Assembly: GCA_036845085.1 (NCBI GenBank)
Contig: DAIUEN010000011.1
Location: 1 to 17,716, forward strand
DNA: 17,716 nt
DNA from: Candidatus Nanopusillus sp.
GTDB taxonomy: Archaea; Nanobdellota; Nanobdellia; Nanobdellales; Nanobdellaceae
Direction of reading: 5' to 3'
In this document: positions 1 through 17,716 of the stretch, piece by piece
Layout: each line of letters opens with the position of its first letter
Position numbering within the stretch: position 1 is the first letter of the stretch
Translations under genes and position numbers: made by a program
Notes under the pieces: model-generated
Databases searched by the model: none
What the model saw: only the letters and a program-made list of their open reading frames with translations
What the model was told of the DNA's origin: nothing

Positions 1-1
1 A

Positions 2-17
2 AGTTTTATCTAAAACT
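2..17 (-). terminator. tRNA 3' trailer palindrome with T4 run (candidate termination/processing signal)
   Basis: The trailer after discriminator A73 reads TGAGTTTTAGATAAAACTT. AGTTTT and AAAACT can pair around AGAT, and the segment contains an oligo-T run. The identical trailer follows the other tRNA-Ala. Its function is inferred only. Confidence 0.3.
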
Positions 18-19
18 CA

Positions 20-91
20 TGGACCCGCCGGGATTCGAACCCGGGACCTTCGGCTTGCAAGGCCGACGTCCTACCACTAGACTACGGGCCC
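20..91 (-). tRNA. tRNA-Ala: tRNA-Ala, anticodon UGC
   Basis: The minus strand reads GGGCCCG-TA-GTCT-AGTGGTA-GGAC-G-TCGGC-CTTGCAA-GCCGA-AGGTC-CCGGG-TTCGAAT-CCCGG-CGGGTCC-A. This is a complete 72-nt cloverleaf with anticodon TGC (59..57), the G3:U70 alanine identity pair and T-loop TTCGAAT. There is no intron and no encoded CCA. It is a strongly GC-rich island in AT-rich DNA. Confidence 0.92.
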
Positions 92-429
92 GTATCTAAT
101 TACATAATCTTTTTCATTATAATTTTTATAAATGAAATTTAAAAATTCTATTAAAAGTCATTATAAGATAAAATAAACTGAAATTAGAAAATTGATAAAA
201 AATTATATTCTTAACAATATACCCAACAAAACCAATACATCTAGTGCTACTACAGAACCCACTACAATTTTGGCATATTCATTATTCATTATATCCGAAT
301 TTATTATCGCATATACTTCTATAATCGTCGTTAATAAAATTATCATAATTGATAATAATTTTCCATCCATCTAACATGTATAAACTTACATATTTATAAA
401 GAATTAAGATATTTATAAAAACAACAATT

Positions 430-795
430 TTAGACCATCAACTTACCTTTTCCAGGGGAACCCAGCTTTTTAGCTATATCTGACCATATATCGCCAAAAT
501 TTTGCTTATATAGATTTATTATTTCTTCTGAAAGTAAATTTTCCCTTTTCAACTTCCAATAAGAAACTGGTATCTTATTTTTTAACATTTCTTTTATTAC
601 ATCTTCTGTCTTAGCTCCTTTCTGTATATTCAATACAATATTTGTTGGTTCTAAATGTTTTATATTAACCCTCCTTCTCTTTACATCACCATCTATTATA
701 ACAAAATTTTGATCTATAATATCAACTACTACACATTTTCTTCCAGCTTCTCTACCATTTAACTTAACACATACCCTTCCAATTTCCAAGACCAT
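430..795 (-). CDS. rpl14e: 50S ribosomal protein L14e (KOW domain) with a ~40-aa C-terminal extension
   Basis: ATG start. IGRVCVKLNGREAGRKCVVVDIIDQNFVIIDG...KRRRVNIKHLEPT is the canonical archaeal L14e KOW signature. It lies 28 nt downstream of L34e, as in archaeal secY clusters. Confidence 0.85.
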   Translation of the reverse strand: MVLEIGRVCVKLNGREAGRKCVVVDIIDQNFVIIDGDVKRRRVNIKHLEPTNIVLNIQKGAKTEDVIKEMLKNKIPVSYWKLKRENLLSEEIINLYKQNFGDIWSDIAKKLGSPGKGKLMV

Positions 796-823
796 TTTTT
801 TATTTTTATGATTAATTTTTTAA

Positions 824-1072
824 TTATATACCTGTTCTGACCTTCTCCTTTAACAACCTTCTTAAGCATTCAATACATAAATATCCACCATATTTTCTAC
901 TTATTCTCTTTTGACTAAGATTTATTCTCCTCAATTTGGCTGGATGTAACCCTTTTAATCCTTGTAATTCTTTTTTACAAATAGCGCATTTTGGTATATT
1001 TGCTTTTTTATACTTTTTAATAACAGTTAATTTCCCTGACGGAGTTATTCTATATAAATATGTTAGGGCCAT
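824..1072 (-). CDS. rpl34e: 50S ribosomal protein L34e
   Basis: ATG start, 82 aa. It has RITPSGK near the N-terminus, CAICKKEL...CIEC zinc-ribbon cysteines and RKYGGYLC, which is the typical L34e pattern. It lies 9 nt downstream of the DUF106-like gene. Confidence 0.85.
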   Translation of the reverse strand: MALTYLYRITPSGKLTVIKKYKKANIPKCAICKKELQGLKGLHPAKLRRINLSQKRISRKYGGYLCIECLRRLLKEKVRTGI

Positions 1073-1081
1073 TCTTGATTT

Positions 1082-1687
1082 TTAACTAGATTTCTTTATA
1101 AATTTTCTCAAAAACCTGAAATAAATGAATATAGACAACTGAATTATTAGATAGATAAATATATAAGAAAAAAGCGGATTTAGCCAATTTACATTCAATA
1201 ATGGGATTTTAAATGGAAGTATAATAACTATTGGATCTACATAAAGATTTTTTGGATCTAAAGATTCATTTAAAATTATTATATTTCCATCTGCTTTATA
1301 AAAACCCAAAAATGTCTTATTATAATTTATAGCAAAATACTGATTATATAAGAAAGGATTAGTTAATATAACCTTTGTAGTATTATTTTCATTAACAATA
1401 TTATATCCAAAAGATAAACCATAAGCTACAAATATTAATACTAAAATTCCAACTATAGATAAAATTATCATATGCTTAAACATTACATTGTATATATCTC
1501 TGATTTCATTAAGTATTTTATCCAAATTTTCTATGTTTCCTTTTTTTATTTCTTCTAAATATTTATTATGTATTTCTTTTGCTTTTTCAGTATATTCTCT
1601 TATTCTATTCTTTTTCTCTAAATATTTGGATAAAGATATAAATATTATAGAAACTAATAATACTATCCAAAAAAGCCCAGTTATCAT
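1082..1687 (-). CDS. DUF106 / EMC3-TMCO1-like membrane protein (archaeal YidC/Oxa1-like insertase candidate)
   Basis: The architecture is TM1 (GLFWIVLLVSIIFISL), a charged coiled-coil hairpin (KKNRIREYTEKAKEIHNKYLEEIKKGNIENLDKILNEIRD), TM2, a loop and TM3. The segment ILPFKIPLL..W...FSYIFIYLIIQLSIFIYFRFLRK resembles the LPF..P...W..Y...S...R..L end of DUF106 as I remember it. It occupies the conserved slot between secY and L34e. Its ATG overlaps the secY stop (ATGA at 1684..1687). Confidence 0.5.
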   Translation of the reverse strand: MITGLFWIVLLVSIIFISLSKYLEKKNRIREYTEKAKEIHNKYLEEIKKGNIENLDKILNEIRDIYNVMFKHMIILSIVGILVLIFVAYGLSFGYNIVNENNTTKVILTNPFLYNQYFAINYNKTFLGFYKADGNIIILNESLDPKNLYVDPIVIILPFKIPLLNVNWLNPLFSYIFIYLIIQLSIFIYFRFLRKFIKKSS

Positions 1688-3036
1688 TTTTTTAAGTATT
1701 TACCTATAATTGGTACATATTCTAAGCCCCCATTTTTTTCAAGATCTTGGTATAACTGATTAGCAATTAGAACTAGAAGAAGTATAGAAATGCCACTAAT
1801 AACTGTTCCAACTATATCAGATATTGCTGCAAGAAAACCTACAAAGATACCTGATAAATATCCTACAGGTTTGATATATTTTTCTAAATCTTCTTTTATT
1901 ATTCTTGGATCCCTAGAATATAAACCAAGAGCTGGATTTTCTGTTAGTTGTTTAGCTAAATTATTTGGATCTAGTCCTAAAGCATATATCCAATATAAAG
2001 ACAATAACATTCCGCCAATTGTAAATATTAATAAATATACAAATATGTGAATTATATTTAATGGATCTAATATATATGATACTCCATATTGTCCTAAACT
2101 AAGCAATAATCTTGGAGGGTTCAGCATTCTTACTATAATATTTTGATTATCAAATCCGAATAAATGTTGTATTTGAACTATGATAGCGTAAATAAATATT
2201 ACTGGAATAACAGAAGTGTATAAAACATTTATAGGGAATTTCTGAGTTTCTCCACGAATATTTACATATAATAGAGGAATTTCTATTTTTAGTTTACTCA
2301 AATAAGCTGATAAATATATGATTATGAATGTAAAAAATATTGTGGATACAAAAACTAATCCCATTATAGTATTACCCTGCAAAAAGAAATCAATTGCTAG
2401 TAATAATTCTCCAGTATATTGTATTTGGTCGGCAATGATAGAAAATCCAAATAGTCTTATAAATAATGCAATGCTAATTGATGTAAATATCATAACATTA
2501 ATTCCGGATGTTATTCCATATTTTGATGAAAAATCATCAAGTAACAATATAATAATTCCCCCCACAAATAATTGCAAAAATATAATTACATGTAAGACAA
2601 CTGGATTTATATCTAAAGAGTAATTTGGTATAATTGTACCGCTTAATAATAAAACAAATGCTTCTAATATTATAAATACTATTGCAAAAAATCTATAGTA
2701 TAAATTATATTTTCTCTTTCCGTCTTCTGTAGTAAGATTTATACTTAATATACCCATTCCAATTAGCAATTGCAACAATATAGAAGAAAGTACTATTGGA
2801 CCTATACCCAAAGTAGTTAACGTTCCAAGATTAGATCCAAATAAAATTGCTAATTGTGCTAATCTTTGGGTTACAGAAAGATCCAAACCAAAAATGTAAA
2901 TAGAAGATAAAATTGCATATATTACTATTACTAATAATGTATTTAATACTCTTTCTTTTGTTGTTAAAGTAACTATTGAAGGTTTTATAGATGGAATATA
3001 CTTAGCTATTTTTTCTATCATAGAAGTATCAGACAT
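1684..3036 (-). CDS. secY: Preprotein translocase subunit SecY
   Basis: ATG start, 450 aa, about 10 hydrophobic segments, with an archaeal SecY-like N-terminus (IPSIKPS...LTTKERVLNTLLVIVIYAILSSIYIFG) and C-terminus. It is followed by the DUF106-like gene, L34e and L14e, as in archaeal ribosomal clusters. Confidence 0.9.
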   Translation of the reverse strand: MSDTSMIEKIAKYIPSIKPSIVTLTTKERVLNTLLVIVIYAILSSIYIFGLDLSVTQRLAQLAILFGSNLGTLTTLGIGPIVLSSILLQLLIGMGILSINLTTEDGKRKYNLYYRFFAIVFIILEAFVLLLSGTIIPNYSLDINPVVLHVIIFLQLFVGGIIILLLDDFSSKYGITSGINVMIFTSISIALFIRLFGFSIIADQIQYTGELLLAIDFFLQGNTIMGLVFVSTIFFTFIIIYLSAYLSKLKIEIPLLYVNIRGETQKFPINVLYTSVIPVIFIYAIIVQIQHLFGFDNQNIIVRMLNPPRLLLSLGQYGVSYILDPLNIIHIFVYLLIFTIGGMLLSLYWIYALGLDPNNLAKQLTENPALGLYSRDPRIIKEDLEKYIKPVGYLSGIFVGFLAAISDIVGTVISGISILLLVLIANQLYQDLEKNGGLEYVPIIGKYLKK

Positions 3037-3066
3037 TTATAACGTATTAGGAAAAATTTTTAAAAG

Positions 3067-5232
3067 CTAATCTATACTTCTTCCAGAGAATGTTTGTTTA
3101 GGTCCTTTATACTCGGGAAGATTAGAAAATAGGGAATATGTAAATACACTATAGGGGACAATAGGTTGTTGATTAATATTTTGATAGACAAATTGATATG
3201 GTCCCGATATAGTATAAAAGTTAGGATAACCTGTATTAACACCCAGAGATCCATAATATAAATTTCTTAAACTGTATGGGGAGAATAAATATTCGTATAA
3301 ACCTTCTAATTGACTTAAGCCAGTAGAATAGAAACCACCTGGTTCATGAACAACAATTGTCTCTTTATTTTCTAAAATATCTTTCAACTTATTTAGCTCT
3401 TCCATAACAACATCATCCCAACCCATACCCAATGGCAAATGAGTATCAGATCCCCATTGTGTCTCATGAACATGAATGTGTTTTAAGTATTTTTTATAAT
3501 TATTGAAATTATCTAGCCATTTTAGTATATCTTCTTTAGTATATCCAAATTTTTCATACATTTTTGCGTGTCCAACGTCCCAATTTATTCCTACATGTTT
3601 ATCTACAAATTCTTCTATACTACCATATTCTTTTTTTATCTTATTAATTATATTAAAAAATTCCTTTCTTTTTTCTAATTCTTCTAAAGCTTCTTTAATT
3701 CCTTTCTTTACTTCTTCCATATAGCCAATCAATAATTCAGGTCTAGAAGCTATAGTACCTGCATATGATTGCTCTATTATTATTGTTGGAAAAACTTTGT
3801 CTAAATTCTGTAATATTTGGGGCTCCCTCGATGCTATTCTATTTAGCATATCTATAATAGCATTTTTTACTATTTCTCTTGCATTTTCTCTAGCTAAAAC
3901 ATCTGCAGGATACAAAACAGGTATATTTAAATTTTTAGATTTTTCACCTATAGCTACAATATTTCTGGCTAAATTATCTATTAACCCGGGTCCTTCTTGT
4001 ATATTTTCTGTATTTATACCAAATAAATTTCCAATACTTTTTGATAAATCCTTTATTTTATTATTATCAATATTACCTTCTCTTATCTCTTTAATTTCTT
4101 TTTCTATCTTCTCTAACAGGTCTTTTATACTCTTATCTACACTACGATCAAACATTTTTCTTTCGTAATTATAAATTTCTTCAATTTTATTAGATATTTC
4201 TTTTTTTATCTTATCATCCAGAATATCGCTATTTTTATAATGTTCTAATTTTTCTTTATATTTATCTAAGTAATATTTTATAACATTTTTTAATTTTTCA
4301 TATTCTTCTAAAGAATTTTTTACTTTTTCTATGTATGAGCTGAGATAAAATAAGTGTTCTTTTAAATTTTCTATATTATTTTCTCGTAAGTCTTCTTGTA
4401 TTTGTAATAATATATTTGCAACTTCATGTTTTATATATCCTCTGTTGAATGGTCTTACTATTTCAGATGCTTCTTTAGTATATGCTTCTACAATATTATT
4501 CCAGATATTTTTATTTGTAAGATCTAATTCTTTAATTATATTACCATCTTTTGATACAATTCCTACATGAGAATATAAAACTTCTCCAACCCCTTCTTTC
4601 CTACCCATTGCTTTTTCTGGTTCTAATAATATAGATGCATAAGAATGAACAATCTTTGCAAATAACCAAGAAGGTAATTTATCAACAGAGTCTATATTTT
4701 TATATTCTTCTGCACTTATATATCCTTTTAACAACAATTCTTTTTTTATTTCTTCTAATTTTTTTGGATCTTCTCTTATGTGTTTTTTTACCATTTCTTC
4801 AAATCCTTTATCATATACAGCAGATTCCATATCTCCAGCATGCATATTTACATGCAAAGAATTTCCATAAATATTACCCATAATAGATGCTGTTTCTAAT
4901 ACAGCAGAAACCTTATATGCCATATCCCTCTTAACACTATCTGTAAATCTTTCACCAATAATACTACTCAATTGAAAATCATTTTCTGGTGCATGTAAAG
5001 ATAAATTCATTTCATTTATCCTTGCAAGCCTTGCAGCTTCTTCCCATATAAATTTAGGTATTCTTGCCCACCCTTTATCACCTTCAAAAGTAAATGTTTG
5101 TACCTCTACCCCCTTATAACCTAATAAAGATTTATTTTGTACCTCTAAATGTTGTAAAGGATTGGCAGGATTTGTACTTGTAGAAATTCCTTTATTAAGT
5201 AATTTCCTTGTTATGTCATCATTATTACTCAT
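3067..5232 (-). CDS. Xylose isomerase-like / endonuclease IV-like TIM-barrel protein interrupted by a ~350-aa helical insert, with a Tyr-rich C-terminal tail
   Basis: The long ORF is certainly coding. The track start at 5253 is TTG, and the first ATG is at 5232 (MSNNDD). Using the track's 728-aa numbering, the ordered motifs are SLHAPE (~85), HVNMHAGD (~134), IIIEQSYAG (~491), WDVGHA (~558), HIHVHET (~592), DTHLPLGMG (~603) and VVHEPGG (~634). They reproduce the strand-end metal-ligand pattern of the AP-endonuclease-2/xylose-isomerase TIM-barrel superfamily from memory. Residues ~141-488 are K/E/I/N-rich helical repeats. The family call is by motif recall, not by alignment. Confidence 0.5.
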   Translation of the reverse strand: MSNNDDITRKLLNKGISTSTNPANPLQHLEVQNKSLLGYKGVEVQTFTFEGDKGWARIPKFIWEEAARLARINEMNLSLHAPENDFQLSSIIGERFTDSVKRDMAYKVSAVLETASIMGNIYGNSLHVNMHAGDMESAVYDKGFEEMVKKHIREDPKKLEEIKKELLLKGYISAEEYKNIDSVDKLPSWLFAKIVHSYASILLEPEKAMGRKEGVGEVLYSHVGIVSKDGNIIKELDLTNKNIWNNIVEAYTKEASEIVRPFNRGYIKHEVANILLQIQEDLRENNIENLKEHLFYLSSYIEKVKNSLEEYEKLKNVIKYYLDKYKEKLEHYKNSDILDDKIKKEISNKIEEIYNYERKMFDRSVDKSIKDLLEKIEKEIKEIREGNIDNNKIKDLSKSIGNLFGINTENIQEGPGLIDNLARNIVAIGEKSKNLNIPVLYPADVLARENAREIVKNAIIDMLNRIASREPQILQNLDKVFPTIIIEQSYAGTIASRPELLIGYMEEVKKGIKEALEELEKRKEFFNIINKIKKEYGSIEEFVDKHVGINWDVGHAKMYEKFGYTKEDILKWLDNFNNYKKYLKHIHVHETQWGSDTHLPLGMGWDDVVMEELNKLKDILENKETIVVHEPGGFYSTGLSQLEGLYEYLFSPYSLRNLYYGSLGVNTGYPNFYTISGPYQFVYQNINQQPIVPYSVFTYSLFSNLPEYKGPKQTFSGRSID

Positions 5233-5255
5233 AAATAGATTTATATCTTTCAAAA

Positions 5256-6896
5256 TTAATAAGATAGTAGTCCAAAGGTTTTTTTCATAGAATTATATAT
5301 GGTCCATATTTTTCTAGCAGAAGACATCAAAAAATCAGACTTCTCTTTTTCCGATTGTCTTTCTATTTCTTTTCTTTGTAAATTCTTAGATATTAATTCT
5401 AAGTTATATCCAAAAGTTGTTATAAAAGACATTATTAATTCTAATGGATTTGGAAATACGGATACCTTCTTACTTTCTTCTTTCTTTTCTTCTTCTCTTT
5501 TTTTCATTTCCTCATTTTTTTCAGAAGGAAAATATTTTTCTATCCAATATAAAGATCCTAAAGCTTCAGATATCCTATTATCTTTCATTAATTCTTGTAA
5601 TAATTCTTTAGTCCATTTTATATCATATATTGTATTTATTTCATCTGGCTTTTTATTGCTCTTAGAAGCTACTAACTCAAGTAATTTTTTATCATTTTTT
5701 ATTATATCAAAAATATATACGTCTAATAAGAGCTCTTTTATGTTAGATATATATTCATCCGTCAAACCTGTTGCTAATGTAAAATCTTTCGATAATTTAT
5801 CTAACTTCAAAGAATTATATTCGGACTTTTCCAAAATGTATCCATATATATTAATTTCTAACCTTCCCGAGAATAAGTAATATTTACCATAGTCTTGGGA
5901 CTGAGGAATTGCTCTTCCTTTAATATTGATTTCATATACTGGTATATATGTCTTTTCTATAGGGTCATTTTTAGTTTTGTCCCATTCTTTTATTTTTTTT
6001 TCAGCATCTGTTAATATTAAAGATAAATCTATAACAGTTACATTAAATATATTGACAATATCTGGGGTTTCTTCTCCAGTAATAATAGATTTTTTTGCTA
6101 TTTTAAAATAAGGTTTTATTATTTCAGTATAGTATACTAAAGAATTCAATTCATGTTTTAGATATCCTTTCAATATGTTTATTCTATGTATAACTTCATT
6201 ATAGTGGTATTCCAACCAAGAATAAAAATTAGATAACCTAGAAGATATAACTCCTCTTACTACCTCGTTTAACACATTTTTAGTTTCTTCCGAATCTATT
6301 TGCAAACTTTTATCATTCTTTATATAATTATATAGAGCTTCTCCAATTATTCCCTTGTTTTTCAATTTTTCTATCTCAGACAAAATTTCATATCTAAAAA
6401 ATCCAGCATATGCTGATGGAAAAGTTCTAGAAATATTCCTTAAAGGAGCTGAAGGGTTTATGGTTGGATCTACATAGTCTATCCATCTCTGCTTTAAATA
6501 TTTATAAGCAGCATATGCTTTTTTTTCATCATTTGACTTTAAATCTAAATAACTCTTATATACGGTATATAATAATTGATATTCATTGATAATTGAGATA
6601 ATACTTTTAGTTAATACATTTATTAATTCTCCGATATTACGAAGATTTGATATTAAATTAGCAAAAGTTCTATATGATAAATCTCCAAAAAGTCCAGATG
6701 CAAAAGAGGCATTGTATGTATCTGATATTTTGGATATCTTTAGTTTTAAACTATCTCTTGCAAAATCTATAAGCCAATAATATAGCTTATCAAAAGATAT
6801 ACCTTGGTGATCTAATAAAAAATAAATTTCTAAAATTTTGTGTTTCTTATCTTCAACACTTTCTTTTCTTAGCTCTTCTAAAGTAATCTCTGCCAT
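5256..6896 (-). CDS. Hypothetical 546-aa mostly alpha-helical protein, partner of the TIM-barrel gene
   Basis: The ORF is open to 7112, but I place the start at the ATG at 6896 (MAEITLEELRKE). The upstream 72 codons are low-complexity and would overlap the divergent plus-strand gene. I see no TM segment or signal peptide, and I recognise no family. It has a charged EEMKKREEEKKEESKK linker and an amphipathic C-terminus (KIWTIYNSMKKTFGLLSY). Its stop lies 2 nt (TTG start) or 23 nt (ATG start) before the next gene. Confidence 0.75.
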   Translation of the reverse strand: MAEITLEELRKESVEDKKHKILEIYFLLDHQGISFDKLYYWLIDFARDSLKLKISKISDTYNASFASGLFGDLSYRTFANLISNLRNIGELINVLTKSIISIINEYQLLYTVYKSYLDLKSNDEKKAYAAYKYLKQRWIDYVDPTINPSAPLRNISRTFPSAYAGFFRYEILSEIEKLKNKGIIGEALYNYIKNDKSLQIDSEETKNVLNEVVRGVISSRLSNFYSWLEYHYNEVIHRINILKGYLKHELNSLVYYTEIIKPYFKIAKKSIITGEETPDIVNIFNVTVIDLSLILTDAEKKIKEWDKTKNDPIEKTYIPVYEINIKGRAIPQSQDYGKYYLFSGRLEINIYGYILEKSEYNSLKLDKLSKDFTLATGLTDEYISNIKELLLDVYIFDIIKNDKKLLELVASKSNKKPDEINTIYDIKWTKELLQELMKDNRISEALGSLYWIEKYFPSEKNEEMKKREEEKKEESKKVSVFPNPLELIMSFITTFGYNLELISKNLQRKEIERQSEKEKSDFLMSSARKIWTIYNSMKKTFGLLSY

Positions 6897-6954
6897 AACT
6901 ATATATATAAAAATATTTCCAAAGTTATAAATTTTGAAGTTTCTTACATATTTT

Positions 6955-7494
6955 ATGAAACTGAACTTAATAATAATACCATCAAAAAAATTTTCTGAAG
7001 ATGATCTATATAACTTTATGGATATTTTAGATGGTAAAACATATGTAGCTAATATTAAAAGGAATGTATCTATAGGAAAATATAAATCTTTAGTATTCCC
7101 AGATTTTGACATAAATGAAATATTTATGATGCGAGATCACTATTTTGATAGACTAATATTTTTAGCAGATGAAGGATTCAAAGAATTTATAAATATAAAG
7201 ATTGCTGCAATATTTACAAGATATTTAAATTTATATAAAACAGTAATACTTTCCACATTAGCTCCTATAGCTTTTATTAAGATGAATCTATTACATGGAA
7301 AAAAAATAGTATTTAATTATGAAGAATTTCCAGAATATTTAAAAATAGTAGAAAAATATAGAGCAGAATTTTTATCTGGATATAGTTATTTTGTTGATAA
7401 AAACTTAATAACTGTAAAAGGAAGGGAAACTATATATGAATTAGGGGAAGATCTATTAGAAATAGAAAAAGAATTAAAAAAACTTATGCTATAA
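6955..7494 (+). CDS. Hypothetical protein (179 aa from the first ATG)
   Basis: The track start at 6934 is TTG, and the first ATG is at 6955 (MKLNLIII). The composition is protein-like, and an ORF this long is unlikely by chance in ~75% A+T DNA, where stop codons are frequent. I recognise no family. Its 3' end overlaps the RNR 3' end by 11 nt. Confidence 0.6.
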   Translation: MKLNLIIIPSKKFSEDDLYNFMDILDGKTYVANIKRNVSIGKYKSLVFPDFDINEIFMMRDHYFDRLIFLADEGFKEFINIKIAAIFTRYLNLYKTVILSTLAPIAFIKMNLLHGKKIVFNYEEFPEYLKIVEKYRAEFLSGYSYFVDKNLITVKGRETIYELGEDLLEIEKELKKLML

Positions 7495-10222
7495 TACATT
7501 CAGACCATCCACAATCCATACAAGTTATACATCCACCTTCATGTTTTAATTTATTGCTTCCACATATAGGACATAAAGTTTTGAGATTATCATTTTTATT
7601 TATACTATAACTTGACTGTAGATTAAGCTTAACTTTTCCTACTTGACTTTCTTCTATTTTTTCTTCATATATTAGTTCTTTATATATAGCAGAAAGTTCT
7701 ATTCCTAATGACTTTAATATTTCTAAAGTTTTATTATTTATTTTTCCACTTAAAACCATTTTTAAATACTCCTTTGCTCTGTTCTTACTAGCTTCAGCAG
7801 GAGCATAATATACTTGAGCAGATTTAGAACCTTCCCTATAAATAGTAATTCCTTTACATCCAGATTTGTATGCAAATATATATGCCTTATAGACATCCTC
7901 TGGCTGTACCCATGATGGCATATTTATTGTTTTTGATATAGAAGTCGTTATCCACAATTGTGCTACTGCTTGTGCTCTTACATGATCCCACCATGGGATA
8001 TCCAAAGCTGTTAGGAATACTTTTTTCATATCTTCAGGTATTTCATCCAATCCCATCAAGCTACCACCATTATTTGAAATTTTCTTCAAAAGTTCTTCAT
8101 TATATAAACCTCTTTCTCTCAATTGTCTTTCAAATTCTATGTCTACATAATAATAAGTACCAGCAGTTACTCTTTTTTCATATACAAGAGAATATTGTGG
8201 CTCTATTCCGGATGATACATCGACTAACATAGATATTGAACCTGTTGGAGCAATAGATGTTACTTCTACATTTCTTATACCGTATTTCTTTATTTCTTCA
8301 ACAAGGTAATCCCAATCTAAAGTCCATAAATCTCTATGGTAATATCCTTCTAAAGGAATCTCTCCTTCTGGGTATGATGTTTCATAATATTTTTCAAAAA
8401 CTCCTCTTTCTTTTGCTCTATTAACTGATTCTAGCATAGAATAATAAGTTAAATATTCTGTAACTTTCATAATAAACTTAAATCCTTCTTCAGATGAATA
8501 TGGAATCTTTAATGCGTACATAGCATCTGCAAGACCCATGTATCCTAATCCTATTCTCCTAACAGATTTAGATGCTTTTTCAATTTCTTTTACAGGATAT
8601 TTATTAACATCTATTACATTATCTAAGAATCTGTATGCCCATATTATTGTTTCTTTATATTCTTCCCAGTCAAAATAAACATCACCATTCTTAAACTTTA
8701 TCATAGAGTATAAGTTTATTGATCCTAAATTACATGATTCGTATGGATATAAAGGCTGCTCTCCACATGGATTTGTTGCCTTTATTGGTCCCCTATATTT
8801 GTACATGACATTTCTTCTATTTATATTATCCATAAATAAACATCCTGGATCTGCAGATTTCCAAGCAACAAATGCTATATCATTTAATATGCTTTTTGGG
8901 TCTACATAATTTACTATTGCTTCTTTTGGCACTTTATTGATATCATAATTTAAATCTCCAGGAAATGGAGCATTATATTTACTTAATATTCTTGGATTTA
9001 TTAATGGATATGGTTTATTATCATTATAATACTCCCAAAAGTCAGGGGTAAACATAACAGATATATTAAAATTCGTCAATGTTCCTTCTTGTTCTTTAGC
9101 ATGAATAAATTTCAATATATCTGGATGCCATATTTCTAATATACCCATATTAGCTCCTCTTCTTTTGCCACCCTGTTTTATTACATCTGTTAATGTATCT
9201 ATTATTTTCATAAATGAAACAGGACCGGAAGCTACACCACCAGTAGAAGCAACGACGTCACCTTCTGGTCTTAATTTAGAATAGTTTATACCAACTCCCC
9301 CGCCAGACTTAAATATAAGTGCTGCTTCTTTGGCAGATTCCATTATACTTTCCATATCATCTTTTATATCGATGACAAAACATGCAGATAATTGACCTAA
9401 TCTAGCTCCAGCATTGAATAATGTTGGAGAATTTGGCATGAATTTTTTCTGAGCCATTAAATTAAAGTACTTCAAATAATTTTCGTAATATTTGTCAAAC
9501 TCTCCTTTTTTTATCATATCTAAAAGCTGAGTCCATGTCACCTTCATATGACCCTTTCTGTTTAATTCATCATATAAATATTTCATCCTTTCTAGATGAT
9601 ATCTATTCCATTTAACTTTATATTCCCCATTCTCATATTTTAACCCTATTTTATACTCTAATTCTTCAGGATTAAATTCTTCTTCTGGTTTCACAAACTG
9701 TTTCCCATCTTTATCATATACTCTTGGATCATAAAGTATATCAGGTATAACAACTAATGCTGCAACTCTTTCAAACATTTGTTTAGGTCCTTCTATTAAA
9801 TTTTTATTTTCATCTCTTAGTAAATATCTGTTTACCATCAACTTTATAGCATTCAATGAAAACTTCTTTGCTATATCTTCTTCGTAAAAAGGTCCTAATA
9901 ATTCCATTTTTTCTTTTCTTATTCTTTCTTTTTCTTTTCTATATGTTATATAAGCTTTTGCTACTTCATATAAGTCAAATTTGACTAAAGAATATTCTAT
10001 TATATCTTGAATCTGCTCTACATGTGGTATATTTTCTTCTCCAAACTTTTCATTCAAAATATTAACAATAAACTTTAATATTTCGCTAAGCTTATTAGGA
10101 TCGTATTGTCCTACAGCCTTCATAGCCCTTTCAATCGCGTAAAAGATCCTATATAAATCAAAATCGACAACCCTCCCGTCTCTTTTTATAACTTTTTTAA
10201 CTTTTATAGAAAGGTCCATCAT
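7484..10222 (-). CDS. nrdJ: Class II (adenosylcobalamin-dependent) ribonucleotide reductase with N-terminal ATP-cone and C-terminal Cys4 zinc finger
   Basis: ATG start. The ATP-cone is [24 protein letters not shown]. The class II active-site block is [22 protein letters not shown]. Other matching segments are SPTLFNAG and [15 protein letters not shown]. The C-terminus is CPICGS..(9)..[12 protein letters not shown]. At 912 aa there is no intein-sized insertion. Confidence 0.9.
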
Positions 10223-10290
10223 TTTAAATAAATTCTAAAAAGTTTAATAAAATTTACTATCGAAATCTATCTGTATTTAAAAATTTTAAA

Positions 10291-10890
10291 CTATATCTCA
10301 ACAATTATTACATTTCTTGCTGCATTAATAATTTTTGCTTTATTAATTCTGTCTTCTAGTCCTCCCGCCTCATGAATATGCCCATGAACATTTAAAATAA
10401 CATTATCTGAATATTTAATGAATTTATACAATTCTTTGCTACCAGAAATACTTAAAGAAGTTTTAGCTCCTAATGGAGGTATATGTGTAAATAAAATTAT
10501 TTTTTTATCTTTTGATATATACTTTAATTTATCTAGAAAATCCTTTATTTCCCATTCATCTATAAAAAAAATCGGTACATCACCTCCACCAAAACCTGCT
10601 ATAACTATTTCTCCAATAGTAAAATATTTTTTATGTAATTCTCTTATACCATATTTCTTCTTTAACTCATAAATCATTTCTAGTGTTTCATGATTACCAG
10701 GAATTATAATTATTTTGTTTGGATTGATCTTACTTGTTAATCTTCCTATTAATCCTTTTTTTAATTCTCCCATATCTGAAATATCTCCAAGAAGTATAAC
10801 ATAATCTGGATTTTCCTTTTCATATAAACTAATTATTTTATAAATAATTTCTATATCGTTATGTATATCCGATGCAACTAATAATTTCAT
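10291..10890 (-). CDS. Calcineurin-like metallophosphoesterase (MJ0936/YfcE-type)
   Basis: All five motifs appear in order: SDIHND (DxH), LGDISD (GDxxD), PGNHE (GNHE), FTHIPP (H) and VHGHIHE (GHxH). The protein is 199 aa. Confidence 0.8.
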   Translation of the reverse strand: MKLLVASDIHNDIEIIYKIISLYEKENPDYVILLGDISDMGELKKGLIGRLTSKINPNKIIIIPGNHETLEMIYELKKKYGIRELHKKYFTIGEIVIAGFGGGDVPIFFIDEWEIKDFLDKLKYISKDKKIILFTHIPPLGAKTSLSISGSKELYKFIKYSDNVILNVHGHIHEAGGLEDRINKAKIINAARNVIIVEI

Positions 10891-10900
10891 AAAATTATTT

Positions 10901-11851
10901 TTATGAATATAATTTTTTAGACTTTACATATTCTATTAAAAAATTTTTTAAAATCTCTGGATCACAAAAATAATTAAATTTATATTCATCTAATATTTTC
11001 TTCATTTTATCTTTATCTTTTTCTGAGAATATATCAGATTTTGAGAAATATAATATAATGTTTTTTTCATTAAAATACTTAAGTATTCTATTTAAAAGAT
11101 TTTTTTGTTCTTCTATACTATATCCACAACTTTCTGTAACATCAAATACATATATGATTATATCTGATAAATACTTAATAGCCAAAATTGCTTTTTTTTC
11201 AATGTTATTTAATTCTTCTATATCCCTATCTAAAATTCCAGGAGTATCTATTACTTGTATTTTAAAATAAATATCCTCTATGTATCCAATCATTAAATCC
11301 TTCGTTGTAAATGGATATGGTTCTATTTTTACATTCGATCCAGTCAATCTTTTTAACAGCGTACTTTTTCCAACATTTGGTAATCCAGCAATTATTACTG
11401 TTGGATAGTTTTTTATATCTGGCATTCTTTTTTTAACTTTCTTATATTCTAAATATATATTAAATATCCAGTTATTTCTTCTAAGTATACTAGCCATTCT
11501 TCCGTAAAATTCTTTTCTATATTTTTCTATAATTTTTATATCATTTGTTAATCTAATGTTATTTCTATATTTTTTGTAAATATCAGTCATTAAACGTTTA
11601 ATATAATTTATCCTTTCTTTTACCTTTTTAAATGACTTAAATCCAAGAAATATATTATATAATTCTTTGTAAAATTCGTTTCTTGGTTCTTCTAGTTCAG
11701 AAATAATTCTATCTAATCTTGATATGAAGATTTCATAAATAGTATCTATTTTTACTAGATTTTTTTCTTTGAGATCTTTTATATATTTAGAATTCTCTCT
11801 AGCTCTTTTAAAAGCACTTTCTATTAAATCTTCAACATACTTAATTTTCAT
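10901..11851 (-). CDS. Nog1-family GTPase (archaeal NOG1-like ribosome-biogenesis GTP-binding protein)
   Basis: An N-terminal helical NOG1-type domain is followed by G1 GLPNVGKSTLL, G2-region PFTTKD, G3 DTPGILDR and a G4 variant SKSD. The protein is 316 aa. Confidence 0.75.
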   Translation of the reverse strand: MKIKYVEDLIESAFKRARENSKYIKDLKEKNLVKIDTIYEIFISRLDRIISELEEPRNEFYKELYNIFLGFKSFKKVKERINYIKRLMTDIYKKYRNNIRLTNDIKIIEKYRKEFYGRMASILRRNNWIFNIYLEYKKVKKRMPDIKNYPTVIIAGLPNVGKSTLLKRLTGSNVKIEPYPFTTKDLMIGYIEDIYFKIQVIDTPGILDRDIEELNNIEKKAILAIKYLSDIIIYVFDVTESCGYSIEEQKNLLNRILKYFNEKNIILYFSKSDIFSEKDKDKMKKILDEYKFNYFCDPEILKNFLIEYVKSKKLYS

Positions 11852-11883
11852 AAAAAGTATTTACTAAAAAAGTTAAAAATAAA

Positions 11884-12321
11884 TTATTCAACACTAATTC
11901 TCTTGCCAGCTTCTGATTTTATTTTATTTATTTCTATTCTTAATACTCCATCCTCATATTTTGCTTTTATATTATTTAAATCAGAATCTGGTGGTAATTC
12001 TATATATCTCTCATAAACACTAAATCCTTTTTCTACTCTAACATAATTCTCAGATTTTTCTTTATATTCTGATTTCCTTTTAGCTCTTAGTTTTAGAGTA
12101 TGATCTAGTACTGTTAATTCTATATCCTTCTTATCTACACCAGGCAAATCTACTTCTATAACATATTTGTCACCTTCATCTCTAATATCCATTAAAGGTT
12201 GTTCTACAATTTCTAAGTCGGAAAATCTTCTGTTCATCTCTTTCATTAATTTCTTCATTAATCTTAACTGCTTTCTAAATTGTCTGTCAAATTCATCAAA
12301 AAAGTCATCAATCCATGCCAT
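11884..12321 (-). CDS. hsp20: Small heat-shock protein, Hsp20/alpha-crystallin family
   Basis: The alpha-crystallin domain is PLMDIRDEGDKYVIEVDLPGVDKKDIELTVLDHTLKLRAKRK...GFSVYERYIELPPDSDLNNIKAKYEDGVLRIEINK. The protein is 145 aa. Confidence 0.85.
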   Translation of the reverse strand: MAWIDDFFDEFDRQFRKQLRLMKKLMKEMNRRFSDLEIVEQPLMDIRDEGDKYVIEVDLPGVDKKDIELTVLDHTLKLRAKRKSEYKEKSENYVRVEKGFSVYERYIELPPDSDLNNIKAKYEDGVLRIEINKIKSEAGKRISVE

Positions 12322-12371
12322 ATATTATATTTTATTAAAAACACTTAAGAATTTTAGACAGTATAAAATAT

Positions 12372-12980
12372 ATGAAACTTTACAGTTTGGAGGATGGAAG
12401 AACATTTGTAAGATCTGCCAGAACGATTATTAAAAACTATTTAATAAAGAAAGATATATTTTATCCAGAAGAATTATTAAAATATGAAGAAAAAGTTGGA
12501 GTTTTTACAACATTAAAGAAATATTCTAATAACTCATTAAGAGGGTGTATAGGATTTCCAAAACCCATATATCCTCTATACAAAGCTTTAGCCCTTTCAG
12601 CCATTCATGCTGCAGTTGATGATCCAAGATTTGAACCATTAAGTTTAGAAGAATTAGACAACATAATAATAGAAATAAACATATTAACAGAACCTAGATT
12701 AATAGTTGTAAATAATCCAGAAGAATATTTGGAAAAAATAAAGATTGGAGAAGATGGTTTATTATTGGAATATAAGATATATTCTGGGTTACTTTTACCA
12801 GAAGTTGCTGTGGAAGAAGAATGGGATGTAAAAACTTTTTTAGATTATTTATGTATAAAAGCTGGGCTATACAAAGACTGTTGGAAAACTTTGCCGGTAA
12901 AAATATATAAATTTCAGTCACAAATATTTGCAGAAAAAGAACCAAATGGAGAGATAATTGAAATAAAACTAAAAAAATAA
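12372..12980 (+). CDS. AMMECR1 domain protein (AmmeMemoRadiSam system protein A type)
   Basis: The signature LRGCIGFP is followed by AVDDPRFEPL and LLLPEVA. The protein is 202 aa with an ATG start. Confidence 0.85.
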   Translation: MKLYSLEDGRTFVRSARTIIKNYLIKKDIFYPEELLKYEEKVGVFTTLKKYSNNSLRGCIGFPKPIYPLYKALALSAIHAAVDDPRFEPLSLEELDNIIIEINILTEPRLIVVNNPEEYLEKIKIGEDGLLLEYKIYSGLLLPEVAVEEEWDVKTFLDYLCIKAGLYKDCWKTLPVKIYKFQSQIFAEKEPNGEIIEIKLKK

Positions 12981-12983
12981 TTC

Positions 12984-13856
12984 TTATATATAGGATATAA
13001 TAGATCCATATCCTACTACTATATCATCATTTAGGGTTTTTTCTCCAGAATTATAATATCTTAATAACTCTACTCTACCTTTTTTGTATTTAGTATATTC
13101 TATAAAAAATATAAATGGATATATTCCACATACTGTACCATTATATTTTTTTATCAAATCCCTTAAACCTTCAGAATCTAATTTTACTATCTTATCTATA
13201 TATTCTAAATCCATTTCCTTTACATTGTCTATTATATTTTCTTTAAAATATGTATAATCATATATTTCTCCATGATGTGTAAAGTCACCAGAAGATAAGA
13301 TAAATATTTCCCTATTTAATTCTTTAGAAACATTATCTATTACTCTTACAAAATCTCTAATTTTTTCTAAATTTAAATCTTTTATCAATATAGGAACTAT
13401 TTTAAATTTGTCATCGAATAAGTATTTTAAAAAAGGTAATTGAACTTCTATAGAATGCTCATATTTAAATGCTATTGGATCTTCAACAGCATCAAAACTA
13501 TCTAGTATCTTTTTTATAAATTCTTTATCTGACTCCACATACCCTAAAGGTGTATACCAATCATCTAATAATAAGGAAATATTGCTTCCTATTCCATAGT
13601 GATTTGTCCCAACGATTATTATAGTATCAAAGTTATAATTTTCATATAATTCTTTATAAGTAAACGCTGCACATGGTCCAGAAAATTCATAACCAGCATG
13701 AGGAACGATTCCAGCTAATAATTTTTTATTCATTTTAATTTCTGAAGGAATATATCCAGGTCCAAACTTTTTATCTAAAAAACATCTCTCAATTTGTTTT
13801 ATTAATTCTTCTCTATCGAAAGAATAAAATCCTTTAGCAATTGGATACTTTACCAT
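12984..13856 (-). CDS. MEMO1-family protein (AmmeMemoRadiSam system protein B type)
   Basis: AGIVPHAGYEFSGPCAA, VGTNH, HSIEVQLPFLKY and SGDFTHHG match the MEMO/extradiol-dioxygenase-class-III-like motifs. The protein is 290 aa. Its stop lies 3 nt from the convergent AMMECR1 stop. Confidence 0.85.
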   Translation of the reverse strand: MVKYPIAKGFYSFDREELIKQIERCFLDKKFGPGYIPSEIKMNKKLLAGIVPHAGYEFSGPCAAFTYKELYENYNFDTIIIVGTNHYGIGSNISLLLDDWYTPLGYVESDKEFIKKILDSFDAVEDPIAFKYEHSIEVQLPFLKYLFDDKFKIVPILIKDLNLEKIRDFVRVIDNVSKELNREIFILSSGDFTHHGEIYDYTYFKENIIDNVKEMDLEYIDKIVKLDSEGLRDLIKKYNGTVCGIYPFIFFIEYTKYKKGRVELLRYYNSGEKTLNDDIVVGYGSIISYI

Positions 13857-13944
13857 GTATATATTATTTATGGATTTCTTTTTGTTTTTAACTTATCAAT
13901 AGATCTTATGATACTTCTTTGTAAAACTATTTTTAATAATCAAT

Positions 13945-13963
13945 AAGATCTTTAGGATCCTAA
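13945..13963. promoter_or_regulatory. Abutting GATC-centred palindromes AAGATCTT and TTAGGATCCTAA (candidate protein-binding site)
   Basis: There are perfect 8-bp (13945..13952) and 12-bp (13952..13963) palindromes in the 149-nt gap between the DUF2341 gene's stop and the MEMO gene's start. A related ATCAATAGATCTTA copy sits at 13895..13908. G/C-containing palindromes stand out in this AT-rich spacer. Function is not demonstrated. Confidence 0.3.
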
Positions 13964-14005
13964 CTTTAATGCAAGCTCTGTAATATACTTAAAAGATTAT
14001 AAAGA

Positions 14006-15781
14006 CTATGTTAATATTTCTTCATATCCAATAATAACAGAAGGTTCGGGATATGTATATTTTCTAACAATGATATTATCTATCCACCCAGATGCTTCAG
14101 AAGGAAATATAACAACTCTACCAGCAGAAGTTATTGAATAATCTGTTCTAGATGCTGCTAAAACCATATTTCTCCAATATTCTAACCTATTATCCGATAT
14201 TCTAAACTCTAAAGTATATCGTGTATTTGTTGCAGCAGCAAAGTTTGTTTCTGCTAAAACTGTATCTCCACCATTTACTCTTTTACCTAATTCAGATTCA
14301 CGTCTATCATTTGATAGAGCAATGTAATAGTTGTTAGATATATCTATAAATCTTAAGTGTGCAGAAATACCTGAATTACCATCACTAAATGATGTAAATA
14401 AAACATTAAATCTTAAAGCAACATTCGTCATATTTGGTAGAAGTGTTGTTTTGGGAGAAATATATGAATAATAGCCGGCCGGACAACTAAAAGTTAATCT
14501 CCCATTTGTTGCATCATGTGTAAATGTACATCCACCCATATTACTATACGGTATAGGATGCCATCCAGGGTTGTGTACAATATCATAGTTAGATAAAGTA
14601 TTTGTTGAGAAATCATCATACCAATCAAATACATTATGTGGATTGCTTTCACTAGTAGCATTAGGATTGCCATAATACATGTACACAGTAGCATTACCGT
14701 TAGCTGAAATATACGGTACTTTTATCCATATTATTGTATTAGAAGTATTGCATCCACTTTCTATCCAGTATGGTATTTTATATTCTTTATAGTCTGAGGT
14801 ATTTAAATAAGTGAATCTAACATCACCACAATCTGGTTTCATTTTTCCTTGAGATATTGGGGTTTCTGTATCTACAGTTATATTAATTTGATAATCTATA
14901 AGTGTATTTGTATTTAGTGTATTGTTTACAATTATTTTTCTTAGGTATACTCCCATTACAGATGCAAGAGTTATATTAATAGATTCAGAAGATGATCCAA
15001 AAGTAGATTCAAATGTAGCAGTATAATTTCCTACAGAAGCATTACTATTAGTTATTACAAATGTAACTGAACAAGAATCAGAGTCGGAAACATTACAAGT
15101 CTTATATGGAGAATCGCATAAAAATCCCTCTGGTAAATAACATAAGACCATGACGGTTCCCGAAGTATTACAAGATAAGAAAGTAGTAATGGTAACGGAT
15201 TGGGATTGTCCTTGAACTAAATATATCAATGATTTATCCGAAATAATTGAATAGACATAAGCTGAAGTTGGATTACATCCAGATGGCGGATTATAATATC
15301 TGTCGGAATCGTTTTCTGATGAAGTATATGGTATGTCCTTAATATTAATTTTTGTTAAATATACAAGAGTACGTAAATTATTAGATGTTTCATATACATA
15401 AATACTAATCTGGTTAAAATAGTTACCAAACTGAAAATAACTATAATTGGCCTCTACTTTTAGAAGAGAATTATTTGGATATAGTATATAACCGTAAGGA
15501 TTTATTGGCGTTATTTTTGCATCTTGTTTATTAATTAAAACATTTATATACCTATAATCTATTGGCTCTAAAGGTTTTAGATATAGAATTATCTTAGATT
15601 CGTCATAAGTATAAGATAATAATTCAAATTTAGGATAAAAAGAGTCAGAAATAACATTTGATATAGAATTACCAGTTTGAATAGATCGAAAAATGTCTGA
15701 AGAATATAGATAAGTAAGTAAAGATAAAAAACCTACAGAGAGCACAAAAAATATCATCTCTGGAACATGAGAAGCTTTCAT
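14006..15781 (-). CDS. Prepilin-like (class III signal or signal-anchor) surface protein with Cys-rich Ig-like region, DUF2341 domain and LamG/concanavalin-like lectin domain
   Basis: The N-terminus is MKA-SHVPE-MIFFVLSVGFLSLLTYLY. Residues ~280-385 (RKIIVNNT...DYQINITVD...CGDVRFTY...IPYWIESG...IIWIKVPYISANGNATVYMYYGNPNATS...VFDWYDDF) match the DUF2341 consensus as I recall it. Residues ~385-585, ending GWIDNIIVRKY, look like LamG. I count about 15 N-x-S/T sequons and 10 Cys, six of them within residues ~168-240. Confidence 0.7.
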   Translation of the reverse strand: MKASHVPEMIFFVLSVGFLSLLTYLYSSDIFRSIQTGNSISNVISDSFYPKFELLSYTYDESKIILYLKPLEPIDYRYINVLINKQDAKITPINPYGYILYPNNSLLKVEANYSYFQFGNYFNQISIYVYETSNNLRTLVYLTKINIKDIPYTSSENDSDRYYNPPSGCNPTSAYVYSIISDKSLIYLVQGQSQSVTITTFLSCNTSGTVMVLCYLPEGFLCDSPYKTCNVSDSDSCSVTFVITNSNASVGNYTATFESTFGSSSESINITLASVMGVYLRKIIVNNTLNTNTLIDYQINITVDTETPISQGKMKPDCGDVRFTYLNTSDYKEYKIPYWIESGCNTSNTIIWIKVPYISANGNATVYMYYGNPNATSESNPHNVFDWYDDFSTNTLSNYDIVHNPGWHPIPYSNMGGCTFTHDATNGRLTFSCPAGYYSYISPKTTLLPNMTNVALRFNVLFTSFSDGNSGISAHLRFIDISNNYYIALSNDRRESELGKRVNGGDTVLAETNFAAATNTRYTLEFRISDNRLEYWRNMVLAASRTDYSITSAGRVVIFPSEASGWIDNIIVRKYTYPEPSVIIGYEEILT

Positions 15782-15823
15782 ATTAGTATACTATATATCT
15801 GATAACTTATAAAGTATCACTTA

Positions 15824-16270
15824 TCAACTTATGTATATTAGCGTTAAAAACTTAGTTCCACTACAAGAGATTAATTGTACAAAATTCCAAGAATCTTTTC
15901 TTATACTACTATTTTCAAAATATATTATAGCTTCTTCTCCTGGTAATAATAAATCTACAGGATACAATTTGCTTATGTTATAATAAAAGTTTGTTAAAAT
16001 TCCATTAACATATAACTTATAGCAATTTAAATCTTCTGGTTTGTTTCCTTTATTTTGTATTATTATATAGGGATTTTCATAATTCGACAAATTATTTTTG
16101 AATATTATTAATTCTCTGGACTTTTCGTAGTATCTCTCAGAAATAGACAATCCTATAGTATATAGGTTGTTATAACTGCTTTCGATGATATATTTTATTG
16201 TAAAAATACCGAACAAAAATATAGAGAAAACGACAATTGAAGAAAAAATTGAGGATAGATCAGCTTTCAT
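15824..16270 (-). CDS. Small pilin-like / FlaF-FlaG-like protein (148 aa from second ATG)
   Basis: I prefer the ATG at 16270 (MKADLSSIFSSIVVFSIFLFGIFTI) because it forms an ATGA overlap with the upstream stop (16267..16270). The alternative ATG is at 16282. A single N-terminal hydrophobic helix is followed by a beta-rich domain with the IIIQNKGNKPEDL..YKLYVNG pattern typical of archaeal pilin/FlaF/FlaG folds. It has 3 sequons. Confidence 0.55.
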   Translation of the reverse strand: MKADLSSIFSSIVVFSIFLFGIFTIKYIIESSYNNLYTIGLSISERYYEKSRELIIFKNNLSNYENPYIIIQNKGNKPEDLNCYKLYVNGILTNFYYNISKLYPVDLLLPGEEAIIYFENSSIRKDSWNFVQLISCSGTKFLTLIYIS

Positions 16271-16743
16271 TGTACTAAGCATATACTAGAACTTACATTT
16301 ACAAATATCAATTTTTGATCATCTACTCCATATTCACTGACAACCTTTATATAATAATAACCATTAGAATTCCAACTAGTATTTATTGATATTATACAAT
16401 TTGGTGCCCATATATTAATTTCATTAGGACATTGAACTAAATTTATAGTGATATTTTCTTTTAGATATCCATTAACAAATAATACAGTATTTGACTGATT
16501 TAATAGAGTATTACCATAATTTTTAACATACAAAATCAAATTTCTAGATGAATTATCATATGCACAAGAATCTATCTGTATTATAGTGTTTAACTTATTT
16601 GATATTAGCTCTTGCCTAGATATTGCCGCATTGTTGATATTATTCAAACTATTATAAGATGATGACACAAACAAATATGTTAAAATAGCTGCGGAAATAA
16701 ACAATATTATATTAACTATTATCGTAGCAAACTGTCCTCTCAT
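16267..16743 (-). CDS. Small pilin-like / FlaF-FlaG-like protein (158 aa)
   Basis: The N-terminus is MRG-QFATIIVNIILFISAAILTYLFV: a basic residue, Gly, then a ~22-residue hydrophobic helix, which is class III signal-like. It is followed by LILYVKNYGNTLLNQSNTVLFVNGYL. It has 5 sequons and 4 Cys. Confidence 0.55.
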   Translation of the reverse strand: MRGQFATIIVNIILFISAAILTYLFVSSSYNSLNNINNAAISRQELISNKLNTIIQIDSCAYDNSSRNLILYVKNYGNTLLNQSNTVLFVNGYLKENITINLVQCPNEINIWAPNCIISINTSWNSNGYYYIKVVSEYGVDDQKLIFVNVSSSICLVQ

Positions 16744-16775
16744 ATTTTAATATAGATTACTCGAAAATATATAAG

Positions 16776-17591
16776 TTATTCTTCTAGTTCATATCCCTCG
16801 ATGCCTTTGTCTATTACAATTTTTCTCCATTCTAAAAGCTTTTTTTGTCTCATTATTTCATATTCTACAACTTTATCAATTATTTTTAGATTTTGGACTC
16901 CTTTTATTTCTACTTTTTCGCCTTCCGGTATAGAAATGTTTATATCTTGTCTAATTGTTCCCAAACCTCTTTTTACTTTACCAGTTAATCTTAATACTAG
17001 TCCTATATATTCTGCTACTTCTTTAACCTCTTTCAGACTAGTTAAATCTGGTCCAGTAGCTATTTCTATTAGTGGTATTCCCAATCTATCTAATCTATAT
17101 TTAACATAATTTTCTCCTTCCTCAATTTTTCTAGCAGCATCTTCCTCTATACATAAAGTTTGTATTCTTATCTCTTTACCTTTATAATTTATTTTTCCAT
17201 CCAAAGCTAATAACAAAGTCCTTTGAAAACCAGATGTATTTGAACCGTCTACCACTATTTTCCTCATTATCTGAAGAATTTCTGGTATATACATATTAAA
17301 ATACTCTGCTAATAAAATTCCGAATTTTAGCGCTTCTTCATTAATTAAATGCGGCGGTTCTTCATCTAGTTCTACCAAACAAGAATAATCATTTGAATAC
17401 TGATAAAAAAATATCTTATCTTTTTGTGTTTCATATTCTGCAGCTACATCTTTTTTACCAATTTCACTTTGTACTACTCTCAATTTTCTCATAATTTCAT
17501 AATCGTAATGATCTTCTAAGTCGGTTTTACAAGAACAAAATAATTTTTCTTTAGTATTTATTTGTTGATGTATTTCTAAACCAGCTCTCAT
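16776..17591 (-). CDS. gatE: Glu-tRNA(Gln) amidotransferase subunit E, N-terminal (cradle/catalytic) fragment only; split gene
   Basis: MRAGLEIHQQINTKEKLFCSCKT, VVDGSNTSGFQRT, LCIEEDAARK, GIPLIEIATGPD and GTIRQDINISI..G.KVEIKGVQNL are GatE-specific blocks. The ORF stops after 271 aa, whereas GatE is normally about 600+ aa. Downstream are 32 nt and then an unrelated pilin-like gene. Confidence 0.8.
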   Translation of the reverse strand: MRAGLEIHQQINTKEKLFCSCKTDLEDHYDYEIMRKLRVVQSEIGKKDVAAEYETQKDKIFFYQYSNDYSCLVELDEEPPHLINEEALKFGILLAEYFNMYIPEILQIMRKIVVDGSNTSGFQRTLLLALDGKINYKGKEIRIQTLCIEEDAARKIEEGENYVKYRLDRLGIPLIEIATGPDLTSLKEVKEVAEYIGLVLRLTGKVKRGLGTIRQDINISIPEGEKVEIKGVQNLKIIDKVVEYEIMRQKKLLEWRKIVIDKGIEGYELEE

Positions 17592-17625
17592 TATAAAAAT
17601 ATTTTAGTTAAGAAATAAAAATTAT
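17592..17625. promoter_or_regulatory. 34-nt divergent spacer with interleaved TATA-like elements for gatE-N and tRNA-Ala(CGC)
   Basis: TTATAAAAATATTTTA (from 17591) lies at about -35..-20 of tRNA nt 1. On the other strand ATAATTTTTATTT (17625..17613) lies at -34..-22 of the gatE ATG. Calling TATA boxes in AT-rich DNA is weak evidence. Confidence 0.3.
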
Positions 17626-17697
17626 GGGCCCGTAGTCTAGTGGTAGGACGTCGGCCTCGCTAGCCGAAGGTCCCGGGTTCGAATCCCGGCGGGTCCA
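17626..17697 (+). tRNA. tRNA-Ala: tRNA-Ala, anticodon CGC (U at position 37)
   Basis: The sequence is GGGCCCG-TA-GTCT-AGTGGTA-GGAC-G-TCGGC-CTCGCTA-GCCGA-AGGTC-CCGGG-TTCGAAT-CCCGG-CGGGTCC-A. The body is identical to the other copy, including G3:U70. The anticodon is CGC (17658..17660). Nucleotide 37 (17661) is T instead of a purine. There is no intron and no encoded CCA. Confidence 0.85.
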
Positions 17698-17699
17698 TG

Positions 17700-17715
17700 A
17701 GTTTTAGATAAAACT
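17700..17715 (+). terminator. tRNA 3' trailer palindrome with T4 run (copy 2)
   Basis: This is the same TGAGTTTTAGATAAAACTT trailer found after the first tRNA-Ala. Its role in termination or processing is inferred. Confidence 0.3.
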
Positions 17716-17716
17716 T

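Follow-up and report, generated by a model that had tools for sequence, protein, structure and literature searches.

A xylose-isomerase-like TIM barrel split at its midpoint by a long, mostly helical insert is a conserved protein family of the Nanoarchaeota

The window analysed here (the whole 17,716-nucleotide stretch of a Candidatus Nanopusillus contig) carries on its reverse strand, at 3067..5253, one unbroken open reading frame of 728 codons when counted from a TTG at 5253. An ATG at residue 8 (5232) appears the likelier start, the N-termini of relatives falling close to its position, and would yield a product of 721 aa. The gene product is a cytoplasmic member of the xylose-isomerase-like/endonuclease IV TIM-barrel superfamily. 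Residues are numbered throughout from the TTG at 5253, following the 728-residue scheme of a first-pass annotation made from the sequence alone, so that residue 1 is this TTG and residues 141-488 correspond exactly to 3790..4833. A second gene, here called c2, lies upstream on the same strand, and the features of the two genes are as follows.

3067..5232, reverse strand: gene for the split TIM-barrel protein (721 aa), which starts at the ATG at 5232 and stops at 3067-3069
4831..5190, reverse strand: N-terminal half-barrel, residues 22-141 (AlphaFold2 secondary structure, pLDDT mostly >90)
4540..4830, reverse strand: insert part 1, residues 142-238, a small alpha/beta subdomain as predicted by AlphaFold2
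3940..4539, reverse strand: insert part 2, residues 239-438, seven helices as predicted by AlphaFold2 (pLDDT 67-84)
3283..3915, reverse strand: C-terminal half-barrel, residues 447-657 (PF01261 and AlphaFold2, pLDDT >90)
3070..3282, reverse strand: C-terminal tail, residues 658-728, predicted disordered (pLDDT <50) and rich in Y, S, G, F, P and Q
5256..6896, reverse strand: c2, the upstream partner gene, 546 aa from an ATG at 6896, ending 23 nt before the ATG of the barrel gene

The first-pass annotation proposed that motifs near the two ends of the protein belong to a single barrel of the endonuclease IV/xylose-isomerase type, and the motifs that it quoted are found at the residues it gave (SLHAPE 85-90, HVNMHAGD 134-141, IIIEQSYAG 491-499, WDVGHA 558-563, HIHVHET 592-598, DTHLPLGMG 603-611, VVHEPGG 634-640). 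Pfam PF01261 (AP_endonuc_2) matches residues 516-616 with 38.9 bits against a gathering score of 31.1 (E 1e-9), and the N-terminal half of the window protein, searched alone, finds no match in Pfam or NCBIfam. After excision of the insert, PF01261 is matched by 25 of 26 family members (best E 3.7e-18), and in two relatives treated in this way the joined halves cover profile positions 9-229 of 249 as one stretch (E 3.7e-18 and 1e-10). The AlphaFold2 model (pLDDT 81.9, pTM 0.81) has eight strands, four before and four after the insert. Its N-terminal half supplies beta1 (24-26), beta2 (48-52), beta3 (83-87, in SLHAPE, with His87) and beta4 (134-138, with His138), together with helices alpha1-alpha3, and its C-terminal half supplies alpha4 (450-476), beta5 (490-494, with Glu494), beta6 (554-559, with Asp559 and then His562), beta7 (590-595, with His594), a loop bearing Asp603-x-His605, beta8 (633-636, then Glu637) and helix alpha8. 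When the top 31 Foldseek matches are considered, all those with names belong to the xylose-isomerase-like superfamily, bar one beta-galactosidase at rank 28; they include xylose isomerase, D-tagatose 3-epimerase, UlaE and endonuclease IV (1qum), with probabilities of ~0.7-1.0 and a best E of 0.015, and the ASFV AP endonuclease stands at rank 50. Profile matches, insert-excised relatives, structural model and Foldseek thus bear out the proposed fold: as modelled, both flanks are halves of one xylose-isomerase-like TIM barrel, which is split exactly at its midpoint.

In the AlphaFold2 model the insert sits between beta4 and alpha4, on the catalytic (C-terminal) face of the barrel. It had been described as a helical insertion of ~350 residues, and it is indeed long and mostly helical, but the part that lies outside the barrel spans residues ~139-446, or ~300 aa, whereas residues 447-488 (a short strand, then alpha4 and the loop that leads to beta5; pLDDT >90) belong to the barrel itself. 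Similarly, the K/E/I/N-dominated, heptad-like character ascribed to this region agrees with the composition of residues 141-488 (K 13%, E 12%, I 12%, N 9%) and with helix 294-340, but not with residues 142-238, which are predicted to form an alpha/beta subdomain and not a coiled coil. This first part of the insert comprises helices 149-160, 163-175 and 181-186 and strands 201-206 and 230-233, is poorly predicted at 212-215 and 219-228 (pLDDT <50), ranges from 34 to 106 aa across the family, and has the family consensus 'VNxxTG...E...P'. The second part, in which K, E, I and N are abundant, comprises helices 239-269, 271-290, 294-340, 347-368, 374-392, 397-412 and 415-438, and includes the two helical stretches quoted in the first-pass annotation (residues 297-341 and 374-393). 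Helix 294-340, of 47 residues, has a hydrophobic periodicity of 3.5 residues (z = 6.3 relative to shuffles), with 13 of its 14 a/d positions hydrophobic. At the start of this second part, Asn247 and Trp251 are each kept in 96% of members, and Pro445, also in the insert region, is conserved family-wide. With ~45-50 residues per pass, the secondary structure and pTM together suggest a stalk that runs up, down, up and down. Searches of Pfam, NCBIfam and the PDB matched the insert to no known domain. Its net charge is slightly negative, and DNA binding is therefore not suggested; barrel and insert regions are neutral to acidic, in itself a weak argument against a DNA substrate.

The C-terminal tail is predicted to be disordered and is conserved in sequence, with the family consensus 'YGxGFSxLPxELGGQxxGxxSRFSGxPxx' and with Pro697, Phe709, Pro713 and Gly717 kept in 99%, 94%, 97% and 98% of members, respectively. 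Comparison of insert and tail with c2 by hhalign revealed no homology (probabilities <1%).

Homologues were gathered by an exhaustive HMMER search, which gave 195 representatives at E <= 1e-3. When the full protein was used as query, a word-indexed search recovered no sequence other than the query, the K/E-rich insert having probably swamped the word index. Nearly all of the 195 representatives are 590-710 aa long with two matched stretches, and the shorter ones inspected are fragments, with the exception of two complete members of 526-527 aa. The two-block layout is common to 118 full-length relatives, which are only ~20-25% identical overall. Among these 118 the spacing from the beta4 His to the beta5 Glu is 218-356 residues (356 in the window protein, against 36 in Nfo, the endonuclease IV of E. 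coli), and in the two shortest complete members it is 173 and 176. Relatives are encoded in at least 460 species genomes, and the best 80 loci listed come from Nanoarchaeota in the broad sense (Nanoarchaeota, Woesearchaeota, Pacearchaeota and Nanopusillus) or from unclassified archaeal genome bins. The split barrel, first noticed in one sequence, is a large family trait across the Nanoarchaeota phylum rather than a single odd protein. Viral contigs yielded no relatives, and PADLOC returned no meaningful defence-system match for either the barrel protein or c2; consequently, the family is neither mobile nor defence-related. Literature on the architecture, on MJ1311 and on DPANN DNA repair contained no description of the split-barrel family.

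Proteins of the c2 family are ~500 aa long, and in 55 of the 63 loci with enough flanking DNA c2 precedes the barrel gene, with which it is co-oriented. At least 1998 protein clusters match c2, and every name given by the source among the top 120 is 'hypothetical protein'; it lacks any Pfam domain, and outside its own family no relative could be detected by sequence or by structure. Indeed, Foldseek searches with its AlphaFold2 model (pLDDT 80.8) found nothing credible, the best E being 0.08 against the PDB and 0.025 against BFVD. A nucleotidyltransferase-HEPN gene lies downstream of the barrel gene in 51 of 65 loci, and a small helical protein belongs to the conserved cluster in most lineages. 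Gene order is the same in the cultured Nanobdella aerobiophila MJ1, and the cultured YN1 isolate carries the pair of barrel and c2 genes too. The pair adjoins SecY and ribosomal protein genes in Nanopusillaceae, where its surroundings are translation and secretion genes. Since c2 is conserved beside the barrel gene, and co-oriented with it, throughout the Nanoarchaeota, we infer that the barrel protein probably works with the c2 product.

Nine residues of the split barrel can be matched one for one with the ligands of the trinuclear zinc site of Nfo, namely His87, His138, Glu494, Asp559, His562, His594, Asp603, His605 and Glu637 with Nfo His69, His109, Glu145, Asp179, His182, His216, Asp229, His231 and Glu261 (checked in the K-12 sequence). 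Local alignment to E. coli Nfo with hhalign covered His216, Asp229, His231 and Glu261 only (E 0.058, 46 columns); the other five assignments follow motif order and the AlphaFold2 strand assignment, and global hhalign to Nfo gave no usable alignment. Six of the nine (His87, His138, Glu494, Asp559, His594 and Glu637) do not vary among the 118 members and His562 is kept in 117; position 603 holds Asp in 97 members and His in 17, and position 605 holds His in 96 and Glu in 20. Judged from these sequences, the variation at 603 and 605 amounts to a swap among residues able to bind metal, and the overall conservation is typical of a working active site. The predicted site, with its endonuclease IV ligand positions conserved throughout these members, is compatible with the metal-dependent hydrolase that the first-pass annotation had in mind.

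For Methanocaldococcus jannaschii, the predicted homologue of endonuclease IV is listed as MJ1311 (PMC2770678). Its structure (PDB 3WQO) is the only solved one found significantly by profile search (E 5e-14 and 1e-12), and beyond it the PDB profile searches with full and insert-excised alignments returned only designed helical bundles or LRR noise. At the level of domains, the C-terminal half matches MJ1311 with E 1e-11, and the N-terminal half aligns the HAP and H-x-G motifs at a weak domain E of 42-62. The M. jannaschii protein, named 'D-tagatose 3-epimerase-like protein', has HAP, vHpG, DIGH, HVHxxDN, DxHL and the final Glu in common with the window protein. However, MJ1311 is a plain 293-aa barrel, whereas the window protein has ~300 additional residues in the beta4-alpha4 loop, the counterpart of the MJ1311 loop that follows the HPG strand, as well as a conserved tail of 70 residues and a conserved partner gene. 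Uechi and colleagues, writing in Acta Cryst F in 2014, reportedly found that MJ1311 has the nine endonuclease IV zinc ligands and lacks the DNA-binding groove, and that its loop after the HPG strand covers the active site of the partner subunit.

Nfo is an AP endonuclease and 3'-repair diesterase. The E. coli enzyme (PDB 1QUM) shares the fold of the window protein (Foldseek probability 0.99, target TM-score 0.37), and its nine ligand residues are identical to those predicted here, with order and strands alike. In the C-terminal half, the spacings of the window protein and Nfo are 3 and 3 (D..H), 32 and 34 (H-H) and 32 and 30 (H-E), along with a D-x-H motif. None of the Nfo family models matched the window protein at E <= 1, the sole match being UvsE at residues 407-475 (E 0.04-0.07), and Nfo/UvdE models had no match in 10 relatives. 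Moreover, Nfo-type enzymes are compact single-domain barrels of ~285 aa that have loops for binding DNA and residues for flipping out the AP site, whereas the window protein has 721 aa, with an insert of 300 residues and a tail of 70, and its acidic net charge is a further difference. Nfo inserts Arg37, Tyr72 and Leu73 into DNA, and the window protein presumably has no evident counterpart of these residues.

The explanation that we favour, and regard as reasonably probable, is a split TIM barrel of the endonuclease IV type acting as a trinuclear-metal phosphoesterase, with a helical insert at its active-site face. The two half-barrels reassemble, as modelled, into one barrel that retains the nine predicted ligands of three metal ions. 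The predicted activity is that of a trinuclear-metal phosphodiesterase or phosphomonoesterase, and the enzyme may, like endonuclease IV, trim the ends of nucleic acids. The insert, in which a bundle of seven amphipathic helices comes after an alpha/beta subdomain, would grow out of the active-site face and most likely serve as a substrate-selecting lid or arm, or provide a surface on which oligomers form or partners dock. The conserved disordered tail is probably a docking peptide, and the c2 product, with which the barrel protein may be in physical contact, its probable working partner.

Several alternative hypotheses may be weighed against this explanation. The sugar isomerases and epimerases (xylose isomerase, D-tagatose 3-epimerase, UlaE, FrlC and hydroxypyruvate isomerase), and CbiR with them, share PF01261, and the beta5-beta8 half finds its best Foldseek and NCBIfam similarities among them. 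The protein could be a sugar or ketose isomerase or epimerase, with a single metal on Glu-Asp-His-Glu and an insert that merely serves oligomerisation, as would fit with the source annotation of some members ('sugar phosphate isomerase/epimerase'), with the lead of xylose isomerase and D-tagatose 3-epimerase in Foldseek, and with the best NCBIfam matches of the C-terminal half, which are fructoselysine 3-epimerase (E 2e-8) and hydroxypyruvate isomerase; the phosphodiesterase CbiR is also among the best NCBIfam matches of this half. Yet all of these NCBIfam matches are far below their cut-offs, those to the isomerase and epimerase models reaching at most 34 bits against cut-offs of 305-353 (34 against 305 for FrlC and 20 against 353 for Hyi, the best scores in a comparison with the FrlC, Hyi and IolE equivalogs). 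Moreover, five residues beyond the Glu-Asp-His-Glu set (His87, His138, His562 and Asp603/His605) never vary or give way only to other metal-binding ones, and the gene is kept across a phylum of metabolically reduced symbionts, amid translation and secretion genes. Sugar isomerases and epimerases have a Glu-Asp-His-Glu site with one or two metals. We take His87, His138 and Asp603/His605 to be endonuclease IV ligands outside this set, these enzymes presumably lacking the histidines of beta3 and beta4 and the D-x-H loop, all invariant in the split-barrel family; an Asp-x-x-His pair like Asp559/His562 occurs in epimerases too. Xylose isomerase and L-rhamnose isomerase have extra helical segments for oligomerisation, and no sugar isomerase or epimerase is known to have 170-350 residues inserted between beta4 and alpha4. 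The protein is probably not a sugar isomerase, and we consider this alternative unlikely.

A catalytically inactive structural or scaffold protein, in which only the shell of the TIM barrel is put to use, is distinctly unlikely. The long helical module and conserved disordered tail suggest protein-protein interactions, there is no known substrate, and PF1383 of P. furiosus, which is homologous and endonuclease IV-like, is without AP-endonuclease or DNA-binding activity (PMC2770678). Against this, seven of the nine putative ligands are invariant in 118 divergent sequences, and the other two change to metal-binding residues only.

The first-pass annotation also drew an analogy with SMC/Rad50 proteins, by which a long antiparallel coiled-coil arm, linking two catalytic half-heads, would bridge or tether DNA or another structure. 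The likeness lies in a catalytic globular domain built from two sequence-distant halves, here equal halves of a barrel, and in a helical excursion that is partly heptad-periodic, truly so in helix 294-340; weak profile matches to Rad50, ASRP and arcadin-4 also exist. However, SMC and Rad50 proteins are ABC ATPases with helices of hundreds of residues, whereas the insert of this TIM barrel exits and re-enters through one loop of the catalytic face and consists of the alpha/beta subdomain and of seven helices, each 16-47 residues long and followed by a turn, in place of the antiparallel coiled coil that had been envisaged. The protein has no ATPase head, hinge, zinc hook or CxxC hook, only ~175 residues separate the halves in the shortest members, and the charge of the insert is likewise unsupportive. 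The Rad50 match reaches 20.8 bits where the cut-off is 1087, and the profile matches differ between relatives. Matches of the insert to Rad50 and to the tail of GatE (a tail that the gatE of the window lacks) are absent in 10 relatives, and these matches, with that to arcadin, are attributed to composition because they fall far below cut-offs and do not recur among relatives. The analogy is not supported, and we regard such a tethering machine as highly improbable.

Finally, a misassembly or frameshift fusion, or an intein or mobile element lodged in an ordinary barrel gene, might be suspected because G+C is slightly lower in the insert (0.244-0.246) than in its flanks (0.28-0.29), but this follows from K, E, I and N codons, the identical protein is present in independent assemblies, intein and transposase matches are absent, and the presence of the insert in every full-length family member, across those at least 460 species genomes and with Asn247, Trp251 and Pro445 conserved, effectively refutes such a reading.

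Returning to the split phosphoesterase that we favour, the conserved neighbourhood allows a further and more tentative suggestion, which we think doubtful as it stands. The c2 product, the small helical protein, the split barrel and the nucleotidyltransferase-HEPN protein could form an undescribed, Nanoarchaeota-specific machine for processing or repairing nucleic-acid ends, in which ends that carry a 3'-phosphate or are damaged would be healed by the barrel and rebuilt by the nucleotidyltransferase, the arm and C-terminal peptide docking the partner or partners and presenting the substrate.

The Nanoarchaeota are ultra-small, host-dependent archaea with stripped-down genomes. The retention of the gene pair in hundreds of their species, beside SecY and ribosomal genes in Nanopusillaceae, points to a likely central role, and the conserved nine-residue predicted metal site of the endonuclease IV type offers a concrete starting point for establishing the function of the barrel. 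Furthermore, the family provides a natural TIM barrel that tolerates 170-350 extra residues exactly between its (beta-alpha)4 halves, and as such it bears both on the hypothesis that TIM barrels originated from half-barrels and on the engineering of insertion domains into barrels.

Window 3067..5253 (-) is a single unbroken ORF of 728 codons, in which residue 1 is counted as the TTG at 5253, following the first-pass annotation. The ATG at residue 8 (5232) is the more plausible start, because homologues begin near it, and it is also the start of the 721-aa database version of the protein (P0001), in which all residue numbers are 7 lower. The seven sequence motifs and the two helical stretches quoted in that annotation all lie at the residues it gave, and the segment it proposed as a helical insertion within a TIM barrel (residues 141-488) corresponds exactly to 3790..4833, with a composition of 13% K, 12% E, 12% I and 9% N. 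The window has a G+C content of ~26% and the contig is Nanopusillaceae-like, its gene order matching that of Nanobsidianus, Nanopusillus and the cultured Nanobdella aerobiophila MJ1.

The protein is one TIM barrel of the endonuclease IV/xylose isomerase-like superfamily, interrupted between beta4 and alpha4 by a helical module that is conserved and composite. Residues 516-616 match the Pfam family PF01261 (AP_endonuc_2, xylose isomerase-like TIM barrel) at 38.9 bits (gathering score 31.1, E 1e-9), while a search with only the first 140 residues gave no Pfam or NCBIfam match, and whether the two flanks belong together therefore needed another test. The first-pass annotation had proposed searching with the halves joined, and at the family level this succeeds: when the insert was cut from members of A1, our alignment of 118 full-length sequences, and 26 excised members were scanned against PF01261, 25 matched, two of them in one stretch covering profile positions 9-229 of 249 (E 3.7e-18 and 1e-10). 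The joined halves of the window protein itself reach only E 1.7e-10, and match only the C-terminal part of the profile. An AlphaFold2 model built with A1 as input (mean pLDDT 81.9, pTM 0.81; barrel pLDDT >90) likewise assembles a single barrel from both flanks, as had been suggested, with four strands on each side of the insert.

Strands of the barrel in the AlphaFold2 secondary structure of the window protein
Residues 24-26: beta1, before the insert
Residues 48-52: beta2, before the insert
Residues 83-87 (SLHAPE): beta3, before the insert
Residues 134-138 (HVNMH): beta4, before the insert
Residues 490-494 (IIIE): beta5, after the insert
Residues 554-559 (WD): beta6, after the insert
Residues 590-595 (HIH): beta7, after the insert
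Residues 633-636 (VVHE): beta8, after the insert

Directly ahead of beta5, the model places a helix at 450-476 (pLDDT >90), and since this helix is alpha4 of the barrel, the insertion falls between beta4 and alpha4, in a loop of the C-terminal (catalytic) face. In the predicted structure it cuts the barrel exactly midway, into two (beta-alpha)4 halves. A Foldseek search with the whole model gave a best E-value of 0.015, weak because the insert breaks the alignment. The named matches within the top 31 are xylose isomerases, D-tagatose 3-epimerases, UlaE and E. coli endonuclease IV (1qum), with the exception of one beta-galactosidase at rank 28; the AP endonuclease of ASFV follows at rank 50, and probabilities for these matches are ~0.7-1.0. 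Residues 407-475 (3829..4035 (-)) also show a weak NCBIfam match to the UV-damage endonuclease UvsE (profile 72-143 of 308, E 0.04-0.07), which spans the end of the insert and alpha4 and fits the assignment of alpha4 to the barrel, but a match this weak carries no weight.

A long insertion is thus present as first proposed, but it runs from ~139 to 446, and the last 40 residues of the segment originally delimited (447-488) belong to the barrel in the AlphaFold2 model. It has two parts.

Parts of the insert in the AlphaFold2 model
Residues 142-238: small alpha/beta subdomain of three short helices and two short strands
Residues 239-438: seven helices (239-269, 271-290, 294-340, 347-368, 374-392, 397-412 and 415-438), pLDDT 67-84

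The subdomain includes low-confidence stretches at 212-215 and 219-228, and family members have between 34 and 106 aa here. The two helical stretches quoted earlier sit within helices 294-340 and 374-392, and the heptad-like character ascribed to the insert holds for the former (3.5-residue-period power z = 6.3 against shuffles, with hydrophobic residues at 13 of 14 a/d positions), but not for the remaining helices, which are amphipathic without favouring a period of 3.5 over 3.6. Going by helix length in the model, the chain may run up, down, up and down again, in four passes of ~45-50 residues, and so return to its origin.

The insert alone matched no Pfam or NCBIfam family above noise, and a PDB profile search of the region found only designed helical bundles, ROP, apolipoprotein and nucleoporin coiled coils (E >= 0.0016). 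Weak matches to Rad50 (20.8 bits, where the cut-off is 1087), to Ppl and to the tail of GatE were not repeated in ten relatives, which instead match arcadin-4, ASRP, RecN and others; as these matches differ randomly from one relative to the next, we regard them all as compositional. The SMC/Rad50 design to which the protein had been likened is a loose analogy, amounting to two halves with helices between them. The insert is slightly negative in net charge (family median -2, window protein -4), and several of its positions are conserved family-wide (Asn247 96%, Trp251 96%, Pro445 94%), the regional consensus containing 'VNxxTG...E...P...L...N...W'. Judged by its sequence, the insert is more than filler.

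From 1.84 billion representative proteins, an exhaustive search with HMMER picked out 195 relatives (E <= 1e-3), nearly all of 590-710 aa, which match in two separate stretches (query ~10-160 and ~500-640). The shorter matches inspected are N-terminally truncated fragments that have kept the tail and some of the helical region, with the exception of two complete members of 526-527 aa. The invariant His of beta4 and Glu of beta5 are 218-356 residues apart in every one of the 118 aligned members (median 270, the longest spacing being that of the window protein) and 173 and 176 apart in the two shortest complete members, whereas the equivalent distance in E. coli endonuclease IV, from His109 to Glu145, is 36; no insert-free close relative was found among the best 150 matches. 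In a scan of one genome per species, at least 460 relatives were present among the first 600 pattern-matched stretches listed, and the best 80 of these derive from Nanoarchaeota in the broad sense (Nanopusillus, Nanobsidianus stetteri, Nanopusillaceae, Woesearchaeota and Pacearchaeota) and from bins labelled only 'archaeon'. Names given at source are 'TIM barrel protein', 'hypothetical protein' and 'sugar phosphate isomerase/epimerase'. A single partial copy comes from a contig of 1 kb that is labelled Aquificaceae, probably through an error in binning. The viral contigs searched held no relatives, and a defence-system search gave no matches.

Seven columns are invariant among the 118 sequences of A1, which share only ~20-25% overall identity, and the family carries a predicted metal-ligand set of nine residues of the endonuclease IV type. 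In E. coli endonuclease IV (Nfo) the nine ligands make up a trinuclear zinc site, and their positions were checked in the K-12 sequence.

Ligands of Nfo and their counterparts in the family
Nfo His69 (ILPH): His87 (SLHAP)
Nfo His109 (NFHPG): His138 (NMHAG)
Nfo Glu145 (VIEN): Glu494 (IIEQ; consensus IEN)
Nfo Asp179 and His182 (CIDTCH): Asp559 and His562 (WDVGH)
Nfo His216 (MHLND): His594 (HVHET; consensus HLTDN)
Nfo Asp229 and His231 (VDRHH): Asp603 and His605 (SDTHL)
Nfo Glu261 (LILE): Glu637 (VVHE)

His87, His138, Glu494, Asp559, His594 and Glu637 occur in 118/118 members and His562 in 117, while position 603 is Asp in 97 and His in 17, and position 605 is His in 96 and Glu in 20. In 17-20 of the 118, 'DxH' (window residues 603/605, 3439..3447) is replaced by 'HxE', as in 'FGMEHTELPMG', with two metal-binding side chains kept, and from the alignment this looks like a coordinated ligand swap. 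The equivalence of the first five ligands rests on motif order and predicted strands; the last four were aligned by hhalign between the insert-excised profile and Nfo (E 0.058, single-sequence template), and in the C-terminal half the ligands are spaced much as in Nfo.

Curated Nfo and UvdE models gave no match, and resemblances of the C-terminal half to fructoselysine 3-epimerase, hydroxypyruvate isomerase and the phosphodiesterase CbiR all fall far under cut-offs. The only solved structure found by sequence profile is MJ1311 of M. jannaschii (PDB 3WQO, 'uncharacterized protein'; E 5e-14), listed as the predicted endonuclease IV homologue of that species (Kiyonari et al., PMC2770678). It shares with the family the motifs HAP, vHpG, DIGH, HVHAHDN and DEHL and the final Glu. 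MJ1311p reportedly retains the nine zinc ligands of endonuclease IV, lacks the DNA-binding groove, and extends the loop after its HPG strand over the metal site of the partner subunit. This is the same loop that is expanded in the window family.

Beyond the barrel, residues 658-728 form a tail rich in Y, S, G, F, P and Q that is predicted to be disordered (AlphaFold2 pLDDT <50), and it includes some of the best-conserved positions outside the active site (Pro697 99%, Phe709 94%, Pro713 97%, Gly717 98%; consensus 'YGxGFSxLPxELGGQxxGxxSRFSGxP').

Throughout the phylum the barrel gene is linked to an orphan gene, c2 (5256..6896 (-), 546 aa), which in the window stops 23 nt ahead of the barrel gene's ATG. 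Of the 63 loci with enough flanking DNA, 55 have c2 upstream in the same orientation. Pfam finds no domain in c2, which matches at least 1998 protein clusters, including Nanobdella aerobiophila MJ1_0680 and YN1_2290, and all source-given names among the top 120 are 'hypothetical protein'. Its conserved motifs include 'YDSxSExLEPIYFWILDF' and 'YDIYKKAHGM'. A confident AlphaFold2 model (pLDDT 80.8, pTM 0.63) contains helices of 44 and 65 residues and a sheet of 10-23-residue strands; neither the PDB (best E 0.08, probability 0.12) nor BFVD contains a credible structural match for it, and the sequence has no PDB match. The mechanical ORF call (618 aa from 7112) is probably overextended at its N terminus, and a TA-rich stretch lies immediately before the ATG at 6896. 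A 186-aa ORF without a Pfam match (6934..7494 (+)) is divergent from c2, overlaps the overextended call and has conserved counterparts of 178-186 aa at the equivalent place in Nanopusillus, Nanobsidianus and Nanobdella loci. In many loci of Woesearchaeota and Pacearchaeota (outside the window, L074 3215-3568 and 21 others), a divergent gene upstream of c2 encodes a ~117-aa protein beginning 'MGLFNKKK', with a C-terminal coiled coil.

In Woesearchaeota and Pacearchaeota a K/E-rich protein of ~200 aa is usually encoded between c2 and the barrel gene. A nucleotidyltransferase (PF01909)-HEPN fusion gene of ~280 aa follows the barrel gene in 51 of 65 loci, and does so in most Woesearchaeota and Pacearchaeota (outside the window, L008 7933-8736, L014 7309-8145 and ~50 others), reaching 743 aa with extra coiled-coil regions at L023. 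Nanopusillaceae, including the window, have SecY there instead, and in Nanobdella the HEPN and nucleotidyltransferase genes are separate and 3 kb downstream (L084 14975-15675). Further neighbours are housekeeping genes (ribosomal proteins, aminoacyl-tRNA synthetases, PEP synthase).

Elsewhere in the window, 7484..10222 (-) encodes a 912-aa ribonucleotide reductase with an ATP-cone, ending in a short Cys-rich, zinc ribbon-like segment (CPICGS...) with only faint Pfam hints. In a surface-structure cluster (14006..16743 (-)), a protein of 591 aa has a hydrophobic segment at its N terminus and a DUF2341 domain; the cluster also contains a 152-aa ORF and one of 158 aa that is similar to archaeal flagellin/pilin (PF01917, slightly under cut-off). 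A GatE-like ORF of 271 aa (16776..17591 (-)) has only the GatB/GatE catalytic domain (PF02934, E 7e-54), without the usual C-terminal tail domain, and may be split or truncated; split genes are known in Nanoarchaeota, and the gene downstream is pilin-like. tRNA-Ala genes lie at both ends (20..91 (-) and 17625..17698 (+), anticodons TGC and CGC).

The split-barrel architecture, absent from Pfam, NCBIfam, the PDB and the searched literature, is not unique to this protein and is a widespread new variant of a known fold. There is about an even chance that the enzyme would be a three-metal phosphoesterase and not a sugar isomerase. Disordered peptides with conserved sequence usually bind something, and we infer that the tail is a docking peptide; c2 may be a physical partner of the barrel protein. 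Positioned on the catalytic face, the insert would act as a lid, an arm or a docking surface.

What the first reader, a model, noticed from the sequence alone, without database searches (positions are those of the whole stretch)
3067..6896. An uncharacterised two-gene module is welded to the head of the secY operon
The 546-aa helical protein has no recognisable family. Its features include an acidic/basic EEMKKREEEKKEESKK linker and an amphipathic C-terminal helix. The split TIM-barrel protein follows it, separated by at most 23 nt, and then only 30 nt remain before secY. All these genes are co-oriented. From the promoter region near 6897-6954 down to L14e at 430 there is no obvious room for an internal terminator. 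The pair may therefore be co-transcribed with the translocon, the insertase and two ribosomal proteins, in the slot normally held by L30/L15. Tight linkage of two large unknown proteins to core secretion and translation genes in a minimal genome implies that they matter. This is my best candidate for an undescribed system: an envelope-, translocon- or nucleoid-associated scaffold-plus-enzyme pair.
Basis: inference. Interest (0 to 1): 0.7.

Follow-up and report, generated by a model that had tools for sequence, protein, structure and literature searches.

The report
Conserved nanoarchaeal orphan-plus-metalloenzyme gene pair
Two large genes upstream of secY are a real, conserved and uncharacterised pair, an orphan protein plus an endonuclease-IV-like metal enzyme with a huge inserted domain, found across hundreds of nanoarchaeal genomes, but their position next to secY is a local rearrangement in one family and not evidence of a role in secretion.

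Summary
On the minus strand, gene A (5256-6896, 546 aa) is followed after 23 nt by gene B (3067-5232, 721 aa), and secY starts 30 nt later.

A matches no Pfam, NCBIfam, PHROG or PADLOC family and no PDB or BFVD fold. It is nevertheless a large family, with 544 clusters at 50% identity. B is a xylose-isomerase-like TIM barrel split by a helical insert of about 300 aa. It has ten invariant His/Asp/Glu, nine of which map onto the endonuclease IV tri-metal site. Its closest solved relative is the uncharacterised MJ1311.

The A-B linkage is deep:
- A lies directly upstream of B in 10/10 Nanopusillaceae-type loci.
- A lies upstream on the same strand in 46/55 Woese-/Pacearchaeota loci.
- In the wider phylum the order is A, a small acidic protein, B, then a roughly 290-aa nucleotidyltransferase (49/51). 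secY is never nearby (0/51).

Only Nanopusillaceae place secY after B. There the 30-32-nt spacer carries a conserved TATA-like box about 28 nt upstream of the secY ATG (13/13 loci) and a T5 run. I therefore predict separate transcription units, A-B and secY-yidC-like.

The function is unknown. My best guess is a cytoplasmic metallo-phosphoesterase with an adaptor subunit. It is not the housekeeping AP endonuclease, because N. acidilobi also has canonical Endo IV and ExoIII.

The parts
6897..6954 (.). Divergent promoter region between gene A and the 179-aa DJ-1/PfpI-like gene
   Evidence: 58-nt spacer. A TATA-like TTTATAA lies at -35..-29 of the A start codon. Relatives keep a T-rich TATA-like element at about -30 of A.
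5256..6896 (-). Gene A: 546-aa orphan alpha/beta protein, the proposed non-enzymatic partner or adaptor of B
   Evidence: No Pfam, NCBIfam, PHROG or PADLOC hit. 33 homologues by word-index search. 544 cluster representatives at E<=1e-3 in the exhaustive profile search. AF2 model pLDDT 69.6. No Foldseek match in PDB or BFVD.
5466..5513 (-). K/E-rich disordered linker of A (residues 462-477)
   Evidence: Sequence seen directly. Model pLDDT is below 50 over residues 461-485. An equivalent charged linker occurs across the family.
5277..5402 (-). C-terminal helix of A (residues 499-540), ending in a conserved Y..YKK.HGM-type motif
   Evidence: Helix 499-540 in the model. The C-terminal motif is conserved from Nanopusillaceae to distant members.
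5233..5255 (-). A-B spacer, 23 nt, with no promoter-like or terminator-like signal
   Evidence: No TATA-like motif at -34..-26 of the B start in the window and in 12/13 related loci. No T5 run after the A stop codon. The spacer is 22-28 nt in 10/10 Nanopusillaceae-type loci.
3067..5232 (-). Gene B: 721-aa xylose-isomerase-like TIM-barrel metalloenzyme (arCOG01895 in the N. acidilobi ortholog)
   Evidence: Pfam AP_endonuc_2 at 38.9 bits, cut-off 31.1. AF2 pLDDT 75, pTM 0.75. Foldseek top hit is S. aureus endonuclease IV at prob 0.99, followed by tagatose epimerase and xylose isomerase. Closest PDB sequence is MJ1311, E=1.7e-10. Relatives are encoded in 455 GTDB species genomes.
4828..5190 (-). 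B, N-terminal half of the barrel (strands 1-4, residues about 15-135), with invariant H80 and H131
   Evidence: Strands at 17-19, 41-45, 76-80 and 127-131 in the model. H80 and H131 are invariant in 49 sequences.
3913..4827 (-). B, helical insert of about 300 aa between strand 4 and strand 5 (residues about 136-440)
   Evidence: Seven helices between residues 232 and 425 in the model. Poorly conserved, and about 90 aa longer in Nanopusillaceae than in other lineages. Only coiled-coil-type sequence matches (Nsp1/Nup62, Rad50).
3337..3912 (-). B, C-terminal half of the barrel (strands 5-8, residues about 441-632), with invariant E487, D552, H555, H585, H587, D596, H598 and E630
   Evidence: Invariant in 49 sequences. 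D552, H555, H587, D596 and H598 align with E. coli Endo IV D179, H182, H216, D229 and H231. E630 pairs with E261 in the hhalign alignment.
3070..3336 (-). B, disordered aromatic/Gly-rich tail (residues 633-721) with conserved terminal motifs
   Evidence: Model pLDDT is about 30, yet G644, G685, P690, Y694, F702, L705, P706, G710, G711, S716 and G717 are at least 90% conserved. I infer a docking tail.
3037..3066 (-). B-secY spacer with a TATA-like box (3057-3065) and a T5 run (3052-3056). Predicted end of the A-B unit and promoter of secY
   Evidence: Spacer length is 30-32 nt and TTTAAAAAT/TTTATAAAT sits at -30..-21 of the secY ATG in 13/13 loci. The T5 run starts at +11 after the B stop codon.
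1684..3036 (-). secY. A neighbour in this family only, not part of the module
   Evidence: Pfam SecY, E=1.1e-46. Follows B in 11/11 Nanopusillaceae-type loci and in 0/51 other loci.
1082..1687 (-). 201-aa YidC/DUF106-like membrane protein, overlapping secY by 4 nt
   Evidence: Weak EMC3_TMCO1 hit, E=0.016. The N. acidilobi ortholog Nps_03015 is annotated OxaA/YidC, arCOG02673 (PMC4935971).
6955..7494 (+). Divergent 179-aa gene, conserved next to A in Nanopusillaceae
   Evidence: 56% identical to the Nanobdella counterpart. Present in all Nanopusillaceae-type loci with enough upstream sequence. The N. acidilobi ortholog Nps_02995 is annotated as a putative intracellular protease/amidase, arCOG00769. 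It is unrelated to the acidic 'C' protein of other lineages.

Best explanation
A and B are a conserved bicistronic pair that belongs to a gene cluster found across Nanoarchaeota in the broad sense. It is not part of the secY operon. The ancestral order is A, a disordered acidic protein 'C' of about 190 aa, B, then a Pol-beta-type nucleotidyltransferase of about 290 aa.

In the Nanopusillaceae lineage C and the nucleotidyltransferase are no longer adjacent, and A and B have both grown by about 100 aa. The remnant of the archaeal secY-(adk)-DUF106-(cmk)-L34e-L14e cluster has been placed directly downstream. secY there has its own TATA box positioned for a leaderless or very short-leader mRNA.

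B is a cytoplasmic TIM-barrel metalloenzyme. Its invariant His/Asp/Glu set reproduces the three-metal site of endonuclease IV. Its active-site face is covered by a lineage-variable helical cap domain.

A has no catalytic motif. I propose it is the adaptor or regulatory subunit that binds B, probably through the conserved disordered tails that A, B and C all carry.

The most likely chemistry is hydrolysis of a phosphoester. Candidate substrates are a nucleic-acid 3' end or another phosphodiester-linked adduct, which the nucleotidyltransferase could make or extend in lineages that keep it.

What is shown: gene order, conservation, fold class, the invariant ligand set, and the promoter- and terminator-like signals. 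What is inferred: physical A-B interaction, metal content, substrate, and transcript boundaries.

My confidence by claim: about 0.85 for the organisation, about 0.65 for 'Endo IV-type multi-metal hydrolase', and about 0.3 for a nucleic-acid or phosphoester end-processing role.
For: Linkage:
- A is directly upstream of B in 10/10 Nanopusillaceae-type loci. It is upstream on the same strand in 46/55 other Nanoarchaeota loci.
- The nucleotidyltransferase lies downstream of B in 49/51 of those other loci. secY is present in 0/51.

Family sizes: 544 A cluster representatives and 455 species genomes with B.

Enzyme class of B:
- Pfam AP_endonuc_2 above its cut-off.
- An eight-strand barrel in the model.
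- Foldseek top hit is endonuclease IV, prob 0.99.
- Ten invariant His/Asp/Glu in 49 sequences.
- The C-terminal ligands align with Nfo D179, H182, H216, D229 and H231.
- H80, H131 and E487 end strands 3, 4 and 5, as H69, H109 and E145 do in Nfo (plus my knowledge of the 1QTW structure; the Nfo sequence was verified).

Transcription units: the TATA-like box before secY is conserved in 13/13 loci, against 1/13 before B. The positional enrichments are statistically strong.

Localisation: neither protein has a transmembrane segment, and B is acidic. No signal-peptide predictor was run.

Assembly: disordered tails with conserved residues occur in A, B and C.
Against: - No experiment and no complex prediction supports A-B binding.
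- Sequence similarity of B to Nfo is marginal (hhalign E=0.09, hmmsearch E=0.02 in a one-sequence space). An automatic MAFFT alignment misplaced the three N-terminal ligands.
- NCBIfam gives only weak hits, to sugar epimerases and isomerases.
- The large cap over the active site may exclude duplex DNA.
- N. acidilobi already has canonical Endo IV and ExoIII, so B is not needed for ordinary AP-site repair.
- The nucleotidyltransferase looks more like a minimal NTase (MntA or aminoglycoside-NTase type) than a polymerase.
- 9 of 55 loci lack A upstream of B.
- The TATA and oligo-T signals are predictions in a genome of about 26% GC. My motif definition was fixed only after I had looked at the sequences.
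Confidence: 0.5

Rival explanations
1. A and B are co-transcribed with secY, the YidC-like insertase and two ribosomal proteins, and they act as a translocon-, envelope- or nucleoid-associated scaffold-plus-enzyme pair.
For: Spacers are tight (23 and 30 nt) and all genes share one orientation. The A-B-secY-yidC-like-L34e-L14e block is conserved across Nanopusillaceae genera, including Nanobdella, YN1 and Nanobsidianus. Read-through transcription is common in archaea (general knowledge).
Against: secY is never near A-B outside this family (0/51). A conserved TATA-like box and a T5 run lie in the spacer. A and B have no transmembrane segment; no signal-peptide predictor was run. In other lineages the module sits with a nucleotidyltransferase and among translation-related genes.
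Confidence: 0.1
2. B is an ordinary sugar or sugar-phosphate isomerase/epimerase of the xylose-isomerase-like superfamily, and A is an unrelated or regulatory neighbour.
For: PF01261 covers many isomerases. The Foldseek list includes D-tagatose 3-epimerase, xylose isomerase and rhamnose isomerase at prob 0.9-0.98. There are weak NCBIfam hits to fructoselysine 3-epimerase and hydroxypyruvate isomerase. Several database entries name B a 'sugar phosphate isomerase/epimerase'.
Against: From my knowledge of the D-tagatose and D-psicose 3-epimerase structures, isomerases of this fold use a Glu-Asp-His-Glu site. B has six further invariant residues (H80, H131, H555, H585, D596, H598). These include the D-x-H pair and the strand-3 and strand-4 histidines typical of the Endo IV three-metal site. 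The nearest solved sequence is MJ1311, which is listed as the predicted Endo IV homologue of M. jannaschii (PMC2770678). Metabolism in these genomes is minimal, yet the pair is retained.
Confidence: 0.15
3. B is the cell's AP endonuclease or 3'-repair diesterase for base excision repair, and A is its scaffold.
For: Endo IV-like ligand set and fold. NCBI names the Nanobdella protein 'AP endonuclease'. The N. acidilobi annotation reads 'AP endonuclease family enzyme'.
Against: N. acidilobi also encodes a canonical Endonuclease IV (Nps_01285, arCOG01894, detected in the proteome) and Exonuclease III (Nps_02390). B belongs to a different group, arCOG01895. There is no NCBIfam Nfo hit. From the B sequence and my knowledge of 1QTW, the DNA-contacting motif after the first ligand (H69-D-S-Y-L in Nfo) is replaced by H-A-P. 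A 300-aa cap covers the catalytic face.
Confidence: 0.1
4. B works like a multinuclear non-haem iron TIM-barrel enzyme paired with a partner protein (the MbnB/MbnC type, recalled from memory). It would modify a protein or peptide substrate, such as the acidic protein C or the conserved tails, with A as the substrate-recruiting partner.
For: A multi-metal TIM barrel sits next to an orphan partner gene, and in most lineages next to a small, disordered, acidic protein with a conserved C-terminal motif. The resemblance to MNIO systems rests on my memory, not on a test.
Against: No DUF692 Pfam hit. No MbnB or TglH structures among the top 50 Foldseek PDB matches. C is absent from the Nanopusillaceae locus.
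Confidence: 0.1
5. A and the helical insert of B form a structural, cytoskeleton-like or pore-forming-like assembly, and the barrel has lost its catalytic role.
For: Long helices of 42-62 residues plus long beta strands in A. Weak Foldseek matches of A to Cyt and volvatoxin folds, and of the B insert to MakE and HblL1.
Against: All those matches have probability 0.2 or lower and E>0.07. Invariance of every metal ligand in 49 diverse sequences argues for an active enzyme. No secretion signal or hydrophobic segment was seen.
Confidence: 0.05

Closest known systems
MJ1311 of Methanocaldococcus jannaschii (PDB 3WQO), an uncharacterised xylose-isomerase-like TIM-barrel protein
   Same: It is the only solved structure with significant sequence similarity to B (E=1.7e-10 with the 49-sequence profile). 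It shares the D-x-G-H and H-V-H...D-x-H-L-x-x-G-x-G motifs of strands 6 and 7. It is listed as the predicted Endo IV homologue of M. jannaschii (PMC2770678).
   Different: MJ1311 is a plain 293-aa barrel. B carries an insert of about 300 aa between strands 4 and 5, and a conserved disordered tail of about 90 aa. B is always paired with the orphan gene A. MJ1311 itself has no assigned function.
Endonuclease IV (Nfo; E. coli 1QTW, S. aureus 8AXY)
   Same: It is the top fold match (prob 0.99). Invariant B residues correspond to all nine Zn ligands. Five align directly (D179, H182, H216, D229, H231). E261 aligns in hhalign. H69, H109 and E145 correspond by strand position.
   Different: No significant sequence membership. 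The arCOGs differ (01895 versus 01894). A canonical Endo IV coexists with B in N. acidilobi. The Nfo DNA-binding motif after H69 is not kept. B has the large cap domain and the tail.
Archaeal secY-adk-DUF106(YidC-like)-cmk-L34e-L14e gene string at the end of the ribosomal protein super-operon (general knowledge)
   Same: The window keeps secY, the YidC-like gene, L34e and L14e in that order.
   Different: adk and cmk are missing from the string, and L30/L15 do not precede secY. In N. acidilobi L15 lies elsewhere (Nps_03330). A-B occupy the upstream position only in Nanopusillaceae, and a promoter-like box separates them from secY.
Multinuclear non-haem iron TIM-barrel enzymes with partner proteins (MbnB/MbnC type). 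Functional analogy only, recalled from memory
   Same: A multi-metal TIM barrel encoded next to an obligatory non-catalytic partner and a small substrate-like protein.
   Different: No DUF692 signature and no fold match in the top 50. A shows no detectable similarity to any known partner family.

Membership tests
Xylose isomerase-like TIM barrel (Pfam PF01261, AP_endonuc_2) - protein B | Profile match above the curated gathering score | tested here: met
   38.9 bits against a cut-off of 31.1, residues 516-616. PF01261 is precomputed for nearly all of the 120 listed homologues.
Xylose isomerase-like TIM barrel (Pfam PF01261, AP_endonuc_2) - protein B | Eight-stranded beta/alpha barrel fold | tested here: met
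   Eight strands in order in the AF2 model, pTM 0.75. Foldseek hits to Endo IV, tagatose epimerase and xylose isomerase at prob 0.96-0.99, covering about 190 columns.
Endonuclease IV (Nfo) family - protein B | Nine conserved metal ligands (H69, H109, E145, D179, H182, H216, D229, H231, E261 in E. coli) | tested here: inconclusive
   D552, H555, H587, D596 and H598 align with D179, H182, H216, D229 and H231 and are invariant. E630 aligns with E261 in hhalign only. H80, H131 and E487 correspond by strand position, but MAFFT misaligned them.
Endonuclease IV (Nfo) family - protein B | Significant sequence similarity to Nfo orthologues, or the same orthologous group | tested here: not met
   No Nfo model among the NCBIfam hits. 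hhalign E=0.09 and hmmsearch E=0.02 against a single sequence. The N. acidilobi ortholog is arCOG01895, while its true Endo IV is arCOG01894.
Endonuclease IV (Nfo) family - protein B | AP-site incision or 3'-diesterase activity on DNA | not testable with these tools
   Needs biochemistry.
Multinuclear non-haem iron enzymes (DUF692/MbnB-like) with partner - proteins B and A | DUF692 profile match or a close fold match to MbnB/TglH | tested here: not met
   No such Pfam hit. None among the top 50 PDB Foldseek matches.
secY (spc-type) operon membership - genes A and B | Adjacency to secY conserved wherever the genes occur | tested here: not met
   secY lies downstream of B in 11/11 Nanopusillaceae-type loci and in 0/51 other Nanoarchaeota loci.
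secY (spc-type) operon membership - genes A and B | Co-transcription with secY | not testable with these tools
   Only sequence signals are available. A conserved TATA-like box occurs at -30..-21 of secY in 13/13 loci, with a T5 run after B. These argue for a boundary but do not prove one.
Any described protein family or fold - protein A | A profile or structural match | tested here: not met

The most novel reading that the evidence does not exclude
A, the acidic protein C, B and the nucleotidyltransferase together form a previously undescribed multi-protein machine found across Nanoarchaeota in the broad sense (Woese-, Pace- and Nanopusillaceae lineages). It would be built around a capped three-metal TIM-barrel enzyme and an adaptor with a new fold. 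It would carry out a paired add-and-remove or heal-and-extend reaction on a nucleic-acid end or a protein tail, a reaction these host-dependent archaea cannot do without. Nanopusillaceae would keep a streamlined two-subunit version.
Probability: 0.25. Interest if true: 0.7.

Novelty: new variant of a known kind. Interest (0 to 1): 0.45.

Why it matters
Nanoarchaeota and their Woese- and Pacearchaeota relatives have tiny genomes and depend on hosts, so every large conserved gene is a clue to what they must do for themselves. This pair takes up about 3.8 kb of a genome of roughly 0.6 Mb (the size of the related complete genomes). It is kept in hundreds of species, and one partner has no detectable relative in any family or structure library searched.

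Two results are useful. First, the true conserved partners are an acidic disordered protein and a nucleotidyltransferase, not the translocon. That points experiments in the right direction and avoids a misleading 'secretion' label. Second, the data suggest that short intergenic spacers in these genomes still hold complete promoter and terminator signals. This is a caution for operon calls in AT-rich archaeal genomes.

Tried and rejected
- Word-index homology search with full-length B found only B itself, because the K/E-rich insert dominated the candidate list. Repeating it with a barrel-only alignment gave 171 hits.
The B alignment was used instead.
- Global hhalign of B against Nfo gave nonsense. 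The local mode gave a usable C-terminal alignment.
- MAFFT L-INS-i placed the N-terminal ligands inconsistently.
- I asked whether the 194-aa middle protein of distant loci is a detached piece of A or B. It is not.
- I asked whether the divergent 179-aa gene is that middle protein relocated. It is not.
- A defence-system or viral origin for A and B has no support from PADLOC or PHROGs.
- The bacterial sigma-70 and hairpin-terminator scan gave counts equal to shuffled sequence, and it does not apply to archaea anyway.
- Repeats and Rfam found only chance AT-rich repeats and two tRNAs.
- The N. acidilobi proteome did not detect A, B or secY. This is uninformative, because only about 200 proteins were seen.
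- Literature searches for MJ1311, arCOG01895, and DPANN with 'xylose isomerase-like' found no functional study.

Full report
**Layout.** The window is AT-rich (about 26% GC). Between 430 and 7494 the minus strand carries, in order of transcription:
- gene A (5256-6896, 546 aa)
- gene B (3067-5232, 721 aa from the ATG)
- secY (1684-3036)
- a 201-aa membrane protein (1082-1687) that overlaps secY by 4 nt
- L34e (824-1072)
- L14e (430-795)

The spacers are 23 nt (A-B) and 30 nt (B-secY). Upstream, a 179-aa gene (6955-7494) diverges from A across a 58-nt spacer.

**Gene A.** A has no match in Pfam, NCBIfam, PADLOC or PHROGs.
- A word-index search found 33 homologues. All are from Nanopusillus, Nanobdella, strain YN1 and related metagenome bins, plus three distant proteins at 25-31% identity.
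- An exhaustive profile search found 544 cluster representatives at E<=1e-3, of which 212 are below 1e-30. Most are 450-540 aa long.
- None of 38 diverse members shares a Pfam domain.
- The AlphaFold model (pLDDT 69.6) is not purely helical. It has strands at 20-33 and 53-63, very long helices (68-118, 211-272), and a sheet of long strands (287-356). Further helices follow, then a disordered K/E linker (461-485) and a C-terminal helix (499-540).
- Foldseek found nothing credible in PDB (best E 0.2) or BFVD. Deeper libraries were not available.
- The conserved residues contain no recognisable catalytic or nucleotide-binding motif.

**Gene B.** Pfam places residues 516-616 in AP_endonuc_2, above the cut-off.
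- A barrel-only alignment recovered 171 homologues, mostly 585-720 aa.
- A tblastn-confirmed scan found relatives in 455 GTDB species genomes. The best 80 are labelled Nanopusillaceae, Woesearchaeota, Pacearchaeota or Nanoarchaeota.
- The model (pLDDT 75, pTM 0.75) shows strands 1-4 at residues 17-131 and strands 5-8 at 483-629. A helical domain of about 300 residues lies between them, and residues 633-721 form a disordered tail.
- Across 49 diverse sequences H80, H131, E487, D552, H555, H585, H587, D596, H598 and E630 are invariant. Many tail residues are at least 90% conserved.
- The top fold match is S. aureus endonuclease IV (prob 0.99), followed by tagatose epimerase and xylose isomerases.
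- The only solved structure with significant sequence similarity is MJ1311. It is uncharacterised, and one paper lists it as the predicted Endo IV homologue of M. jannaschii (PMC2770678).

**The metal site of B.** I verified the E. coli Nfo sequence against 1QTW.
- The Nfo ligands D179, H182, H216, D229 and H231 align with D552, H555, H587, D596 and H598.
- E261 aligns with E630.
- H80, H131 and E487 end strands 3, 4 and 5, as H69, H109 and E145 do in Nfo. This rests plus my knowledge of the Nfo structure. An automatic alignment did not reproduce it, so this part is an inference.

B is not a member of the Nfo orthologous group. Sequence similarity is marginal. In N. acidilobi the B ortholog is arCOG01895, while a canonical Endo IV (arCOG01894) and an ExoIII are also present (PMC4935971 supplement).

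**Synteny.** I built HMMs for A, B, the neighbouring proteins, secY, L34e and L14e. I searched them against six-frame ORFs of 90 fetched loci and tallied the 79 GTDB loci (L012-L090).

| Feature | Nanopusillaceae-type loci (Nanobdella, YN1, Nanobsidianus, Nanopusillus) | Other Nanoarchaeota loci |
|---|---|---|
| A upstream of B, same strand | 10/10, 22-28 nt away | 46/55 (34 within 1.2 kb; median gap 708 nt) |
| secY downstream of B | 11/11 | 0/51 |
| ~290-aa PF01909 nucleotidyltransferase downstream of B | 0/11 | 49/51 |

- In the other lineages the gap between A and B holds a poorly conserved, acidic, disordered protein of about 190 aa with a conserved C-terminal motif.
- That middle protein is not a fragment of A or B. 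It is also not the divergent 179-aa gene.
- The A-B linkage is therefore much older than the link to secY, which is specific to one family.
- In that family A and B are each about 100 aa longer than elsewhere.

**Transcription signals.** Archaeal promoters use a TATA box about 26 nt upstream of the start site, and archaeal terminators are short oligo-T runs (established knowledge).
- In this window a TATA-like motif begins at -34..-26 of the ATG in 10 of 18 genes, against about 10% for random positions (p=1.6e-6). secY and L34e have one. B and the YidC-like gene do not.
- T5+ runs occur within 35 nt after the stop codon in 9 of 18 genes, against 7.6% expected (p=2e-6). B has one and A does not.
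- Across 13 related loci the B-secY spacer stays at 30-32 nt. It always carries TTTAAAAAT or TTTATAAAT at -30..-21 of the secY ATG. This holds even though the flanking B coding sequence has diverged to 33-36% protein identity.
- B has such a motif in only 1 of 13 loci.

I therefore predict the units A-B, secY-yidC-like and L34e(-L14e), with leaderless or near-leaderless mRNAs. These are predictions. Many of the 13 loci are close relatives (about five independent lineages). I fixed the motif definition only after viewing the sequences. Read-through also remains possible.

**Function.** Neither protein has a transmembrane segment. B and the middle protein are acidic, and the nucleotidyltransferase is basic. 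Every metal ligand is invariant, which argues that B is an active enzyme. The ligand set argues for a multi-metal hydrolase rather than a Glu-Asp-His-Glu isomerase. The insert emerges from the loop after strand 4, which is on the catalytic face, so it probably caps or gates the active site (inferred).

A, B and the middle protein each end in a disordered segment with a conserved terminal motif. That suits a multi-subunit assembly. I commit to the following model, at about 0.3 confidence for the substrate class:
- B is a capped, Endo IV-type metallo-phosphoesterase.
- A is its non-catalytic adaptor.
- Together they process a phosphoester-linked end or adduct that the nucleotidyltransferase makes or extends in lineages that retain it.

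The rivals are scored in the rival-explanations section: translocon association, a sugar isomerase, the housekeeping AP endonuclease, an MNIO-like protein modifier, and a structural assembly.

**Novelty.** B is a new architectural variant of a known superfamily. A is an orphan family. The four-gene cluster does not appear in the literature I could search. The nearest mention is a module of 51 mostly unknown families specific to Pace- and Woesearchaeota (PMC8204110).

The conserved orphan-plus-enzyme pair is the part worth following. Interest is moderate at 0.45.

Noticed in passing
window 1082-1687 and 1684-3036 (-): secY and the 201-aa YidC/DUF106-like gene overlap by 4 nt, and the latter has no TATA-like motif of its own. 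They are probably a translationally coupled pair. The N. acidilobi ortholog is annotated OxaA/YidC (arCOG02673).
   Followed up: partly
window 203-370 (-): A 55-aa ORF after L14e with two hydrophobic stretches that look like membrane helices (read by eye from the sequence). It is 47% identical to a 55-aa ORF at the same position in Nanobdella. It has no Pfam hit, and a TATA-like motif lies at -30.
   Followed up: partly
window 16776-17591 (-): A 271-aa ORF that matches only the N-terminal catalytic domain of GatB/GatE (GatB_N). It may be a split or truncated amidotransferase subunit, as is known for split genes in Nanoarchaeota.
   Followed up: no
window 20-91 (-) and 17625-17698 (+): Two tRNA-Ala genes (anticodons TGC and CGC) sit at the two ends of the window.
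   Followed up: no
window 6955-7494 (+) and 7484-10222 (-): The divergent 179-aa gene converges on the class II ribonucleotide reductase gene, and their 3' ends overlap by 11 nt. The N. acidilobi ortholog is annotated as a DJ-1/PfpI-type protease/amidase, but Pfam support here is only E=0.098.
   Followed up: partly
whole window (18 gene starts and stops): TATA-like motifs cluster at -34..-26 of start codons, even inside upstream coding sequence (for example before L34e, where the spacer is only 9 nt). T5+ runs cluster just after stop codons. This suggests mostly leaderless, individually promoted genes despite very short spacers.
   Followed up: yes
L006, L009, L010, L011 and most of L024-L090, downstream of B: In Woese-/Pacearchaeota a nucleotidyltransferase of about 290 aa (PF01909/PF18765), with a basic Lys-rich N-terminus in at least the L009 copy, follows B. 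A second NTase of 520-600 aa lies 4-6 kb further on the opposite strand, near L10e and L35Ae.
   Followed up: partly
L006 11409-11993, L009 7186-7749, L010 7341-7970, L011 7331-7846: The gene between A and B in non-Nanopusillaceae lineages encodes a highly charged, mostly acidic, apparently disordered protein of about 190 aa. It ends in a conserved Y.VK..R...PFER...KY motif and matches no family.
   Followed up: partly
window 14006-16743 (-): A 591-aa DUF2341 protein lies next to a 152-aa unknown ORF and a 158-aa ORF with a weak archaeal flagellin/pilin match. This may be a surface-filament cluster. The public gene call on the same contig splits the 591-aa ORF into 154 and 381 aa.
   Followed up: no
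N. acidilobi genome table (PMC4935971 supplement): L15 (Nps_03330) lies next to L19e and HisRS, far from secY. The ribosomal super-operon is therefore fragmented in this family. 'Minimal nucleotidyltransferase fused to HEPN' genes (Nps_01570/01575) exist elsewhere and might be the relocated NTase partner.
   Followed up: no

Follow-up and report, generated by a model that had tools for sequence, protein, structure and literature searches.

Which kind of surface apparatus do the three consecutive genes at positions 14006 to 16743 encode? The initial annotation of the window, i.e., of the whole stretch of 17,716 nt that was analyzed, described them as a prepilin-like cluster ending in a DUF2341/LamG lectin-type protein. 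What was observed there is confirmed, while the prepilin interpretation is supported in part and needs to be changed. With a probability of roughly 0.6, we regard g1 and g2 as the ArlG/ArlF (FlaG/FlaF) pair of a nanoarchaeon of the Nanopusillaceae type and g3 as a stator-type anchor with an optional glycan-binding adhesin head.

All three open reading frames were recovered on the minus strand, tightly packed as annotated. g1 (16267..16743) encodes 158 aa with an N-terminal transmembrane (TM) helix and an archaellin-fold domain of the ArlG/ArlF type. Its paralog g2 (15824..16270) encodes 148 aa when read from MKAD, including two conserved Cys; an alternative start, ATG at 16282, would yield 152 aa. 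g3 (14006..15781) encodes 591 aa and combines an ArlF/G-like base with a DUF2341/concanavalin-like head. The ATGA overlap of g1 and g2 is exact (ATG 16270-16268, TGA 16269-16267), as is the gap of 42 nt between g2 and g3 (15823-15782). The upstream neighbor (16776..17591, minus strand), which we used as a synteny marker, encodes a GatE N-terminal domain protein of 271 aa (PF02934, E 7e-54).

Each of the three proteins starts with a hydrophobic helix, the maximum Kyte-Doolittle 19-mer reaching 1.9-2.6 at residues 7-9, and the same scan revealed no second hydrophobic stretch in g1, g2 or g3. The beta-domain motifs said to be common to all three fall into the same columns when profiles are compared by hhalign: the g1 and g2 families align over 140 columns, i.e., over full length (97.2%, E 4e-11), the g1 family and the N-domain of g3 over 109 columns (86.8%, E 4e-6), and g2 against the g3 N-domain yields 62%. 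Counting of N-x-S/T sequons likewise reproduced the annotated numbers of 5, 3 and 15 in g1, g2 and g3, respectively. This corresponds to 2-3 per 100 aa versus 0-1 per 100 aa in the cytoplasmic neighbors, but in none of the three is the number significantly above shuffles of the protein's own composition (p 0.07-0.36), and thus the density reflects their richness in N, S and T. Judging from the sequences, we are dealing with paralogous, apparently membrane-anchored proteins of extracellular type from the archaellin/pilin superfamily. g1-g2-g3 constitute one conserved, probably co-transcribed module.

The family assignment rests primarily on g1. It matches the NCBIfam model of ArlF with 62.8 bits (E 4e-17, positions 7-137 of 137) and that of ArlG with 42.2 bits (positions 6-138 of 148), where the equivalog cut-off is 110 bits. 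On Pfam PF01917, g1 scores 29.3 and so falls 0.2 bits short of the gathering score of 29.5, which is passed by its orthologs (46 bits); on ArlG these orthologs reach at most 64 bits, still under the NCBIfam cut-off. Together with four orthologs, g1 fits the ArlF/ArlG models end to end at 48-64 bits, and its size and topology match those of ArlF/ArlG, i.e., ~140-170 aa, a single N-terminal TM helix and a complete archaellin-fold domain. It counts against the assignment that every ArlF/ArlG score lies below its cut-off; moreover, the result stems from a 17.7-kb window, and a second, canonical pair may be encoded elsewhere in the genome.

g2 gave no match to ArlF/ArlG (NCBIfam) or PF01917 in the profile tests. 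Its ortholog in L017 reaches 22.7 bits on ArlF, and the Nanoclepta ortholog is named 'Archaeal flagellar protein F' in UniProt. A search of 1.84 billion proteins returned only seven representative clusters of the g2 family, and since every named member comes from Nanopusillaceae, the family appears restricted to this group. The distinction between F and G is ambiguous: g1 of the window scores higher on ArlF than on ArlG, g1 of L013 higher on ArlG than on ArlF, and synteny says FlaG. By synteny, g1, which adjoins gatE, would be the FlaG-side gene, while synteny and the UniProt naming suggest g2 as the FlaF-side gene. When the g1 and g2 families were used as profiles against PDB sequences, nothing meaningful was returned, and hence neither family is linked directly by sequence to the FlaF/FlaG structures that have been solved. 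A word-indexed homolog search with g1 returned g1 itself only; a profile search with g1 and g2 returned only 11 close relatives.

For the nanoarchaeote Nst1, the gene order FlaF-FlaG-GatE, possibly with an uncharacterized protein before it, is given in the supplement of PMC3655853; we took it from a machine-converted version with columns shifted by one row, and the comparison is one of gene order. These genes are counted among the archaellum genes of Nst1, which are scattered, and one further 'FlaG paralog' is present. The order GatE_N-g1-g2-g3 of our window matches the gatE-FlaG-FlaF arrangement of Nst1, and the same 271-aa GatE_N gene precedes g1 in L001-L004 and L016. The module is kept with differing flanks in Nanoclepta/NZ13-N, L011, L013, L016 and L017, and in L010 it takes the form of a g2::DUF2341 fusion, the head being joined directly to g2. 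At least six lineages of Nanopusillaceae have retained the three-gene module. Scans of genomes and metagenomes with narrow peptide patterns yielded three and two loci, respectively, and say nothing on N. equitans, N. acidilobi and Nanobdella. Relatives make archaella.

g3 is composed of a base, a spacer and a head. The base (residues 1-150; 15332..15781, minus strand) comprises a TM helix at residues 3-27 and a third ArlF/G-like beta domain. The full-length AF2 model displays this helix and seven strands within residues 52-146, with a pLDDT of 84-90 over residues 50-110, and the N-domain of the L013 ortholog matches PF01917 (E 6e-5). Modelled alone, the g3 N-domain reaches a pLDDT of 45, and the fold of this domain is thus based on the profile comparisons and on the model of the entire protein. 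The spacer (residues ~160-270; 14972..15304, minus strand) carries seven sequons and the six Cys noted initially (169-237); four more Cys follow beyond residue 237. Its description as Ig-like is not supported: there is no HMM match, the pLDDT is 31-60 and the model contains short strands only. The spacer is missing from the orthologs of Nanoclepta, L016 and L017 and from P0002, and is lineage-specific as far as these sequences indicate.

The head begins with a beta-sandwich (residues 279-400; 14582..14947, minus strand; pLDDT 95-98) that bears the annotated DUF2341: PF10102 matches residues 317-397 with 85.2 bits against a cut-off of 23.4 (E 4e-24). It is followed by a concanavalin A-like/LamG-like jelly roll (residues ~400-591; 14009..14581, minus strand), which was recognized by Foldseek. 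The proposed concanavalin/LamG domain is therefore upheld on the level of fold and not by Pfam, which shows no match at E up to 5. Among PDB structures, the jelly roll matches CBM66 (4b1l; E 4e-8, target TM 0.75), Emp46/47 L-type lectins, BoNT Hc-N and galectin-like folds; what it shares with CBM66, Emp46/47 and LamG is the jelly-roll fold (Foldseek E 4e-8 to 1e-5), the sequence identity being 10-20%. The L013 ortholog matches Laminin_G_3 (E 1e-30), though in an extra domain. With a pLDDT >90 over residues 275-591 in AF2, the head is confidently modelled as DUF2341 plus a concanavalin-like fold.

The head has relatives in tail-tip genes of viruses, in a tail-fibre-like protein and in an operon for a type IV pilus. 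Over 312 aa, it shares 56% identity with a module of the tail-fibre-like protein P0004, which carries a Peptidase_S74 chaperone, and it is 32-36% identical, over the whole module, to several proteins of IMG/VR contigs (L022-L025); the latter were found in the viral-contig scan by an alignment-based query, whereas a single-sequence query found nothing. On a tailed-virus contig, DUF2341 proteins directly follow the tape-measure and Dit genes, and structural matches in BFVD comprise DUF2341 and LamG-like viral proteins, including proteins of Sulfolobales viruses. As in the receptor-binding modules found on viral tail fibres and tips, a DUF2341 and ConA-like module takes the position of the distal binding unit; unlike these, the g3 head is anchored to the membrane via an archaellin-type base, with no virion genes nearby.

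Head architecture differs widely between lineages, and the head is a polymorphism hot spot. Between L009 and L010, 33 of 57 SNPs fall into the fusion gene, which corresponds to an odds ratio of 5.4 (p 8e-10), and 31 of these 33 lie in the head. Nonsense mutations at the junction of base and head are found in two populations. Codon 155 of g3 (15317..15319, minus strand; TCA, Ser) is TAA in the 99.97%-identical ENA contig L001, where it cuts g3 at this junction, while L003 and L004 read through. L009 has in-frame stops at codons 149 and 153, just after the base domain. Recoding in L009 was considered and rejected: the stops are mixed (TAG, TAG, TGA), and neighboring long ORFs are intact.

In model archaea, ArlG and ArlF form the stator, by which the motor of the archaellum is linked to the S-layer. 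g1 and g2 would be monotopic membrane proteins with their archaellin-fold domains outside the membrane, and for these, too, we infer a stator function. g3 would be a lineage-specific third paralog of base-and-head build, which its ArlF/G-type base would place inside the ArlG/ArlF assembly or next to it; the Cys-rich and sequon-rich spacer comes between base and head in this lineage. The head, with its DUF2341 sandwich and concanavalin-like jelly roll, most likely binds surface glycans, a function made plausible by the modelled fold. Its target may be the host surface, which we somewhat favor, or the S-layer of the cell itself. The head is interchangeable and optional: it is swapped between anchors and varies between near-identical populations, and the junction nonsense mutations drop the head and keep the base. 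Thus, of the pilin-anchored surface adhesin proposed initially, the glycan-binding head remains plausible, while the anchor would be ArlF/G-like and not a pilin.

Compared with ArlF/ArlG of S. acidocaldarius and P. furiosus (arCOG01824/arCOG01822), the pair is alike in length (~150 aa), N-terminal TM helix and archaellin-fold beta domain, in the full-length HMM match of g1, in being adjacent paralogs without a conserved class III cleavage motif, and in synteny with the Nst1 FlaF/FlaG genes. Differences are the sub-equivalog scores of g1/g2, the separation from arlB/H/I/J, and the lectin-headed third paralog which g1/g2 always precede, the head being fused to the FlaF-side gene in one lineage. 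In a literature search, no arrangement of an ArlF/G pair with a lectin-headed paralog was found.

The window contains no ATPase or platform gene, in line with the annotation. The absence of FlaH/I/J neighbors had been taken as an argument against an archaellum; it carries no information, since the arl genes of Nanopusillaceae are scattered over the genome. Neither in the window nor in the other loci read, several of them limited by contig ends or scan flanks, was arlB/H/I/J found beside the module. Nanoclepta and L010 contain a FlaI-like sub-threshold ATPase, a half-size TadC and a 171-aa MRG protein ~5 kb downstream of the module. The Nanoclepta ATPase was rejected as FlaI (371 bits against a cut-off of 550, with the half-size TadC); a clear pilus-operon ATPase scores 416 bits, close to this value.

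An alternative to be taken seriously, albeit a doubtful one, is a type IV adhesion pilus: g1 and g2 would be major or minor pilins that a prepilin peptidase cleaves, and g3 a pilin-anchored tip or minor-pilin adhesin, with assembly in trans by a nanoarchaeal non-archaellar ATPase/TadC pair. The N-termini (M-K/R-small residue-hydrophobic) are indeed shaped like those of pilins from a genuine DPANN pilus operon, and the FlaFind motif fits g2 and some orthologs. However, the class III cleavage motif expected from a prepilin cluster is not conserved among orthologs. The FlaFind 1.2 core ([KRDE][GA][ALIFQMVED][ILMVTAS], preceding the hydrophobic helix) occurs in one of the three window proteins, g2 (KADL), and in two of four g1, two of seven g2 and none of seven g3 orthologs, versus five of seven pilins of the control operon; FlaF of S. 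acidocaldarius is FlaFind-negative as well (PMC4425475). Up to an E of 1, none of UpsA, UpsB and TIGR02537 matches g1, g2 or g3. The pilins of L018, which come from a genuine ATPase/TadC operon and served as controls, score best on UpsA (37-45 bits) and TIGR02537 and only 19-25 bits on ArlF, and the ArlF/ArlG scores of g1 are two to three times those of these controls. A prepilin cluster apart from the archaellum is thus not borne out, as g1 and its orthologs match ArlF/ArlG at full length and no pilin model.

Gene neighborhoods elsewhere speak in favor of a pilus. In type IV pilus loci of archaea, DUF2341 proteins are predicted adhesins (Makarova, Koonin & Albers 2016), and the DUF2341 gene of the M. 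maripaludis epd pilus locus came up in a transformation screen; the initial remark that fusions of DUF2341 to pilins lack a known function is therefore partly outdated. In these loci (arCOG03508; Methanococcus epd, Desulfurococcus subclade 4A), DUF2341, with or without LamG, comes right after two small genes, annotated in subclade 4A as 'Pilin, FlaG/FlaF/PilA family'. They differ from ours by a pilus ATPase/TadC, FlaFind-positive pilins and larger DUF2341 proteins (~870 aa), whereas our module has ArlF/G-like partners and a head that sits on an ArlF/G-like base. That DUF2341 proteins elsewhere go with type IV pili and not with archaella counts against our reading. Nanoarchaeota carry several ATPase/TadC pairs, one of which lies, in Nanoclepta, at a distance of 5 kb from the module, no cognate pilins were found for one nanoarchaeal ATPase clade (Makarova et al.), and in P0057 and P0072 a pilin-type N-terminus occurs together with DUF2341. 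On the other hand, the module in the window lies away from any ATPase, no A24 prepilin peptidase has been recognised in either N. equitans or Nst1, the g2 family is undetected outside Nanopusillaceae while the non-archaellated N. equitans shares the pilus ATPase clades, and according to PMC8667602 the ArlF/G pair is found exclusively with archaella.

Less probably, the head is itself part of the stator anchor: the lectin domain of g3, or of g2::head, would grip the cell's own glycosylated S-layer and strengthen the ArlF-type attachment needed for archaellar rotation. This would be consistent with the binding of ArlF to S-layer protein and the span of the ArlG/ArlF complex across the pseudoperiplasm (PMC4425475, PMC8667602), with the direct fusion of the head to the FlaF-side g2 in L010, and with the constant company of g1/g2 wherever the head module is encoded. 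However, a head that is hypervariable among populations of 99% identity, and nonsense-truncated in two of these with bases intact, fits poorly to an essential anchor on a conserved self-structure. The wide divergence of its architecture and its close relatives in virus tail-tip and tail-fibre-like proteins, which bind foreign cells, point in the same direction. That g3 is decaying or dispensable, in a cluster without joint function, as the in-frame stops in L001 and L009 might suggest, is highly improbable, given that the window and two other assemblies carry an intact g3, that the module is kept in at least six lineages with a strongly conserved head (nearly invariant columns, pLDDT >90), and that the stops cluster at the domain junction instead of being spread randomly.

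Returning to the ArlG/ArlF pair with a headed third paralog, a bolder and rather unlikely extension is that the archaellum of Nanopusillaceae doubles as host-recognition organelle with a swappable lectin head, switched between headed and headless states by junction nonsense mutations. The g3-type third ArlF/G subunit would sit in the stator or, in the filament, form 'thorn-like' decorations as on Nanobdella archaella, and its head would be drawn from the same pool as the receptor-binding modules of virus tail fibres. If so, such switching would tune host range or virus evasion. Cryo-tomography of relatives revealed archaella bearing thorn-like decorations, along with a second appendage and an attachment organelle, the proteins of which were not identified in the literature found. 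For the way in which nanoarchaeal ectosymbionts find and grip their hosts, the module offers a concrete, clonable candidate that couples ArlG/ArlF-type anchors to a variable, putatively glycan-binding head and comes with natural headed and headless alleles. It also corrects an annotation trap, since the genes are prepilin-like by look and stator-like in profile tests.

Two further observations concern DUF2341 in other settings: a DUF2341 protein is encoded inside a DPANN type IV pilus operon, and P0020, located on a contig of 1.7 kb, is a pilin-DUF2341 fusion.

The cluster comprises three ORFs on the minus strand, g1 (16743..16267, 158 aa), g2 (16270..15824, 148 aa counted from MKAD), and g3 (15781..14006, 591 aa). 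The ATGA overlap and the 42-nt gap described in the initial annotation are both exact, and each protein indeed possesses a single hydrophobic helical stretch at its N-terminus. Over its whole length, g1 matches the NCBIfam equivalog models of the archaellum stator proteins ArlF (FlaF; 62.8 bits, E 4e-17) and ArlG (FlaG; 42.2 bits), and it scores 29.3 bits on Pfam Arch_flagellin at a cut-off of 29.5. No match to g2 was obtained in the model library searched, but the g2 and g1 families are paralogous over their full length (hhalign 97.2%, E 4e-11), and the first 150 residues of g3, referred to as its base, represent a third, remoter paralog (hhalign against the g1 family 86.8%, E 4e-6). The N-domain of one g3 ortholog alone matches Arch_flagellin (E 6e-5). 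The beta-domain motifs previously proposed to be shared by all three proteins occupy exactly the columns paired in these profile alignments.

The N-termini differ between the families. A Glu is kept 5-8 residues from the start in g3 orthologs (window 15758-15781 and the related loci L005, L011, L013, L016, and L017), with starts such as MRGFEE, MKGQYE, MRGWGE, MKRSFNE, and MKASHVPE. In g2 orthologs, Asp directly follows the basic start in six of seven distinct sequences, the exception being the L009/L010 lineage (MKTNS). Orthologs of g1 carry neither the Glu of g3 nor the Asp of g2.

The initial annotation considered the three proteins prepilin-like, which would correspond to a pure type IV pilus set. 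As a control, we chose a bona fide type IV pilus operon of a DPANN archaeon, located via a g3 homolog (L018), in which an ATPase, two half TadC genes, and a DUF2341 protein accompany six small proteins of the MKG type. Its pilins match best to UpsA (37-45 bits) and to the archaellin/pilin N-terminal model TIGR02537, and reach only 19-25 bits on ArlF, whereas the g1 family attains 48-64 bits on ArlF/ArlG and yielded no match to pilin models in the profile search. A genuine cleavage site is expected to stay conserved. The FlaFind 1.2 core motif (definition taken from PMC4307647) occurs in one of the three window proteins and, among orthologs, in two of four for g1, two of seven for g2, and none of seven for g3, compared to five of seven control pilins. 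The FlaF of S. acidocaldarius is likewise FlaFind-negative (PMC4425475), and Makarova et al. found no prepilin peptidase in either nanoarchaeal genome accessible at the time. Both the profile matches and the unconserved motif speak against prepilins, and we regard a pure pilus set as unlikely, albeit the best-surviving alternative.

The control operon (L018 1521-10623, also L019) is a compact cluster of another small-genome archaeon with 38% G+C; its six small proteins are of MKG/MKA type, its DUF2341 protein has a pilin-like start (MMHGQTRVEF), and it additionally encodes a 398-aa MKG protein. Further filament-type genes are located approximately 5 kb downstream of the module in Nanoclepta/NZ13-N (L005 16180-19289) and in L010 (9456-9971), namely a 171-aa protein with an MRG start and a hydrophobic stretch, a FlaI-like ATPase, and a half-size TadC/ArlJ-like gene. 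The Nanoclepta ATPase reaches 371 bits on FlaI, which is below the cut-off; we rejected it as FlaI, since it scores like a pilus ATPase and its TadC partner is half-size, and its proximity to the module counts as weak evidence. These genes resemble a distinct, minimal type IV filament system, of which the 171-aa protein may be the pilin.

For the nanoarchaeote Nst1, Podar et al. reported a complete archaellum protein set, and in their gene table FlaF, FlaG, and GatE directly follow one another, with an 'uncharacterized protein' at the other side (PMC3655853; columns of the converted table are offset by one row). With this caveat, the window reveals the same neighbourhood, by which g1 is the FlaG-side and g2 the FlaF-side gene. 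The Nanoclepta ortholog of g2 is named 'Archaeal flagellar protein F' in UniProt. The absence of an adjacent ATPase or platform gene holds throughout the window; the previous conclusion that the cluster is therefore not a standard archaellum operon does not bear on its link to the archaellum, since gene identifiers of FlaI, the archaellins, and FlaJ are far apart in Nst1 and the traditional arl cluster is missing from these genomes (PMC10117864), such that missing FlaH/I/J neighbours are uninformative here. The relatives Nanoclepta, Nanobdella, and YN1 make archaella. The set annotated in YN1, FlaBDEHIJF, includes FlaF and lacks FlaG; possibly, routine annotation misses one member of the pair because of its divergence.

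The order g1-g2-g3 recurs in Candidatus Nanoclepta minutus/NZ13-N (153, 146, and 463 aa) and in the metagenomic relatives L011 and L017. In the Nanopusillaceae MAG L013, the third protein of the module has at least 699 aa and combines Laminin_G_3 (E 1e-30) with DUF2341, while L016 shows the order GatE_N-g1-g2-g3 as in the window. As the flanks of the module vary between lineages, the three genes are kept as a unit. L010 and a near-identical Nanopusillaceae MAG have no third gene; here, the DUF2341 head is fused onto g2 (461 aa in L010). An exhaustive HMMER search of 1.84 billion representative proteins revealed only seven g2 clusters, all named members of which are Nanopusillaceae.

The proposed DUF2341 domain of g3 was recovered by Pfam (E 4e-24). 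An AlphaFold2 model based on 55 homologs starts with a helix (residues 3-27), followed by a domain of seven strands (52-146), a Cys-rich region of low confidence (149-271), and two very confident sandwiches (275-591, pLDDT >90). Foldseek groups the latter region, the head, with carbohydrate binders of concanavalin-like fold, namely CBM66, Emp46/47, and galectin-like folds, in agreement with the concanavalin-like assignment at the fold level. Six Cys are clustered at residues 169-237 as described, but nothing supports an Ig fold for this spacer, which is missing from g3 orthologs. Similarly, the sequon counts (5, 3, and 15) are correct and their density is several-fold over that of cytoplasmic neighbours, but there is no excess over composition-matched shuffles; the density is due to N/S/T richness.

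The head is 56-64% identical to modules on other anchors, but only 35% identical to the Nanoclepta ortholog. In P0002 the anchor is an ArlF/G-like base, in P0003 a Sec signal peptide, and in P0004 (L020 70-2691; 56%) a tail-fibre-like repeat protein with a C-terminal Peptidase_S74 chaperone. Judged by these sequences, the head is a portable module. DUF2341 modules are encoded on 73 IMG/VR contigs, in one case after the major head, tape-measure, and Dit genes, a tail-tip position. Structural matches of the head include DUF2341 proteins and structural proteins of Sulfolobales viruses, and DUF2341 proteins in pilus loci were predicted as adhesins (PMC4858521). Taken together, fold, portability, viral kin, and this prediction suggest that the head most likely binds cell surfaces, probably via glycans. 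Tailed-virus contigs carry the DUF2341 and ConA module directly behind tape-measure and Dit genes, loci with this module besides L020 are L021 (7980-10091), L023, and L029, and the BFVD matches comprise proteins of rod-shaped, ellipsoid, and polyhedral Sulfolobales viruses.

In an ENA contig of another assembly with 99.97% identity (L001), TCA is changed to TAA at g3 codon 155, directly after the base (window 15317-15319; L001 2559-2561; minus strand), dividing g3 into 154 + 381 aa. Only four differences separate both sequences over 13.7 kb; two of these are in g3, the second SNP being 13 nt away. Between L009 and L010 (99.1% identical), 33 of 57 differences fall into the g2::head gene (odds ratio 5.4, p 8e-10), 31 of them in the head. 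This gene is fused in L010 (3260-4645) and interrupted in L009 (10456-11841) by TAG, TAG, and TGA at codons 149, 153, and 260. In L001 and L009, the first stop is only a few codons away from the end of the base and leaves an intact ArlF/G-type protein. The pattern, recognized post hoc from two cases, is consistent with a base that is conserved and a head that is optional and changes fast. The head variation agrees with the excess of non-synonymous SNPs reported for nanoarchaeal surface proteins (PMC6142677).

In our favoured reading (probability roughly 0.6), g1 and g2 would form an ArlG/ArlF stator pair, which g3 would join or flank via its own ArlF/G-type base, projecting a putative glycan-binding head outward. 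In model organisms, the pseudoperiplasm is spanned by ArlG, which is capped by the S-layer-binding ArlF (PMC8667602). The head might accordingly anchor to the cell's own S-layer; we consider this improbable, since it is variable, dispensable, and related to virus receptor-binding modules, which points to foreign (host) surfaces instead. The weakest alternative, a decaying g3 as the in-frame stops might suggest, has little probability, and two other assemblies read through codon 155. The literature already covers nanoarchaeal FlaF/FlaG as well as DUF2341 proteins in the role of putative pilus adhesins. No description was found in the searchable literature of the conserved ArlG-ArlF-(ArlF/G-like::DUF2341-lectin) module, the g2::head fusion variant, the kinship of the head with tail-fibre-type proteins, or the junction nonsense alleles. 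The three-gene module offers a concrete candidate for how nanoarchaea recognize surfaces or hosts.

The window is AT-rich (G+C approximately 26%) and carries almost all genes on the minus strand. The cluster is accompanied by a GatE N-domain gene, Memo, AMMECR1, Hsp20, Nog1, class II ribonucleotide reductase, SecY, and ribosomal protein genes. The GatE gene (16776-17591, minus) encodes the GatB_N domain only (271 aa, clean stop at its end), a form also found in L001-L004 and L016; its C-terminal part is absent from the window, and it may be a split gene, consistent with Nanoarchaeota. Upstream of SecY, two large conserved, function-unassigned proteins of 618 aa (5256-7112) and 728 aa (3067-5253) are encoded on the minus strand, the latter with a weak xylose-isomerase-like TIM-barrel region. 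The pair is syntenic in L005, L011, and L016 (tblastn) and in L006 and L008 (gene sizes), with only 30-39% identity to the counterparts. The Memo (AmmeMemoRadiSam protein B) and AMMECR1 genes adjoin convergently (12372-13856), with no radical-SAM partner within the window, and one indel near the AMMECR1 3' end separates the window from L001 (202 versus 206 aa). Inverted tRNA-Ala genes with anticodons TGC and CGC are located at 20-91 (minus) and 17625-17698 (plus); they are approximately 98% identical, and the window ends are thus near-perfect inverted repeats.
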